The notes under the pieces were generated by a model. The model was not told where the DNA came from and made no database searches. It worked only from the letters and a program-made list of their open reading frames with translations. A stretch of DNA of 64,000 bases from an uncultured Victivallaceae bacterium (lineage in GTDB: Bacteria > Verrucomicrobiota > Lentisphaeria > Victivallales > GWF2-50-93). Location of the stretch: NCBI GenBank assembly GCA_964636325.1, contig CAZWRV010000019.1, positions 10,471 through 74,470 of the forward strand. The letters are read 5' to 3'. The position numbers and the translations under genes are program-made. Positions 1-64,000 of this stretch are shown one piece after another (positions within the stretch are counted from its first letter, which is position 1; each line of letters starts with the position of its first letter).

Positions 1-758
1 AATATGCCTCATTCATCGAGATGGCGCAGGACATCGGAGCCTTCTCGGACCAGGAGTCGGAGCTGCTGAAGAACGCTTTTTCGCTGAGGGAGCGCACTGT
101 CGGGAAAATAATGAAGGGCAGGCTGGACCTGACACCCATACACACCGGGATGTCGCCGGACGAGATAGTCCTGACGATACGTCAGAAGTGCCAGCGATAT
201 TATCCGGTCGTGAAAAAGTCGCTCGACGACTCCGAGGGAATCCTTTCCGCGAAGAGCTTCTTCTTCCTGGCGAAGGAGCAAAGGGGCCGGTGGCTGCAGT
301 CGACCTGTGTCATCCCCGCGGTCTACATCCCGGAGAACGCCCCGCTTATCAAGGCGTTCACCACGCTCAGGGCCAAAGAGGTTCCCGCCGCACTCGTCAC
401 GGACGAATACGGCGGGGTGGCAGGCATGATAGACATCACCGACATCTACGACGAGGTGGTCGGTGACGTCGAGGAGGAATACGAGAGCCCCGGCTGGCGC
501 GTCCGCAGGGCGGGCAAGCATTCCTGGAAGGCGGACGGACAAATACCGCTGCTGGATCTCAGTGGAATCATAGGCGTTGGCATCGCCGGGGCCGAGTCAA
601 ACACCCTCAACGGCATATTCCTGGAGAAGCTCGGCCGCATGCCCAGGCCCGGCGACAGGCTGCGGCTCGGCAACCTCGAAATCAGAGCTGTGACCGTCCT
701 CAGGAACCGGGTCGGAGAGGTCGAGCTCAAGCTTATTAACGTCGCAAGGCAGGAATGA
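1..758 (+). CDS. CNNM/CorC (hemolysin TlyC-like) CBS + CorC_HlyC transporter-associated protein, 5'-truncated by window edge
   Basis: CBS-pair motif VTDEYGGVAGMIDITDIYDEVVG and C-terminal NTLNGIFLEKLGRMPRPGD. The frame is open upstream of the Met at 21. Confidence 0.85.
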   Translation, partial: YASFIEMAQDIGAFSDQESELLKNAFSLRERTVGKIMKGRLDLTPIHTGMSPDEIVLTIRQKCQRYYPVVKKSLDDSEGILSAKSFFFLAKEQRGRWLQSTCVIPAVYIPENAPLIKAFTTLRAKEVPAALVTDEYGGVAGMIDITDIYDEVVGDVEEEYESPGWRVRRAGKHSWKADGQIPLLDLSGIIGVGIAGAESNTLNGIFLEKLGRMPRPGDRLRLGNLEIRAVTVLRNRVGEVELKLINVARQE

Positions 759-759
759 A

Positions 760-1758
760 ATGACATACATCCTCCTGACAGTGCTCTTCGTGATGGCCCA
801 GGGCTTCTACAGCGGAATGGAGACCGGCATGGTCTCGCTGCTGAAGCCCAGGGTGCGGCACGGCATCAAGGAGAATGTCCGCGGAGCCAGGATACTCTAC
901 TTCTTCAGCATGCATCCGGGGATAATGATATCCACTACGCTCGTCTTCGTGAACATATGCGTCGTCTGTTCATCCAACACTGCGAAAAGGGCGTTCGAAT
1001 ATTTCGGGCTCTGCGGCCCCGGATGGATGACCGCGCTCACTGTCTTCATGGGGCTCGTCCTCCTTTTCGTTGAGATCATCATGAAGAACTGGTTCCGACA
1101 GCAGCCCTATGAAAGGTGCCTGATGTTCGCATACGTCCTCAACGCCTCATACTACATGCTCTATTTCCCGGTGCGGGCGCTTTCCGCGTTCACCGTGCTG
1201 GTCAACAGGACATTGGGCGGCAGGGGCGGAGGCGATGACGAGAGGGCGCGAGCCATGATGCGGGAGGACTTCTTCATACTTCTGGAGGAGAGCGAACGCA
1301 GCGGCGCGATAGACCCGGAAGCGGCGGACATGCTCAACCGCTCCCTCGACATCCACGGCATCTGCGCCGCAGACGTCATGCTCGGAAGGGACTGCGTCAA
1401 GGATCTGCCGCTCTCGTCCAGCGTTGCCCAGGCCGTGGCATTCTGCAGGGACAACAGGATTTCAAGGGCGCCCGTCCAGGCGGCGGACGCAAAAGTCTCC
1501 CCTGGACAGCCCTGGCAGGGAATATTCAGCGTCTATGACGCCTTCTTCAACATCCCCGAGGAGGAATGGGAATCTGTCAAGGTCACGGAATGCCTCAGGC
1601 CTACCGAAACAATTTCCGCTGACAGCGGCTTCGAAGAGATGCTGGCCAAGTCAAGGGCCGTAAAAAGCCCGCTGCTGGTAGTCACGGACCCCGAGGATCC
1701 GTCAAAACACCTAGGCATAGCCACTCCAATCGAAATAGTCCGGAAGATATTCGGATAG
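760..1758 (+). CDS. CNNM (DUF21) transmembrane + CBS domain protein
   Basis: N-terminal FYSGMETGMVSL DUF21 motif, several hydrophobic helices, then CBS-like repeats. No CorC C-terminal domain. Confidence 0.8.
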   Translation: MTYILLTVLFVMAQGFYSGMETGMVSLLKPRVRHGIKENVRGARILYFFSMHPGIMISTTLVFVNICVVCSSNTAKRAFEYFGLCGPGWMTALTVFMGLVLLFVEIIMKNWFRQQPYERCLMFAYVLNASYYMLYFPVRALSAFTVLVNRTLGGRGGGDDERARAMMREDFFILLEESERSGAIDPEAADMLNRSLDIHGICAADVMLGRDCVKDLPLSSSVAQAVAFCRDNRISRAPVQAADAKVSPGQPWQGIFSVYDAFFNIPEEEWESVKVTECLRPTETISADSGFEEMLAKSRAVKSPLLVVTDPEDPSKHLGIATPIEIVRKIFG

Positions 1759-1761
1759 GGA

Positions 1762-1811
1762 TGGTCGGGATGGAGAGATTCGAACTCTCGACCTTTAGAC
1801 CCCCAGTCTAA
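1762..1811 (-). pseudogene. 3' half of tRNA-Pro(GGG), att-like remnant (not an intact tRNA)
   Basis: Minus strand reads TTAGA-CTGGGGG-TCTAA (anticodon arm), AGGTC, GAGAG-TTCGAAT-CTCTC (T arm), CATCCCG-A-CCA. The required 5' acceptor strand CGGGATG and the D arm are absent upstream. Confidence 0.85.
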
Positions 1812-1906
1812 AAAACACCCCTCTGAGAAGAGCCTTTGAACTCAATCTCATACCACCTTTAACACCCTAAAACTTGCGTCTGTGGTAGCAAATCTGGTAG
1901 CAGATT

Positions 1907-2137
1907 TTAGCACCTGAAGAAGACCGGCCATGACGTCCCGTGCTCGTCGCGCCCCGTCTCTGCCATGCACCAGGCGTTGTATCCGACGGAGCATTCGTCA
2001 ATGAAGAGCCCGTCGGGGATCGAGGAAAGCCTGTAGAAGTGCAGAAGGCACGACAATCCCAGCAGGAGCGCCGCGGCCGCCGCAAATGAAATGCGGGGCC
2101 GCCATTTCCGCGCCAGAATGCCGTTGGATTCCATCAT
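1907..2137 (-). pseudogene. N-terminal fragment of GT-C (ArnT/PMT-like) glycosyltransferase
   Basis: TM helix followed by RLSSIPDGLFIDECSVGYNAWCMAETGRDEHG (GT-C first-loop DE motif), then a stop after 77 codons. Confidence 0.65.
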
Positions 2138-2159
2138 AATGCGAAAGACCTGAGCGGGA

Positions 2160-2200
2160 GTAAACATTCAGTGAAAGGGCGTAGTTCACTGAATATTTAC
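2160..2200. repeat. 41-bp palindromic element (family A), flanked by 8-bp direct repeat GAGCGGGA
   Basis: GTAAACATTCAGTGAA-AGGGCGTAG-TTCACTGAATATTTAC. GAGCGGGA at 2152-2159 and 2201-2208. Confidence 0.85.
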
Positions 2201-2229
2201 GAGCGGGAATTGATGCTGCCTGCCGGACA

Positions 2230-2745
2230 TCACCCCGGTTTCCTCCCCACCGTTATTATGAACGACCTGCGCTTGCGCATGAAGTCCGCGCCGAAGATGG
2301 CCGCGTCAAGGAAATTATACAGCGGCAGCAGAGGACGCAGGAACGAGCTGGCGATGCTCTTGTAGTGCAGGCCGGACAAATATCCTATCTCGACTTCGAA
2401 CCCGCATCCGGAGAACGCCTCCCTGATTTCCTCGGCGCTGACAGGCCGTTCGTTCTTCGTCACCCCCTTCTGGCTGTGCAGCGGCGAGCTGATGTCACGG
2501 TAGAGCCACATGAACGGGTTCCGCCTGTTGGGGTCGAAGGCCACGAATGCCCCGCCAGGACGCAGCACCCTGAACGCCTCTGACGCGCAAAGCCGCTTGT
2601 CGGGGAGATGATGGAGCATGCCGCTGAAAAGGATGTAGTCTACGCTTGAGCCGGCCAGGGGCAGCGCCTCGACATCTCCGTTGACCATGAAGAACTCTAT
2701 CTCGGCCTTTTTGTCCTGATACTGATTATTCAGCTTTGCTTTCAT
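2230..2745 (-). CDS. Class I SAM-dependent methyltransferase (Methyltransf_11-like), apparently lacking its N-terminal motif I
   Basis: GDVEALPLAGSSVDYILFSGMLHHLPD...RVLRPGG motifs. No GxGxG motif, and no room for it before the upstream stop at 2763. Confidence 0.7.
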   Translation of the reverse strand: MKAKLNNQYQDKKAEIEFFMVNGDVEALPLAGSSVDYILFSGMLHHLPDKRLCASEAFRVLRPGGAFVAFDPNRRNPFMWLYRDISSPLHSQKGVTKNERPVSAEEIREAFSGCGFEVEIGYLSGLHYKSIASSFLRPLLPLYNFLDAAIFGADFMRKRRSFIITVGRKPG

Positions 2746-2762
2746 CTGTTTCTGAATGTTTT

Positions 2763-4121
2763 TCAGCCGTGGTCAAAACGGAATATCGATTCGGAAATCA
2801 ACGAAACACCGGTCCTTGCATTTAGCCTAAGCCTATTCCAGGACTTGAGCCTGATGATCTCCTTGAAAATTTTTGACGGCCTCAGGTAGAATCGGCGGTA
2901 TGCCTGCCTCTGGAGATCAAGAAGATCGTCCCTCGACAAGGTTTCAAGCCTGTGCACCGGACCTGTGTGTATGCCATAGTGGGCGTAGTCATGGTCGATT
3001 ATGAGCCCCTTGCTGTCAAGCTGCTCAAAGACGGCGCTTTTGGGGAACGGCTTGAGCACGTGGAACTTGGCGATATCCGGATCAAGCCTTATGGAAAAGT
3101 CGATCGTATCGTTGATCGTCCCCCTGTCCTCGCCCGGAATTCCTATCAGGAAGAAGCCCCATGTCTCGATGCCCAGTTCCTTGGCGATTGCAAACGCCTC
3201 CTCTATCTGCTGAAGCCTAGTCCCCTTCTGGACTATGTCGAGGATCCTCTGGTTTCCCGACTCCACGCCTATGGCGACGCTGTATGTGCCGGAGTCCTTG
3301 AGAGCCTTGAGTATTTCCTTGTTTATGAAGTCCGCCCGGATTCCGTTGGGGAAGGCGAACCTGCACTTGATTTTCCTTGCCAGTATCCCGTCCCTGATCG
3401 CGAAGACCCTGTTCCTGTTCGTGATGAAATTGTCGTCCCGGAAATGTATCTCCCTGGCGCCGTATTCCCTGATTACCAGCTCTATCTCGTCAAGGACGTT
3501 TTCCGCGCTTCTGCAGCGGAACCTTCTTCCGTGCAGGAATTTAGCGGTGCAGAAGCTGCAGTTGCCGGGGCAGCCCCTGCTTGTTATCATCGGCACCGCA
3601 ACAGATTCGATGGCGTCGGGATACGAATATCTGTGTCCCTTGAAAAGATGCCTTGCAGGAAACGGAAGGGAGTCCAAGTCCTCTATCGGAGTGCGCTCCT
3701 GGTTCCGGACTATCCGCCCCCCCTGCCTGGACACAAGCCCCCTTATTTCGGAGAAGTCACCGCCATGCTCGAGGCATTTCGCCAGCTCGCAAATCGTCCA
3801 CTCTCCCTCCCCGACCACCGTGAAGTCTATCGGCCCGCAGGAGGCGCATTCCTCGGGCATGATGCTCGCATGTATGCCTCCGATCACAGTGGCGGCCGAG
3901 CAGCATTCCTTCGCTATCCTGGCTATTCCGACAGCTCCGGGAAAGACCGGCGTCGTTGCTGTCACTCCGACAAGCGCGGGATTCTCGGACTTGAATATCT
4001 CACGAAGGCGCACTTCTCCTATCTGTTCGGCGTCGATATCGATGATCCTCACCGAATGCCCGTCCGTGAGCAAAACATGGGGGGGCTTGTCAAACCCAAG
4101 CTCGGCTCCGAGGAGCGTCAT
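2763..4121 (-). CDS. B12-binding radical SAM protein (class B methylase/BchE-like)
   Basis: ITSRGCPGNCSFC CxxxCxxC motif, N-terminal B12-binding Rossmann segment (VIGGIHAS), GVESGNQ and GFFLIGIPGE motifs. Confidence 0.9.
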   Translation of the reverse strand: MTLLGAELGFDKPPHVLLTDGHSVRIIDIDAEQIGEVRLREIFKSENPALVGVTATTPVFPGAVGIARIAKECCSAATVIGGIHASIMPEECASCGPIDFTVVGEGEWTICELAKCLEHGGDFSEIRGLVSRQGGRIVRNQERTPIEDLDSLPFPARHLFKGHRYSYPDAIESVAVPMITSRGCPGNCSFCTAKFLHGRRFRCRSAENVLDEIELVIREYGAREIHFRDDNFITNRNRVFAIRDGILARKIKCRFAFPNGIRADFINKEILKALKDSGTYSVAIGVESGNQRILDIVQKGTRLQQIEEAFAIAKELGIETWGFFLIGIPGEDRGTINDTIDFSIRLDPDIAKFHVLKPFPKSAVFEQLDSKGLIIDHDYAHYGIHTGPVHRLETLSRDDLLDLQRQAYRRFYLRPSKIFKEIIRLKSWNRLRLNARTGVSLISESIFRFDHG

Positions 4122-4186
4122 CCTCGATGGCCGTTTTGGTGTAAAACGCAGAAACGACCTAAAATAGTCATATATGGAAGGATGGT

Positions 4187-4600
4187 TCAGAACGGCAGCT
4201 TAGAGAGGAAGACCATGATCTTGTGCTCCCAGTGTTCGGGGGCCTTCTGCATCTTGTCTATTTCCGCGTTGATGGCGTCCAGTTCCCCCCTGTCCAGCCA
4301 TAGGCCCTGGCATTTTCTGCAGTGCTCCAGGACTATGTCCGAGAACGAGATGAAATTGACCTTCACCATCTTCGTTCCCTTGCATTTCGGGCAGCATGCG
4401 TCGGAGATGCTGTCTATGTCGGCGGCATCCGTGGAACAGTATTCGATGTCGCCGTCGTGCGGATGGGTTATGGCGTCGAGCTCGCCCTTGTGGAGCCAGA
4501 CCCCGCCGCACTTTCCGCATGTGTCGATCCTGATGCCGTTTATCTCCTGGCATTCAAGCTTCAACCCTTCGCAGCGCGGACATGTCAGTTCGTCAGGCAT
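4187..4600 (-). CDS. Double zf-TFIIB-like zinc-ribbon protein
   Basis: Two repeats: CPRC...CGKCGGVWLHKGELD and CPKC...CRKCQGLWLDRGELD. Confidence 0.85.
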   Translation of the reverse strand: MPDELTCPRCEGLKLECQEINGIRIDTCGKCGGVWLHKGELDAITHPHDGDIEYCSTDAADIDSISDACCPKCKGTKMVKVNFISFSDIVLEHCRKCQGLWLDRGELDAINAEIDKMQKAPEHWEHKIMVFLSKLPF

Positions 4601-4747
4601 CCTCAATTCCCCTTTTCCCAATTCTTCTCAAAAGTTCAGATTTTCGGCGCAGAATTCCGGCGTTGAAACGGCGTCAATCACTCACTTCCGCCCTTTGCCG
4701 GCCCTCACAACGGCAAATCTGAAAGAGAAACCCATGTCGCATGAATT

Positions 4748-6085
4748 TCACGGGTTGATCTTATCATCAAAATAACGCCTGAGGCCGTCTATTGCAACTC
4801 TTTCCTGGGACATAGAATCCCTGTCTCGGACGGTGACGGCCTGGTCGTCCTGCGACTGGAAGTCGTAGGTGACGCAGTATGGCGTGCCGATCTCGTCCTG
4901 GCGGCGATAGCGCTTGCCGATGCTGCCGGTGACGTCGAATTCGGCCCTGAACCGCTTCCGCATGTCCTTATATATGTTCTCTGCAGGCTCGGCAATCTTC
5001 TTCGCCAGCGGCAATATTGCGATCTGCACCGGCGCGACCTTTGCAGGAAACCTGAGGACAATCCTTAGATCCTCGTCCATCCCCTCCTTCTTGGTCTCCG
5101 CCCTGTCCTCGTCGTAGGAGTGGCAGATCAGCGCGAGGACGGTGCGGTCGACTCCGACCGAGGTCTCGACGACGACCGGCACGAGTTTTGAGTTGGTGGC
5201 CTGGTCGAAATATTCGAGGTTCTGCGCGGAGAACTCCTGGTGCCTGGACATGTCCCATGTGCCGCGGTGGTGGATGCCCTCCAGCTCGCCCCATCCGAAC
5301 GGGAAGCGGAACTCTATGTCGAGCGCGGCCTTCGCGTAGTGCGCCAGCGTCTCGTGCTCGTGTATCTTGAGCTCGTCATCCTTGAACTGGAGCAGTTCCC
5401 TGTAGTATTTTATCCGCTCCTCCCTCCAGAACTCGTACCAGCTCATGGACTCCTCGTCCTTGCAGAAGAACTCCATCTCCATCTGGCTGAACTCCCTGGA
5501 GCGGAAGGTGAAGTTGCGCGGGTTGATTTCGTTCCTGAACGCCTTCCCTATCTGGGCTATCCCGAAAGGGAGCGTGCGCCTGGCGGCGATGCGGACGAGA
5601 TGGAAGTCCACGAAGATCGGCTGGCAGGTCTCCGCCCTGAGGTAGGCGACGTGCTCCTCGTCGAAGACCGGGCCGACGAAGGTCTTCATCATCAGGTTGA
5701 ATTCGCGCGGCGGCGTCAGGTTCTTCGAGCCGCAGTTGGAGCACTTAGTCTGATCCTCCATCTGGTCCACGCGGAAGCGCGCCTTGCAGTCGCGGCAGTC
5801 CGTCATCATGTCGCCGAACTTGTCAAGATGCCCCGACGCCTTCCACACCATCGGATGGCATATTATCGTCGAGTCGAGGCCTTCGACGTTGTCCCTCGCC
5901 TCGACCATGTTGTGCCACCAGAGCTGTTCGACCGCCCGCTTGAGCGCCGTGCCGTAGGGGCCGTAGTCCCAGAAGCCGTTGATGCCGCCGTATATCTCCG
6001 AGCTCTGGAATATGAAGCCGCGCCGCTTGCACAGCGACACTATCTTGTCCATAAGTTCCGGATTCTTGCCGTCTTCTGTAGCCAT
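4748..6085 (-). CDS. glyQS: Glycine--tRNA ligase (alpha2 type)
   Basis: LCKRRGFIFQSSEIYGG, YLRAETCQ, GKAFRNEI, FRSREFSQMEMEFF, GSIGKRYRRQDEIGTP. Confidence 0.97.
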   Translation of the reverse strand: MATEDGKNPELMDKIVSLCKRRGFIFQSSEIYGGINGFWDYGPYGTALKRAVEQLWWHNMVEARDNVEGLDSTIICHPMVWKASGHLDKFGDMMTDCRDCKARFRVDQMEDQTKCSNCGSKNLTPPREFNLMMKTFVGPVFDEEHVAYLRAETCQPIFVDFHLVRIAARRTLPFGIAQIGKAFRNEINPRNFTFRSREFSQMEMEFFCKDEESMSWYEFWREERIKYYRELLQFKDDELKIHEHETLAHYAKAALDIEFRFPFGWGELEGIHHRGTWDMSRHQEFSAQNLEYFDQATNSKLVPVVVETSVGVDRTVLALICHSYDEDRAETKKEGMDEDLRIVLRFPAKVAPVQIAILPLAKKIAEPAENIYKDMRKRFRAEFDVTGSIGKRYRRQDEIGTPYCVTYDFQSQDDQAVTVRDRDSMSQERVAIDGLRRYFDDKINP

Positions 6086-6534
6086 GCCGTCAGTTCCTCC
6101 GCGTGATCATGCAAATTCAAACTTCCTGAATAAGCCTTGCCGTGAAATACCGACTCCCAGAAGGTATTTCAGATTCAGATTTCCGGCTCACCTCGCTAAA
6201 AAGCAGCAAGGGCATTATCCATGGACTGCAAACATTTCATAGGAGTGGTCCGGAAAATCTGAAATTCAAGCTGCGGAACTTACAAGCGCCCAATGCGTTT
6301 TGCAAGATATGCTCCTTTAGTCGGAACGAAAAAATCCAATCCCAAATCTTGCTCGTCAAAATGTAAATTTTCACGCTAAAGGAGTATAAATATGCGCGGG
6401 CAACGTCATGCCGGCAGTCTCGGCAAATATTAATTTAACCCATCAAATCACCGCTTTTTCAGCGGCCGCTTGTAAAAAGGCCTGTTTGCAGTATTCTATA
6501 TAGCACGATAGAAAATATTATAGTGGGAATGATT

Positions 6535-6792
6535 ATGAATGTACTTTCCGCAAATGAAATCAAAACACGCGGGGTTTCCGCGCTCCAATCCATCGAAGAC
6601 GATGGCGGAGAAGCCATGATAACTGTCAGAGGCAGGGAAAAATACGTCATCATGACCGTCGAGCAATACAACCATCTGCGCGAATGCGAGATTGAGGCCG
6701 CACTGATGGAAGCGAAAAAGGACATCGAAGACGGGAATGTGATCATTGAAAGTGTGTCGAAGCATCTGAAGAGAATCAGGAATGGCTTATAA
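6535..6792 (+). CDS. Type II antitoxin, Phd/YefM-like
   Basis: 86 aa with ANEIKTRGV...MITVRGREKYVIM pattern. Overlaps the downstream toxin start. Confidence 0.75.
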   Translation: MNVLSANEIKTRGVSALQSIEDDGGEAMITVRGREKYVIMTVEQYNHLRECEIEAALMEAKKDIEDGNVIIESVSKHLKRIRNGL

Positions 6793-7057
6793 GATCATCT
6801 ATACGGCAAGCTATCTGAGAAGAGCTGCGAAATTCGCGCATAAACACCCTGAACTGCTCATGCAGTATCAGAAGACGCTCGAGCTGCTCGAAGCTGATCC
6901 GCAGCATCCATCCTTGAGGCTTCACAAGCTAAAGGGCAAACTTGACGGCCTTTATTCCGTTTCTATAAACATCAGTTCCCGCATAACTCTAATAATGATA
7001 ATACAAGAATCTTCCATTATCCCAGTCGACATAGGCAAACATGAAGAGGTTTATTAA
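6782..7057 (+). CDS. Type II toxin, RelE/YafQ-like mRNA interferase
   Basis: 91 aa with DPQHPSLRLHKLKGKLDGLYSVSIN...IGKHEEVY, a typical RelE/ParE superfamily pattern. Confidence 0.8.
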   Translation: MAYKIIYTASYLRRAAKFAHKHPELLMQYQKTLELLEADPQHPSLRLHKLKGKLDGLYSVSINISSRITLIMIIQESSIIPVDIGKHEEVY

Positions 7058-7065
7058 TCCAAAAA

Positions 7066-7539
7066 GTGCAAAATAAAGACAAAAATATTTCCGAGCTGGC
7101 GAAGAACAAGAAGGCGTTCCACGACTTCAGCATACTTGACACGCTGGAGGCGGGCATCGAGCTGAAGGGCACCGAGGTCAAGAGCTGCCGGGCGAAGAAC
7201 ATCACCATGAGCGACTCGCACGTGAAGATCCACGGCAGCGAGGCCTTCCTATACAACGTCCATATCGCTCCCTACGAATGCGGCAACATACACAACCATC
7301 CGCCGCTGCGGACGCGCCGGCTCCTGCTGCACAGGCGCGAGATACGCAAGCTCACGCAGGCCCTGCGGGAGAAGGGCTGCACCATCATCCCGCTCAAGTT
7401 CTACCTGAAGGACGGCCGTGTCAAGGTGGAGATCGCGGTCGCAAAAGGGAAGACTCACGGCGACAAGCGCGAGACCCTCAGGCGACGCCAGCACGACCTA
7501 GAAACTAGGAAAGCCGTGTCGTCCGCAAGGAGAAGATAG
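7066..7539 (+). CDS. smpB: SsrA-binding protein SmpB
   Basis: NKKAFHDFSILDTLEAGIELKGTEVKS, RRLLLHRREI, GKTHGDKRE. Confidence 0.97.
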   Translation: MQNKDKNISELAKNKKAFHDFSILDTLEAGIELKGTEVKSCRAKNITMSDSHVKIHGSEAFLYNVHIAPYECGNIHNHPPLRTRRLLLHRREIRKLTQALREKGCTIIPLKFYLKDGRVKVEIAVAKGKTHGDKRETLRRRQHDLETRKAVSSARRR

Positions 7540-7592
7540 CCACAAGAAGCACAAAATATTTCATCGCCAGGCGCAAAGATGAGACTTCGTTT

Positions 7593-9290
7593 TCATAAGC
7601 CACTTTGCCGTGAAAGCCTTTTTTCGACCTTTGCGATGTCGTCGAGAAGTTTTTTGAGGATTTGACGGTCTTCGTCCTTGTCTTCCATCATTATTTCCGC
7701 GGCTTTGGCGTGCATTACAGAGAGCCCCCAGAGATTGAGGCGGGTCTGTTCGTCGGCGCCGGAAGCCTTGGCCTCGGCGGCCGCCAGCGAATAGCATGCG
7801 GCAAGGTTCTTGTGCGCGGGCCAGTTTTCCGGTTCGACTTCGAGCGTCTTGAGCAATACGGGGCGTGCGTCCCTGTGCCTGCCCGCATCAATATAGACGG
7901 CGCCGAGGGTGTTTAGAACCCTCGGCTTGCGTGGGCTTTTCGCGGCGCAGTCCTCCCACAAGGAGATTTCATCCTTCCAAACCATGTTCCGTGAAAATGT
8001 GGCGGACACTAGCGTGGCGACATACGCGGCGAAGACGCATGCGGCGGAGCGACCGGCTCCGGCTCCGCGAAATCCGCATCTTCGCCATGCCAGCAGGACC
8101 ACGGCGGCGACAGCCATTATTATGCCGGGCGACGGGAGGTAAACTCTGTGCTCGAAGACCAGATCGGCGATAGGGACAAGACCCGACTCCGCCGATATTG
8201 TCGCGAAAAACCATAGGATGCCGAAAGCCGCAAGCCTGAGCTTCGGATCCCACCGCCCCCGAGATGTCCTTTGCCATGCGAAAAGGGCCGCGAGGATCAA
8301 GAAGGCCACAACAATCAGCGAGAAGATTACCGCCGGGTCGAGCAGTTCGTTCCTTGCCGGAAAATCATGTTCAAGGTTCTGGCCGTAAGGTAGAATCAGC
8401 AGCCTGAAGTAGAAAATTATTGCGGTCAGCCCGGTCAGGAAGTAGTCAGTCCTGGACATGTCAGTCAGGACTTTACCCCCGGCGAAGTCTCCGGGCACCC
8501 CGCTGCCGATCATGCCGATGCTCAGCGGAAGGAGGACGAGAAGGAGGTAGAACGGCACCAGAAGGAGCAGACGCCTGCCAAGCTTCCCCTCAAAGAAGAA
8601 CAGCTCCACAAGTGTGACCGCGAGCGGGATCGTATATGTGTTCTCCTTTGTCTTGACCGCAAGGAGCGCGCAGAGAAGCGAGCCCGCATACAGTCCTGCG
8701 GTTCTCAGTGAAATACCTTGTCCGCCCGGATCGGCCGCCATTCTTGCTTTGATATAAAGCATGCACGCCGACAGATAGAACATCGCCGCCAGCGATGCGA
8801 ATCGCTGGACTATGTATGTGACCGCCTGCGTCTGGACGGGATGGATCATGAATATGAGCGACGCGGCGAAAGCGATGATTCCTGCATCAGAGTCCTGACG
8901 CGGCGCACCGTTTTCCGCGGAATCCGCAGCGCCGGGAGGCATCCTGAGCATGGCCGGACACCTGAATAGTCCCATGACGAGGAAGTAGACTAGGATGGAA
9001 TTCACAAGATGGACGGCGAAGTTGAAGGCATGGAAGCCGGTTGTTGCTAAGCCGCCCAGCCACACATTGAATGCGAAGGAAAGGAAGCCGACAGGCCTGA
9101 GTCTCAGCTCCTGGGCAATATCCGGCGCAGGAGCCGAGTCGGGGAACAATATCATCCATGGATCAAGCATCGCCGGATTGCAGACGATATTGCGGAAGTC
9201 GTCGAAATGAAACGAGGCGAAGAACGAGTTGGAATATGCAAGCGCTCCCGCGACGGATATCACCGCAATGTGCGCGTATGAATTCAGCAA
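7593..9290 (-). CDS. TMTC-like multi-TM GT-C glycosyltransferase with C-terminal TPRs
   Basis: FHFDD, RPV, HPVQTQAVTYIVQR, KENT, FEHRVYLPS and RNMVWKDEISLWED motifs, plus a TPR-like tail. Confidence 0.8.
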   Translation of the reverse strand: MLNSYAHIAVISVAGALAYSNSFFASFHFDDFRNIVCNPAMLDPWMILFPDSAPAPDIAQELRLRPVGFLSFAFNVWLGGLATTGFHAFNFAVHLVNSILVYFLVMGLFRCPAMLRMPPGAADSAENGAPRQDSDAGIIAFAASLIFMIHPVQTQAVTYIVQRFASLAAMFYLSACMLYIKARMAADPGGQGISLRTAGLYAGSLLCALLAVKTKENTYTIPLAVTLVELFFFEGKLGRRLLLLVPFYLLLVLLPLSIGMIGSGVPGDFAGGKVLTDMSRTDYFLTGLTAIIFYFRLLILPYGQNLEHDFPARNELLDPAVIFSLIVVAFLILAALFAWQRTSRGRWDPKLRLAAFGILWFFATISAESGLVPIADLVFEHRVYLPSPGIIMAVAAVVLLAWRRCGFRGAGAGRSAACVFAAYVATLVSATFSRNMVWKDEISLWEDCAAKSPRKPRVLNTLGAVYIDAGRHRDARPVLLKTLEVEPENWPAHKNLAACYSLAAAEAKASGADEQTRLNLWGLSVMHAKAAEIMMEDKDEDRQILKKLLDDIAKVEKRLSRQSGL

Positions 9291-9364
9291 ACTTCCAAAC
9301 CTTGTAGCTCGATTCGGTTATACTCGCATGAATTCAGCAAACTATGCCCTTTTGCTGGTTCATG
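9276..9364. repeat. Family A hairpin variant: half arm (9276-9293) plus near-complete copy (9326-9364)
   Basis: GTATGAATTCAGCAAACT, then 32 bp, then GCATGAATTCAGCAAA-CTATGCCCT-TTTGCTGGTTCATG. Confidence 0.75.
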
Positions 9365-9402
9365 ATGTCCCGGCCAAATCTGGAATTCCAACAAATAGCC
9401 TG

Positions 9403-10800
9403 TCATTCTGAGGCAGGCGGCGCGCTACTGGACGGAGTGAATATGCCAACCCGTTTCAACGTACCATCGGAGCCATATTGCGCAGTGGCAAAGCCGTTGC
9501 CTGAACGCCCGGTGAGATAAATATATCCGTTGGGGCTGACTGCGATGTCAACGGGGAAACCGGGGATTGGATCGCTTCCCTGTCCAAGAGGGATATAGTT
9601 TCCATCGGGGGTATATTTGAGAGTGGTGAACTCGTTGCCGGACGATCCTGTGACATAGATGTTTCCGGAGCTATCCACGGCAATAGCGGAAGCCTGGGAA
9701 TAAGCACCGCCTGATTCAGGATATCTTCTTGTCCACTGCTGCCCCCCTTGGGAACCATATTTTGTCAAGATGTAATTGCTGCCGTTTTCCGTCCCTGCCA
9801 CATAAAGGTTGCCGGAAGCGTCCACGACGACCCCGACAGCATTTCCGGAAGACCCGATATCCAGTTTTTGAACCCACGCCTGCTTGCCGTCCTCTTTTTT
9901 CACGGAGGAGTAAGCGTACATGATGGTCTGGAGTGTTGTGTTGCCCCCGCCTTCCGGATAATAGTTACCTGTGACATAGGCATTCCCTGAGATGTCAACC
10001 GCTATTCCGGCTGGAATGTTGAAGCCGCTGTATTGATCCGTCGAGCCGTTGTAGCGCCTAGCCCAGTGCTGCTTTCCCTTGGTGTCGTATTTCACAGTGG
10101 CGAAGTCATAGCCTTGGACGCTAGAGCCTTTCGGAGGAACTGACTGCGAATCACCCGCCACATAAATGAATCCTGCGCTATCACATATGATACATGTCGG
10201 CCTGTTGCTCTTCTGCTTGCTCTTCGAGGGGCCGGCATATCTCTTCTTCCACTTCTGTTTTCCAGAGGAGTCATATTTGAGTGTGGTGAAGTCGTATTCA
10301 TAAGTTCCCTTCTTCTCGTTTTCCTTGACGCATGTGTCCCCGGTCACGTAAACATTTCCACTTTCACCCACTACTATTCCCGTGGGCCAGTCGGAACTTT
10401 TCGCAGGTCCGTTGTATTGCTTTTTCCACTTCTCGATGCCTACGGAATCATACTTGACGATCTGGAAGTCGGTGTCGTAGTCCTTCTTGGGATTATTCCC
10501 CTTCACGGGCGCCGTGACATACACATCCCCGGTCGTGGTATCTACGGCCATCGAAGCGTTGCCGTATGAAAGCCCGCTGTTCATATAGTTGACCCACGCC
10601 TGTTGGCCGCTGGTATCATATTTCAACGTGGCATAATCAACAGTTCCTCCGCTATTTGTGTAACTTGCCGTCACATAGGCGTTCCCCGACGAATCATAGG
10701 AGATAAGGGCAGGCTTGTCTTCCGCAAGAACTGCGAAGTTCGCGGCAAACCCGATTGAAGCGGCGGCACCGACTAAGAACTTGAATCCATGCATCTTCAT
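9403..10800 (-). CDS. Secreted SBBP-repeat beta-propeller protein
   Basis: Signal peptide and about 7 repeats of (I/V)AVD-S-GN(A/V/I)YVTG...(F)xTxKYDxxG. Confidence 0.85.
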   Translation of the reverse strand: MKMHGFKFLVGAAASIGFAANFAVLAEDKPALISYDSSGNAYVTASYTNSGGTVDYATLKYDTSGQQAWVNYMNSGLSYGNASMAVDTTTGDVYVTAPVKGNNPKKDYDTDFQIVKYDSVGIEKWKKQYNGPAKSSDWPTGIVVGESGNVYVTGDTCVKENEKKGTYEYDFTTLKYDSSGKQKWKKRYAGPSKSKQKSNRPTCIICDSAGFIYVAGDSQSVPPKGSSVQGYDFATVKYDTKGKQHWARRYNGSTDQYSGFNIPAGIAVDISGNAYVTGNYYPEGGGNTTLQTIMYAYSSVKKEDGKQAWVQKLDIGSSGNAVGVVVDASGNLYVAGTENGSNYILTKYGSQGGQQWTRRYPESGGAYSQASAIAVDSSGNIYVTGSSGNEFTTLKYTPDGNYIPLGQGSDPIPGFPVDIAVSPNGYIYLTGRSGNGFATAQYGSDGTLKRVGIFTPSSSAPPASE

Positions 10801-10962
10801 CAAGCTATCCTTTCTAATATTTTGTTTCTTATTTTAACACGGATTTACGGTTTTCACATTAAAAAAGGGCTTTCAGGATAATAAAAACGCGTGATAATCG
10901 TTATTATTACCGTTGAAAATGCTTTTTTCAAGCTTATGATGCGGGAAAGATTGTCATTTTAA

Positions 10963-13900
10963 ATGGGGAGAGTCATCGTGTTGAGGGCGAAATTTTCAGC
11001 TGTGATGGTGCTGTTCCTGCTGTTTTTCGGGCTCATGTGCGGGCTTAAGGCATATGACATACCACTTGATGCGGGCTGGAACCTGATTTCTCTGCCTGTC
11101 CAGCCCTTGGAATGCGATATTTCGGGCCAGACAGCATCCATCGCCGGGAAATTCACCAAGTTACTGGCCCGAGAGGGCGGTTCCTGGAAGATATACGATC
11201 CTGCGAATGCCTCTCTTAGCGATAAGCTGGCGCTTGAGCCGGGCAAAGGCTACTGGATCAGCATGAGCTCCGCAGGCACTCTTTCGCTGACGGATTCGGG
11301 GCTTGCGCCGTCGAAGCTGGTTAAGCTGGGAGCGGGCTGGAACCTGGTCGGCTGCACGCTTTCGGAGGCTGCGGCGGTTTCGCAGGCGCTGCAGTCCATA
11401 TCGGGCAAATATGAGAAGGTTGCGGAATATTCCGGCGGAACCTGGAAATATTATCCCGGCACTTTGTCGCAGCTCACTCCGGGCAGGGGTTACTGGATAA
11501 AGGCCGTCGAGCCCTGCCTTCTGAACTTCGGCGCCGGGCAGACGAACGCGGCCTCATCCTCGGACGGCGGCACGGTGGAATTTCCTGATCTCGGCTCGCT
11601 TTCCGGGCTGGGGGCGTCATTCTCCAAGATCAGCGATGCGGACGGGCAGCTCTCGGACATCGTGCGAGACCTTTCAGGCCGCTACAGGCTGCAGCTCGAC
11701 ACCTCCTCGCTTGAAAGCCTCGATGAGGATCTGATTTTTTCGATACCCTTGGACGAATCGTTCTTCGACCCCTCCATCCCGCCTGAAAGCATCGCGTCCT
11801 ACCTTCTGCCGATGTTCTACGACGAGTCTGCCGGGGAGTGGAAAGCTTTCGGAGACATGGTGACATATGATCCAGCAAGCAAGACGGCGCTGGTCCAGGC
11901 CAACCTTTCCAAGCTCGCCGCGGCCACTGCCGCATCGGATAACGTGAAAGGCGGCCGCGGCGATACTCCGGGCACCGTGAACACCATCATCAAGATAGGC
12001 GGATTCACAATCCAGTCCATAACCACCAACCACGAATATACTGCGACCAAGGACGGCTCCGTCTTCACCATCCACTACTATATCGGCTCGGACAAGTATG
12101 AAATTCCCACCAATCCTGAGTGGGAGGATCTTGGTTCAGGGATATACGATCAGACTTCAGGAGTCCCATACTATGTCCAAGACCTCTTCAAGGCTCTCGA
12201 CGCGGCCTACGAGAACCTCATGCTGGACGAGGGTCTTAACGGCAAGGTCTTCAGCAAGCTCACGAACAAGAAGGTCTGCATATCGAACTACGGAGACGGT
12301 GTCGATGGCTGCACGAACTTCGCCGGCGGCGACATAAAGATTTCCAACACGCTCGAAAACTGGGCCTCCATGAAGTCCACTGCATGCCACGAGCTGGTTC
12401 ACTGCCTACAGAGCCAGAAATACGGCGCGTGGGGCATCGGCACCGGGCAATACAACAAATGGTTCATCGAGGCGGTCGCCAACTACTACTGCGCCAGATA
12501 CTGCAGCTTGACCGACGAGGATAGGAAAAACTACATTTATGCGGGCAACACCAGGAGCTACGTCGACGGGAAATGGTCCAACGACGCCCCGCTCTTCGAA
12601 TACATGCTCTGGCCCGTCAACTCCAACAAGATGCGGAGCTACTATTCGGCGTCGCACTTCCTCGTATGGCTCTCCGAAACATACAGCCCCAAGCTCATAG
12701 GCACGGCGCTCGAAAGGAAATGGTTCGACGACACCACCAACCTCGGCGAGGCCATCAGGCAGTGGAACGAGGAGCATTCGCTGCTCTCCGCCTACTGGGC
12801 ATACTGCGGGGACATCGTGAAGAAGCCCGACTACTGCGCCCAGACGAACAACTACATAAAGGACAGAATGTATGACCAGGCCTCGAACAGCGAGCTAAGG
12901 AAAATAGCCCAGTTCGTGTTCCCCGCAAAGCCGGATCTCGCGTGGAACCGCTTCGCCGACGGCAAGGATCCCATAACGTACGCCAAGCTAACTAAATCCA
13001 TGGAGAACTATTCCTCGGCCTATGTCTATTTCAGGGCCGGCAACGCAAGCAACGCCCTCCTTGTCTTCGACTCCTCCGCCACAACGAACCCAGGGTTCTA
13101 CAAGACATACACCTACGATTTCATAGGCAAGACCGACGCAAGCTACTCCGGGAAGAGCCCCCTCGAAGACGCGGGCGCGCTCTTCTTCGGCGGGCAGAAA
13201 CCATACACCATAAAGAATTTCGGCAAGAGCGGCGACGTCAAGGAAGTCGAGCAGTGGATTTCCGTCGGAAACAGTTCGTCCTCGCTCAACATGGCCTACT
13301 ACATCCTCCTTCCGCCAGTCGTAACCAAGACCGAGGCGGGAAAGGTCACGTGGAGCACCAAGGAGGTCGGTCAGATCCCAGCTTCGCTGATAGACGGCTA
13401 CCAGATATACCGCAATGGCGTCAAGCTCAATTCCTACTCCGTCCCCTACGCCGCGGGCGAGCAGAGCTTCTCCGACAGCAGGATACTGGCCAACGACCCC
13501 GACGTCACCGTCCACATTAAGGACGTCTACGGCAATGTATGGCCGGTGCCCGACATCCTCTTGAACCTCCAGAAGACTAAGATTGTCCTGCTCGAACTCT
13601 GGAACGGCGTGACGCCCATGACGGTCAACGCAGAACAGTACGGCTCCAGCGAAACCCTCACGTTCACCGGCTATTTCGTGGACTACTGCAACTTCGACGT
13701 CTGGGGGGAACATCCGCAGTACGGCGACGTCACATGGAGCGGGAACCAGTTCAGCTATTCTTTCAAAGGCGATTCAGCAACGGACGGCGACACTCCCATA
13801 ATCAGGACCACCACCTATAGCGGCGGCTACTATCACCGCTACGACATGAACATCTCAGGCACGGTCGACGACTCGGGCAACATTGTCTCCGCCACGTTCA

Positions 13901-14190
13901 ATCTGAACGCCGACAGGTATTATCCCGATTTCTCCGCCACACCGAACATCTACCATGTCGAGTTCAATCTGAGCAACATATACCTTGACAGCATAAGCGA
14001 GGACAACTACTCGGTGACGCATTATTACTACATCACAAAGGCCGAGGCGCCTTACAAGGTCACGGGACTCAAGGCGCAATGGGGGGATCCGTATCCCTTC
14101 GGCAACGCCGCATACACGCTCATATCCTCGGACTGGGCGAACGCGACAAACAATATTGTCGGCATCATCTGGCTGAAACAAAGGAAGTAG
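10963..14190 (+). CDS. Large secreted protein with putative zinc-metallopeptidase domain (HExxH...E)
   Basis: Signal peptide, two GWNL(I/V)(S/G) repeats, CHELVH (12388-12402) followed by WFIEAVANY, and an Fn3-like IDGYQIYRNGVKL segment. Confidence 0.65.
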   Translation: MGRVIVLRAKFSAVMVLFLLFFGLMCGLKAYDIPLDAGWNLISLPVQPLECDISGQTASIAGKFTKLLAREGGSWKIYDPANASLSDKLALEPGKGYWISMSSAGTLSLTDSGLAPSKLVKLGAGWNLVGCTLSEAAAVSQALQSISGKYEKVAEYSGGTWKYYPGTLSQLTPGRGYWIKAVEPCLLNFGAGQTNAASSSDGGTVEFPDLGSLSGLGASFSKISDADGQLSDIVRDLSGRYRLQLDTSSLESLDEDLIFSIPLDESFFDPSIPPESIASYLLPMFYDESAGEWKAFGDMVTYDPASKTALVQANLSKLAAATAASDNVKGGRGDTPGTVNTIIKIGGFTIQSITTNHEYTATKDGSVFTIHYYIGSDKYEIPTNPEWEDLGSGIYDQTSGVPYYVQDLFKALDAAYENLMLDEGLNGKVFSKLTNKKVCISNYGDGVDGCTNFAGGDIKISNTLENWASMKSTACHELVHCLQSQKYGAWGIGTGQYNKWFIEAVANYYCARYCSLTDEDRKNYIYAGNTRSYVDGKWSNDAPLFEYMLWPVNSNKMRSYYSASHFLVWLSETYSPKLIGTALERKWFDDTTNLGEAIRQWNEEHSLLSAYWAYCGDIVKKPDYCAQTNNYIKDRMYDQASNSELRKIAQFVFPAKPDLAWNRFADGKDPITYAKLTKSMENYSSAYVYFRAGNASNALLVFDSSATTNPGFYKTYTYDFIGKTDASYSGKSPLEDAGALFFGGQKPYTIKNFGKSGDVKEVEQWISVGNSSSSLNMAYYILLPPVVTKTEAGKVTWSTKEVGQIPASLIDGYQIYRNGVKLNSYSVPYAAGEQSFSDSRILANDPDVTVHIKDVYGNVWPVPDILLNLQKTKIVLLELWNGVTPMTVNAEQYGSSETLTFTGYFVDYCNFDVWGEHPQYGDVTWSGNQFSYSFKGDSATDGDTPIIRTTTYSGGYYHRYDMNISGTVDDSGNIVSATFNLNADRYYPDFSATPNIYHVEFNLSNIYLDSISEDNYSVTHYYYITKAEAPYKVTGLKAQWGDPYPFGNAAYTLISSDWANATNNIVGIIWLKQRK

Positions 14191-14199
14191 GGGGCAGCA

Positions 14200-16491
14200 A
14201 TGAAATCATCCTGCAATGCAGCTAATAAAGTTTCGAAGAATATTCTGATCCTGCTGTGCCTGCAGGCTCTCGCGCTTCAGACGCCGCTTCTCGCCGTCCC
14301 GCCGCCTCCCATGAGGATCGGCGGAACCGTCACGGCCGACGGTACGCAGCTCGCCGGCATCGAGGGCAAGACGCTGGAAATCCGCGTCAAAGGCCCTTCC
14401 GGGACAGCATACTACGATGCGGCCGGCCTGAAGGCGGAAGACACCAACGGGCTCAACCAGTCCGGACTCTACATGATTGACATTCCGATGTTCGAGACTG
14501 CGGATCAGCCCGGCGGCGCAAATGAGGGCGACCAAGCTGAGATCTCCGTCATATACGGCGGCATACAGCTCGACATCAGTTCGCCGGCCGGCGGCGCTCT
14601 CTCGATCGGAGCCGGGGGCGAAGTGCGGACAGTCAACATCACCGCCTCGTCGCCGGCATCCTCCGGATCGCTGAGAGTTGAGATAACACCCGCCGACGCG
14701 ATCCAGGCGGGGGCGATGTGGCGCGCAGACGCCGGAGAATGGCTCCGCAGCGGCCAGGTCGCATCGGGTCTTTCGGCGGGAACGCACACCGTCGAGTTCA
14801 AGGATATCGCGCTTTTGACTACGCCCGCCTCCCAGTCGGTCAATGTAGTCGCCAACCAGATCGCCTCCGCAACCGGCGCCTACACTAACAACTCCAGCTA
14901 TTTCGTCACTGTCGGAGTCTCCCCCCTGTTCTCCGGGAGGACTGTTCCCGCCGCTGGAACGGCCAAGCTTGTCGCATCCGGCGCGACACTCCCAATCTCC
15001 GCTGAACCCGAGGGAGGCTACGTCTTCATCAGGTGGGGGGCTTCTCCGGAGTCTGCTGCTTCATTCACCGACGCGTTCAAGGCGTCCACTGGCGCGAAGA
15101 TCACGGGCGCCGCCGCAGTCACCGCCTACTTCAGCCTTACCGAAACAATCTATCTGGCGCCGGGCTCGGCGATGAAAGTCGAAGCGTCAAGGCTTGGCCT
15201 GGAGGAATTTGCAAAGATGCCCAAGGTCGCAGCCGGCTACAAGGAGCCAGTCAAGGGCAAGGCCGTAAAGGCAACGTTCAAAAACTACGGCAAGGCTCCC
15301 ATAGGCGCATTCATCGCCGAATGGACCAAGGCCGCGGCGATCTACGATAAGGCCGAATACAAGGGCGTCCAGCTGGGCCCGGCGCTTGAAGGCGACCCGA
15401 TTAAAAGTCGCAAGCTCGACTCGGTAAATGCCGAAGGCAAGGCTTTCAAGGACGGGAAGCAGAGCCTCAACATGAACGCCTATCTTGTCGCACCGCAGAT
15501 CGAAAGCGCAGTCCTCACGGAAAATATCCTCCGCATCGAGGGAATGTATTTCGGCTCGAAACTGCCGAAGATCCTCGTGGAAGTCGAAAAGGACGGCAAA
15601 TACAAGTATCTGGCGTGCAAGATCGACAAGGGCGAGTCGCTCAAGTTCCAGAACGCCCAGGGCAAGGAGCTTGCAAGCTGCATGAAGGTTCTGGAAACCG
15701 ACACAGAGGACGGCGAGATAGGATTCAGCCGGATCGTGGCCGCATACCCCGCGATCCCGAAAGGCGCGGCGGCCACAGGCTACCTCATACTAGACAACAA
15801 GGCGGCCATGGCGGCGAAACAGATTCAGGAAGGTGCGGCCGAGGGCTCAGGCTCTTCCTCTGCGTCCACCGCCATGCAGCCCGCTTCTAAGAAGCCTATC
15901 TTGAAAAGTGCCGTTCCGCCCTCATGCGCCAGCGGCACCCAGGGGCTTGTCAGAAATGCCCGCCTTGTCTCAAACCGCATTTTCATTGCGGGACAGGGAG
16001 AACCGCGGACAAAGCTCTATGAAGTCCTCGAAATCGCCCTCGCCCTGCCAAAGGGTTTCAACCCCGCCTCCAAGGAAGGCTCCGATATCCGGCTCAAGCT
16101 CGGAACCGGCTACGAGATCGGACTCAACTTCGCAGACGCCTCAAAGCTTGAATTCGACGTCCCCGGAATGCCCGAAAAAGGCGGTTCTGCGAAGTTCGCA
16201 GCCCCGGGGACTTCAGCCGAATTCAAGTGGAATGGAAAAGGCCGCGCGTCCCTGAGAATCTGCCTGGACAAGGAATCGCCCGGGGAAGACGTCAATCTTC
16301 AAGGATTCCTCGGGGAAAATGACTTCTACGACAACCTTGAAGTTCCCGCCAGAATATCCGTCGGAAACACCTGTGAAATGTTCGGCCTCGCATGCAGGGG
16401 GGCCGAACAAGCCCCGGCAACTGAAGGCGCAAGAACCGTCCGCCGGATCTTCACCGGCGAACAGTTCGACGGGAAACAGCTCCAACCCTGA
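14200..16491 (+). CDS. Secreted multi-domain beta-rich surface protein (PEGA-like and InlB B-repeat-like segments)
   Basis: Signal peptide, GAMWRADAGEW...GLSAGTHTVEFK segment and AEPEGGYVFIRW repeat-like segment. Confidence 0.55.
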   Translation: MKSSCNAANKVSKNILILLCLQALALQTPLLAVPPPPMRIGGTVTADGTQLAGIEGKTLEIRVKGPSGTAYYDAAGLKAEDTNGLNQSGLYMIDIPMFETADQPGGANEGDQAEISVIYGGIQLDISSPAGGALSIGAGGEVRTVNITASSPASSGSLRVEITPADAIQAGAMWRADAGEWLRSGQVASGLSAGTHTVEFKDIALLTTPASQSVNVVANQIASATGAYTNNSSYFVTVGVSPLFSGRTVPAAGTAKLVASGATLPISAEPEGGYVFIRWGASPESAASFTDAFKASTGAKITGAAAVTAYFSLTETIYLAPGSAMKVEASRLGLEEFAKMPKVAAGYKEPVKGKAVKATFKNYGKAPIGAFIAEWTKAAAIYDKAEYKGVQLGPALEGDPIKSRKLDSVNAEGKAFKDGKQSLNMNAYLVAPQIESAVLTENILRIEGMYFGSKLPKILVEVEKDGKYKYLACKIDKGESLKFQNAQGKELASCMKVLETDTEDGEIGFSRIVAAYPAIPKGAAATGYLILDNKAAMAAKQIQEGAAEGSGSSSASTAMQPASKKPILKSAVPPSCASGTQGLVRNARLVSNRIFIAGQGEPRTKLYEVLEIALALPKGFNPASKEGSDIRLKLGTGYEIGLNFADASKLEFDVPGMPEKGGSAKFAAPGTSAEFKWNGKGRASLRICLDKESPGEDVNLQGFLGENDFYDNLEVPARISVGNTCEMFGLACRGAEQAPATEGARTVRRIFTGEQFDGKQLQP

Positions 16492-16533
16492 TCCGTGGAA
16501 AATAAAGATTCGTTCATTAAGCGGGAATTAGCA

Positions 16534-16574
16534 GTATGAATTCAGCAAACGACGCCCTTTTGCTGAATTCATAC
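16534..16574. repeat. Family A hairpin (perfect 16-bp stem) between convergent genes
   Basis: GTATGAATTCAGCAAA-CGACGCCCT-TTTGCTGAATTCATAC. Confidence 0.85.
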
Positions 16575-16635
16575 GACGACAAGGCTCGCGGCAAAGCTAC
16601 CGACAAAGATTACGGGCAACGGGAAACGGATTCAT

Positions 16636-17343
16636 TCACGGCAGATACGCGCCGTTCTTCTTCAGGCGTGAACGTAGATCGTCGGTGTCGACCTTGTGGA
16701 CGGGACTTTCCGGATCGAAGAAGTGTATGCTCGGCGGGCTTCCGGCGGGACGCTTCGGGTTGAACCAGCAGTCGTACGGCTCAACATTGGCGAGGATGAA
16801 GCACTGCGTGGCGGGCTGCATATTGCCGTCGGCGTCGCCTTTTTCAAAAGACGCCCCGGCCCATGCTGCGAGGTCGCCGTCGCCGGTGCAGTCGACATAG
16901 ACCTTGGCCCTATAGGCCGCAAGGCCCGACTTGTTCGACACGATTATCGAATTCACTTTGTTTTTACCCGAGACTTCGACCGAGCATAGCTGGCTGAGAA
17001 ACAAAACTTCGGCCCCAGATCCTACGACAATGTCGTCATATATGCGTTTCAAATGTTCGGGATCAATGGCGGTCGAACCGAGTTCCAGGCGGACGCGCTC
17101 GGCTATGCCGCGGGCGATGTACTTCTCTCCGTCGTCATAACCGCAGAACCACGGAACTAGCCCCAGCGTCCCCATGCCGCCGAGCGCGCCGCATCTTTCT
17201 ATGAGCAAGGTCTTTGCGCCTTCCCTGGCAGAAGCGGCAGCGGCGGCGCATCCCGCGGGCCCGCCGCCGGCAACAATGACGTCGTAGCCGTCGTTCAAAG
17301 GGATCTTCTGTTCCTTCAGGACATGTTTTTTCCGTCTGATCAT
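16636..17343 (-). pseudogene. FAD-dependent oxidoreductase (FAD_oxidored/HI0933-like), C-terminally truncated
   Basis: DVIVAGGGPAG, LIER...LGGMGT and YVDCTGDGDLA motifs. It ends at ~236 aa, lacking the C-terminal half expected in this family (about 400+ aa). Confidence 0.7.
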
Positions 17344-17391
17344 CTCACATCTCATTGAATATTTTTTGAATATCCAATATCCAATCATCCA

Positions 17392-18450
17392 TCATGCCCC
17401 GGCCCCGCAAGAGGCTCTGACGACAAGCCTCGGCTTCACGAAGCGGATCTTCGGCCTGGGGTCTCCGGCAAGAAGCACTTCTACCGCCTGCCGGGCAATC
17501 TCATTCTCCTCGAAGCTGACGCTTGTCAGCGGAACCGGGCTTTCGTCGCACCAAGGGGTGTTATACATTCCGACCACCGCAAGATCCTCCGGCACCCTGA
17601 GCCCCATCTTCTGGGCGGCGTCTATCACGGAGACCGCGATCCTGTCCGCGGCGCAAACGACCGCCGTCGGACGATCTCTGCGCGACAATATTCCGCGCAC
17701 CAGGTCATCGCCCGAGACCTTCGCCCCCGCATATTCGTAGTAGGCGATTTCGGAACGGGCGGATCCGGAGCATTCGGCCATCCCACGCCGGAAGCCTAGC
17801 TCTGACTTGTACAAAGGGTGGTTCCTGTGGTGCGTCTCCTCCTGTCCAGGATATTCCTTAGGCATGATGGCCAGGAAAAGCACGTTCCGGTGGCCGAGCT
17901 CCCTAAGGTGCGACGCGGCCATGCGGGCCCCCTCCTCGTAGTCGATGAAAACCCCGCGGCCGGGAACCTCGCCGGGCGCGTCGTAGCAGTTCACAAACAC
18001 AGCCCTGTGTCCCGAATCACCGTCGAGGAAAGGATATTTCCAGTAGGAGTTGCCGTCGACAATTATTCCCTTGAGCGGGGAACACAGAAGTCTGTTGACG
18101 CTTTCATGGGGCCGGATTCCTTCCAGCTCCTCCAGGTTCAGGTCGATGCATACCGAAAACAGCCCCTCCCTCTGAAGATAGTTGACAAGCGAAATGTAGA
18201 TCGAATTGAAGAAGCGGCCTCCCTGCCTCATGATAATCCCCACCTGCTGGGAAAGCGTCATGCCTTTCCCCCCGTCCAATATCACCGTCCCCTTCCTCTT
18301 GATGCGCCGGATCAGCCCCTCGTCCGACAGGCATTTCAGCGCACGGTTTATAGTGATCAGGCTTGTCCGGTATTGCCTGCTAAGCTCCTCTCCGTCCGCG
18401 CGATTTTCCCGGATTTTTGCGCGCCTAGCCTTGAAAGGCCGGAAGCATGG
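17392..18450 (-). CDS. GntR-type HTH + LacI-like sugar-binding domain regulator, N-terminus damaged/start uncertain
   Basis: EELSRQYRTSLITINRALKCLSDEGLIRRIKRKGT and C-terminal PTAVVCAADRIA...LRVPEDLAVVG...LTSV. No in-frame ATG before the HTH. Confidence 0.7.
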   Translation of the reverse strand, partial: PCFRPFKARRAKIRENRADGEELSRQYRTSLITINRALKCLSDEGLIRRIKRKGTVILDGGKGMTLSQQVGIIMRQGGRFFNSIYISLVNYLQREGLFSVCIDLNLEELEGIRPHESVNRLLCSPLKGIIVDGNSYWKYPFLDGDSGHRAVFVNCYDAPGEVPGRGVFIDYEEGARMAASHLRELGHRNVLFLAIMPKEYPGQEETHHRNHPLYKSELGFRRGMAECSGSARSEIAYYEYAGAKVSGDDLVRGILSRRDRPTAVVCAADRIAVSVIDAAQKMGLRVPEDLAVVGMYNTPWCDESPVPLTSVSFEENEIARQAVEVLLAGDPRPKIRFVKPRLVVRASCGAGA

Positions 18451-18481
18451 CGTAGTGGTATGTAGTGATTTATGGAGATCT

Positions 18482-19534
18482 ATGGCTGAAGGCAATAAAA
18501 GGATAGAGGCGGAGGAGCACAGGTCGCACTCGTTCGCCCGGCTCCTGCGGGACAAGATCCTTTCCGGAGAGATAACCCCCGGTTCGCGGATGCTCTCGGA
18601 GCGGGAACTTGTCAGGAAGTTCGATCTGACGGCAGGAATAGTCAAGAACTCTCTGGCAATTCTGGAGAAAGAGGGGTTGATCGATCGCCGCCATGGCAGC
18701 GGAACTTTCGTGTCGGCGCCGGCGAAAGCCGCGGCCAAGGACTGCGGCCTGCTCGGTCTGCTGACCACCTTCAGCGAAGAAAGCATCGAGGACTATTTCC
18801 CGACGCTTGCGAATATCGCAGGCGAGCAGCATCTCCTAATGGTGCCGTTAGATATTGACGGCTGCCGGAATCCGGGCTGGCTGGAAAGTCTGAACGCGCT
18901 GCTGCGCAGGTCTCCGTCGGGCATTCTGATAGATTCCGACGAAACATGCGTCACCGGCAGGAAAATTCCTGCCCTTGCCGGAAAGATTCCGTTATGCTAT
19001 GTGCACATCTGGAACAGCGCCGAGCCGCCTCCCGGGCCCGCGGTCCTCTTCAATCTTATGGCGGCCTACCAGATGGCCTTTTCGTACTTGCTCGGCAAGG
19101 GGCACCGCCGCATCGTCTACCTGGGACATCGGCAGCAGCCCGCGCCGGAGGAGAGGAGGAGGCTTGACCATTTGAAGCGCGTGCTTCCTATCTCAGAAGA
19201 AGACATCCCATATGCTTGCTTCGAGGACTTCGAGAAGAATCCGGATCGTGTCAGAAAAGTCTTCGGCCCATCGAAGCGCCCTACGGCGCTCGTAGCCCGG
19301 GGCGACTATTTCGCGTTCACGTTCCGGGAGAAACTGAGGGCTAAGTTTCCGGCCGTAAAAGTGGAGATGGTAGGCATGCATAACACGAAATGGTCGCGCC
19401 AGCCCGGGAAGGAATTCCATACGATACAGGTGGACTACGAGACCATGTGGCGAAGGGCGCTGCACGCCGTCGCGCAGGGCGAGGCGCAGCGCCGCCAGGT
19501 CGAATGGATTTCCCCGGTCTTCGTCGAAAGATAA
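18482..19534 (+). CDS. GntR-type HTH + periplasmic-binding-fold regulator
   Basis: LRDKILSGEITPGSRMLSERELVRKF...LEKEGLIDRRHGSGTFV. Confidence 0.85.
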   Translation: MAEGNKRIEAEEHRSHSFARLLRDKILSGEITPGSRMLSERELVRKFDLTAGIVKNSLAILEKEGLIDRRHGSGTFVSAPAKAAAKDCGLLGLLTTFSEESIEDYFPTLANIAGEQHLLMVPLDIDGCRNPGWLESLNALLRRSPSGILIDSDETCVTGRKIPALAGKIPLCYVHIWNSAEPPPGPAVLFNLMAAYQMAFSYLLGKGHRRIVYLGHRQQPAPEERRRLDHLKRVLPISEEDIPYACFEDFEKNPDRVRKVFGPSKRPTALVARGDYFAFTFREKLRAKFPAVKVEMVGMHNTKWSRQPGKEFHTIQVDYETMWRRALHAVAQGEAQRRQVEWISPVFVER

Positions 19535-19568
19535 ATTGGGTTGTTGCTGTGCCGGGCCATTATTGGTC

Positions 19569-19600
19569 CGGCCGCGGTCGACCGCAATCGACTGCAGTCG
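19569..19600. repeat. 10-bp-period array (family B, CG-RYYGCRRY-CG), 3 units
   Basis: cg gccgcggtcg accgcaatcg actgcagtcg. Confidence 0.75.
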
Positions 19601-19615
19601 TTTCGGCCGGCAGGT

Positions 19616-19656
19616 GTAAATATTCAGTGAACTACGACCTTTCACTGAATATTTAC
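19616..19656. repeat. Family A hairpin (perfect 16-bp stem)
   Basis: GTAAATATTCAGTGAA-CTACGACCT-TTCACTGAATATTTAC. Its reverse complement differs from the 2160 copy at 2 positions. Confidence 0.9.
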
Positions 19657-19725
19657 CTTGGTTTCGCTAGGTTTCGACAGGAATCGGCAGGTATCGGTAA
19701 TTCTTTAAATTAAGGAGGCAAAATA

Positions 19726-22700
19726 ATGAAAACCCGCATGGCAGTCCGCTGTGCCGCCGCCGTCTTCGCAGCCGTGGCATGGATCTTCCCGGGAACCGCA
19801 GAGGACAAGCCCCCCGCGCCCTCGGGCCCGGCAGCGCAGGCCGAGGCGAAGCTGAAGGATCTCACATTGCAGGTCGAGAACGCGAAGAAGGAGCTGATCG
19901 CCGCTCGTAAGGCCGAGCTTGAGGCGAAGGCGAAGCAGCCGCCCCCGGTAACGGAGATGCAGATCGCCGTTCCGCGGGCCGTGAAGCCTCCTGTTATCGA
20001 CGGCAAGATCGGCGACGAGGAATGGGCGATGGCGACCGTCCTCGAACCAGGTGTCGGCGCAGCCAACATAGGCCAGAGGCTGAAGGCCAGGCAGGGCGCG
20101 CTCTTCTATCTGGCGTGGGATCCGGAGAACATCTATTATGCCGTGAGGATTCCGATGCGCGAAGGCGAAAAGCCGTCGAGACTGAACCGCCAGAAGAAAT
20201 GGGACGTCATGGACGTATGGGAGACCTGCGCCGAGTTCTACATAGATACGCTGGGCAACGGCTCGCACAAGCTGCCTGCACGCTACCAGTTCATCGGCAC
20301 CGCCACAGGAAACCAGTGGGACAGGGAGGATCAGTATTCGATCGGCCAGAACATGATAGACTGGAACGGCGAGTGGCAGTTCAAGCAGGATCTTTCCGCG
20401 GACGGCAAGTTCTGGGAGGGCGAGTTCGCATTTCCGCGGAAGACGGTCTATGCCGCCGACCCTCTCAAGGACGGCACGCGCTGGAAGCTGGGGTTCGCCG
20501 CGAGCATGATGTTCCCGTGGCAGTGGTGCGGCCTCTACGGCTGGCCGGTAACTGCGATATTCACGGACAGCGCGCCCTCAATCCGCCTGACCGGCATAGC
20601 GAAGGGTCTGACCGAGAAGAAGGCGACAGGCGATCTTGAGATTGTCAACACTACTGCGGCCAAGCTGGACATGAAAGCGGTTTTGCGCCTATGGTCAGAG
20701 AAAAACAAGGTTCAGGAAATTCTGCTGGAAAAGGAACTGCCCGTTTCGCTGGAGCCGGGCGCGATATTCAAACACTCCTTCGGCGAGGACGCCTCCAAAG
20801 CCGTGGACAACCAGAGCTACACCTATACAGTCATGGTCCTTTCGGGCGACCGCTCCCTCTTTACGTTCAACCGCGTCCTCGCCTACAATGATCCGGAGAA
20901 CGTCGTCGGCCTCAAGGTCGAGACAAGCAAGGAGGCGTTCCCGCAGAGTATTATGTTCTATCCGCTGAGCGGAAAACTTTCCGTCAGCGTCGACGTATGG
21001 GACATGCCGCAGAAGGACCAGGTCAAGAGCGCTTCAATCTCGGTCCTGGATCCATCCGGCAAGGCCGTGGCCAAGGGCGAAGTGACAGCCTTCGACTACG
21101 GCAAGGGCACGGCATACATAACGCTTCCGAAGGACATGGCTCCAGGAAAATACACCGCGAAGGCGGAAGTCCTGGACGCCTCCGGAAAGGTGCTCGCCTC
21201 CAACGAGAAGACTTTTGAAAGGAAGGATCACGCGAAGGAATTCCCCTGGCTCGGCAACCAGATCGGAATGGACGACGTGGTTCCGCGCATATTCTCGCCG
21301 GTCGAGGTGAAGGACGACGGAGCCATCTGCGGCTGGCGCAAGGAGATCAGGCTGGACGGCAGCGCGCTTCCCGCTTCGATAAAGGCCGTGGACATCGAGC
21401 TGCTCAAGGGGCCGGTCCAGGTCAGGGGCAGGGCGGCCGGCCAGGATTTCACCATGAAGCCGGACGGCGCCGCCGTCCGCGGCAAGGTCTCACAGACAAA
21501 TGCGAATTTCGCAGGTGGCGCGTCCGGCGGCGGCGTGAGGGCCGACGTCTCATGGCGCTTCGACTACGACTCGACCGCCAGGGTCGAGATGAAGTTGTCG
21601 CCCGCAGGGGATTCTCCGGCAAAGCTTGACTCGCTCCAGCTCGTGATTCCTTTCCATGGCGCGGCGGCGACGCACTACATGGCAAACGGCATAAACATGC
21701 GCCAGTCCAACCAGGCGGGGCTTATCCCCGGCCAGGACAAGACCGGCCGCGTCTGGGACTCCACAACCATGAAGGCGCAGAAGATGACGCTCGGTTCGTT
21801 CATTCCGATCGTACATGTCGGCAATCTTTCTTCCGGGCTGACTTGGTTCGCCGACAACGACAAGGGCTGGTGGCCGTCTGACAAGGCGCCCGCCATCGAA
21901 ATCACGCGCCCCGACAAGGACAGCGTCGAGCTTGTCTTCAACATCGCCTCGGAGCCTGTCGAGCTTAAGGAGCCGCGGACTATAGTCTTCGGCCTCTGCG
22001 TCGCGCCCGTCCGCAAGATGTCCTACTACAGAACGACCGCCCACACAATCGGCTTCGGCCATGAGAAGGAGAGCGGCCGCTGGGAGCCCGAGAAGAATCC
22101 GAACAGAGCCTATGCGAGAGTATATCCAGACAACCTCGAAAAGTTCAAGAAGTGGGTCGACGACCTGCATGCGGGCCATATCCTGGAAAAATGCTATGTC
22201 GAAAACTCACCGGCCGACTTCTGGGAGCACGAGTTCCAGTATTTCGCCGCCGAGTGGCAGAGTCCGTTCTGCAGGACCGCCGCCGACAACAAGCTATACT
22301 GGACGGACAAGTTCGTGAAGGAAACGAACCTCGACGGATATTATTTCGACAACCTCTTCTGCAGGCTCTACTCTGATCCGGAGGTTACGAGCGCCTACGT
22401 CCTGCCGGACGGACGCATCCAGCCAGGCTACGACCTCTGGGACTGCCGCGAATACCTCCGCCGCATACGCGTCGTCTTCGAGAAATACCGGAATCCCACT
22501 GCGATCGTCTTCCACAACACCGACTTCCAGTTCGCGCCCTGCATGGGCTACGGCGACCTGGTGATGGGCGGCGAAAATCCGCTGCCGGCCATGGGGACCC
22601 CCGATTTCATGGACATGTGGAAGCGCGACTGGATGGACGTGATGTACAACCAGTATCTCTGGGGCTATGCTCTGAGCCACCTCTTCCATTTCCCGGCCGA

Positions 22701-23235
22701 CACCTTCAAGGACGAGATGGGCGAATACGACAGGGCGGCCGCCTGGAAGGCATTCCGTACCATGCAGGCTTCCATGCTCGTGCACGGCGTCGAATTCTGG
22801 CACGGCCTAGAATACCGAAGCAACCTCATGGGCCGCTACAGGATGTTCAAGTCGCTGCCCGGCGAGATGCAGTTCATACCTTCATGGCAGGCCAACGGTC
22901 TTTTCAAGGTCGCCAACAACGATCCCAACCTGGACGTAGCCGTCTACAAGAAGGACAAGGCCCTGCTCGTGACCGTCGCGAACTACGCGAAGGAGGGACG
23001 CCGGACCGACGTTTGGTTCGACTTTCCCAGGCTCCTGCCCGCGCCCGACAAGCTCGAGGTCCGCAGCATCTACGACCTGGAGACCATGGAAGGCCCCGGT
23101 TATGTAGTCAAGGAAGGCGGCACGCCGAACTTCACCATAAGCCAGCCGGCCCACGTGAACTTCAACGTCGGCCCGCGCGACTTCAAGGCCTACCTGATCG
23201 TCAACGAGCCGGTCGCGCAGGGCGCGGGGTTCTGA
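19726..23235 (+). CDS. Secreted putative glycoside hydrolase (CBM9-like N-domain + DUF6067/GH123-like core), paralog 1
   Basis: Signal peptide; PPVIDGKIGDEEW/AWDPENIYYAV CBM9-like motifs; LTWFADNDKGW, GYYFDN, GRIQPGYDLWDCREYLRRI. Confidence 0.6.
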   Translation: MKTRMAVRCAAAVFAAVAWIFPGTAEDKPPAPSGPAAQAEAKLKDLTLQVENAKKELIAARKAELEAKAKQPPPVTEMQIAVPRAVKPPVIDGKIGDEEWAMATVLEPGVGAANIGQRLKARQGALFYLAWDPENIYYAVRIPMREGEKPSRLNRQKKWDVMDVWETCAEFYIDTLGNGSHKLPARYQFIGTATGNQWDREDQYSIGQNMIDWNGEWQFKQDLSADGKFWEGEFAFPRKTVYAADPLKDGTRWKLGFAASMMFPWQWCGLYGWPVTAIFTDSAPSIRLTGIAKGLTEKKATGDLEIVNTTAAKLDMKAVLRLWSEKNKVQEILLEKELPVSLEPGAIFKHSFGEDASKAVDNQSYTYTVMVLSGDRSLFTFNRVLAYNDPENVVGLKVETSKEAFPQSIMFYPLSGKLSVSVDVWDMPQKDQVKSASISVLDPSGKAVAKGEVTAFDYGKGTAYITLPKDMAPGKYTAKAEVLDASGKVLASNEKTFERKDHAKEFPWLGNQIGMDDVVPRIFSPVEVKDDGAICGWRKEIRLDGSALPASIKAVDIELLKGPVQVRGRAAGQDFTMKPDGAAVRGKVSQTNANFAGGASGGGVRADVSWRFDYDSTARVEMKLSPAGDSPAKLDSLQLVIPFHGAAATHYMANGINMRQSNQAGLIPGQDKTGRVWDSTTMKAQKMTLGSFIPIVHVGNLSSGLTWFADNDKGWWPSDKAPAIEITRPDKDSVELVFNIASEPVELKEPRTIVFGLCVAPVRKMSYYRTTAHTIGFGHEKESGRWEPEKNPNRAYARVYPDNLEKFKKWVDDLHAGHILEKCYVENSPADFWEHEFQYFAAEWQSPFCRTAADNKLYWTDKFVKETNLDGYYFDNLFCRLYSDPEVTSAYVLPDGRIQPGYDLWDCREYLRRIRVVFEKYRNPTAIVFHNTDFQFAPCMGYGDLVMGGENPLPAMGTPDFMDMWKRDWMDVMYNQYLWGYALSHLFHFPADTFKDEMGEYDRAAAWKAFRTMQASMLVHGVEFWHGLEYRSNLMGRYRMFKSLPGEMQFIPSWQANGLFKVANNDPNLDVAVYKKDKALLVTVANYAKEGRRTDVWFDFPRLLPAPDKLEVRSIYDLETMEGPGYVVKEGGTPNFTISQPAHVNFNVGPRDFKAYLIVNEPVAQGAGF

Positions 23236-23464
23236 GAAGAAGTCAGGAGTCAGAAGTCAGAAGGCAGTCGACGGCGGAGGATGAACGCAACGCAGCATTA
23301 GTTCTTCTCCTCCGTCCGTCCAATCTTCATTCCGCAGTAATCCCTCAGTCTTTCCCTGGAAAAAATCGGGGTCGGAATCGCTATCGGGGTCGAATATAAA
23401 ATGGAAATCGATCCCGATTCCGATACCGATAGCTACCCCTAAAGCAAAGACTGATGTATTGCAT

Positions 23465-23500
23465 TCCGCAGCCGTCCTCGAGACGGCTGCGGATTTTATT
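23465..23500 (+). terminator. Rho-independent terminator
   Basis: 12-bp perfect stem TCCGCAGCCGTC/GACGGCTGCGGA, 5-nt loop, then TTTTATT. Confidence 0.75.
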
Positions 23501-23523
23501 GTCAGTATTTTCACGGGGGAACC

Positions 23524-23552
23524 TTGACTGACATTAACGTTAATGCTATAAT
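23524..23552 (+). promoter_or_regulatory. Sigma70 promoter with embedded 14-bp palindromic LacI-type operator
   Basis: TTGACT-17 nt-TATAAT. The spacer contains the perfect palindrome CATTAACGTTAATG (23532-23545). Confidence 0.8.
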
Positions 23553-23576
23553 GATCCTCATAAACTGGAGGTAAGA

Positions 23577-24137
23577 ATGATCAAGCGCGCAGACGTTTTG
23601 CATATTCCTTTCCTGGATGGTAAAAATATTTCGCCCCGAAATATTTTTACACTCATCGAGCTGCTGGTCGTCATCGCTATAATCGCGATCCTCGCGGCCA
23701 TGCTTCTGCCTTCGCTTCAGAAGGCCAAGATCATAGCCAAGCAGGGGGCGTGCGCGAGCAACCAGAAGCAGATTTACTACATCAAGGGCTTTCCATATTA
23801 TTGCGATGCCGAGGGCCGCTTCGGCATACGCGGGACGCAATGTCCGGGAGAGAATCCGGATCTTCTCGAATACGGGACGACACCCAGGAAGAAAATGTCA
23901 AGCCTGATACAGTGCAACATCCCTGGAGGAGCCTACCTGATAAGGAACAATTCGTCAAGCACGCACCATGCGATGGGGATCAATTCCGCCTACTACGACG
24001 GGCATGTCAAATGGGTGCCGTTGTCGACCCGGCTGGTGGCGGCCTGGCAGTCCGTGAACGCATATCCATGGATATACGGGACTGCATGGATAGATCATGG
24101 AAAGGGCTTGTGGCCCTATGCCACATACATGGAGTAA
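23577..24137 (+). CDS. Prepilin-type N-terminal cleavage/methylation + H-X9-DG domain protein (short)
   Basis: [28 protein letters not shown]...ACASNQKQI and [17 protein letters not shown]. Confidence 0.85.
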
Positions 24138-24157
24138 TCAGGGTCAGCGAGTCTCTG

Positions 24158-25384
24158 ATGCAGTCCGAAAAGGAATTTCCCGTGAAATCCTCATATCATA
24201 AAGCTAAAGGATGCAGAAGCGTGACGCTCAAGGATGTGGCGGCGAAATGCGGCGTCAGCATGGTCACGGTGTCCGCGGCGCTGCGCGGCGACCGGCGGCA
24301 GGTCTGCGAGAAGACCGAACTCAAGATCAGGAAGATTGCCGCAAGGATGGGCTACGATCCGTCCGCCACGGCGTTTGCCCGGCGCCTGCGCTACTGCACT
24401 TCGTCAAAACGGATACTGAATCATGTGGTGGGGCTCGGCTTCGCCTGGGACTACATTAACAGCCCGTATTTCGCCAGGCTTTTCGAGGCGCTCGGCAAGG
24501 AGCTTACCAAGCACGGCTATTCGATACTGACCAACTGGGCGATGAACGCGGAAGATTCCAGGCTTCCGGCCTCCTTCGCCAGGGGCGAGGTGGACGGAGT
24601 CTTCCATGTGAGCGGGTCCAAGTCGGACAGGCTTCTGGACAGCCTGAGGAGGGAGGCTGGTTTCGGTATGCGACCGGTGGTTTCGATTTTTGAGAAGTTG
24701 CCGGGCTGCTCGAACGTCCTCGTGGACGACTATTCCGGCGGGCGCCAGATCGCCGAGCACCTGCTGCGGATGGGGCACCGTTCATGGCTCTATCTTGAAT
24801 CCGGCAACTACCAGAACGACCAGAGGATGAGGGGGATGAGGGACGCGCTTGAGGCGGCAGGACTGGACGGCGGCGCTCTTCATCCGGTCTTCTACAACAT
24901 TCTTTCGCAGGGACGGTCACTGGCGTCGCTTAAGGAGCAGATCGAGGCGTTTCCCGAATCAACGGCGATCTACTGTGCTAACGATGCGAATGCGGTCAGG
25001 ATACACAACTGGCTGGGCGAGATCGGCCTCCGCGTTCCACAAGACATCTCGATAATCGGATATGACAACACTCATGAAATCCACGACAGGCATGGAGTCA
25101 ATATGCTGACTACGGTCGAGATTCCGCTCGAGGAGGCGGGCCGGGCGGCCGCGGAACTGATGGTCTCCCGCATCGAGGGCCGGGAGCAGGAGGACAGGGA
25201 TGTGACGCTTCCAGTAAAGCTTGTCGCCCGCTCTTCGGTGGCCGGATCCGCAGCCGGATTGCAGGACGACGACGGCTGCAATCGGTCGCAAGCGGCTCAA
25301 ACCTCCATCCAAGCGAATCGAGTTTCAGGAAGTGACCATCTGTGTGCCGCGGCGGACAGTTTTGTCGGTCGGAAACTTAAGTAG
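24158..25384 (+). CDS. LacI family transcriptional regulator (tail reads into intergenic repeats)
   Basis: VTLKDVAAKCGVSMVTVSAALRG HTH; TAIYCANDANA, LRVPQDISIIGYD, LTTV...LVARSS. Confidence 0.9.
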   Translation: MQSEKEFPVKSSYHKAKGCRSVTLKDVAAKCGVSMVTVSAALRGDRRQVCEKTELKIRKIAARMGYDPSATAFARRLRYCTSSKRILNHVVGLGFAWDYINSPYFARLFEALGKELTKHGYSILTNWAMNAEDSRLPASFARGEVDGVFHVSGSKSDRLLDSLRREAGFGMRPVVSIFEKLPGCSNVLVDDYSGGRQIAEHLLRMGHRSWLYLESGNYQNDQRMRGMRDALEAAGLDGGALHPVFYNILSQGRSLASLKEQIEAFPESTAIYCANDANAVRIHNWLGEIGLRVPQDISIIGYDNTHEIHDRHGVNMLTTVEIPLEEAGRAAAELMVSRIEGREQEDRDVTLPVKLVARSSVAGSAAGLQDDDGCNRSQAAQTSIQANRVSGSDHLCAAADSFVGRKLK

Positions 25385-25453
25385 CGCAGGTATTCCTACC
25401 TGCGATGCCGCAGACAGGAAGGTCTGCGTTACTTCAGGCGAGTTTCAGAGGAG
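25316..25453. repeat. Composite element (family C): conserved framework with internal hairpins
   Basis: AATCGAGTTTCAG..AGTG..[hairpin]..TTTGTCGGTCG-GAAACTTAAGTA-GCGCAGGTATTCCTACCTGCG..CAGACAGGAAGGTCTGCG-TTACTTCAGGCGAGTTTCAG-AGGAG. Homologous to 50114-50387. Confidence 0.8.
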
Positions 25454-25458
25454 TTTCA

Positions 25459-27279
25459 ATGACGTACAGGGCTCTAATTCTAATCGGAGCGATTTTTGCG
25501 GCTTTTCCATTGGGTGCGCAGGAGGCGGTCAAGCAGGAAAAAGCCGCTGCGGAAACGCCCGCCGACATCCGCCGCCAGATCGAGGCGCTGCATTCGGAGT
25601 CGCCCGAGGCGAGGATGCTGGCGGCCTATGCGCTGGGGGAGCTTGGAGCGGCCGAGGCGGTTCCGGAGCTGATCGCGCTCCTCGGCGACCACGGCCCCAC
25701 GCATCAGAAAAAGATGCATGTCTGGCAGCCGCCGGACGTATACTGGGGTCTCTCGTTGTCGTCGCCCGGTCGAGAGGCGGCGAGGGCGCTGGTCAAGATT
25801 GGTGCGCCGTCGGCCGAGCCTCTCCTGGCGGTTTTGAAGGATCCGAAGAATTCCGGCCTTCCCAACGCGATCTGGGCGCTGGGTGAAATGCGTGAGCCGC
25901 GGGCCGTGGATTTCCTGCTGACCCGCCTGTGGGATGTCGGAGCGATTGTGGCCATAGGCAAGCTCCGCGAGCCCCGGGCAGCGCAAGGTCTCGTAAACCA
26001 GCTCGACAACGACTGGATCCGCTACGAAACGAGGTCGGCTCTTGTGCAAATCGGAAGGCCGTCGGTAGAACCTCTGATCGACGCTCTCAAGAACAAGGAC
26101 TTGAAGGATCAGAAGTCGAAGATTCGATCCTCCGCGGCCGAGCTTCTCGGCAGGATGGAAGTAAAGGAGGCACTTGAACCACTGATGGCCGCGGCTTTGG
26201 AGGACAATGCCGAACTGCGCTACCGCGCGGTCGAGGCGGTCGGAGTCATGGCGGGCAAGGATGACGCGAAGGCCGCAGAACTGCTGCGTGGCATGCTCAA
26301 GGACAAGGACTGGCGCGTGCGGGAACTTGCTGCGGTCGCGCTCGGACGCCTCGGCTGCGCCGCGGCCGCACCGGAAATCCGCGCGCTGCTGGCGGATCAG
26401 GACCTGACCGTGCGGGGCCGGGCGGCACAGGCTCTGGCAGCGATTGGCGACAAGACGTCCAGTCCGGATCTGCTCAAGTTGCTCGACGACAGAAAGCCGT
26501 TCCCGAAGAAATGCGCGGTCGAAGCGTTGGGCGCATTGAAGGAGCCCAAGGCCGTGAAACAGCTTTCGGCCCTTCTCAAAAAGGGCGACCCCGACTTGCG
26601 CCGTGCCGCGGCCGGCGCTCTCGGCCAGATCGGCGACCCCGCAGGAATAGCACCTCTTCTTGCCGTCATGGCGGACGATGACCAAGTTCTGAGGAAGATT
26701 TCAGCCGAATCGCTCGGCAAGATCGGAGCGCCGGCCGCCGCCCCGCTGGCCGACGCGATGAAGAGCATCAAGGACGGGCCGGACTCGGACAAGTCGTATG
26801 CGACGGCAAAACTTGCGGCGGTCGCCCTCGGAGAGCCCGCGGTTCCCTCGATGACGGGGCTTCTAGCATGCGGGAACTGGCGTGCGGAGGTCACCGCCGG
26901 GGACGCTCTGCGAGAAATGGGCGAGCCCGGAATCCAGGCGCTCTTCGCCGCGGCAAAGGCCGGCAAATGGCGCGCCATCCACCCCATCAGCCTGCTCGAC
27001 AAGGACAAACGGGCGCCGGATGTCCTGGTCGAGGCATTGAAATCCGGACCTGACGCCGTCAGAAAGGCGGCGGCGGAAGGGCTCGGCCGGCTGAAGCCGC
27101 GCCAGGCCGCAGTCTTCAACGCACTCGTCGCCGCTTTGGACGACAAGAGCGCGGAAGTCAAGGACAAGGCGGAATGGGCGCTCGGCGAGATCACTCGGCA
27201 GTATCTGGGCAAGGCCCCCGCAAAGTGGCGCGAATGGTGGAAGGCGAACGGAGCCAGATTCCTGGAGGGCAAGCTATGA
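25459..27279 (+). CDS. Exported HEAT-repeat (PBS lyase-like) protein
   Basis: Signal peptide MTYRALILIGAIFAAFPLGA and more than 12 repeats of the type VRxxAAxALGxLG. Confidence 0.85.
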   Translation: MTYRALILIGAIFAAFPLGAQEAVKQEKAAAETPADIRRQIEALHSESPEARMLAAYALGELGAAEAVPELIALLGDHGPTHQKKMHVWQPPDVYWGLSLSSPGREAARALVKIGAPSAEPLLAVLKDPKNSGLPNAIWALGEMREPRAVDFLLTRLWDVGAIVAIGKLREPRAAQGLVNQLDNDWIRYETRSALVQIGRPSVEPLIDALKNKDLKDQKSKIRSSAAELLGRMEVKEALEPLMAAALEDNAELRYRAVEAVGVMAGKDDAKAAELLRGMLKDKDWRVRELAAVALGRLGCAAAAPEIRALLADQDLTVRGRAAQALAAIGDKTSSPDLLKLLDDRKPFPKKCAVEALGALKEPKAVKQLSALLKKGDPDLRRAAAGALGQIGDPAGIAPLLAVMADDDQVLRKISAESLGKIGAPAAAPLADAMKSIKDGPDSDKSYATAKLAAVALGEPAVPSMTGLLACGNWRAEVTAGDALREMGEPGIQALFAAAKAGKWRAIHPISLLDKDKRAPDVLVEALKSGPDAVRKAAAEGLGRLKPRQAAVFNALVAALDDKSAEVKDKAEWALGEITRQYLGKAPAKWREWWKANGARFLEGKL

Positions 27280-28964
27280 TATTCCGACGGCATATGATCG
27301 CTTTCGCGGCCGCAGTTATTCAGGCGGCGGGAGCCTCCGTCTTTCCGGCGGAGCCGGAAGAATCATTCACATACAAGTCGAAGGAAGGTGTCGAATATGT
27401 CCTGACGGCGGACGGGATATCCTCAATCAAAGTCAAAGGCAAGGAAGTTGCGAAGGGCGGATTCTTCCTGCGCCACGACTTCGGGCAGCTTTTTCAGAGC
27501 GCTGCGACGAAGGTGAAGATTGAGCCTGTCGGCAGGAAGGAGCTGAAGCGGCTGAGCGACACCGAGGCGGAGGTGCGGAATTCGCAGGGCGAAGCGTCGG
27601 TGACCTACCGCTTCGCTTTCTCTGGAGAGGATGTGCAGATCCGGGCCAGGGTTGACAACGCAAATCCTTCCGAAGAAATCTGCATGGTCGGCTTCCAGGG
27701 GCCGCGGTTCGAATTCGCACAGGAGCCCAAGGGAAGGCTTTTTTCGCATGACCGCAGCTACATCAACCATCCGCCCCACGGGGGGCTCAAGGCCTTCTCG
27801 CATCCCGGCTACTGGAACCGGATGGGGGGCGCCTGGCTGGCCGGTGCGGACTACGGATTCGGCCTGAGTCCGCTGGATACGGGTCTTTCACGCACACTGT
27901 TTATCGGTGACAACTACAGTCCGGAGCTCCGCAAGGACGGAGACGTCTGGCGGCAGGGCTTCGTCTACATCGTGCCGACACCGGTTCCCGCGAACGGCGC
28001 CCGCGGCTATGCCATGACCCTGCGGGTCAGTCCGAACACTGACCGCTGGCATCTTCTCGATCCATACAAGATACATTTCACGAAGTCGTTCGGCGAGTGC
28101 CATTACAAGGCCGACCAGCGCATATTCGTCCAGTTCGGCGGCGGGGACGACTACCACTCCATGCCGGACAACCCCTACGGCTTCAACGGACCGGGCCGCC
28201 GCGTAGACCTCCCGGACGGGGCGAAATATTTCTGCGACTGGCTCATCCCCGGCCTCAAGGCGGCCGACGCGCAGGGGTTCATGGCCTGGGCGATCCAGGG
28301 GTGGGAGGCGCGCGGAGCCATGTACCGCACCGACTTCCATATCTTTCCGCCTGCGATCGCGGCGAATCTTCCTTATATCAAGGAGCGTTTCGAAGCCGCG
28401 GGCCTTCGCATGGGGCTTTGCACCAGGCCCGGAGAATTCACCGTCCGCTACGATCAGAGGTCGGACACGACGATCCGCATCAACGCGGACGACGAATGGC
28501 AGCTGGAGCTGCTCTGGCGCCAGTACCAGAAGGCCATAGAGATGGGATTCACCGCGTTCTACCTGGACACGTTCGGCAACACGCCGGAGGACGTCAGGAT
28601 CATGCGCTACCTCCGCGAACGCATGGGGCCGGACATCCAGACGTTCGTCGAGCACCAGTGCGACGTCATGATGCTCTACTCCGGCGCCTACAAGGAGATC
28701 GGCTACGACAAGAAGTCCGGGAAATATAGCGCGGACGAGGAGAACTGGGAATATTTCCGCTGGCTCGTCCCGGGCGTCCAGTGCATCGTCGCGAACCGAG
28801 TGGACGATAAAGACCTTCCGCCCGGCACCGAAAAGCCGTTCGAATATATGTTCCGGAACCATATGTCGCCGATGCCGATGGAATATCTGATAGGCGGACT
28901 GGCGCCGGAGTTAAAGGCGCTGACGGAGAAATATATAAACGACGACGGCCAGTGGAGGAAGTGA
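27276..28964 (+). CDS. Secreted hypothetical protein, possible (beta/alpha)8 glycoside-hydrolase-like C-domain
   Basis: ATGA overlap with the HEAT gene, signal peptide, beta-rich N-half, and a C-half with [11 protein letters not shown]. No family recognised. Confidence 0.6.
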
Positions 28965-28991
28965 GAAGGATTTGCTGATTTGGGAAAAATT

Positions 28992-29033
28992 CGATTGCAT
29001 TCGAATGCGGTCGGCCGCAATCGATTGCAGTCG
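28992..29033. repeat. Family B 10-bp array, 4 units
   Basis: cg attgcattcg aatgcggtcg gccgcaatcg attgcagtcg. Confidence 0.75.
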
Positions 29034-29061
29034 TAAAATCAATAATGCGACTGGAGGTAAA

Positions 29062-29856
29062 ATGCATACGAAAACATGTCGGCGCCTGGCAGGTCATCCA
29101 AAGGGCTTTACCCTTATAGAGTTACTCGTCGTCATCGCGATAATCGCGATACTCTGCGCGATGCTGCTGCCCGGACTGAGGAAGGCAAGGGACGCCGCAA
29201 AGCAGAAGGACTGCTCATCGAAGCAGAGGCAGATACTGATTGCAGGAGTCGCCTACGGCAACGACTTCGACGGCTACCTTATGCCGAATGCAGGAGGTTC
29301 AGGCGATTACTGGGGGCAGATCATTGTCACTGACGCTTGGGGCGTTCCGACTCCGAAGGGCATGGGTATTCTGATGGGCAACAACTACCTGCCAATGTCC
29401 TGCGGAGCTGTCCTCTGGTGCACCGGATTCGAGGTGGACAATGCCGCCGCCGACGCCAGCAGGTATACCGGCTTCATAGAAAGGCAGAACAAAGGTTTTT
29501 TTGGCCCATCCGGCCTGAACGACTACACATGGTCGCCGTATTCGTTCAGTGTGAGCGCTCGTTATGGAGGGCCTGCATGCGCCAGGCTTGGCGACAAGTA
29601 TCTGAATAATTATCCATGCCTGATTTCGTGCACGGGTTTCGCATACATGGCATATGCCTACCGAAATGCATATCCAGGTTATTGCGGTGGAAAACCGCAC
29701 GGGTTAAGCGGCTGTAACTTCGGCTTCGTGGACGGACGTGTCCAATTTTATACGATGAAGTGGATTCTGTACAATTCCGGCGGGAGGTTCTGGGGGAATC
29801 TCACCCGTGAAACAGAGCCATGGTATTGGAGAAGCGGCAAGTTCAACGAGATGTGA
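29062..29856 (+). CDS. Prepilin-type N-terminal cleavage/methylation + H-X9-DG domain protein
   Basis: RBS GGAGG; [30 protein letters not shown]; [15 protein letters not shown]. Confidence 0.88.
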
Positions 29857-29863
29857 TTTCAGA

Positions 29864-29885
29864 CGACTGCGGCCGAGCGCAGGCG
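29864..29885. repeat. Family B array, 2 units
   Basis: cg actgcggccg agcgcaggcg. Confidence 0.55.
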
Positions 29886-29917
29886 AATGTTTCAGTAAAT
29901 TATTTTGGAGGTAAAAG

Positions 29918-32900
29918 ATGTTCAAAGGCGTCCTTAAGGCGATGTCGGCGGCGGGATTTGTTTCGGCGGTCTATCTGGCGCTGGCCGGAGGGACGGCGCT
30001 GGGGCTTCAGTATCCGGCCGAGAAAATCCCGGTTCTGAACGTTCCGAAGATGAAGGCGCCGCCTAAGATTGACGGAGTGATTGATCCGGCGGAATGGAAG
30101 GATTCGGCGCGGGTCATGGGCGTTGTCTCAACTTCGAGCCTGGCCTACAAGGATCGTCCGGTGTCTTTCAATGTCGCATGGGACGACGAGCATCTCTACA
30201 TCGCCGCGGTCAGCGACATTCTCCCCGGGCACCGGCTGTATAAAAGCCGCCGCGACCGCTTCACCACGGGCGTGGTCTTCGACGACAGCTACGAGTTCGG
30301 CATCTTCATGCACGACCGCAACAAGCTGCCGGAGGAGGTGAGCAGCTTCCAGAAGATCATCATCAATGCGCTTGGCGCCGGCGAATACATGAAGATATAC
30401 CCCTCGATCGGGCAGAACATGTACAACTGGCAGCCGGATCCGCAGATCGCCAACCGCATCTACGAGGAGAACGGCAAGCAGTGGTGGGCGCTGGAGGTGG
30501 CATTCAGCCTCTCCGACCTGCAGATGCCGGTCAAGAACAAGGCGGGAGACAAGGTGGACATGCTGCTTGCGGCGGACCTCAAGAACCCGGGATGGCAGTG
30601 GCTCGACTTCCCCAGCGCCTCCGGTCATCTCGAACACTACGGATTCACCAAGATGGTCCTGACCGAGAAGGAGCCCTATGTGCAGATCGAGCAGTTCAGC
30701 GGCCTGCACGACGAGAAGATCGATCTCAGGAGCGTCGTCCACAACCCCGGCTCCAAGCCGGTGACGGTCGAGGCGTCGGTCCAGGCGAACTACAATCCGC
30801 CGCCCAAGAGCGAGGAGAAGGCGCGGCAGTTCCTGGACGTCAAGAAGACGCTTGAGATTCCCGCGGGCGGCTCGGCCCGTTTCGACGTGGCCGAGGCGTT
30901 TCCGGGATTGAAATACGATAGGACGGAATGGGGCGGGGTTGTCAACGTCAGCAACCTCAAGCTATCTTTCTGCCGTGCGAATGCCGAAGACGCTCCGACG
31001 GTCTACAGCTACCATTGCGATTTCTCCGGAACCGACAAGAGCTATCTGACGGCGACTCCGCGGACAACTCCATTCGACTGCGGCGTCACGTTCAACCCGG
31101 CGAGCAACCAGATGAGCATCTTCGGCGACACGCTGGACGCCCGGATTCCGCAGGGCAGCCAGCCCGCCAAGCTCAAATACGTTGTCAGCCGCGACGGAAA
31201 GCCCATCCAGGATGGATTCATAGACCTCTTCGTCAATTTGAAGTATGAGGGTCTGGTGCCGCTCACGGATCCGCAGCCTGGAAAGTACCAAGTCACGCTC
31301 TCCCTGGTGGACAAGGACGGCAAGGTTCTTGTCAGCCGCGACGACATTTCTTTCGAGAAGAAGGACGAGGCCAAAGTCTTCGCCCACTGGTGGAACAACA
31401 AGATCGGCGATCCCGAGAAGGTGCTCAAGCCGTTCGAGCCGATCAGGGTGGACGGGGACAAGGCTGCGGTCACCCGCCGCATTTACACTCTCGACGGGCT
31501 CGGCCTGCCGCGCCAGATCGAATCCAATGGCGGCAACGTCCTCTCCGCGCCGGCACGGATCGTGGTGAAGGTCGCCGGAAAGGAACACGTGGTGCCGACC
31601 GACGGCACGGTGACATACAAAGACAAGAAAGACTGGCGCACGGAATTCACGGGCAAGGCCTCGGTGGCCGGCATCGCCTTCACCGTCAATGGCTGGATGG
31701 AGCAGGACGGCCTCGTGAACCTAGACCTCACCTACGCGCCCGCTGCTGCGGCAGCCCCCGGTTCGGTTGCGACGGCAGCCCCTGCCGTCGCATTGGAAGA
31801 CCTCCGCGTCGAATGGCCTGTGGACGGTTCCGAAGGCAGTTGGATGCAGTGCATCGGGGGCGTCGGCGGCAACTACGCGCCGCGGACGATCGGCATGGTG
31901 CCGGAAGGCGAAGGCCAGGTGTGGGACTCGCTCAAGGACATCGGCAAGGCCGGTTCCAAGATGCTCCTCGGCAACTGGGAGAACAACCTCTGGGTCGGCA
32001 ACGACCGGCGCGGACTGTGCTGGTTCGGCGACAGCGACCAGGGATGGGTTCCGGACGACAAGACTCCGGCCCACAGCCTTTTCCGCGACGGGAAGGCGGT
32101 GGTCATCCGCAACCACATCGTCAATCTTCCGGCCGGCGCGCCCGCCTTCAAGCTTGATGCGCCGCGCACCATCAACCTCCAGTACAACGCCACCCCGTTC
32201 CGCCATCTCGCAAAGGGCTGGCGCCTCACACAGGTCTCTGCGTGCAACGGATTCTCGTCAAAGGACTGGAAATTCGACGAGGACGACAAGAAGGACTATT
32301 TCACCATTTTGAGCATGCCTTCGAAGGATCCGGCCAAGTGGCCTTATTATCTGGAGAAATACAAGAAGATCGCCGATTCCAAGGCGCGCCCCGGCGGCTT
32401 CTTCAGCATCGGGCCCCGCCTCGGAATGCACCTCAACAACCAGATCGCTCTGCGCGGCTACGACAGAAAGACCCGCGAGCCCGGGCTCTACGAATACTTC
32501 GCCGCCGACTGGGACACCGAATTCGACGGCGAATCTCTCAACAAGACCTACCGCGACTACATGCTCTACCTCATGAACATGCACGTGCGCGACGGCGGCT
32601 TGGCGCACTACTACTTCGACATCAGCTTCACCCGTTCGACGTCGGCGCTAGCGGCAGGCTTCGGCTACCGTCTCCCCGACGGGCGCGTCCAGCCCGCCAG
32701 CATGGACGGCCCGCTTCGCGAGTGGTACAAGCGCGTCTGGGCGCTGATGCAGGAATACGATTTCTATCCCGGCGGAGTCTCCGGCCACGCGACTCATTCA
32801 ATACCGTTGCGCGCGATGCCCTGGACGGACAGCATGCTCGACGCGGAATATCCGATCAAGGATGCGGTTACGGTCTACACCAAGGACAGCATGATCGCCA

Positions 32901-33850
32901 TGTCCGTGCCTCACAACTTCGGAGTCAAAATTGACCACCACGGCCACATGGATCCGCGCTGGCCCACGATGTTCGACGCAGGCATGGGCGGCGGCGGCGG
33001 ACAGTTCAACACCCCGGCCTTCCGCCATTTCGGAATCGCCGCGGACGACGTGGAGTTCCTCGGCTTCTGGCGAAACGGTGAAATCATAAAGCCCGCCGAC
33101 AAGGGGGTGCTGGTCTCCGCCTGGAAGCGCCCCGGCAAGCTGATGCTGCAAGTTTTCAACTACGGGCTCGATCCAGAAGGGCAGGAGAAGACCCGCTCCG
33201 GGAAGATGAAGCTCGATCTGAAGGCTCTTGGCGTTCCTCCGGGAATCCAGCCCGGCCAGGTCCGTGTCCGCGAGGCCGTGGTCGATCAGGAAAACCGCGT
33301 CTCGGAGCGGAGCGCAATATTCGCCTGGTACCAGCATCTTCTTGAACAGCCGCGCTGGCCGAAGGATCAGGCGCCGCGGATCAGGCCGGCGCTCAATCCC
33401 AGCATCAACACCGACGGCTGGATCGATGACGTGCATGTCTATTACCATGACTGCCGCTTCCTTGAAATCACCTGGGACGACGCTCCGCTCAAACGGGATG
33501 CCGTAGCCGATGCCGTCGGCTTTGACAATGTCGAGAGCGCCCTCAACTGGGGCTTCAGCCGTGCCGCGTCCGCGGACGCCGACGTGAAGAGCGCCTCGGA
33601 GGGGGTCGCCGTCAAGGCCTGGAAGCAGCCGGGCACTGCGATGCTCCTTGTCAAAAACACGTCGGCAGATGGCAAGCCGCTTGACGCCGCGCTCGCTGCC
33701 GACCTCGACAAACTTGGCGTAAAGGTGCAAAAGCTCTGGAATTCATATACCCAGTGCCTGGGCGGAGAACTCGACCCGGTCACAGGAGCTATAACCGTAA
33801 AAGGACTTAAGCCCGGCGAGCAGCGCCTGGTTTTCATAGACACGTTCTGA
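29918..33850 (+). CDS. Secreted putative glycoside hydrolase (CBM9-like + DUF6067/GH123-like), paralog 2
   Basis: Signal peptide; PPKIDGVIDPAEW, AWDDEHLYIA; GLCWFGDSDQGW, HYYFDIS, GRVQPAS...LREWYKRVW. Confidence 0.6.
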   Translation: MFKGVLKAMSAAGFVSAVYLALAGGTALGLQYPAEKIPVLNVPKMKAPPKIDGVIDPAEWKDSARVMGVVSTSSLAYKDRPVSFNVAWDDEHLYIAAVSDILPGHRLYKSRRDRFTTGVVFDDSYEFGIFMHDRNKLPEEVSSFQKIIINALGAGEYMKIYPSIGQNMYNWQPDPQIANRIYEENGKQWWALEVAFSLSDLQMPVKNKAGDKVDMLLAADLKNPGWQWLDFPSASGHLEHYGFTKMVLTEKEPYVQIEQFSGLHDEKIDLRSVVHNPGSKPVTVEASVQANYNPPPKSEEKARQFLDVKKTLEIPAGGSARFDVAEAFPGLKYDRTEWGGVVNVSNLKLSFCRANAEDAPTVYSYHCDFSGTDKSYLTATPRTTPFDCGVTFNPASNQMSIFGDTLDARIPQGSQPAKLKYVVSRDGKPIQDGFIDLFVNLKYEGLVPLTDPQPGKYQVTLSLVDKDGKVLVSRDDISFEKKDEAKVFAHWWNNKIGDPEKVLKPFEPIRVDGDKAAVTRRIYTLDGLGLPRQIESNGGNVLSAPARIVVKVAGKEHVVPTDGTVTYKDKKDWRTEFTGKASVAGIAFTVNGWMEQDGLVNLDLTYAPAAAAAPGSVATAAPAVALEDLRVEWPVDGSEGSWMQCIGGVGGNYAPRTIGMVPEGEGQVWDSLKDIGKAGSKMLLGNWENNLWVGNDRRGLCWFGDSDQGWVPDDKTPAHSLFRDGKAVVIRNHIVNLPAGAPAFKLDAPRTINLQYNATPFRHLAKGWRLTQVSACNGFSSKDWKFDEDDKKDYFTILSMPSKDPAKWPYYLEKYKKIADSKARPGGFFSIGPRLGMHLNNQIALRGYDRKTREPGLYEYFAADWDTEFDGESLNKTYRDYMLYLMNMHVRDGGLAHYYFDISFTRSTSALAAGFGYRLPDGRVQPASMDGPLREWYKRVWALMQEYDFYPGGVSGHATHSIPLRAMPWTDSMLDAEYPIKDAVTVYTKDSMIAMSVPHNFGVKIDHHGHMDPRWPTMFDAGMGGGGGQFNTPAFRHFGIAADDVEFLGFWRNGEIIKPADKGVLVSAWKRPGKLMLQVFNYGLDPEGQEKTRSGKMKLDLKALGVPPGIQPGQVRVREAVVDQENRVSERSAIFAWYQHLLEQPRWPKDQAPRIRPALNPSINTDGWIDDVHVYYHDCRFLEITWDDAPLKRDAVADAVGFDNVESALNWGFSRAASADADVKSASEGVAVKAWKQPGTAMLLVKNTSADGKPLDAALAADLDKLGVKVQKLWNSYTQCLGGELDPVTGAITVKGLKPGEQRLVFIDTF

Positions 33851-33861
33851 AAACCAAAAAT

Positions 33862-33885
33862 GCGACTGCGGCCGGCCGCAGTCGC
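33862..33885. repeat. Family B array, perfect 24-bp palindrome
   Basis: GCGACTGCGGCCGGCCGCAGTCGC. Confidence 0.75.
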
Positions 33886-33913
33886 GTGCTATCAAAACAG
33901 ATATAGGAGGAGT

Positions 33914-34978
33914 ATGATTCGCAACGGGAAAATCACGGCATCCGACATCAAGCGTCACGCGCTGGAGATCGGAGCGGATATTGTCGGCATCGGCAACATA
34001 GAACGTTGGAAGGGCAGCCCCCGCCAGATGGACCCCCTGCAGATCATGCCCGAGTGCAGGTCAGTTATCGTCTGCGGCTTCCGCGTGATGCGCGGCAGCC
34101 TCCGCGGAGTCGAGGAAGGGACGATGTTCAGCAACTACGCCGCGATGGGCTACGGCGGCGTCACATACATACGCATGCCTCCGGTGATGTGGGGCCTTGC
34201 GGGATTCATCGAGGATGCCGGCTACGAGGCGATGCCGCTGGGTCAGATCGACTGCTGGCGCTCCTACGACGATGCCGGAAAAGTCTGGGACGGCTTCAGC
34301 CGTCCGGTGGCCGAGGGCAGGGCGGCCCCCGACGTTTCGCCCCACACCCGCGTCGCGGCATATCTCGCCGGGCTCGGCGAATTCGGCTGGAGCAAGGTCT
34401 TCCTCAATCCGAAATACGGACCGCGCGTCCGCTACGGCCTCGTGCTGACCGAGCTAGAGCTCGAACCCGATCCGATCTACAGCGGGCCGAAACTATGCAA
34501 CAAGTGCATGGCCTGCGCCAGGGAATGCCCCGCCAGGGCCATAACAAGCGATCCGAACAATTCTGAAGGTATAACTTTCGCCGACGGCTCCAGGATCGAG
34601 TGGGGAAAGTTCGACGCCGTCCGATGCTGCAACTGCTTCAGCGGCGGCGAGATACCTGAAGACCAGGAGAGCATCAAGCCGGAAGACGCCTATTCGAACT
34701 GGCTCGGAATGAAGTCGGTGCGAGGTTCGCACGGCCCCTTCTACAGGAAGCCGGCGCCCGTCTACTACACAGGCCAGGCCGTCTGCGGAGGGAAGGGATG
34801 CGTCCGCGCATGCATGATGAGCCTTGAGGCGCGCGGAGCGGTCGAAAACACTTTCCACCAGAAGTTCCGCCGCCGCAAGCCCTGGGCGATAGACTGGTCC
34901 AAGCCGGCACCTGCGATAGAGCATCCCGTCAAGTCATTCGCCGCCCAGGCTGAAAAGCCGAAAGACGACGTCTCATGA
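33914..34978 (+). CDS. QueG/reductive-dehalogenase-superfamily protein (cobalamin + 2x[4Fe-4S], putative)
   Basis: GADIVGIG, AYLAGLGEFG...NPKYGPRVRYGLVLTELELEPD, CNKCMACARECP and a second Cys cluster CCNC...CGGKGCVRAC. Confidence 0.75.
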   Translation: MIRNGKITASDIKRHALEIGADIVGIGNIERWKGSPRQMDPLQIMPECRSVIVCGFRVMRGSLRGVEEGTMFSNYAAMGYGGVTYIRMPPVMWGLAGFIEDAGYEAMPLGQIDCWRSYDDAGKVWDGFSRPVAEGRAAPDVSPHTRVAAYLAGLGEFGWSKVFLNPKYGPRVRYGLVLTELELEPDPIYSGPKLCNKCMACARECPARAITSDPNNSEGITFADGSRIEWGKFDAVRCCNCFSGGEIPEDQESIKPEDAYSNWLGMKSVRGSHGPFYRKPAPVYYTGQAVCGGKGCVRACMMSLEARGAVENTFHQKFRRRKPWAIDWSKPAPAIEHPVKSFAAQAEKPKDDVS

Positions 34979-36030
34979 AGTTCTCCATCGGCTACCAGCT
35001 TCCCGGAGAAGGCGGAGAACGTTTTTCGGATGTGGTCCGGGAATATTCTCCACAGATCGCCGAAGTCTATTTCCCCTGGGCGGACCAGCCGAGCGGCCGC
35101 GCGGCTTTGAATGTCCGGCGCGGTTATGTCGACTGGAAGGCGCAGGAGGAAATGGAGGCCGAGCTCCGCGAAATCTGCGGGATGGGTGTCCGGCTGAACC
35201 TGCTTTTCAACGCCAGCTGCTACGGAGGACGCGCCATCAGCGAGCATCTCGAGCACCAGGTGGCGTCGGTGATCGAACATCTCTCTGAGATACTGGGGCG
35301 TCTGGACGGAGTGACCACGGCTTCGCTGGCCGTGGCCAACACTATGAAACGGCATTTCCCGGACGTGAAGGTCCGGGCATCCGTCAACATGCGGATCGGG
35401 ACTGTGCATGCCATGGAATATGTAGGGCACCTCTTCGACGAATACTGCGTGCAGCGCGAGATGAACCGCGACATCGAGAAAATCCGCGAACTTCGCAGAT
35501 GGGCCGACGCAAACGGAAAGGGAATCAGCATCCTGGCGAACAGCGGCTGCCTGAGGCATTGCAGCGGCCAGACATTCCACGACAACCTGGTGGCGCACGA
35601 ACAGGAGGTGGACGAGACGCGCAACACCTCGGGCTGGTCGCCGATACTGTGCCGGCATGTCGTCGGCGCAGCGGGCGGAAGACACCATGTCCTGCGGGCG
35701 ACCTGGATCCGGCCGGAGGACATCGGCCGTTATGAAGGTGTAATTGATCTGGTGAAACTCGCGACAAGGATGCACGAGCGGCCGCGGATGGTCGTCGCAG
35801 CATACGCCAACCGACGGTTCCACGGCAATCTGCTCAACCTCTTTGAGCCAAGCCATACTGCCGCATTCGACGGTTGCTGGATTGACAACGACGCGTTTCC
35901 CACCGACTGGTTCGAGCATACCTCGGAGTGTGTCCGTCGAGACGGTGAATGCGCCCGTTGCAATGAAATACTGAAAACGGTGCTGAAGGAGTCTGGCCCG
36001 GAGGAGTATATCTTCATCGAAAAGTTCTGA
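34975..36030 (+). CDS. Peptidase U32-like Fe-S protein
   Basis: VYF, LNLLFNASC, ASVNMRI, REMNRD, ILANSGCLRHC...H...H...C, WIRPEDI, KLATR. ATGA overlap with the upstream gene. Confidence 0.7.
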   Translation: MKFSIGYQLPGEGGERFSDVVREYSPQIAEVYFPWADQPSGRAALNVRRGYVDWKAQEEMEAELREICGMGVRLNLLFNASCYGGRAISEHLEHQVASVIEHLSEILGRLDGVTTASLAVANTMKRHFPDVKVRASVNMRIGTVHAMEYVGHLFDEYCVQREMNRDIEKIRELRRWADANGKGISILANSGCLRHCSGQTFHDNLVAHEQEVDETRNTSGWSPILCRHVVGAAGGRHHVLRATWIRPEDIGRYEGVIDLVKLATRMHERPRMVVAAYANRRFHGNLLNLFEPSHTAAFDGCWIDNDAFPTDWFEHTSECVRRDGECARCNEILKTVLKESGPEEYIFIEKF

Positions 36031-36039
36031 ATAAAAATG

Positions 36040-36079
36040 ACTGCGGTCGATTGCGGCCGTTCGCGGTCGGCTGCGACCG
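36040..36079. repeat. Family B array, 4 units
   Basis: actgcggtcg attgcggccg ttcgcggtcg gctgcgaccg. Confidence 0.75.
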
Positions 36080-36088
36080 GGAGTGTAA

Positions 36089-39000
36089 ATGAAAAAAATC
36101 TTTAAAACCGCCGTTCTGTCGGGGGCGGCGCTAGCCGCATGCTTCGTAGTTCAAGCTGAAGAGAAGCTTTCTGACGACGACATCCGCTGGCGCGAAAAGA
36201 TCGGATTCAACCCGCAGGTGCACGCCTCGGTTGAGAATTCCTCCGACGCGGAAGTTTTCGCCCGGGCTCCGTATGCGTATTATCCTTACTCAAACGAGCT
36301 TGAAGTGGTGTTTGATCTTGCCGCGGCCGTCAAACTCCTGCCGGCGGACTCGCCGAAGCCTTCGGGAGGTCTGAACTCCGTGGAAGTTATGGTCTTTCCC
36401 GTCGTAATTACCCAGGAAGAATTCGCGGAGTTTGCGCACTTTTACGCGCCGAATCCCAAGGTACCGCCCGATCTGGACAAGCCAGTTGCTTGCGGCAAGA
36501 TCCCGCTCGATGGCAAGGGCCGCGGCCATGGCATCTTCAAAATACCGGATATGCCGGACGGCAACTACCGGGTCGTGTATGAATATGGCGGCGCAAGGCT
36601 CACGGCATCAAGAACTTTCAGAAGGTCTCATTTCGAATGGGAGCGCTGCAGATATGGAACCGAGCACAAGGTTTACGCCCCGTTCACGCCGGTCGCGGTG
36701 GACGGAAACAAAGTGTCCGTCGCCGACCGGACATACGCGATCAACTCCTTCGGGCTTTTCGACAGCGTGATCAGCAAGGGCCGGGAACTGCTCGCAGAGC
36801 CAATGAAGCTTGTCGCCGAAAAGACGGACGGTTCGCGCATCGCTTGGAAGGCCGGGAAGATAAGCGGCAAGGCGGTTTATGCGGATCTCGCGGAATTCAA
36901 ATGTTCCACGGAATCGGAGATAGGTACGCTGCAATCTGAAGTTTCGATCGAGGAGGACGGCTGTGCGAAAATCGCAATGACGCTGACACCTGTCACCCGA
37001 CACCAGACACCTATCCGCCGAGCCTGGCTCGAGATCGCTCTCAAGGAAACGGAAGCGCCTCTCTGCCACATGGTCGGCATGAACTCGATGCGGCACAACT
37101 ATGCGGGGAATGTCCCTCGCGGCGGGAAGATAACCTGGCTCAACCAGCCTTGGCGCCCGGCGCGCTTCGAGGTTCAGCCATTCGAAGGCGAGACACCCGC
37201 CTCATATCAGGTATGGGAGGCGAACAACCAGATGCACTGGGGGGGCGAGAGATGGAATTTCGCGCCTTATGTCTGGCTGGGCGCGGAGGAGCGCGGGCTG
37301 GCCTGGTTCGGCGATGACATCGGCGGATACAGCACCGACGGCAAAACTTCGCTGCAGCGGCTCTTTATCGAGCCGGGCAAAGTGGTTCTGCGGGTCGAAT
37401 TTATCCAGCAGCCTGTCACGCTGGAATCTCCACGCCGCTTTGTTTTCGGCCTGCAGGCGAGCCCGACGAAACCGATGCGTCCTGACTGGCGCGGCTACAG
37501 CGTCCCCGGCGGCGGCGGAATGTCGGTCGTGGTCTGGGGCGGCTTCAACTGCGCGGACAAGGTTCCGGCCAACAAGGACTGGACGATCGTGGATAAAGTG
37601 ATGGAAGGCCGCAAGACGGGCAAGCCCGACTTTGCGTGGTTCGCGGAATACGCGAAGACGCACAAGACGATTTCCGGCAGCGGCGGCGCGAAGGCCGGGC
37701 GCCTGCATGAGATAACGCTCGAAGAGGCGAAGGCCAACGGCCAGCCATGGCTCACCGCCCTGAACCATTTCGTCGCCAGGGAGGCGGGCGCACAGGCCGG
37801 CGTCGGCACCACCGTCTATTACGAGGAGCATCAGACAAGCGGAAACTATCCGGACGTTGCGGAGTTCATGGACGAATGGAGCGACTCCAGTTTCGCCCGT
37901 TACCGTTACTTCGACTATCCGAAGACGTGGGGGCCGGAATGCCGCAGCGCCAATCCGGAGAGCTACCGCGACTTCGCAGTCTTCTACGCCAACGAATGGA
38001 TGAAACGCGGAGTCGGCATCTATTACGACAACACTTATCCGATGGTGGACAGGAATCCGGAGCATTTCCGTGGACGTGGAATAACATGGTCAAGCAGCAT
38101 CTGGGGGCACCGCGACTATTACAAGCGCGTCTGGAAGCGGAGCCGGGAACTGATGGAGTCGGGTGCATCCCCGCTACCGCTGCACACAGTCGGCCATGTC
38201 ACAAACTGCCAGGTTCTGCCTTACACCACGTGGTGGGATGCGACGCTCGGGGTAGAATCTCCCGGCCAGTGGCAGCCGGACAAGATGCCGTCAGCCGAGG
38301 AGATGAGGAAATGCATTGAGGAATGGTCCTTCGTAATTCTTCCGGGTCCTAACAAGGATACGCCCGGCCAGGCACTGCCGTATCCTCCCGACTACCTGCG
38401 CGCGATGGAGATGGGCCGGATGGCGGGGCTGATCCCGCACTACAGGCACCTTCTGCGGAGCGAGGATGCGGTAGGCGGCCTCGGGATAAGCTTTGGAGCG
38501 ACCGACCAGGGCAGGGAGCCGGAACTGCGCGAGCACCGCCTCCTCTCCGACGCCGCGATGGGCATCGTCCATGAGATCCGCGGCGGTGCAAGCGGCTACG
38601 AGCATCCTAAGATAGGAGGGCTTCGTCGCTCAATCAATGACTTCGGATATGGAAAGCCCGGAGTCAAAGTATACAACTACTGGGATGAGGATCCTTTTGC
38701 GGCCAAAATAATAGGGCTCGGCAATCCAAAAGTGAAATGGCTTGCAATGACCCGCGACGGCGCGCCGTTCGGCATGATACTACTTCAAAGCTACAGTCCC
38801 GAGGCGTCAAGCACTTCGCTGATCTTCCCCGAGGGGAAAATATTCATCGACGCGGAAACCCGTGAAACGTTCCAGGCCGGAGCGGACGGGAGTGTGGAGA
38901 TAAAGCTGCCCGCCGACTACGGGACAAGGCTCTTCTATGTGCTCAGGAACGAAGGGGCGCCGAAGCTCCTGTCTAAAAGCGCAGATACGCTTCTTCTTGA

Positions 39001-39598
39001 CGACTTTGAACTCGGCCTCGGTTTCAACCTTGCTGTCCACGGCAAGGGCTTTGACGTCGTAAAGGACACAGATGTCCAGGAGAACCATGTTTTGAGGATA
39101 GTATCAGGCCATCCCTCGCAGAACGTCCTTGTCACGCAGGGGCTTGAGGATATGGCCGATTACGAGCTTTCGTTCAAGTTCCGGATTCCTGCAGTCCCCG
39201 CCGAGGCGGGCAAAGGCGGCCTCCTCCATCTCGGCTACCGCGATTCCGGCAGCCAGCGTTTCTATTTCGGACTGGGATATGAGGCTTGCAAGGACGGCAA
39301 GTCTTCATGGACTGTCTCGAGTCCGGTGATGGTCCTCGACGGCGGCAAGAACGAAGGCTACGGGAAGACCGTAGCGGCCAGCCCGGTCGAAGCTTCTGTG
39401 GACACCGAGTGGCATACGCTCGCCATCAAAGTCCAGGGGCCAAGGCACACGATCGCAATCGACGGGAAAACAGTCTTCGAAGGCGAGGACGAACGCAATC
39501 TCAAAGGCCCGTTCACGATCGCTCCCGGCTGGGGATGGAACAAGACCGAATATGTGGAGATCGACGAGATTTCAGTAAAATCCCTGAAACAGGAGTAG
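36089..39598 (+). CDS. Secreted putative glycoside hydrolase (DUF6067/GH123-like) with C-terminal ConA/LamG-like domain, paralog 3
   Basis: Signal peptide; VWLGAEERGLAWFGD, FVFGLQASPTKP, GIYYDNT, RDYYKRVW; C-terminal DYELSFKFR...WHTLAIKVQG...IDGK. Confidence 0.6.
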   Translation: MKKIFKTAVLSGAALAACFVVQAEEKLSDDDIRWREKIGFNPQVHASVENSSDAEVFARAPYAYYPYSNELEVVFDLAAAVKLLPADSPKPSGGLNSVEVMVFPVVITQEEFAEFAHFYAPNPKVPPDLDKPVACGKIPLDGKGRGHGIFKIPDMPDGNYRVVYEYGGARLTASRTFRRSHFEWERCRYGTEHKVYAPFTPVAVDGNKVSVADRTYAINSFGLFDSVISKGRELLAEPMKLVAEKTDGSRIAWKAGKISGKAVYADLAEFKCSTESEIGTLQSEVSIEEDGCAKIAMTLTPVTRHQTPIRRAWLEIALKETEAPLCHMVGMNSMRHNYAGNVPRGGKITWLNQPWRPARFEVQPFEGETPASYQVWEANNQMHWGGERWNFAPYVWLGAEERGLAWFGDDIGGYSTDGKTSLQRLFIEPGKVVLRVEFIQQPVTLESPRRFVFGLQASPTKPMRPDWRGYSVPGGGGMSVVVWGGFNCADKVPANKDWTIVDKVMEGRKTGKPDFAWFAEYAKTHKTISGSGGAKAGRLHEITLEEAKANGQPWLTALNHFVAREAGAQAGVGTTVYYEEHQTSGNYPDVAEFMDEWSDSSFARYRYFDYPKTWGPECRSANPESYRDFAVFYANEWMKRGVGIYYDNTYPMVDRNPEHFRGRGITWSSSIWGHRDYYKRVWKRSRELMESGASPLPLHTVGHVTNCQVLPYTTWWDATLGVESPGQWQPDKMPSAEEMRKCIEEWSFVILPGPNKDTPGQALPYPPDYLRAMEMGRMAGLIPHYRHLLRSEDAVGGLGISFGATDQGREPELREHRLLSDAAMGIVHEIRGGASGYEHPKIGGLRRSINDFGYGKPGVKVYNYWDEDPFAAKIIGLGNPKVKWLAMTRDGAPFGMILLQSYSPEASSTSLIFPEGKIFIDAETRETFQAGADGSVEIKLPADYGTRLFYVLRNEGAPKLLSKSADTLLLDDFELGLGFNLAVHGKGFDVVKDTDVQENHVLRIVSGHPSQNVLVTQGLEDMADYELSFKFRIPAVPAEAGKGGLLHLGYRDSGSQRFYFGLGYEACKDGKSSWTVSSPVMVLDGGKNEGYGKTVAASPVEASVDTEWHTLAIKVQGPRHTIAIDGKTVFEGEDERNLKGPFTIAPGWGWNKTEYVEIDEISVKSLKQE

Positions 39599-39661
39599 CT
39601 TGCGACTTCCAGGCGCAAGGGGGAATCTCATACCATTTCGCAACCAAACTGATATAAAATT

Positions 39662-39965
39662 AGCCCAACTTCCGCGCATAAAAAATAGACATGTTGATAA
39701 TCAAGGACTTAGGTGCGGTATTGGCACTACGGTCCTTTCACATCTTCCGGCGAAAGACGTTTGAGCGGACGGGAAGCGTCTTCACGTCTATCCCCATGAT
39801 ATCATGGATCAATCGTTGTTTTTCGTCGGGCCGTCCCGGCTTCCGGATCCGCCTCACCGTTCCGTCGGAGCAGGGGATGATCAGCGTGCTGTAGCAGTGG
39901 GTCGCCTGCGCGCTGGTTATATCCGGCGCGGCGATCTGCAACTTCTCGATCAGGAAAAGAGCATA
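39662..39965 (-). mobile_element. IS1634-like transposase C-terminal remnant with probable right end
   Basis: THCYSTLIIPCSDGTVRRIRKPGRPDEKQRLIHDIMGID resembles the IS1634-family C-terminus. It is followed on the minus strand by an AT-rich tail ending ...GGAAGTTGGGCT. Confidence 0.55.
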
Positions 39966-39984
39966 GGGCCGGGGCGTCAGCCGA

Positions 39985-41007
39985 TTATTTGTTGAATCCG
40001 GGCTGGCCTTTGGCGGCGTCGACGAACGCCAGGATGTTATCGAGCGGGACGTCTCCTTCGACCGCATGTGCAGGCGCGAAGATATATCCGCCCCTGAGTC
40101 CCTTTTTCAAGAGCTTGTCGCTCTCGTTTCTCACTTCTTCCACGGAGCCCTTCGGGAGGGTCTGCTGGGTTGAAAGGCCCCCGTGGAACGCCAGCCTGCC
40201 GTGATACTTGTCCATCAACGCGAAGACGTCCATGACTTCCGGCTGGAAGGGATTGAAGCAGTTGAGGCCGATTTCTATGAGTTCGTCGAAGAGCTCGTCG
40301 ACGTCGCCGCAGGAATGGATGAAGACTTTCTTGCCTGCGGAGCGGACCTCTCCGTAGGCCCGTGCCAGGTGCGGTTTGATGAAGGTCCGCCAGATCTCCG
40401 GGCCCATCTGGAGTCCGATCTGCTGGCCCCAGTCGTCGCCGAAATAGACGGCGTCGACGTCCAGCTTGACGGCCCTCCTCACAAGTTCGACGTTGAAGTC
40501 GGTGATGCGGCGCAAAAGTTCCTCGACGAAGTCGGGGTGCTCGATGAAGTCCATCATGAGGTTTTCCATTCCTCGGAGAGTCCAGGCGCGTTCGTAGAGC
40601 GAGAATCCGATGGAGTAGACGCGGTATCTTTCCTGCGCGTTTTTTGATTTCAGGCCGTCGACTCCGCCCCAGAAGACCTGATCGTCTGGATCCGGAAATG
40701 AATAGCCGCGCAGTGACGGCTCGGGCAGGACGCAGCCCCTTACGATTCCGATGTCCTTGTCGACGCTCTTGTCCCAGACTACGCCGAAGACGTCCCTGAC
40801 GCAGCCGCCGCCGATGTCCTTGAAGAATCCTACGCCTCCCCCGATCCCGTGGATATGCGGCTGCAGGAAAGGATCAATATCCCTGGTTCCGAAATGTTCC
40901 TGCAGCATTTCCGCCGGCTCCTTGGTGAAAGCGAAGCTCCACGGCGTATAGGGGACGTCCTTCGATTCGACGGCAAGCTTTACTACATCCCTCTTTGGCA
41001 TCTTCAT
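39985..41007 (-). CDS. URO-D/MtaA-CmuA-fold protein (paralog 1, HSCG motif)
   Basis: FGDDWGQQ, KVFIHSCGDV, GGLSTQQTL, GGYIFAPAHAV; RBS GGAGGA. Confidence 0.85.
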   Translation of the reverse strand: MKMPKRDVVKLAVESKDVPYTPWSFAFTKEPAEMLQEHFGTRDIDPFLQPHIHGIGGGVGFFKDIGGGCVRDVFGVVWDKSVDKDIGIVRGCVLPEPSLRGYSFPDPDDQVFWGGVDGLKSKNAQERYRVYSIGFSLYERAWTLRGMENLMMDFIEHPDFVEELLRRITDFNVELVRRAVKLDVDAVYFGDDWGQQIGLQMGPEIWRTFIKPHLARAYGEVRSAGKKVFIHSCGDVDELFDELIEIGLNCFNPFQPEVMDVFALMDKYHGRLAFHGGLSTQQTLPKGSVEEVRNESDKLLKKGLRGGYIFAPAHAVEGDVPLDNILAFVDAAKGQPGFNK

Positions 41008-41149
41008 TGAGTCCTCCTTTTGCATATCTTTCTTATGGCCATTATATCCTTATTGCATCGGAGCCAAGATACTGCTGGAAACGCCGTTCCGGAATGGACA
41101 TAGGGGCTTTAAGCATGGACATTTGTGCAGAATGAGCAATATTATGTCC

Positions 41150-42010
41150 ATGCCGCAGAGTAAAAATGGGAATCTGAAAGTCCTCCTCAACGAGAGCGTG
41201 CAGTCCGCCTTGGACAACTTTTCCGGGTGCTTCGGGGCGAGGATCGCGTATTTCGCCACCGACATGCGCGAGCTCAAGGTCGGTCAGAAGAAGCGGATGT
41301 GCCGCTACTGCTCGCTGATCCGGTCAAGGCTTTACGGCGACGGACGCTGCCTGGAGCAGGACAGGGCCAAGCTGCAAGAGGCCTCGGAGAGGGGGTCGCT
41401 GCTGTCCTACACGTGCCACGGGGGCCTGGTCGAGGCGATAATTCCGGTCTATGCCGACGGCGTACTGATCGGCTTTGTAATGACCGGCCAGTTCCGTACG
41501 GTGTCCGCTCCGCCGAAGGGCGTATTGGATGACTGGACGCGCAGGTTCGGGAAGGCCGCCGAAATAAAATCCGCATTCATGGAAGTCCCCGAAATATCTT
41601 CCGTAAAACTGCCCAGCATGCTCGGGCTCTTCTCGATGCTGGTCCGCTCGATCGCGAAAGAGGGGATTGCCGGGATACAGGGAGACATGCTTGTCGAAAA
41701 GGTGCTGGACAGGATAAGGCGCGATCCTGCGAATCCGCCGACTCTGGCCGAAGCGGCCCGGCTGGCGGGACGCAGCCGCTCGTCGGTGTCCCACGCGTTC
41801 AAGGCCAGGCTTGGAAGATCGTTCAAGTCGTACGTCATAGACATGCGGCTGGCGCGCGCCGAAGAAATACTCTGCAACAGCCCTGGGTCGACAGTCAAGG
41901 AGGCGGCGTCAAGGATCGGATTCCAGGACGAGTTCTATTTCTCCAGGATATTCAGGAAATATCGGGGCTTCCCCCCGTCGGAGCTGGCAAGGCGCGGCCG
42001 GCGTCCTTGA
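41150..42010 (+). CDS. PocR ligand-binding domain + AraC HTH regulator
   Basis: CRYCSLIRS...YTCHGGLVEAIIPV...GFVMTGQF and C-terminal TVKEAASRIGFQDEFYFSRIFRKYRGFPPS. Confidence 0.88.
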   Translation: MPQSKNGNLKVLLNESVQSALDNFSGCFGARIAYFATDMRELKVGQKKRMCRYCSLIRSRLYGDGRCLEQDRAKLQEASERGSLLSYTCHGGLVEAIIPVYADGVLIGFVMTGQFRTVSAPPKGVLDDWTRRFGKAAEIKSAFMEVPEISSVKLPSMLGLFSMLVRSIAKEGIAGIQGDMLVEKVLDRIRRDPANPPTLAEAARLAGRSRSSVSHAFKARLGRSFKSYVIDMRLARAEEILCNSPGSTVKEAASRIGFQDEFYFSRIFRKYRGFPPSELARRGRRP

Positions 42011-42045
42011 GATGCGTTTCAGATATGACACGGACCGCGCGGAAA

Positions 42046-42807
42046 TCAGCGCGCGAAGGACAGGATGAGGATAAACACCGCCAATGCGACCCCAGCAATT
42101 TTCCAGCAGTTCAAGCATTCGCGGTAGATGATGAACAACAGCAGGAGGCCGAATCCCATTCCGATGCCTTGAACCAGAGGGAACACTACTACGGCGGGCA
42201 GACGCATAGATCCTATGAGACTCAGATTGGCGGCCGCGGCGGCGGTGCCGACCGAGAGCCCCCATTTCCATTCAACAGGCTTGATGTCAAGGACAATGCC
42301 GCGCCGGAAGCCTATGAGCAGTTCCACGTAGAATCCGATGCTGAATATCAGCAGCGCGAACTGGGCCGTTCCGACATCAGGCCAGAAAACACCTTTGAGC
42401 TTATAGCCCAGCATCAAAAGTCCGTTGCCCAGGAAAACTGACACAAGTGCGGGCGCCCCACCAATGCCTGCGGCATTAGCCTTCAAGATGCTCTTGTCCG
42501 CCCCCATCCCCTTCCAGGAAGTCCATAGGAGCACGGCGAATGCCGCGATGATCAGCCAATCCGTGGCATGATGCCAGCGCTCCCGGAGCAGCATGGGGGC
42601 AAGGGCGACTGGAACGACAAGGGCCACATTCGCAAGCATCCATACCAGTGAGGGCGGGTAATGCCGATTTGCCGTGATCATGCTGCGCATGACCAGTATG
42701 TAGAGGAATCCCATGGCAGCCGTCAAAAGCCAAAGCGGAGATGTCCCGCTGAACACGTATTCCTTCAAAATGCCGTCATATATTAGCATCAATTGATAAA
42801 GCCACAT
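42046..42807 (-). CDS. DMT/EamA-like membrane protein (N-terminus possibly incomplete)
   Basis: About 8 hydrophobic segments; LPAVVVFPLVQG...IIYRECLNCWKIAGVALAV C-terminus typical of DMT. Confidence 0.6.
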   Translation of the reverse strand: MWLYQLMLIYDGILKEYVFSGTSPLWLLTAAMGFLYILVMRSMITANRHYPPSLVWMLANVALVVPVALAPMLLRERWHHATDWLIIAAFAVLLWTSWKGMGADKSILKANAAGIGGAPALVSVFLGNGLLMLGYKLKGVFWPDVGTAQFALLIFSIGFYVELLIGFRRGIVLDIKPVEWKWGLSVGTAAAAANLSLIGSMRLPAVVVFPLVQGIGMGFGLLLLFIIYRECLNCWKIAGVALAVFILILSFAR

Positions 42808-42820
42808 ACGGATATAATTC

Positions 42821-42845
42821 TTATAAAGCAGTATTATATTATCAT
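42821..42845. promoter_or_regulatory. 25-bp motif shared with 49979-50003 (candidate AraC-type site)
   Basis: TTATAAAGCAGTATTATATTATCAT vs TTATGAAGCAGTGTTATATTATCAT (23/25 identical). Confidence 0.55.
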
Positions 42846-42875
42846 CATTGCAATATAACTAATGGGGCTTCGTCC

Positions 42876-43667
42876 ATGCTTTCATACAGGAATCTGATCA
42901 GGCCGGGGATGTCGGCCAGCGGCGCCATGGGCGACTGGATGCTGGGGATGACCCTCAGGGGGCGCAACCACGAGTTCCATTCCGGCGGCGACTTCTCCCA
43001 GGGCCTGCATGATCTCATCGTCATCAAGGCGAACACGGACCATCGCTGGAAGGTGACGGAGGATGGCGGGCCGTGGGAGGTGATATATTTCATATTCCAT
43101 CCCGGTCCGGCGATGATGCAGCTCTTGAAGCTTCCGGAGATACGGCCTGGGATAATGAGGCTTTCCCTGGCGGGATCCCCGGTCCGGGGTAAAGTGCGTG
43201 CGGCATTGCTTGAGGGGCACAGGGTTCTGAACAGCCACTTGCCTAACCGCGAAAATCTGGCCATGAACTGCCTGGAGAACGCGCTGCTTTGGTGCCAGGC
43301 GGAGATGAACCAGGCGAGGACGCCTGTTGATCCTCGCATCCAGAAGGCCATTGAATATCTGGCGAACAATCTGGGCAGGGCGGTGTATCTTGCCGACGTG
43401 GCCCGTGCGGCGTCATTGTCCACGCCCAGGCTTATGACTCTGTTCAGAAAGCATGCCGGAACCACACCGATGGAATATTTGGAGAGGGAGCGCATGGAAC
43501 GGGCAAGCGAGATGCTCTCGCTCAGTTATCATGCCGTCAAGGAGATCGCGGGACTGGTCGGCTACGGGGACACCGTCCATTTTTCAAAACGCTTCGCCCG
43601 GCGTTTCAAGCTTTCCCCTAAGGCCTATCGCCTGGCGCAGAAACGCAAGATGAAGAAGCCGTCCTGA
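42876..43667 (+). CDS. AraC family transcriptional regulator
   Basis: Cupin-like N-domain (WEVIYFIFHP); LADVARAASLSTPRLMTLFRKHAGTTP...VKEIAGLVGYGDTVHFSKRF. Confidence 0.9.
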   Translation: MLSYRNLIRPGMSASGAMGDWMLGMTLRGRNHEFHSGGDFSQGLHDLIVIKANTDHRWKVTEDGGPWEVIYFIFHPGPAMMQLLKLPEIRPGIMRLSLAGSPVRGKVRAALLEGHRVLNSHLPNRENLAMNCLENALLWCQAEMNQARTPVDPRIQKAIEYLANNLGRAVYLADVARAASLSTPRLMTLFRKHAGTTPMEYLERERMERASEMLSLSYHAVKEIAGLVGYGDTVHFSKRFARRFKLSPKAYRLAQKRKMKKPS

Positions 43668-43705
43668 GCCGCGAGAATATGTTTCCGCTAATTGCCCTCC
43701 GCCTG

Positions 43706-46507
43706 CTATGCGGTTGCCTGGATCATGTGCGATACGGCTGCGTCGGAGAGTGCAAGTCCGGGCTTGAACTGGCCGCCCATCGCATACGCGCACATTTTGG
43801 AGAGCAGATATCGCGCCTCCGGAAATCTCGGAGACAGGTCCAGGCTTGTAAGAATCACGCCCCCTTTTCCAAAGGATCTCTCCAGCAGGTAACCGAGCGG
43901 ATGGCAGACGGGATATCGATGTATGACTCGGATTGCCGGTTCGCCGTTCGCCAGTCCGAACGGCTCCAGTTCGATAGGCGGCGCGTCGTTCATCAACCGG
44001 TAGAACTGCAGATCCGCAAATCCCTCATGCGGAAAATCGCCGAGCATCGGATGCTTGCGGATTACCGTTCCATTCTGGCCATCCTCGTAAGGTGCGTAAT
44101 TCGCGCCGGGCGTGAAGAAATAGCCTTGGCCGCCGCAGCCGTTTCCGCCGTGGGGCCGGACCATCCCTTCGCCTGCGGCCAGGATGACGCGGCCTCCGCC
44201 GCGCATAAATTCCGTCAAGTGATCATCCAGCTTGTCGCTCAATACGACGGAAGTCTTGCAGGGAGGCAGCCCGGCGGCCGTGATAAGCGGGACATCTTTC
44301 CAGTCATGGAGCCAGCCCTGCTCCGGCCTGCCGTAGCGCATGACATTGCGTGGAAGGGTGGCCTCCGGGAAAATCCAAAGATTCCACGAGTTGGTGACGA
44401 TGCGGTGAGCTTCCAAGAGGGACACTTCTAGCCTCGCCGCCTTCGGATAAGCAACTGGAGGAAGCTCAATTCGGATTTCCCCGATCGGATGCGTGCGATA
44501 GGGCTTGTGGGCAAAGGCGGATTCACCTCTGGAAATAATCTTGCCTGCGCAGTTCAGCCGCCATCCGAGGGAGGGCTTCTTCATGGGGGGATGGGAGAAG
44601 TCGGAGACGAAGAACTTGCATTTGAAGTGTGCGCCTCCTGTCAGTACACGGTCTTCGAATGCCAGGCTTGACAGGACAACGGTGTCGCCGTTTGTCTCGA
44701 GCCATGTCTTTGCGTCGGCGATTTTCCGGCAATAAAACTCATCGATGATTCCTTGCGGCGACGGATTGGCGTCCATGGCGTTGAAATGGCTTATTCCGGC
44801 CAGGGTCGGATTGTCGCGGCGGCAGTTCTCCATCTTCGCCTTCGCCTCCAGAAGCTGAAGGCGCTGGCTCCGGTCGGCAAAGTCTGGGAGGCGATGTGCC
44901 AGCCCATGGCGGCCGGCCGCATCCAGGGCGATGTCGATGCAGTATGGACGTATCGCGCCCGAATATTTCTTCCGGATTCGGACGTCTGGGAACGAGCTCC
45001 ACCAGCGGAACTCGTGCTGGATGAGAGGCTTGGGTCGGGAGAGCTTCGTATTGGCTTCCGCATTGACGAAGTCCTCCGGCAGTTCGCCGTTGTGGCCGCC
45101 GTCAGTCCAGATTACCATGGCGGTCGGCTTGATCTCCTTTGTCTCGCGGTAGCACTGCCATGCTGTTCTGGGATAAAATGTTCTGCCTCCGAGCTCGTTG
45201 CTCATGCAGTATATGTTTGCGGAGGGATGGTTGACGTCGCGAAGTACGATTTTGTTCCACTGGCCGCGCAGCGTTTCACGGTTCGACGCCATGGGCTGCG
45301 GCCATGGGTAGACATGCCACGGCGACATTCCGGCCCATGCCCCCAGCATGCCCATCTCGCTCTGGATCAAGAGGCCCATCTCGTCGGCCACGTCAAAATA
45401 TTCCGGGGCGTAGACGTACGACTGGCATCTGACCTGGTTGTAGCCGTATTCGCGCAAGGCCCTGAGCTTGCGCCTCCAGCGTTCGCGGCTGGTGTCCGGG
45501 CATCCTGTTTCAGGGCAGCTGAGGAAATCGCCTGTGCCGCGTATGTAGTAAGGTTCACCGTTGACGAGAAAGTTATTTCCCCGAGCCGCCAGAGTTACAA
45601 AGCCTGTCCTCTCGATCTGGGCGTCAAGGGCTCCTTCCTGCCCGCAAAGTTCGGCCTCGACACGGTAGAGGTTCGGCGTGTCCGGACTCCAGAGGAGCGG
45701 GGAAGAAACTGGCAGGCGGAAATTTATGTCGGCGCCGATGACCGGCCGCTCCACGGCGATTGGATTCACAGCCTTTCCTGTCCCGGGATGGACAGCGAGC
45801 CTTAGCATAAGCTTATTTCTTGCGGAGCCGCCTATTCTTGCGGAGATGCGCAGCTCCTGCCTGTCCACGTCGGGATAGAGGGAGAGCCGTTCCAGGAAGC
45901 ATTCCCCGACGGATGTGATTTCAACTCCGCGATATAGACCTGACCAGCTGCCCTGCCAGTTGTAGGCGAAGCCGAATTCCCGGTTGCGCTCGTGGATGCG
46001 TACGACAAGGTCGTTGCCGCTGCCGGACCTGACGATGCCGGAGATCTCGAAGGCGAAGGGGACAAACGGCAAATCATTGCAGCCAAGATACTTGCCGTTC
46101 AGCCATGCTTCAGCGCTCGGATGCGCACCTCCGAAGTTGAGCCAGAGGCGTCTTCCAGACCAGGTTTCCGGAATCGCGAAAGATTTGGCATACCAGCCCG
46201 TCCCCTTGTATGTGGCGCGGAAAGTCCGTGCCTTCAGCCGGAAGTCCCAGACTTCGTCGTCTGCATCTCCGCCGAATCCCTGTCCCTGCCAGCAACCCGG
46301 CACCTTGATTGACCGCTTGATCGTGTCCGGCCTCCTGAACCACGATTTCTTTATGCCTTCGTCCGCCGGATCCAGCCTGAAGCGCCAGCCGTCCGAAAGG
46401 TTCATCCGCTTTTCCGAAGGATGGAGGAAGAGCGGATTTACACGAACCGGGGATAGCTTCGCGGCCCGGGGAGATTCTTTACTATGCTGTGATTTTCCGG
46501 CCGGCAT
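43706..46507 (-). CDS. Glycoside hydrolase family 2 (cytoplasmic, no signal peptide)
   Basis: LSDGWRFRLDP, IKVPGCWQ, GTGWYAKSF, LWSPDTPNLY, NGEPYYIRG, RDVNHPSANIYCMSNE (acid/base NE). Confidence 0.85.
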   Translation of the reverse strand: MPAGKSQHSKESPRAAKLSPVRVNPLFLHPSEKRMNLSDGWRFRLDPADEGIKKSWFRRPDTIKRSIKVPGCWQGQGFGGDADDEVWDFRLKARTFRATYKGTGWYAKSFAIPETWSGRRLWLNFGGAHPSAEAWLNGKYLGCNDLPFVPFAFEISGIVRSGSGNDLVVRIHERNREFGFAYNWQGSWSGLYRGVEITSVGECFLERLSLYPDVDRQELRISARIGGSARNKLMLRLAVHPGTGKAVNPIAVERPVIGADINFRLPVSSPLLWSPDTPNLYRVEAELCGQEGALDAQIERTGFVTLAARGNNFLVNGEPYYIRGTGDFLSCPETGCPDTSRERWRRKLRALREYGYNQVRCQSYVYAPEYFDVADEMGLLIQSEMGMLGAWAGMSPWHVYPWPQPMASNRETLRGQWNKIVLRDVNHPSANIYCMSNELGGRTFYPRTAWQCYRETKEIKPTAMVIWTDGGHNGELPEDFVNAEANTKLSRPKPLIQHEFRWWSSFPDVRIRKKYSGAIRPYCIDIALDAAGRHGLAHRLPDFADRSQRLQLLEAKAKMENCRRDNPTLAGISHFNAMDANPSPQGIIDEFYCRKIADAKTWLETNGDTVVLSSLAFEDRVLTGGAHFKCKFFVSDFSHPPMKKPSLGWRLNCAGKIISRGESAFAHKPYRTHPIGEIRIELPPVAYPKAARLEVSLLEAHRIVTNSWNLWIFPEATLPRNVMRYGRPEQGWLHDWKDVPLITAAGLPPCKTSVVLSDKLDDHLTEFMRGGGRVILAAGEGMVRPHGGNGCGGQGYFFTPGANYAPYEDGQNGTVIRKHPMLGDFPHEGFADLQFYRLMNDAPPIELEPFGLANGEPAIRVIHRYPVCHPLGYLLERSFGKGGVILTSLDLSPRFPEARYLLSKMCAYAMGGQFKPGLALSDAAVSHMIQATA

Positions 46508-46508
46508 T

Positions 46509-47618
46509 TTATCCTCCTAGAACTTGGCGTTTGATATTCATATAATATTGGAAATCCGCAAATGAGATGTCCGGCGGTATAGCGTGGTCGATCCATGGAA
46601 TGTATCCTCCTCCGCGGATGACTGGTGCGAGCCTGGCGAGTTCCTTGTCAATCGCCTTCGGTCCTTTGGCAATCACTCGCTTGTCGACTCCGCCGACCAT
46701 GCAGAACTTCCTTCCATATTTCTTCCGCATTGCCACGGGATCCATCCCTGCCGCGACCTCCATCGGGTTGAATCCGTCCACGCCCGCCTCGAGGAACAGC
46801 GGGATCAACGCCTCGAAATCCCCGTCAGTGTCTACGATGGCGATCCTTATGCCGCAGTCTTTGAGAAACTTGATGTATCTACGGTAATGGTGGAGAAAAA
46901 ATTCCCCGAAGATGTTCGGGCCGATGAGCGGTCCCCCCTTGCCTGCGAGATCCTCATGTATGATGATGTAGTCGAACCGGACGTCGTTCAGCGCCCTCTC
47001 ATACAGCCTGATGATGTAGTCGCAGAGGAACTCAAGGCAGTCCTTGACGAGGACAGGATCGTCGTAGAACATATATGAGAGACGTTCCGTTCCGATCCAG
47101 GTGCGCAGCATGCTGTAGAATCCGAAGTCGCCCCATATCTGGTTGATGCAGACAGGATTCTCCGAGACGCGCGCTCTTTCCACGAATGAATCCCAGTCAT
47201 TGGGATAACGGGCTTCCAACCCGCCTTCGTAGCGCCTGCGCATCTCCCCGAAGCTTGCACGGTTCTTGACGGCGAAGTCGATGTAGTGGTCCATGCAGAT
47301 GCTCGTATATTTGCCGTCGACCTTCAACCCTTGGCGCGTGCGGCCGAAAGAGTCGATGAAGTAAAGATATTCCGGCGTCTCGCTCAGAATCCTGTGTTCA
47401 AATTGCGGAAGGGGGCCGGACGGATTAATTCCGGTTGCCAGGCATCCGTCCAGGTTGAAATATTTGTTTCCGGCCAGGAAGCATCCGTCGAGATCGGCTG
47501 GAGCGCCTTCGCGGATCCAGCGTTCCCGGGTCTGGCCCCAGAGGCCGATTTCCAGGTTCGGAACCCGGTCCACGGCCTTGAACTGAAGCGTGTTGACAAA
47601 ACGTTCCTTAGGTGTCAT
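46509..47618 (-). CDS. URO-D/MtaA-CmuA-fold protein (paralog 2, DTDG motif)
   Basis: MTPKERF...VDRVP, HEDLAGKGGPLIGP, IVDTDGD, GGVDKR, GGYIPWIDHAIPPDIS. Confidence 0.85.
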   Translation of the reverse strand: MTPKERFVNTLQFKAVDRVPNLEIGLWGQTRERWIREGAPADLDGCFLAGNKYFNLDGCLATGINPSGPLPQFEHRILSETPEYLYFIDSFGRTRQGLKVDGKYTSICMDHYIDFAVKNRASFGEMRRRYEGGLEARYPNDWDSFVERARVSENPVCINQIWGDFGFYSMLRTWIGTERLSYMFYDDPVLVKDCLEFLCDYIIRLYERALNDVRFDYIIIHEDLAGKGGPLIGPNIFGEFFLHHYRRYIKFLKDCGIRIAIVDTDGDFEALIPLFLEAGVDGFNPMEVAAGMDPVAMRKKYGRKFCMVGGVDKRVIAKGPKAIDKELARLAPVIRGGGYIPWIDHAIPPDISFADFQYYMNIKRQVLGG

Positions 47619-47650
47619 AGCAGAACTCCATGCGGTTTATTGTTTTTATG

Positions 47651-47731
47651 GACTGCGCAAGCTTGCTTGCGACCTGTTTTTCGGAGCTTGCGCCGTTGGT
47701 AGCAATTGCGACAAGCAAGCTTGCGCGCTCC
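47651..47731. repeat. REP-like doublet (family D)
   Basis: 15-bp inverted arms GCGCAAGCTTGCTTG (47655-47669) and CAAGCAAGCTTGCGC (47712-47726), with GGACTGCG...CGCGCTCCA ends. Confidence 0.7.
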
Positions 47732-47755
47732 AAGACGAAATTCTATTTCATGTTT

Positions 47756-49870
47756 TCATGTTGCATGGCGCTTGTTGAGTTGTCCGATCTTTCGTCGTGA
47801 AATCAAGACAGACAAGCGTTCTGAATTATCCTTTATCCTGTCCAGGACCGACGGCTTGAACATCCTGATCCATTCCGTGGGCACGTTGCCGGAGCCGGAG
47901 ATTGCGCCTGCGAGCATCGCGGCGCGCCCCGCGTTTGTGTCCGCGTCACGGCCGATGTTGGTGCCGCCTAATGCGGATTTGCTGACGTCGCCCTTGGCTA
48001 TTTTAAGGATGGCGAGCGGCAGACCTACTATCTCCAGATGCGCGGACTGCCACCAGTTGAACATCAGGCATTTTTCATAAAGCTCCTTCCGTGCCTCGAA
48101 GACGTCGTCGTATTTCTCCGCCACATCGATGCATGTCGAAAGATATTCGCGGCAGCTTTTGAAGATCCTTCCGCCGATTGCCCTGAGCTGGTCGGAGCGC
48201 GAAAGCTTCCAGTCTAGCGAGGCGGCAACTAGGGCCGCCTCGCAGACGCTGTCGGCGGTCGCGCCGGGCCTCATGGCCTCAGCGACCGCCGCCGCCAGGA
48301 TGGAAGTCGCAGCGATCTCCACTCCGCGGACGTGCATGTAGGCTATGGCCGGGGCGTCGATCACCGCGTATTCCGGATCGGCGATGTGGTAAAGCCCCAC
48401 GGGCTCTATGCACATCACAGACGTGCCCATCGGATTCCAGTGGCCGCTTATCCGCGGATCCCAGCCATCGGAAATCAGGTCGAAGGAATGTCTGTCGTTG
48501 AACGGCCAGAGGTTCGCCTTGGACCAGTTATTAAGCCAGGTCTCGGCCAGATGCCGGGCCATCACCGGGCGTCCTCCGCGCGAGAGATACGCCTCCAGAA
48601 GCAGCTGCATCTGCTGGTTGTCGTCCTCGCTTTCGAGCCGCTCCGGCTGGAGAATTGTCCGGACTCCGCCCGGATGCTTTGCATCTATCTCCTCATATGT
48701 CCAGCCTTCGACAGGCGAGCCCATGGCGTTGCCGATGGAACTGGCGAGCAGGCAGCCGTAGATCTTGTCCTGGAGGAGGCTGTGCCCGGACTGTCTTTTA
48801 TCGACCAGCGTCTCATGGACGCTTATGATCGCCTTCTCCTTTTTGCGGCGCTTCCCCACGACATGAATTATCGGATGCCATTTGTTCGCGATCGGTTCCG
48901 CCCATGAGAGCCATTCCTCCGGAAATATTTTCCGTCCGGCCATGGCGCCGAGGACGGCTCCGCCAAGGATCGGGGCGCCCATGGGCTCGCGCTCGGGGAG
49001 AGGGCAGAGAAGCAGGGACATGAAGAGCTTCGGATCGCCGAGCATTACATCCTTCAAGAGCGGCAGGACAAAGCGGATCGGGTTCGGCGCCAGCGGGCTT
49101 TTCTCTCGCTGGCTGCACGGGAAACCTTTCAGCCATCGATTGATATGCTCCTCTCTCCTCGGTGTGTCGCTGAAATATCCCCTCGTGGATGCGACGCAGT
49201 ATTCGAGTTCCTGGAAGACGGCCTTGCAGTTCTCCTTGGCGAGATCAAGGACGGCGGAGGCGACCGCTTCAGGAGAATTGTCCGGATCGAAAGCGGATGC
49301 GACCGCGGCGGCGGCAAGACCCGCCCAGTCTGCGCCGAGGCGTGGCTGGCACACGGAGGCGAGTTCCACGCCGTCGAGATATGCGTACTCCGGATCGCAA
49401 TAGTGGTATATCCCGACGGCCGGCATCGCGTCGGCGACGAGGCCGGACGGCACCGTGCCGATTCCGCTGATGCGCGGGTTGCAGCCCTCGCCAAGCAGCT
49501 CCTGGGTCGTGTAGAACAGCATCCAGGCCGTGAAGTTGGAATCCGAGATCTCCTTGCTCCCCCTGAGCGCGCAGGCGAAATCCTCCGGAGTCGCACGTCC
49601 CTGCTTGCCAACATATGCCGCCACGCCGACATCCACAAGCGGCGTCAGCTTCGGGAAGGCGGAACAAGTCGCATATGGACGGCTCTTAAGATATTTTTTC
49701 TCCTCTTGGGCGCTCACCGGCTCAAGCTTCAAGTCCAGCAGGTCTCGCGCGCAGGAGACGGCGCGATACTGCTGAGTCCGCACGTGCCATGTCCAGCCGA
49801 GCTCCGCGCCGATTGCAGCGCCGAGAAGGCATCCTTCGATCCGATCTTTCAAGGTCAAACGTTGTTTCAC
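47756..49870 (-). CDS. Tandem two-domain ADP-ribosylglycohydrolase (DraG/ARH-fold) protein
   Basis: Domain 1 DRIEGCLLGAAIGAELG; domain 2 DKIYGCLLASSIGNAMG, SEDDN, GRDADTNA. Confidence 0.85.
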   Translation of the reverse strand: MKQRLTLKDRIEGCLLGAAIGAELGWTWHVRTQQYRAVSCARDLLDLKLEPVSAQEEKKYLKSRPYATCSAFPKLTPLVDVGVAAYVGKQGRATPEDFACALRGSKEISDSNFTAWMLFYTTQELLGEGCNPRISGIGTVPSGLVADAMPAVGIYHYCDPEYAYLDGVELASVCQPRLGADWAGLAAAAVASAFDPDNSPEAVASAVLDLAKENCKAVFQELEYCVASTRGYFSDTPRREEHINRWLKGFPCSQREKSPLAPNPIRFVLPLLKDVMLGDPKLFMSLLLCPLPEREPMGAPILGGAVLGAMAGRKIFPEEWLSWAEPIANKWHPIIHVVGKRRKKEKAIISVHETLVDKRQSGHSLLQDKIYGCLLASSIGNAMGSPVEGWTYEEIDAKHPGGVRTILQPERLESEDDNQQMQLLLEAYLSRGGRPVMARHLAETWLNNWSKANLWPFNDRHSFDLISDGWDPRISGHWNPMGTSVMCIEPVGLYHIADPEYAVIDAPAIAYMHVRGVEIAATSILAAAVAEAMRPGATADSVCEAALVAASLDWKLSRSDQLRAIGGRIFKSCREYLSTCIDVAEKYDDVFEARKELYEKCLMFNWWQSAHLEIVGLPLAILKIAKGDVSKSALGGTNIGRDADTNAGRAAMLAGAISGSGNVPTEWIRMFKPSVLDRIKDNSERLSVLISRRKIGQLNKRHAT

Positions 49871-50113
49871 CGCATCACCTTCATGTGTTTTATTATCATT
49901 TATATTATTCGGGCGGAGGAATATCCGCGCATGTATAAAACGTATAAGAAGCTTCCTTGATGTCCATGTGTAATCTTATTATGAAGCAGTGTTATATTAT
50001 CATATTTCAGATTTCCTGAGCGTAAGTCTCTACGCGGCGGAAGTTCCCGCCGCCGAGAAGACGGTTGAATAGAATTCAACTCTCCATCCGCCGGTCGGCG
50101 GATATAATAAAAC

Positions 50114-50387
50114 AATCGAATTTCAGAGTAGTGGCTATCTGCGGAGCTCGCAGTATTGTCGATGTGAAACTCGAAGTACGCGCTCGATCCGAGAGCGGCC
50201 TGACATAAAGAATGTCGCACTCGGATCGTGCGACGTACTTGAGGCAAGTTTCAGGAGAGTGCCTCTCCCCGAGCGCGAAACGCCTCGGGGTTCTGTCGGT
50301 CAGAAACTCGAAGTAGCGCAGGTATTCCTACCTGCGGATTGCGCAGACAGGAATGTCTACGCCACTTCGAGGCGAGTTTCAGAGGAG
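50114..50387. repeat. Family C composite element, two tandem units with different internal hairpins
   Basis: GAAACTCGAAGTA at 50166 and 50303; TACTTGAGGCAAGTTTCAG at 50236 and CACTTCGAGGCGAGTTTCAG at 50363; distinct hairpins between the constant blocks. Confidence 0.8.
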
Positions 50388-50413
50388 GTGGCGCCAATAG
50401 GGGAAGAGGCGTT

Positions 50414-51433
50414 TCAGCGACGGCGCAGTTCCTGGAAGCATTCGTCGTAGAAGAGCGCGGCTTCGACGGGGGTGTTGTGCGGTATCATGTTTGTGACGCC
50501 CATGAAGAATCCCGGGCATTGCTTCCCGATCGTCATGCATCTTTCGACCTCCGCGCGGATTTCAGCGCGGTTGCCGCGCAGTAGGATGCGTGTGTCGGCG
50601 TTCCCGATGAAGAAGTGAGTCCTTCCGTAGCGTTCAGCCACCCGGCTCATGTCCGTGAGGGGCTCCATGAAGAATCCGTGAGCGCCGGTGCCGGCGACGT
50701 CGTCGATGAACTCGGTGTAGTCGCCGTCGCTTAGGAACAGCACCTTCTTGCCTGCGTCGATCAGCGGCGCATAGAGCTTCTTCAGGTTCGGGAAGATATA
50801 TTTCCGGTAGAATCCAGGCGCGAATATCGCACCCTCGGTCCAGACTATGTCGTCGTGGCTCGCGATGAGAGGCGCGTCGCATTCGGCCATGGCGTTGTAG
50901 TATTGCTGCATCCAGGAGCCGTAGCGATTGAGGATTTCGCCGAATCCGTCAGGATCCTGTCCGGCCATGGCGAGCAGCATCTCCCACCCGAAGACGTATA
51001 TGCATCCTGTGAGCAAGGTGATGTATGTGCCGGTCGAGCAGGCCGTGTTGGGATTGTCCTCGCAGACTTGGCGGTAATGGTTGTCGAAACGCTCCACCAG
51101 TGAGCGGTGATCCTTTTTCCCGAAAGTCTCCCACGGATCGAAGCGGAGAGCCGTTTCAATATCGACGAATGCCTCGCTTAGCAGAGGCTGGAAATCTACG
51201 GATCCCGCCTCGTATTCGGCGTGGCCCATCTGGGTGCGGCAGGCGGCAAGCTCGTCGGCATGCAGCATGGTCGAAGGAGTAAGATCATAATCCCATGCCT
51301 TGCGGAATGCACGGGAGGCCCGGCCGCGCTCTTCAGGAGGGCTCTCGGGCGTCACATGGATTCCGGTCACAGCCCCGACTAGTTCCCAGTGGCGGTCAGC
51401 ATCGAATTCGACGCGTGCGACTTGGTCCGTCAT
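50414..51433 (-). CDS. URO-D/MtaA-CmuA-fold protein (paralog 3, LSDG motif)
   Basis: HDDIVWTEGAIFAPGFYRKYIFP, KKVLFLSDGDY, GNADTRIL, GFFMGVTNMIPHNTP. Confidence 0.85.
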   Translation of the reverse strand: MTDQVARVEFDADRHWELVGAVTGIHVTPESPPEERGRASRAFRKAWDYDLTPSTMLHADELAACRTQMGHAEYEAGSVDFQPLLSEAFVDIETALRFDPWETFGKKDHRSLVERFDNHYRQVCEDNPNTACSTGTYITLLTGCIYVFGWEMLLAMAGQDPDGFGEILNRYGSWMQQYYNAMAECDAPLIASHDDIVWTEGAIFAPGFYRKYIFPNLKKLYAPLIDAGKKVLFLSDGDYTEFIDDVAGTGAHGFFMEPLTDMSRVAERYGRTHFFIGNADTRILLRGNRAEIRAEVERCMTIGKQCPGFFMGVTNMIPHNTPVEAALFYDECFQELRRR

Positions 51434-51606
51434 CTCAAGGTTTATCGTCGCCCATTGGACATATGCCCCTTACCTTATATTCGATAATTGGTTTTGAATG
51501 TCAGTGAAAAGCTATCTTGCAATATCTGTCTGGCAAGTACGGGGGACGTTTATTCGGTAGGGAATTGCCAAGGGCAGGCTATTCTTAAGAAATGATTTAT
51601 GCAGCA

Positions 51607-53403
51607 TCAGGATTCTAACAGTTCCGGCAGAGGTGACCGGGGTGTTCTCTGTTCGAGCCGAAGGAAGACGCCCCAGGCCTGGCCGGCCAACGATGCGAGC
51701 GCAACCACAAGCTCATGCTCGCCGGCAGATGCCGCGAATTCCACTTTGGCGTCGTCGAACGCTGCAGGCGGGCCGGCTTCGGGATCGCAGAATATTTCGT
51801 GGCCGTCCACCCAGACCTTGACAGGGCCGTCGTAACCGAGCCAGGCGCGGAGCCGGGAGGAACGTGCGCAATTGAACCTGCAGGCATAGTAGACAAGTGC
51901 GTCCTTCGGTTTCTGCGCGCCGCTGCCGGGAGTAGCACCGAACGGGCCTGTGGCATATGCGCCCGAGGGCAGGCCAAACTGCTTGAGCTCCTCATGGCGG
52001 TCGGCGAAAGCGCCGCCGAATTTCCGGTGCGTAAAATCGTGAATCATTTTTTTGCCGGGCGCGGCAAGCGAGCTGATTTCCGCGTATGGTTCGATTTCGC
52101 TTACTCTGAAGACGCGGATGAAATCAGTGAAATGTCCTGCGTTCCTGCGCGAGCTTCTCAGCCAAGGCTGCTTCGGCGGCTTCATTTCGATCTGCCTTAG
52201 CAACCAATAGTTTCGCAGCCACTGGATCTCCTGGACGCCTGTGCTTCTCGCATAGAGATGCACAGTCTCGGGAAGATGATCGTAGTCTTCATATAGGTAA
52301 TGCGTGAAATCCTCCGGCACCCGCTTGAAAAGCGAGAGAATTTCAAATGCCATCTCGAACGCGCCAGGATAACCGAGCGCGGCAAGCCCGCAGATAGGGT
52401 TGTGTTCGAAGTGAGGTCTCTGGCGTCCGCGGTGCCGCGTGGCGAAGAAGGCGAAGCCGAATCCGCGTTCGCGGTCAAATTCCGGATCCACGCCGACCTG
52501 ATCGGGAGTCACGCCGGGCTGATCTCGCTTAATCATTTCCGGTTTAGGATATGTCGATAGCGCAATCTGCGCCTCGGCGAAGGCGCGGTCGAAAAACTCC
52601 ATAGGCAAGTGGCGGGCGAAATCCTTTCCGAGCAATTCGGCCAGGACCGGAAGGTCGCTTCCCCAGTTGAAAGCCCGGAGGATGTGGAACTTCGGATCGC
52701 GGAAACGGGCAAGCTGTCCGTCCAGTTTCTTCCGCCAGAAGGCGCTTCGCGTGCGCCGTGCCGTCCAGGCCGCGGCCGGTAGGAAAAAGCTCATCCCATG
52801 CTGGAAGTCCTGGTTCCACTCGGTCAACATCGTCTTGTAGTAGAAATAAGTGAATCCCTGGTCGGCATACCATTTCAGAGTCTGTTCTACCAAGGTGTCG
52901 ATCTCGGTCTGGGTCGCCTTGTCCGCATGTGGACGAAACAGATATAATCCGGATAGCATCGGGCTCGCCTGGTCGGTACCGAGCGGTTCGAGGAACTGGT
53001 GCATCAGCGTCTCCAGTCCGCCTTTCCAGCCGCCGTAGGGACGCAGGAACGAGCCGATGCCGTGGATCTGCGAGGCCGAATATATGCGGCGCAGAGTCTG
53101 CCAGAGTGACCGGCAGCGCTCGACGCAGCGCGCATCTCCTATGACCGCATGCTGGCGCATGAGCGCGTCCATGTAGAGCCCCATGGCCATGACGCTGTCC
53201 TCGTATGTCCAGAAGGCCCAGGGGTCTATGTCGGCGCGGCGCGGGACTTTTATCGGCGTTATGAAGTCGGGCTCGAACGGACGGCCGGTGCTCGAGTCGA
53301 TCGCCGACATCATGAACCCTTCCGGATCGAACAGATGCTCTTCGACGTAGCGGCCAGCGGACTGCGCGGTGGCCCCGCAGCGTGATTCGACGCAGTTCTT
53401 CAT
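51607..53403 (-). CDS. Hypothetical cytoplasmic protein, helical N-domain + C-terminal PA14/CBM-like beta-sandwich
   Basis: Long ORF with RBS GGA. The C-terminus YYACRF...LRAWLGYDGPVKVWVDGHEIF...VEFAASAGEHELVV is PA14-like. Confidence 0.6.
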   Translation of the reverse strand: MKNCVESRCGATAQSAGRYVEEHLFDPEGFMMSAIDSSTGRPFEPDFITPIKVPRRADIDPWAFWTYEDSVMAMGLYMDALMRQHAVIGDARCVERCRSLWQTLRRIYSASQIHGIGSFLRPYGGWKGGLETLMHQFLEPLGTDQASPMLSGLYLFRPHADKATQTEIDTLVEQTLKWYADQGFTYFYYKTMLTEWNQDFQHGMSFFLPAAAWTARRTRSAFWRKKLDGQLARFRDPKFHILRAFNWGSDLPVLAELLGKDFARHLPMEFFDRAFAEAQIALSTYPKPEMIKRDQPGVTPDQVGVDPEFDRERGFGFAFFATRHRGRQRPHFEHNPICGLAALGYPGAFEMAFEILSLFKRVPEDFTHYLYEDYDHLPETVHLYARSTGVQEIQWLRNYWLLRQIEMKPPKQPWLRSSRRNAGHFTDFIRVFRVSEIEPYAEISSLAAPGKKMIHDFTHRKFGGAFADRHEELKQFGLPSGAYATGPFGATPGSGAQKPKDALVYYACRFNCARSSRLRAWLGYDGPVKVWVDGHEIFCDPEAGPPAAFDDAKVEFAASAGEHELVVALASLAGQAWGVFLRLEQRTPRSPLPELLES

Positions 53404-53440
53404 CCTTTACTCCGCTAGTAAAAACCATGTTTAACTTTTC

Positions 53441-54153
53441 CTATTTCAATCGGGCCAGCTCAGCCCTGATTTTCATTGAGAGTCCTGCGATGTCATCCTT
53501 TCTGAGGTAGTCGCCTAGAGAATTCCCTATGTCCTTGTCAGAAATAACTTGAACTTTTGCCCTGAGAAAATCGAAGAATTGTTCGACGCCTGAGCCCTTG
53601 AAATAGTCTTCCTTGCGCACGAGTTTTGAGTAGCTGGGCTTTTTCAAGCGGCCCATCAGCGTTTTTATGTCCGGCCTAATTCCCATCCTAAGATAAAACC
53701 AGATGTCATAAATATCCCTAATCAGACGGCGTTCGTTCCACGCGGCCATCTTGTTGGATAGCGAAACTGACAAGTCTACGACCGGTATCAGGCGCGGAGG
53801 AAGATCATATTTTGCCGCCAGTTCCTTGTTAGAAACTATCTGGACCGGCACATCCATGGCGACCTTCGCCTCGATTTGTATTTTGGAGCCGCCAGCCTCC
53901 AAGGCGATCCGGAGGCATTTCGAGTTTAGCGAGTAATCAAGCTTGGCCCCTCCGATTTCTTCAAGCGCAGAAAGGATGTCCTTGACTATATCCTTCTTGG
54001 AATTGAATGGCACGAAGACATAGTCAAGATCATTCGTCATGCGCTCGCAGCCGAGGAACTGAGCGACATCCCGCCGCGCAGAACCGCCTTTCTGGCAAAC
54101 TTCCGTGCAAAGATGTCCATCACCTTGGCAAGCAAAGCCTCTTCCTTGATCAT
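53441..54153 (-). pseudogene. AbiEii/nucleotidyltransferase type IV toxin with 1-bp frameshift near 54059
   Basis: ATG at 54153 overlaps the antitoxin stop (ATGA). It reads MIKEEALLAKVMDIFARKFARKAVLRGGMSL, then continues in a shifted frame as FLGCERMTNDLDY...NKMAAWNERRLIRDIYD. Confidence 0.85.
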
Positions 54154-54740
54154 AAGCTCCAGACCTTCCTGAAGAATGAGACAAATCGCCGGTCATATTT
54201 TTTAAGATAATCCGATATCTTGCCGGGCTTGAGCATGGAGATACTGACATCGCTCTCCGGATCGAAAGAGAAACTCCTGCCCTTGAAATAAAAGTAGCAG
54301 ACATCAAGGAAGGCCTTCTCTGGTGTGGCATATTTGATCCCTTTGACGGTTTCAAAACCGAAAAAAAGGCGGGGGGTTATGCTGAGATGCTCGATGATCC
54401 CCATCTCGCAATTATAAGTTCTGGGCCGCCCGACTTTAACCGCCTGGATCCTGCGGGCTGGGATCGAACCAATGACAGCCTTTGCCGCCAGCACCGTTCC
54501 AGTGGAAACATATGAGTCGGGATTGATACGCGAACTTATTGCCTCAAGCGAAGTTCCCGGCAAAGCATAAATTCCCCGCTTGACCCTGACCAGCACCTTT
54601 TCCTTGACCGCCGATTCAAGCTTCTTGAAGAGTGCAGCCTCGCTCTGGCCGCCAAAGATGACCTTCAGGTCAGGCATGGCCAGCACTCCGCCGAGTTCCG
54701 AAGCCCACTTTTCGATATCTTTTGTATCAGATGCTTTCAT
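54150..54740 (-). CDS. AbiEi-type type IV antitoxin (wHTH)
   Basis: LVRVKRGIYAL...INPDSYVS...ATPEKAFLDVCY. Confidence 0.85.
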   Translation of the reverse strand: MKASDTKDIEKWASELGGVLAMPDLKVIFGGQSEAALFKKLESAVKEKVLVRVKRGIYALPGTSLEAISSRINPDSYVSTGTVLAAKAVIGSIPARRIQAVKVGRPRTYNCEMGIIEHLSITPRLFFGFETVKGIKYATPEKAFLDVCYFYFKGRSFSFDPESDVSISMLKPGKISDYLKKYDRRFVSFFRKVWSL

Positions 54741-54776
54741 TGACAGATACTATAATATTGTTATAGTTATTGTCAA
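54740..54776 (-). promoter_or_regulatory. abiE promoter with imperfect inverted repeat; probably leaderless
   Basis: Minus strand TTGACA-16 nt-TATAGT-8 nt-ATG; IR arms TTGACAGATACTATAA / TTATAGTTATTGTCAA. Confidence 0.6.
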
Positions 54777-54812
54777 TATATCAACGCGATAAAGCGTGAA
54801 TCTCTTGCCGGG

Positions 54813-55211
54813 CTACTTCCAAAACGATCTTACGTGCGGATAGCCGAGGATATTCTTGTCGCAGGTTATGATTGTCAGGTTGAAAATCCTTGCTGTCGCC
54901 ACTATTATCTGGTCTGCAGGATCGCTGTGGAATTTGCCGGGGAGGGAATTTGATTCGACGGCGACGTCCGGCGTCAAAGGGCAGATTCTTATCCCTGGAT
55001 TTGCGGTTGCGCTTGCGATCCATTCTCTTAACGGCATAGAAATATGGATTTTCCCGAGCGAAGATTTTTTGGCCAGCTCCCAGGGGCTGATGGCGGACAG
55101 CCCGAGCGGTGCGTTTGAGGATTCTTTGAGGAGGTTCGCCGTTTTTGCCGGGAGTTCAGAGGAAGCTTCGAAAAGCCAGATCCACGCGTGGGTGTCCAGG
55201 AGGTATTTCAA
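54813..55211 (-). CDS. PIN-domain (VapC-like) toxin
   Basis: YLLDTHAWIW, SAISPWELA, HSDPADQIIVATA, ITCD; TTG start overlapping the antitoxin TGA. Confidence 0.9.
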   Translation of the reverse strand: MKYLLDTHAWIWLFEASSELPAKTANLLKESSNAPLGLSAISPWELAKKSSLGKIHISMPLREWIASATANPGIRICPLTPDVAVESNSLPGKFHSDPADQIIVATARIFNLTIITCDKNILGYPHVRSFWK

Positions 55212-55444
55212 CGTGAGGCCTCCCATTCCTCGTCCCCAAGAGGCTCATCGAAGTTCTTGGCTACGTATGTTACTTTGCCTTTCAGGGAGCCCCAGGCGGG
55301 ATTTAATTTGGTAGCTGGCTTGGGAGGTTCAATGACAGCGATGATCTTGCCGCGTTTTGTTACTTCGACAGTCTTGTATTCGGTAGAAACTTCCCTGAGC
55401 ACGTTGGTGCATTTTGCCTTGAACTCGCTAACGGACATCTTCAT
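55208..55444 (-). CDS. Phd/YefM antitoxin
   Basis: MSVSEFKAKCTNVLREV...VEVTKRGKIIAVIEP...FDEPL. Confidence 0.9.
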   Translation of the reverse strand: MKMSVSEFKAKCTNVLREVSTEYKTVEVTKRGKIIAVIEPPKPATKLNPAWGSLKGKVTYVAKNFDEPLGDEEWEASR

Positions 55445-55463
55445 GATCTTGCCTCCAGGCTAG

Positions 55464-55484
55464 TTGACCATAATATATGGTCAA
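55464..55484. promoter_or_regulatory. Operator palindrome overlapping the -10 of the phd-vapC promoter
   Basis: TTGACCATA-ATA-TATGGTCAA perfect 9-bp IR; TTGACA -35 on the minus strand at 55494-55499. Confidence 0.7.
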
Positions 55485-55506
55485 TTCAATATTTGTCAAG
55501 GGTGGA

Positions 55507-57567
55507 TCACCCCTTCTTGAACAGCTCGTAGGTTCTGAGCTGGCTTCTGGAGCTTGCGAACTTCGCGTTTCCGGCGGGGGTGTATCTGCCTGAGGGGAGG
55601 AGCCTTCTGGCCTTGAACCGGTCTGCGAGCTGGATTTCGAGGATGGAGTCTATCGTCCTTCTGATGGAGGTGCTTTCGACGGGGAACATGATTTCGATCC
55701 GCTTGTAGAGGTTTCTCGGCATCCAGTCGGCGCTGGCGAGATAGTATTCGGGGTTGCCGCCGTTGCGGAAGTAGTAGATGCGGGAGTGCTCGAGGAACCT
55801 GTCGACGATGCTTGTGACGCGGATGTTGCCGGTCCTGATGCCTGGCTTGAGGCAGCATATTCCTCGGACGATGAGGTCGATTTCGACGCCGGCCTCGGCG
55901 GCCTTGTATATGTGTTCGATCATGTCCCGGTCGACGAGGGAGTTCATCTTGGCGATGATGCGGCCGGGCATGTGCTTGGAGGACAGGCGTATCTCCCTGT
56001 CGATGAGGGAGATGAACTTCTCCTTGAGGTCGAAGGGTGCGGCGGCGATCTTGAGCCACTGGTCGGGCTTGGCGGAGTAGCCGGTCATGACGTTGAAGAG
56101 GGAAGCGATGTCGGAGCAGAGGTCCGGGTCGTCGGTGATGAGGCCGGCGTCGGTATATATCCTGGCGGTCTTGTCGTTGTAGTTTCCGGTGGAGAGGTGG
56201 AGGTATCTTCGGATCATGCCTTCCTCCCTGCGGATTATGAGGAGGGCCTTGCCGTGTATCTTCAGGCCGGGGATTCCGTAGATGACGTGCGCGCCGGACT
56301 CCTCCAGGCGGTGAGCCCATAGGATGTTGTGCTCCTCGTCGAAGCGGGCCTTGACCTCGACGATGACGGTGACCTGCTTCTTGTTTTCGGCGGCGCTCTG
56401 GAGGGCCTTGACGACGGGGGAGTCGCCGCTGACGCGGTAGAGGGTCTGCTTGATGGCGAGGACGCTGGGGTCTGCGGACGCCTCTTCGAGCAGCTTCACG
56501 ACGGGATCGAAGCTTTGGAAGGGGAGGAAGACCGGGATTGCGCCTTCGCGTTTTACGGCCGAGAAGACGGATTCGCCGTCTCGGATTTGCGGGTTTCTGA
56601 GGGGGGGCCACGGCGCCTCTGTGAGCTCGGGCCTGCCTTCCTTGGCGGCAAGCTGGAAGAAGTTGGCTAGATGGAGCATGCCGTCGACGTTGTATATCTT
56701 GTTGTTCTCCAGTCGGATCTGGCGGCAGAGCCAGTTTTCGAGCTTTGTCCTGGCACCGCCCTTCTTGAGGACTTCCATCCGTATTATCTGCTGGCGGCGC
56801 TGCTGGAGGAGCTCCTTGCGTATCTCGGAGATGAGGTCGGCGGCGTCCTCCTCGTCGAGGGTGAACTCCATGTCCCTGTTTATTCTGAACTGGAGGACCT
56901 CGGTGATCTCGCACTTGGAGAAGAGGGCGCCGATATTGCAGGTTATCATGTCCTCCAGTAGGACGTAGACGCTGGAGGTCTTAGGGTGGGCGCTTCTAAT
57001 CTTTATGAATCTGGGCAGCACTTCGGGGACTTCGACGAAAGCCTGGACGATCTTTCCCGAGTCGTGGCGGCGGACGCTCACCGCCAGCTGTATGGCCTTG
57101 TTGTTGAGGACGGGGAAGGGGTGGCTCGGGTCTACGGCGAGGGGTGTGAGCGCGGGGAAAATCTGGTGGTCGAAGATCGCCTTTATCTCCTTGGCCTCGG
57201 CCTGTCCCCATTCGCCGGGCCTGAGGATGACGACGCCTTTTTCGCGGAGCTCCGGAAGGATTTCGTCTTGGAGTATCCTCTGCTGCCTTTCGCACAGATG
57301 GATGACCTTCCTTCTGATCTCGTGGAGCTGTTCCTCGGCGGTGAGGCCGCAGTCGTCTGCGGACCTGTCGCCGGACTCCACCCTCTGGCGCAGGGATGCT
57401 ACGCGGACCATGAAGAATTCGTCGAGGTTGTTGCTGAAGATCGCGACGAACTTGAGGCGTTCGGCGACCGGATTGGACTTGTCGGCGGCCTCTTCGAGGA
57501 CGCGTGCGTTGAAGTCGAGCCAGCTCAGGTCGCGGCTGATGAAATGGTCTTTTGAGAGGTGTTCCAT
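55507..57567 (-). CDS. ppk1: Polyphosphate kinase 1
   Basis: SRDLSWLDFNARVL, NNLDEFFMVRVA, AIKQTLYR, ARFDEEHNI, HLSTGNYN, DRFLEHSRI, SADWMPRNL. Confidence 0.97.
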   Translation of the reverse strand: MEHLSKDHFISRDLSWLDFNARVLEEAADKSNPVAERLKFVAIFSNNLDEFFMVRVASLRQRVESGDRSADDCGLTAEEQLHEIRRKVIHLCERQQRILQDEILPELREKGVVILRPGEWGQAEAKEIKAIFDHQIFPALTPLAVDPSHPFPVLNNKAIQLAVSVRRHDSGKIVQAFVEVPEVLPRFIKIRSAHPKTSSVYVLLEDMITCNIGALFSKCEITEVLQFRINRDMEFTLDEEDAADLISEIRKELLQQRRQQIIRMEVLKKGGARTKLENWLCRQIRLENNKIYNVDGMLHLANFFQLAAKEGRPELTEAPWPPLRNPQIRDGESVFSAVKREGAIPVFLPFQSFDPVVKLLEEASADPSVLAIKQTLYRVSGDSPVVKALQSAAENKKQVTVIVEVKARFDEEHNILWAHRLEESGAHVIYGIPGLKIHGKALLIIRREEGMIRRYLHLSTGNYNDKTARIYTDAGLITDDPDLCSDIASLFNVMTGYSAKPDQWLKIAAAPFDLKEKFISLIDREIRLSSKHMPGRIIAKMNSLVDRDMIEHIYKAAEAGVEIDLIVRGICCLKPGIRTGNIRVTSIVDRFLEHSRIYYFRNGGNPEYYLASADWMPRNLYKRIEIMFPVESTSIRRTIDSILEIQLADRFKARRLLPSGRYTPAGNAKFASSRSQLRTYELFKKG

Positions 57568-57571
57568 TGTT

Positions 57572-59110
57572 TCATTCCACCACCACCTTGAGTCCGAAGA
57601 CCCCTGTGAAGATGTCCTTCTTCTTCTTGACCTCGAGCTTTTCGATTGCGAGGTCGTATGAGGCGTTGGTTTTGACATACAAGTTTTCGTCGTCGTATGA
57701 GACGGAGATGTTCCTTATCTGGTGGAGGCGCGACCTGTCGAGGGCGTCGGCGATTCTGAGGATGCCTGCGAGCTTCATTACAAGGACTCTCTGCTCGGGC
57801 AGCAGGCATGTGAACTCGGGATGCGAGAGCTTGGGGCCGCCGCGGCGGTGGTATCTTGCAACTGCGGCGATGATGTTGAGTTCGTCGGGGCTGATGCCGG
57901 GGAGCTGGCTGTTCCTGATGAGGTAGCAGGAGTGCTTGTGGTGCTGGCGGCTGTTGACGAACTGGCCGATGTCGTGGAGGATTGCGGCGACCTCGAGGAG
58001 GAGGCGTGCCCTGCCGTCCATGCCGTGGACAGTCTTGAGCGAGTCGAAGATCGCCATCGAGTTGAGGGCGGCGCAGAGGGCGTGCTCCGAGTCGTATTTG
58101 AACTTCTGGCCCAGGAACTTAGCGGCGGAGACAATTTCCTCGGGGAATCCGTCCTTCTCGCCAGTGAATCCGCGGATCATGTCGTCGATTATGGCGTCGC
58201 GCGTGCTGAGCATGGGGACGATGATCCTGTCGGCGCTTGTGATTTCGAAGAAGCGCTCGAGTATGTCGCAGCAGGGCTCCAGGCTTTGTGCTACAAGGTC
58301 GGAGATGCCGTATTCTCCGGCGAGCTTGTCCGGGGGGGCGCCGCTGATTTTGGAGGCGACTGCCATGAGCTTACGCTTGGAGAGGAGGGCTATTTTCTGC
58401 CTTGTCTCGGTCTTGCCAAGGTTGACGATTGAGCGCAGCGGGGCGCCGACGGCAATGAAGAGTTCGGGGCGCTGGCCTTCGGGGTAGCCCTTCTCGATCT
58501 GTTCGACGGTGGATGCGACGAATATTTCGATGATGCTTCCGGACTTTGTGGAGCTGACGGTGCCTCCGATCTCCTCGTAGAGGCGCAGGGTGCCCATGCG
58601 GTAGGATTCGGCGCTGATGAGCCTGCCGTCCTGGATGAACGCGGTGTGGGTGGAGCCGGTGCCGATGGTGCACATGACGGCGTTCTTGCCGGCGAGGGAG
58701 AACTTTCCTGCGAGGAGCTTCTTGACGGACAGGAAGATGAGGCGTATTTCCTCGGGCCCTTCGAGGACTTCCAGCTCGATGCCGCTCAGGTTTCTGACGC
58801 GGTCGAGGAAGATGTCCCTGTTGGACGCCTCGCGGACGGCGCTAGTGGCGATGGCCTTGTGGAACTGGACGCCGTATTCGGACATCTCCTTGCGGAAGTC
58901 GTTGAGTATCTTGCCGATGGTGTTGATGTTCTCGGGCTGTATGGCGCCCTTCATGAAGACGTCGCGGCCGAGCGGGACGGGTAGCGAGAGCTCCTCGAGC
59001 ATCTGGAACGAGGCGTCATCCCTGAACTGGACGATTTCAAGCCTCGCCGAATGGGAGCCGACGTCGATAACGGCGACAGGGCTGGGGAACTTTGTCTCCC
59101 GATGGTTCAT
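57572..59110 (-). CDS. ppx: Ppx/GppA exopolyphosphatase with HD domain
   Basis: AVIDVGSHSARL, ATSAVREA, IGTGST, AAILHDIG, HHKHS, ARYHRR, ILRIADALD. Confidence 0.92.
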   Translation of the reverse strand: MNHRETKFPSPVAVIDVGSHSARLEIVQFRDDASFQMLEELSLPVPLGRDVFMKGAIQPENINTIGKILNDFRKEMSEYGVQFHKAIATSAVREASNRDIFLDRVRNLSGIELEVLEGPEEIRLIFLSVKKLLAGKFSLAGKNAVMCTIGTGSTHTAFIQDGRLISAESYRMGTLRLYEEIGGTVSSTKSGSIIEIFVASTVEQIEKGYPEGQRPELFIAVGAPLRSIVNLGKTETRQKIALLSKRKLMAVASKISGAPPDKLAGEYGISDLVAQSLEPCCDILERFFEITSADRIIVPMLSTRDAIIDDMIRGFTGEKDGFPEEIVSAAKFLGQKFKYDSEHALCAALNSMAIFDSLKTVHGMDGRARLLLEVAAILHDIGQFVNSRQHHKHSCYLIRNSQLPGISPDELNIIAAVARYHRRGGPKLSHPEFTCLLPEQRVLVMKLAGILRIADALDRSRLHQIRNISVSYDDENLYVKTNASYDLAIEKLEVKKKKDIFTGVFGLKVVVE

Positions 59111-59186
59111 AAGGATGTTGAGGTTATTGGTTATCTGTCAATAGTTATTAGTATGCTCTAACCAATAACTTGAATCGTTGGATTTG

Positions 59187-60710
59187 TCAGGGCTTCTTGC
59201 AGTCGTCCTTGCCGGAATCGGGCTTGAACTCGTTGACCTTGCCGAGGTATCCCGGCAGGTCTATGCCGGCCATGCTTGCTACGTCGTGCAGGGGCGGGAG
59301 GCTCTGGACCATTCCGCTGAGGAAGTTGGCGGTGGAGGTCTTGCCGCCGGCGGTGCCGCTGCCGCCCTCCCAGACGACGATCTTGTCGAACTTGATGTTC
59401 TTGATGGCCTCGGTCTGGAGGTGGACGATCTGTTCGAGCTTTTCTATGAGAAGCATCTTCGCGGCGGCGTCGGAGTCGTTGTTGCAGGACTTGATTATCT
59501 GGCTGAATCCTTCGCCCTTGGCCTTTAGTATCTGGAAGTTGCCTCGGGCCTCGGCGTCCAGCTTGACGAAGATGGCGTCGGCTTCGCCCTTGGCCTCACG
59601 GCGGGTCTTTTCGGCCTGGGCTTCGGCGCTTATTTCGACTTGATTCTTTGCGATCTCGGCGGGGACGATGACTTCGGCGCGCTGCTTTTCTTTCTCCATG
59701 GCGGCGCGGGCGGCCTGCGCCTCCTGTTCGGCCATGTAATGGGCCTTTTCGATCTGGGCCTCGGCGATGCGCTTGGCTGCCTCGGCCTTCCTGAAGGCCT
59801 CGGCCTCCTGCTCGGAACGGATGGCGTTGGACTTGGCTATCTCTATCGCAGATGAATTTTCACCGTTGATGGCCTCTGATTCCGCCTGCTTTATCGCGAT
59901 GCGGCGGTCCCTGTCGGCGTTGGCCTCGCCGGTGAGGGCCTCGGCCTCGGCCTTCTTGACGGCGATGCGGCGGTCCCTGTCGGCGTTGGCCTCGCCGGCG
60001 ACGGCGTCTGCCTCTGCCTTTGAGACTGCGACCCTCTGCTGGCGCTTTGCCTCGGCCTCTCCGATGCGCCCCTTCTTCTCCTCTTCCGCGACGTCGATAC
60101 GGGCCTTGTTGATGGCCTCTGCGGCGGCCTGCTTTCCTATCGCGTCGAGGTAGCCGCTCTCGTCCATGATGTCGGTGATGTTGACGTTGAGGAGGACGAG
60201 GCCGACCTTGTTGAGCTCGGCGGTGACGTTGAGCTCGACGTTCTTGAGGAATGTTTCGCGGTCGGCGTTGATCTCCTCGATGGTCATCGAGGCCACGACC
60301 ATACGGAGCTGTCCGAAGATTATGTCGCGCGCAAGGTCCCTGATTCCGTCGGGGGCGAGGCCGAATAGGCGTTCGGCCGCGTTGAGCATGATCACCGGGT
60401 CTGTGCTTACGCCGACGGTGAAGACGGACGGGACGCTGAGACGGATGTTCTGCTTGGAGAGCGCGTTCTTGAGGTCAATGTCGATCGGGATGGGACGCAA
60501 TGCGATGTAGCCGTAGTCCTGCACGACCGGCCACACGAAGGCCGCGCCGCCGTGGATGCATCGGGCCGCTCCCTTGCCGGAGGTTTTTCCGTAGATCACC
60601 ATGATCCTGTCGGACGGGCATTTCTTCCATCTCGACACGAACCAGAGCAGGAAGCTGAAGCCGAAGATTATCAGCGTGAGAATCAATCCGACCATTGGAC
60701 CAGTGTTCAT
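59187..60710 (-). CDS. Flotillin/SPFH (band 7) family protein
   Basis: N-terminal TM, GGAAFVWPV, GQLRMVVASMTIEEINADR, and Ala/Glu-rich coiled-coil repeats. Confidence 0.9.
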   Translation of the reverse strand: MNTGPMVGLILTLIIFGFSFLLWFVSRWKKCPSDRIMVIYGKTSGKGAARCIHGGAAFVWPVVQDYGYIALRPIPIDIDLKNALSKQNIRLSVPSVFTVGVSTDPVIMLNAAERLFGLAPDGIRDLARDIIFGQLRMVVASMTIEEINADRETFLKNVELNVTAELNKVGLVLLNVNITDIMDESGYLDAIGKQAAAEAINKARIDVAEEEKKGRIGEAEAKRQQRVAVSKAEADAVAGEANADRDRRIAVKKAEAEALTGEANADRDRRIAIKQAESEAINGENSSAIEIAKSNAIRSEQEAEAFRKAEAAKRIAEAQIEKAHYMAEQEAQAARAAMEKEKQRAEVIVPAEIAKNQVEISAEAQAEKTRREAKGEADAIFVKLDAEARGNFQILKAKGEGFSQIIKSCNNDSDAAAKMLLIEKLEQIVHLQTEAIKNIKFDKIVVWEGGSGTAGGKTSTANFLSGMVQSLPPLHDVASMAGIDLPGYLGKVNEFKPDSGKDDCKKP

Positions 60711-60825
60711 TTAAACCTCCTTAACGTTGATTAAAATAAATATTCTTGGCGATAACTCTATAATTGTAAGGCTATAATGCAAGCGGAGGAATCCAATATC
60801 CGATATCCGGCAAGGATTTCCGGGC

Positions 60826-62028
60826 TCAGTCATTCTGCCGGATGTTGGCAGTTGGAGCTTGGATATCCATCATGGTCTTCATGACGGATTCGGCGGCCTT
60901 CCTGCTGGCGTTGACGCTGCCGGAGGAGAGCATCTGTGCGACGAGGGCCATTCCCTCCTCGACCTCGGCCCTGCGCTCGCCGCCGGGGAGGATTTTCTCC
61001 AGCTCGTCGCAGAGTATCTCCGGATCGACGGCCTCCTGTATGTATTCCTTGAATACTGTCTTGTTGGCGATGATGTTGACCATGGTGAAGAAGTCCCTGT
61101 AGAACCTTTTGATGACGAGCTTGCCGAGGGTGAAGGTGATCGGGTTGACCCTGTAGATGACGACGAGGGGGAGCCCGGCGATGGCGCATTCGACGGTGAC
61201 GGTCCCGGAGGCGGCGAGGCCGGTGCCGCCCTCCTGGAGCCATTTGGAGGTTTCGCCGCAGGTCACGGTGAACTGGGGGAGCTTCTCGTCCCTGCGCGAA
61301 TCGCAGAATTCGCCCACCATCTTCGCGCACTGGTCGTAGATGCGGTTCCTCGGCGTGGAGATCACATACTTCAGGTCGGGGCGCCTCTTGTGGAGGAGGA
61401 CGGCGGTCCCGAGCATGTCCGGAAGGAGCCTGCGGACCTCGTCGCCCCTGCTGCCGGGAAGGAGGACGACCTTGGAGGGATCCCTTATGAATGAGACGTC
61501 GGTGCGGTCGCTTATGATTTGTATCAGCGGATGACCGACGAACTCGACGTCGAGGCCCGTGCCCTTGTAGACTTCGGTCTCGAACGGGAAGATGACCATC
61601 ATCTTCGTGCAGTATTCGGCGAGCTTAGGAATGCGGCCCTTGCCCCAGACCCAGACCTGCGGGCTGACATACCATATGACCGGAATGCCGTTCTTGTGCA
61701 TCTGCCTGGCGAAGCGCAGGTTGAAGCCCGGATAGTCTATCAGGATGACGGCGTCTGGGCGCTCCTTGATGGCGCGGCTCCTGAGGCGGAGGAATATCCT
61801 GATAAAGGTGAATATGTGCTTGAAGACCTCGATGAGCCCGACGATGCCGAGCTCGGAGGAGTCCACCATGAGTTCCACGCCGGCCTTGCGCATTTCGCGC
61901 GAGCCCATGCCGGCGATGCGCAGCGGCTTGTCGAAAGGGAGTTGCCTCAGCTCGGACGCGAGACGTGCGCCGTAGAGGTCTCCGGAGGCCTCGCCGGCGA
62001 ATATCCATACGAGGTAGTAATCTCTCAC
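60826..62028 (-). CDS. lpxB: Lipid-A-disaccharide synthase
   Basis: FAGEASGDLYG, LIDYPGFN, WYVSPQVWVW, FVGHPL, LLPGSR, ASGTVTVE; GTG start overlapping the ADH stop. Confidence 0.93.
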   Translation of the reverse strand: MRDYYLVWIFAGEASGDLYGARLASELRQLPFDKPLRIAGMGSREMRKAGVELMVDSSELGIVGLIEVFKHIFTFIRIFLRLRSRAIKERPDAVILIDYPGFNLRFARQMHKNGIPVIWYVSPQVWVWGKGRIPKLAEYCTKMMVIFPFETEVYKGTGLDVEFVGHPLIQIISDRTDVSFIRDPSKVVLLPGSRGDEVRRLLPDMLGTAVLLHKRRPDLKYVISTPRNRIYDQCAKMVGEFCDSRRDEKLPQFTVTCGETSKWLQEGGTGLAASGTVTVECAIAGLPLVVIYRVNPITFTLGKLVIKRFYRDFFTMVNIIANKTVFKEYIQEAVDPEILCDELEKILPGGERRAEVEEGMALVAQMLSSGSVNASRKAAESVMKTMMDIQAPTANIRQND

Positions 62029-63191
62029 ATCGCGGCCTTGTAGATGTCGATGACGTCCTGGAGCTTGGGAACTCTCGGGTTGGTCGCGCCGCATGCATCC
62101 TTCATGGCGTTTTCTGCCATGGTCTTGAAGTCCTCCTCCCTGACCTTGAGCTCCTTGAGGCCTGATGGAATGCCCACATCCTTGGAGAGCACCGTGATCG
62201 CGTCGATGGCGACATCGGCCGCGGCCCTGGCCGAGAGGCCGGAGACGTTTTCGCCGAGGGCTTCGGCGACGTCGGCGAACCTTTCGAGCCTGGAGATGAG
62301 GTTGAACCTGCTGACGTGGGGCAGGAGTATGGCGTTGCACATCCCGTGCGCGAGGTTGTAGAGGCCGCCGAGCTGGTGCGCCATGGCGTGGACGTAGCCG
62401 AGGCTGGCGTTGTTGAAGGCCATGCCCGCGAGGTATTCGGCGTATGCCATCCTGTCGCGGGCCTCCATGTCCGCACCGTTCGCGACGGCCGGCCGCAGGA
62501 ACTGCGAGATCAGCTCGATGGCCTTCAATGCACAGGCGTCTGTGACCGGCGTGGCGATCGTGGAGACGTAGGCCTCGACGGCGTGCGTGAGGGCGTCCAT
62601 CCCTGTGCAGGCGGTGAGGAAGGGCGGCATGCCGGCCATGAGAAGCGGATCGTTGAGCGCGATCGTCGGGGTGGTCCGCCAGTCGACGATGGCCATCTTT
62701 ATGTGCCGCTTCGTGTCGGTGATGATGCAGAAGCGGGTCATTTCGCTGGCGGTGCCGGCCGTCGTGTTCACGGCGATGAACGGAGGCATTGCCTTCGTGG
62801 ACTTGTCAACCCCCTCGTAGTCGTTGATCTTCCCCCCGTTGCTGGCGACGATGCCGACGCCCTTGCCGCAGTCGTGGGCGCTGCCTCCGCCGAGAGTGAT
62901 GATCATGTCGCATCCGTTCTTCTGATAGGCGTCCAGGCCTTCCGCCACGTTCACGTCCGTCGGGTTCGGAACAGTCTTGTCGTAGACCGCCGCAGCGATT
63001 CCGGTGTCCTTCTTGATCAGATCGACGATCTTCTGCGTCATGCCGACTTTTGTCATGCCTTCGTCCGTGACCAGCAGCGGCTTCCTGCCGCCGAGGCTCT
63101 TCATTCTTGCGCCGAGCTCCTTGTGGCAGCCGACGCCCATGAGTGTCACGCACGGGATGAAGAATCCGTAGGTCTGTTCGTTGATCGCCAT
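62025..63191 (-). CDS. Iron-containing alcohol dehydrogenase (DhaT/Adh-type)
   Basis: LGGGSAHDCGK, NTTAGTASE, GMDALTHAVEAY, GYVHAMAHQLGG, HGMCNAILLPHV. Confidence 0.95.
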   Translation of the reverse strand: MAINEQTYGFFIPCVTLMGVGCHKELGARMKSLGGRKPLLVTDEGMTKVGMTQKIVDLIKKDTGIAAAVYDKTVPNPTDVNVAEGLDAYQKNGCDMIITLGGGSAHDCGKGVGIVASNGGKINDYEGVDKSTKAMPPFIAVNTTAGTASEMTRFCIITDTKRHIKMAIVDWRTTPTIALNDPLLMAGMPPFLTACTGMDALTHAVEAYVSTIATPVTDACALKAIELISQFLRPAVANGADMEARDRMAYAEYLAGMAFNNASLGYVHAMAHQLGGLYNLAHGMCNAILLPHVSRFNLISRLERFADVAEALGENVSGLSARAAADVAIDAITVLSKDVGIPSGLKELKVREEDFKTMAENAMKDACGATNPRVPKLQDVIDIYKAAM

Positions 63192-63322
63192 GGCTTTTGC
63201 TCCTTTCGGAAAAATGTCCTATATCCTTAATAATTAGAACATATAGCCAGTGAAATATCAAATTCAAGAAGAATCAACTGGAGCCAATCTGATTTAAAGG
63301 ATTTTGGCGTGGATGGCCAGGA

Positions 63323-64000
63323 TCACTGCGTCTTCCCGTGCAGGAATTCCTGCGTGATGCGGTTGTATTCGAGGAGCCTGGAGAATGGGAAAGCCAGATT
63401 GAGCTCGAAGAGGATGCCCTTGAAGTCTGCGCCGGGGCCTTGGCTTTCCTCGGCCTTGTAGAGGCCCTTGCCGATGTCGAATCCGAAGGGGAGGAGGCTT
63501 GACGGGCGGCCGTTCATCTTCATCCGGAAGAAGAGGTTCTCTTCGACGTTGTTGAGGCTGATGGAGACCCAGTCGTAGTTGAACTCCTTGAGCGCCTGCT
63601 GGGCGATTGCCAATCCCAGGGCCTGGCCGGTCACCGATTCGTCGATCGGCAGGAAGTCGGAGCTTTTGAAAATAATGGTGCCGCCCACGCCCGGGGACGA
63701 GAACAGGAATCCGTCGGTGAAGACGAAGGCGTCCTTGGAGATACTGACAGGTATGCGGCCGCTGACGGTTCCGTCGCCCTTGACCTGGGCGATCTTGAAC
63801 TGCCTGAGGAACTCGGAGAGGTTCATCCTGTCGCAGTAGACGATGGATTCGAAGGGCTGGCCCGCATGAACCCTCATGGCGTGGGTGTAGGCGTGGCCGT
63901 GGCACCATGAGAAGTCCGCCTTTTCGAGGAAGAAGGTGGTGGGCGACTCGAGCTGGAATTCGACGTTGCCGTTGTCGATGGCGAAGTTGCCGAGAGACAG
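63323..64000 (-). CDS. YdbH/DctA-like intermembrane transport domain protein, C-terminal part (5'-truncated by window edge)
   Basis: GDGTVSGRIPVSI...DGFLFSSPGVGGTI...ALKEFNYD; the frame is open to position 64000. Confidence 0.7.
   Translation of the reverse strand: MSLGNFAIDNGNVEFQLESPTTFFLEKADFSWCHGHAYTHAMRVHAGQPFESIVYCDRMNLSEFLRQFKIAQVKGDGTVSGRIPVSISKDAFVFTDGFLFSSPGVGGTIIFKSSDFLPIDESVTGQALGLAIAQQALKEFNYDWVSISLNNVEENLFFRMKMNGRPSSLLPFGFDIGKGLYKAEESQGPGADFKGILFELNLAFPFSRLLEYNRITQEFLHGKTQ

Follow-up and report, generated by a model that had tools for sequence, protein, structure and literature searches.

The 64-kb window, by which we mean the whole stretch of DNA analysed here, contains three units of a repeat that we call family C: a tandem pair, units A and B, at 50114-50387 and a single copy, unit C, at 25316-25453. 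Unit C runs over the end of a LacI-like ORF and is followed by a gene for a HEAT-repeat protein, and the pair lies beside a URO-D-like gene. The flanking genes are co-directional at both loci, and the distance between the units and the upstream stop codon is 0 nt at one locus and 27 nt at the other, an extragenic position 3' of an ORF in both cases; REPs typically stand there, between unidirectional or convergent genes. Relative to the genes, the two loci differ in orientation: one is sense, and the other, the A/B array, is antisense to both of its neighbours, with no downstream gene on its own strand. The LacI-like ORF ends at the TAG of a GTAG motif in unit C (25382-25384); the URO-D-like gene ends at a TGA taken from CTGAAA (TCA on the plus strand, 50414-50416), inside a probable remnant at 50388-50417; and the terminal AGGAG of unit C (25449-25453) stands 5 nt upstream of the ATG of the HEAT-repeat gene (25459), with an AGGAG 7 nt ahead of an ATG also found in one copy from metagenome run X4. 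With two stop codons and a possible ribosome-binding site coming from the units, annotation of this genome has to take them into account.

For an empty site, the nearest relative in GTDB to the URO-D-like gene, from a Lentisphaerae MAG (80% amino-acid identity), has another downstream gene and no element. The URO-D-like protein itself has no database record; the HEAT protein has no GTDB relative by the pattern method and occurs on two Logan contigs only.

Anatomy of the units

An earlier note, made from the sequence alone, had read constant blocks with differing hairpins in the tandem pair and in the distant copy; these were recovered with the coordinates unchanged, and a profile built from units A, B and C found the same three alone in the 64 kb (nhmmer, E = 9e-34 to 5e-40). 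Unit A spans 50114-50254, unit B 50239-50387 and unit C 25316-25453; the plus-strand block TTGAGGCAAGTTTCAG (50239-50254) is common to A and B, as the 3' block of the former and the 5' block of the latter. The A-to-B spacing is 137 nt, and the B-to-B spacing, seen in another metagenome (X3), is 128 nt. The 24-mer GTAGCGCAGGTATTCCTACCTGCG has the same letters at 25381 and 50313 and was contained in 0 of 100 shuffles. As the note had proposed, the outer blocks are inverted repeats apart from a 5-nt bulge, the central block GAAACTCGAAGTA being the reverse complement of the 3' block TACTTCGAG-GCGAG-TTTC save for that bulge.

The hairpins of the doublets are REPs of 24 nt, each a short stem-loop palindrome (in the range of 20-40 nt) with a 4-nt tag, an 8-bp stem and a 4-nt TTCC loop, and they follow in the order REP1(+), 4-5 nt, REP2(-), 66-nt linker, REP1(+) and so on. 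In the doublet, GTAG-CGCAGGTA-TTCC-TACCTGCG stands opposite GTAA/GTGG-CGCAGACA-TTCC-TGTCTGCG; the family consensus has GTAA as the partner tag. The constant AAGTA/TACTT blocks include the REP tags, and two inverted flanks, GAAACTCGAA and TTC(G)AGGCGAGTTTC, extend the doublet outward at its opposite ends. A conserved linker of ~66 nt, with complementary ends CGAGTTTC ... GAAACTCG and a small variable hairpin of its own, joins the doublets tail to tail, and the ends of the units are direct repeats of CGAGTTTCAG, not inverted ones. The constant framework of the earlier note is thus the tags, flanks and linker, and its variable hairpins are REP subtypes in a mosaic.

We referred depths to the window's unique DNA as the single-copy reference (~11x in run X1 and ~15x in X2; X13 is a 3x run); all are assembler word depths of short contigs and hence approximate values only. 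To the left of unit A, a plus-strand left-arm repeat (50050-50105) carries the palindromes GTTGAAT-AGA-ATTCAAC and TCCGCC-GGTC-GGCGGA and adjoins the left block in other copies; its depth is ~550x against 11x in its flanks, and from it six X1 contigs and one X8 contig run on into ..AATCGAGTTTCAG.. A short version, CTCCATCC, lies ahead of unit C at ~25292-25315. Unit A opens on the plus strand with the left terminal block AATCGAATTTCAG (50114-50126), the counterpart of which, AATCGAGTTTCAG, is found at 25316-25328 and in the loose ends of other copies. Its linker (50127-50165, plus strand) bears the small hairpin CTGCG-GAGCT-CGCAG (50139-50153) after GTAG/GTGG-CTAT, at a depth of ~3 copy equivalents, and its plus-strand central block GAAACTCGAAGTA (50166-50178) is able to pair with the upstream or the downstream CGAGTTTC. 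The REP doublet of unit A (50176-50238), identified by sequence and fold and present at 3-13 copy equivalents, consists of REP 1 on the plus strand (50176-50198, GTAC-GCGCTC-GATCCGA-GAGCGG) and REP 2 on the minus strand (50214-50238, GTAC-GTCGCAC-GATCCGA-GTGCGAC), which have tag and loop in common, differ in their stems and are separated by a 15-nt A/T-rich spacer; X3 contains a copy related to this doublet. Promoter and terminator scans gave no signal above shuffles with one exception, a terminator-like hairpin in the second REP of unit A on the minus strand.

The plus-strand linker of unit B (50255-50302) consists of GAGAGTGCCTCT, the hairpin CCCCGAG-CGCGAAACGC-CTCGGGG (50267-50290) and then TTCTGTCGGTCA; the small hairpin reaches ~540x, or ~50 copy equivalents, and an exact 73-nt contig has a depth of 137. 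The central block GAAACTCGAAGTA (50303-50315, plus strand) stands at 4,400-5,100x in X1 (~420-480 copy equivalents) and 5,550-6,400x in X2. The doublet is head-to-head with the tags outside (50313-50365), has a core plateau of 7,700x in X1 and 10,170x in X2, and comprises REP 1 on the plus strand (50313-50336, GTAG-CGCAGGTA-TTCC-TACCTGCG, then the spacer GATTG) and REP 2 on the minus strand (50342-50365, GTGG-CGTAGACA-TTCC-TGTCTGCG). The 3' block TTCGAGGCGAGTTTCAGAGGAG (50366-50387, plus strand) is the right end of the last full unit. Beyond it, plus-strand positions 50388-50417 hold a linker start, GTGGCGCC, the same as in other copies (GTGGCG-TCTGGCG..), and, as a block, GAGGCG--TTTCAG (50406-50417). 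With ~2.2 block-like matches expected in 128 kb, chance would place one at this position with a probability of ~5e-4, and this segment is probably the leftover of a third unit. The array that the earlier note had recognised is present and longer than it was given, by the probable remnant on the right and the arm at 50050-50105 on the left.

Unit C is preceded by a left arm, ..CCTCCATCC.., which together with the left terminal block AATCGAGTTTCAG (25316-25328) occupies 25290-25328 on the plus strand, inside the C-terminal tail of the LacI-like ORF; depth climbs from 11x to 96-190x over 25290-25329. Its linker (25329-25371, plus strand) has the hairpin CTGT-GTGCCGCGGCGG-ACAG (25340-25359), followed by TTTTGTCGGTCG, at a depth of 10-20 copy equivalents, and its plus-strand central block GAAACTT-AAGTA (25372-25383) is a variant with a 1-nt deletion. 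The doublet (25381-25432) reaches 10,600-14,800x in X1, 19,700x in X2 and 1,146x in X13, with REP 1 on the plus strand (25381-25404, GTAG-CGCAGGTA-TTCC-TACCTGCG, then the spacer ATGC) and REP 2 on the minus strand (25409-25432, GTAA-CGCAGACc-TTCC-tGTCTGCG). Position 25421 is G in the window and T in 29 of 29 other contigs, and T makes the consensus stem perfect. The plus-strand 3' block TTCAGGCGAGTTTCAGAGGAG (25433-25453) has a depth of ~280-300 copy equivalents at 25440-25449.

REP1 and REP2 have tag class and loop in common and differ by two compensatory base pairs. Among 12 related hairpins, 97.9% of cells pair, four of the eight pairs carry double changes, and the covariation score was reached by 0 of 500 shuffles; this set was partly gathered by a pattern that fixes both arms, the free tests being the window's second REPs, one X1 variant and contig L039b. 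At tag base 25383, A accounts for ~95% of depth and G for ~5%, with no further tag variant of at least 5% listed, and REP1 thus carries the GTAG tag in more than 90% of members. The partners have GTAA (consensus), GTGG (unit B) or GTAC (unit A), and because GTAA and GTAC fall outside the published degenerate forms they agree with a GTAG-tagged REP only in part. In the small hairpins of other copies the stem is kept while its sequence changes and the loops are free (stems CTGCGA/TCGCAG, CTGCGG/CCGCAG, CTGGCGG/CCGCCAG and CTGT/ACAG). The earlier observation of a different small hairpin in each unit holds, but each belongs to a subfamily rather than varying freely, that of unit B alone being found at ~50 times single-copy depth.

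Copies in hot-spring metagenomes

The ratio of doublet depth to single-copy depth was ~1,000-1,300 in X1 and X2 and ~380 in the low-coverage X13. The 3' block stood at ~3,000-4,500x, or ~280-300 times single-copy depth, and the TGTCGG part of the linker at ~1,700x in X1. Flanks accompany ~300-480 copy equivalents, the doublet core being 2-4 times commoner. Long contigs that end in the element have depths of 8.6-11.4x, equal to that of the window, dozens of contigs carry the element with different flanks, and in four hot-spring runs its depth is 100 to >1,000 times that of the flanks. The junctions are exact: 18-25 contigs part ways exactly after CAGAGGAG, counted as 18 + 7 X1 contigs at 50387/50388 and as 18 contigs at 25453, and Logan contigs end exactly at the units, with L035 and L036 beginning 30 nt before the HEAT ATG. 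Tandem repeats also occur elsewhere, as a B-to-B joint with the 128-nt period in X3 and as further linker-plus-doublet joints in X1 and X2. Exact segments of unit B were present in bioreactor, biogas and microbial-mat metagenomes that lack the window's unique DNA.

These depths, to which other organisms may contribute, correspond to a copy number above 100 per genome. If some 1,000 copies were distributed evenly in a genome of a few Mb, 64 kb would hold ~10 high-copy doublets, and the window has 2; either there is clustering of the copies or part of the depth comes from elsewhere in the community.

The earlier note had proposed collecting further copies by their constant blocks, which in genome and metagenome collections returned chance matches or none: four matches in GTDB representatives, all by chance and in coding DNA, 12 chance matches in JGI metagenome contigs, 0 of them with other blocks, and 0 in IMG/VR. 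Plasmids and phages searched by blastn contained no match to family C, and a six-frame peptide query for spurious ORFs inside arrays found no match among 5.8 billion proteins. The repeats break short-read assemblies, which probably accounts for the family's invisibility in collections of MAGs and metagenome contigs. This REP and its framework are undescribed in the searchable literature, where the REP string led to unrelated primer sequences only.

Interpretation and alternatives

Our results suggest, with a probability that we put at about 70%, that family C is a REP cluster in which head-to-head tagged doublets are joined by conserved linkers into a BIME-like tandem array. The observations that carry this reading are the anatomy of the units, their very high copy number, the many distinct flanks, the ~95% GTAG tag, the compensatory stem changes and the position at ORF 3' ends in either orientation. 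The note's guess at a REPIN or REP element fits well: the cassettes are inverted tagged REP doublets, present in hundreds of copies with many flanks, in a mosaic of REP types. Capture of different REPs may have produced this mosaic, and recombination between constant linker blocks would give the same pattern. With its doublet of inverted REPs, one long hairpin and large near-identical population, family C may be a REPIN, although a REPIN-RAYT system is defined by a tie to a single-copy RAYT.

Under the REP-cluster reading, single-stranded DNA would fold into the hairpins, whose tag and stem would be read by a REP-associated tyrosine (HUH/Y1) transposase, presumably encoded once elsewhere in the genome; this enzyme would cleave and transfer strands at the inverted REPs and linkers. 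In addition, the direct CGAGTTTCAG blocks may slip or recombine unequally, and the outcome would be units that spread, reiterate in tandem and have their hairpin types reshuffled between constant linkers. When transcribed within neighbouring mRNAs, the units may serve as 3' stem-loops for end protection or attenuation; the stop codons of the LacI-like and URO-D-like genes, and the AGGAG that unit C also donates, would be incidental gifts. A search for a transposase, as the earlier note had suggested, yielded none in the window ORFs or fetched loci: 20 window ORFs scanned against Pfam contained no RAYT/Y1 transposase, and phmmer with E. coli RayT found no match in the window ORFs or in 61 fetched loci. 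RAYT genes usually occur in single copy, with their REPs on either side.

Alternatively, the units could be a MITE or a non-autonomous element derived from IS200/IS605 and independent of RAYT, in which a ~95-nt palindrome, GAAACTCGAAGTAG...TTACTTCAGGCGAGTTTC, would have its outer 13-18 nt as terminal inverted repeats or subterminal hairpins and would be mobilised by a classical or IS200/IS605-type transposase, arrays arising because the right end recreates the target (..TTTCAG). We regard this as unlikely. The inverted flanks reach past the REP tags in ~300-480 copy equivalents, but the doublet core is 2-4 times commoner than the flanks, indicating that the hairpins are the basic unit, and the tagged hairpin stands alone in other genomes. 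Likewise, the right end is sharply defined and the right flanks are block-like (GAGGCG--TTTCAG at 50406, GGAGTTTCA at 25450), which could reflect target preference, yet none of the three units has a target-site duplication, and transposases of every kind are missing from the window.

A structured RNA, either non-coding or cis-regulatory, which we consider quite improbable, would have alternative helices, in which the 5' or 3' CGAGUUUC pairs with the central GAAACUCG, and variable peripheral stems, and would act as a switch on the 3' AGGAG or be processed to small RNAs. Fold energies are far below those of shuffles on both strands (z -3.0 to -7.4), and the strand expected from upstream read-through gives the better fold for units B and C, but for unit A the untranscribed strand does so and mismatches and wobbles are divided between the strands. 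The two helices are mutually exclusive, and an AGGAG precedes the ATG in unit C (by 5 nt) and in the X4 copy (by 7 nt); this AGGAG, however, is unsequestered in every predicted fold. The hundreds to a thousand copies are far above those of any riboswitch-like family in one genome, the A/B array is antisense to its neighbours with no downstream gene on its own strand, unit C lies over an ORF end, no promoter-like sites were seen, and no RNA run contained the unit sequence. No Rfam family fits, even at E up to 10: the best hits of the units are to eukaryotic miRNA and snoRNA models at E 0.13 or worse, and the sole match at gathering score in the window with Rfam 15 is a tRNA at 1765-1822. The note's suggestion of a distinct structured ncRNA family is accordingly unsupported, given the lack of an Rfam match, the opposite orientations to genes, the overlap with ORF ends, the absence of strand bias in mismatches and wobbles and the lack of the sequence in RNA-seq runs.

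A local curiosity, that is, a tandem duplication with a chance or gene-conversion copy and no genome-wide family, would suit the three units in 64 kb and the lack of copies in GTDB representatives, JGI metagenome contigs, IMG/VR, plasmids and phages, but is refuted by the depths of 100 to >1,000 times the flanks in four runs, the dozens of contigs with different flanks and the unit-B segments in metagenomes without the window's unique DNA, and its probability is negligible.

Other candidates were tried and rejected. A riboswitch or 5'-UTR element was set aside on the opposite gene orientations of the two loci, the excessive copy number and the lack of an Rfam match. CRISPR, attC and retron assignments were dismissed, the earlier note having been right that CRISPR and attC rules do not apply: there are no unique spacers, attC R''/L''-L'/R' cores or cassette ORFs, and no nearby cas, integrase or reverse transcriptase gene. 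A DDE-transposon MITE does not fit either: the unit ends are direct repeats, and in none of the three units do duplications border the doublet's inverted flanks.

The tagged hairpin, with the same tag and stem, also occurs alone or otherwise arranged in intergenic DNA of other phyla, in the form GT[AG]G-CGCAGGTA-(TTCC/TCCC/TCCT/TCT)-TACCTGCG. Its hosts include the Lentisphaerae-like bacterium as well as MAGs assigned to Poribacteria, Acidobacteriaceae, Ignavibacteriaceae, Chloroflexia/Chloroflexota and Microcoleus, and host G+C ranges from 34% to 59%; Rfam gave no match to the hairpins of the other phyla. Tentatively, one REP type might be present across very distant genomes, through a RAYT-REP system that spreads horizontally or a conserved host factor recognising the hairpin, and would here form part of a larger three-hairpin module whose ends are defined and which routinely donates stop codons and a Shine-Dalgarno sequence. 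We think this doubtful; should the occurrence in several phyla hold up, it would offer a useful handle on the spread of RAYT-REP systems.

Comparison with known systems

Family C adds one more case to a well-known kind of repeat, selfish or semi-domesticated, and does not constitute a new RNA family. The candidate new class of RNA or mobile element is accordingly dropped, as a well-studied kind of repeat explains the finding. Like Rfam RNAs, CRISPR arrays and attC sites, family C consists of intergenic hairpin-forming repeats that are partly in tandem, but its copy number and dispersed distribution fit none of these.

Compared to the REPINs of Pseudomonas fluorescens, the spacer between the REPs of family C is only 4-15 nt, that of the SBW25 REPINs being longer. 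In both, an inverted REP pair makes one long hairpin, the within-genome population is large and near-identical with conserved flanks beyond the REPs, and singleton REPs resembling remnants occur beside higher-order clusters (Bertels and Rainey 2011, PMC3116915).

The likeness to BIME-2 of E. coli (REP y and z2; S, s, l and r linkers; Ton-Hoang et al. 2012, PMC3333891) is one of architecture. Two REP types alternate in inverted orientation, the linkers are of two kinds (short within the doublet, long between doublets), and the unit is reiterated head to tail in variable number, with cleavage by TnpA_REP as the proposed generator; family C thus has the alternating REPs and conserved linkers, often in tandem, by which BIMEs are recognised. 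TnpA_REP requires GTAG and the stem for binding and cleaves at inverted REPs and linkers, and the number of BIME copies is variable (PMC3333891). Family C differs in its period of 128-137 nt and its structured linkers, has no sequence similarity to BIME-2, shows no REPtron (a RAYT gene flanked by REPs) and, unlike the enterobacterial BIMEs, is not known to bind IHF, gyrase or Pol I. Since it does not resemble the E. coli motif set (y, z1, z2; L, S, s, l, r, A, B; PMC3333891), we describe family C as BIME-like in architecture rather than as a member of the E. coli BIME families. The match to a described REP, BIME or MITE family that the earlier note had allowed for therefore exists at the level of class (GTAG-tagged REP clusters, PMC3733652; BIMEs, PMC3333891) and not at the level of sequence.

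In published REPs the tag stands 5' of the stem foot, the stem has 6-9 bp and the loop is short, and the REPs form head-to-head dimers and tandem clusters; their spacers have complementary ends or small stem-loops, and the TAG of the tag can serve as a stop codon (PMC3733652). The sequence of family C is absent from the text and supplements of that paper, the 24 consensus sequences of its Figure 1 lying outside the comparison. Family C also departs from GTAG-tagged REPs in the partner tags, GTAA and the GTAC of unit A altering a fourth base that the published degenerate forms keep, and in its tail-to-tail linker, which is long (~66 nt), strongly conserved and provided with a third hairpin at a fixed 4-nt distance after GTGN. 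The resemblance is otherwise close. Like the GTAG-tagged REPs (Di Nocera, De Gregorio and Rocco 2013, PMC3733652; SMAG repeats of Stenotrophomonas, GTAG-17/19/20 of Opitutus terrae), family C has an unpaired GTAG (~95%) or GTGG tag at the 5' stem foot, an 8-bp G+C-rich stem and a 4-nt pyrimidine loop; its dimers are reiterated in tandem with flanking DNA, its spacers have complementary ends and small stem-loops, and it sits just after an upstream ORF between co-directional genes, with the TAG of the tag as a stop codon. Its heterodimers are head-to-head with the tags outside and a short spacer (4-5 nt), as in the GTAG families of O. terrae, where head-to-head spacers are 1-2 bp (PMC3733652). 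REPs are known in the PVC superphylum (PMC3733652); the host of family C is an uncultured Lentisphaerae-like hot-spring bacterium, and the repeat adds to this poorly known PVC/Lentisphaerae-like lineage a REP/BIME-like system with an unusually heavy load of up to about a thousand doublets.

Units, REP doublets, and stem variation

Two family-C units lie head-to-tail at 50114-50387 (unit A, 50114-50254; unit B, 50239-50387) and a third, unit C, lies at 25316-25453. Alignment of the three gave a mean column identity of 72% and recovered invariant blocks CGA(G/A)TTTCAG, AGTG, TGTCG, GAAACT(CG)AAGTA, and ACTT..AGGC(G/A)AGTTTCAG, and a three-unit profile matched units A, B, and C with E = 9e-34 to 5e-40 and nothing else in the 64-kb window. 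The 24-mer GTAGCGCAGGTATTCCTACCTGCG, identical at 25381 and 50313, was absent from all shuffles. Each unit folded well below shuffles on both strands (z from -3.0 to -7.4). In the consensus fold, the central block pairs with the 3' block with a 5-nt bulge between them, and in an alternative pairing central GAAACTCG pairs with upstream CGAGTTTC. Thus, alignment, profile E values, shuffles, and folds confirm the three units that the earlier note had described, including its invariant blocks and its 5-nt bulge.

In units B and C, the large cassette consists of two inverted hairpins, or repetitive extragenic palindromes (REPs), with tags on the outer sides and 4-5 nt between them. The + strand REP is GTAG-CGCAGGTA-TTCC-TACCTGCG in both units; the - strand REP is GTGG-CGTAGACA-TTCC-TGTCTGCG in unit B and GTAA-CGCAGACc-TTCC-tGTCTGCG in unit C. 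The two REPs of this doublet have a common tag class and loop and differ at 2 stem positions, both compensated. Unit A has a cassette of the same design, made from a different REP pair (GTAC-GCGCTC-GATCCGA-GAGCGG and GTAC-GTCGCAC-GATCCGA-GTGCGAC, with 15 nt between); the long CGATCCGAG/CTCGGATCG stem previously proposed there does pair, as loop-to-loop pairing of the doublet. Because tags lie at the outer ends of the doublet, the constant AAGTA and TACTT contain them. GAAACTCGAA and TTCGAG(GC)GAGTTTC are the inverted flanks of the doublet, and the linker of ~66 nt comprises AGGAGTG-N4, the small hairpin, and TT(N)TGTCGGTC(N), its ends CGAGTTTC and GAAACTCG being mutually complementary.

The tag is conserved among copies: its third base (25383) is A in ~95% of depth and G in ~5%, and all other tag variants are below 5%. 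AAGTGGCGCAGGTATTCC is present in a set of contigs. Position 25421 is G in unit C and T in 29 of 29 other contigs, and with T the consensus second REP, GTAA-CGCAGACA-TTCC-TGTCTGCG, is a perfect 8-bp hairpin; the variant CGTGGACA/TGTCCGCG has one stem pair altered on both sides. When 12 related hairpins from the window, from X1 (a hot-spring metagenome run holding the window's genome), and from other genomes were aligned, 97.9% of cells paired. Changes on both sides occurred in 4 of 8 stem pairs, and the covariation score of these 12 was reached by no shuffle, a test that is free for part of the set only, since several hairpins were gathered with a pattern fixing both arms. The small hairpins of other copies (loose ends) likewise keep the stem and change the sequence (CTGCGA-GAT-TCGCAG, CTGCG-AGAAC-CGCAG, CTGCGA-AAC-TCGCAG, CTGCGG-TGA-CCGCAG, CTGGCGG-GGAAGT-CCGCCAG, and CTGGCG-AGGAAAAT-CCGCCAG). 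GTGN precedes each at a fixed 4-nt distance, and they may constitute a third, weakly tagged REP type.

Copy number, insertion contexts, and neighbouring genes

Constant-block scans of GTDB representatives, JGI metagenome contigs, and IMG/VR, collections that lack the window's genome, returned chance coding-DNA matches or none. Hot-spring metagenome runs hold the window's DNA. Logan contigs from SRR12976788 and SRR12969846 match the HEAT-repeat gene exactly and begin 30 nt before it, indicating that contigs break at the repeat. We placed run contigs on the window and expressed copy equivalents as depth divided by the depth of flanking single-copy DNA (~11x in X1 and ~15x in X2, a second such run; 1 copy equivalent). 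The REP doublet of unit C reached 10,600-14,800x in X1 and up to 19,700x in X2 (~1,000-1,300 copy equivalents), the central block in its B variant 4,400-5,100x and 5,550-6,400x (~420-480), the 3' block ~3,000x and ~4,500x (~280-300), the TGTCGG part of the linker ~1,700x and ~2,200-2,400x (~160), and the small hairpin of unit B ~540x and ~570x (~50); parts of unit A had 3-13 copy equivalents. In X13, a 2017 hot-spring run with the same genome at 3x, the doublet stood at 1,146x, or ~380 copy equivalents, below the X1/X2 ratio. As these are assembler word depths to which other community members may contribute, and given the lower X13 ratio, we read the copy number as hundreds to about a thousand. 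Long contigs containing or ending in the element have depths of 8.6-11.4x, matching the window, and 18-25 contigs part ways exactly after CAGAGGAG, which defines the right end and at least that many insertion contexts. Bioreactor, biogas, and microbial-mat metagenomes where the window's unique DNA has no depth contain exact unit-B segments, among them a B-to-B joint in tandem at a period of 128 nt, indicating that the family is common to relatives elsewhere.

A PVC-type organism that degrades polysaccharides is suggested by the window's genes, which encode prepilin-type N-terminal proteins, GH2 and GH123 domains, LacI and AraC regulators, and three URO-D-like paralogues. In GTDB the URO-D-like protein is best matched (80% identity) in a Lentisphaerae MAG, from which the family-C element is absent. 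No Y1 transposase was found in the window or in the compared loci from other genomes. Unit C lies between the LacI-like and HEAT-repeat genes, both on the + strand; 23 codons of the LacI-like ORF are inside the unit and its stop is the TAG of the GTAG tag (25382-25384), so that stop-codon donation by units is seen directly. This ORF runs 47 codons (25243-25384) past the end of the Peripla_BP_3 domain, the final 23 within unit C, and the native C-terminus of the protein may have been replaced by the repeat. The terminal AGGAG of unit C is 5 nt ahead of the ATG at 25459; together with one flank in X4, a further run with family-C copies (AGGAG-N7-ATG), this suggests a ribosome-binding site. The A/B array lies between two - strand genes, its last full unit ending 27 nt from the URO-D-like stop. 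At 50388-50417, GTGGCGCC is followed by GAGGCG--TTTCAG (chance about 5e-4), with the URO-D-like stop codon within, probably a remnant of a third unit. Unit C is thus sense to its neighbouring genes, and the A/B array is antisense. Scans found no promoter-like sites above shuffles and essentially no terminator-like sites.

Several other features were observed. The URO-D-like (uroporphyrinogen decarboxylase family) paralogues lie at 39985-41025, 46509-47618, and 50414-51433, within 12 kb amid glycoside hydrolase and regulator genes, and two have a 57-nt DNA stretch in common (70% alike). An AbiEii-type nucleotidyltransferase toxin gene (Pfam PF08843, E = 1e-9) occupies 53441-54355. A weak tRNA match at 1765-1822 on the - strand (RF00005, 31.6 bits, 58 nt), just past an ORF ending at 1758, may be a truncated or unusual tRNA or chance.

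Further repeats and tagged hairpins in other phyla

A second repeat family at 50050-50105 (also about 25292-25315; ~50 copy equivalents) contains the palindromes GTTGAAT-AGA-ATTCAAC and TCCGCC-GGTC-GGCGGA and the motif CTCCATCC. In its other copies the left block of family C comes ~12 nt later, and compensated-stem variants (GGCGGAAT-TCT-ATTCCGCC) are present in X3 and X8, further runs with family-C copies. G+C-rich palindromes at 19568-19603, 28992-29032, 29854-29892, 33856-33894, and 36035-36079, with core GACTGCGG(T/C)CG / CGACCGCAGTC (e.g. GCGACTGCGGCC-GGCCGCAGTCGC), stand directly past stop codons and ahead of the next ribosome-binding site, and look like a second REP or terminator-like family lacking a GTAG tag. 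Two long A/T-rich palindromes, GTAAATATTCAGTGAA..TTCACTGAATATTTAC (two inverted copies, 95% alike, 2160-2200 and 19616-19656) and ATGAATTCAGCAAA..TTTGCTGAATTCAT (three copies, 9278-9357 and 16536-16565), are further intergenic hairpin repeat families. The 28-nt A/T-rich motif TTATTATGAAGCAGTGTTATATTATCAT, 89% alike at 49976-50003 and 42818-42845, lies upstream of an ADP-ribosylglycohydrolase gene at one site and between an unannotated gene and an AraC-type regulator gene at the other, and may be an operator or promoter element. In the Lentisphaerae MAG, the closest GTDB relative, the intergenic DNA past the URO-D-like gene (L017 2130-2390) has short A/T-rich repeats of its own, with motifs GGAATATCCAA / TTGGATATTCC, that bear no relation to family C.

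The exact REP, with a GTGG tag, occurs singly 5 nt past a stop codon in a 44% G+C MAG labelled Poribacteria. A free-loop scan for the tagged hairpin gave at least 25 loci. Many of the 25 listed are coding-DNA coincidences (e.g. a conserved gene motif in Woeseiaceae), and ~9 are isolated G+C-rich intergenic hairpins with the same tag and stem and similar pyrimidine loops. Among the matches listed, the GT[AG]G-CGCAGGTA-loop-TACCTGCG loci in intergenic DNA of other genomes are L037 6615-6638, L038 (- strand) about 818-900, L039 1727 and 6068, L040, L047, L053 5861, L054 2452-2551, and L058 (- strand) 5696-5830. The MAG DNA labelled Acidobacteriaceae has three successive tagged REPs, the first giving a TAG stop; that labelled Ignavibacteriaceae (34% G+C) has a second copy 4.3 kb off with a compensated GGTC/GACC stem; that labelled Chloroflexia has the hairpin on two contigs; that labelled Chloroflexota has tandem 55-nt arrays with units GTATCACAGATTGATTATCT-GTGG..GCG-ATAC; and that labelled Microcoleus has it in intergenic DNA. 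Hosts among the matches listed have 34-59% G+C, and Rfam returned nothing on these hairpins. These occurrences show the hairpin to be a module that does not depend on the family-C framework. It is unusual for a REP stem to be identical across phyla, and one REP type spread across phyla is a possibility raised by these sequence matches.

Origin and comparison with known REP systems

Hairpins would form on single-stranded DNA and be handled by a putative REP-associated tyrosine transposase (RAYT). Arrays could grow and reshuffle when strands are cut and transferred at inverted REPs and linkers, or by slippage or unequal exchange between direct CGAGTTTCAG blocks; such routes would explain different hairpin subtypes in one framework. 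Units transcribed in neighbouring mRNAs would be 3' stem-loops. Less probably, family C is a MITE independent of a RAYT; its inverted flanks and the block-like sequences in right flanks hint at target preference. However, no target duplications were seen, and the part with the greatest abundance and the widest spread is the bare tagged hairpin. The earlier note had also offered a structured ncRNA family, and this half of its interpretation, like a riboregulator reading, is not supported, whereas the REP-type half stands: an Rfam search of the units gave no match, copies are far too numerous, the units face both ways relative to genes and overlap ORF ends, mismatches and wobbles are divided between both strands, and no RNA run with unit sequence was found. 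Purely local duplication is refuted by the depth data.

Family C is of modest interest for the heavy repeat load in an undescribed lineage, and further for repeats hidden from short-read assemblies and a hairpin possibly spread across phyla. E. coli TnpA_REP binds GTAG plus an imperfect stem on single-stranded DNA, cuts at inverted REPs and in linkers, and recombines them, and has been proposed to diversify and amplify BIME arrays (PMC3333891). The lack of sequence relation places family C outside the enterobacterial BIME families. Published GTAG-tagged REPs have a 6-9-bp stem, a short loop, and, at one end of the stem, an unpaired tag that >90% of members retain; complementary stem changes set their subfamilies (PMC3733652). 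Their dimers, often heterodimers, have tags outside (head-to-head), can fold separately or as one long hairpin, and repeat in tandem together with flanking DNA, with spacers that have complementary ends or small stem-loops (PMC3733652). Such REPs lie close to where the upstream ORF ends, and this ORF can take its stop codon from the TAG of the tag; members of the PVC superphylum have them too, and in Opitutus terrae the head-to-head spacers measure only 1-2 bp (PMC3733652). Every feature of family C described above falls within this description, and from this agreement in sequence features we file it as a REP-doublet (REPIN-like) cluster of BIME-like architecture with a putative RAYT link.
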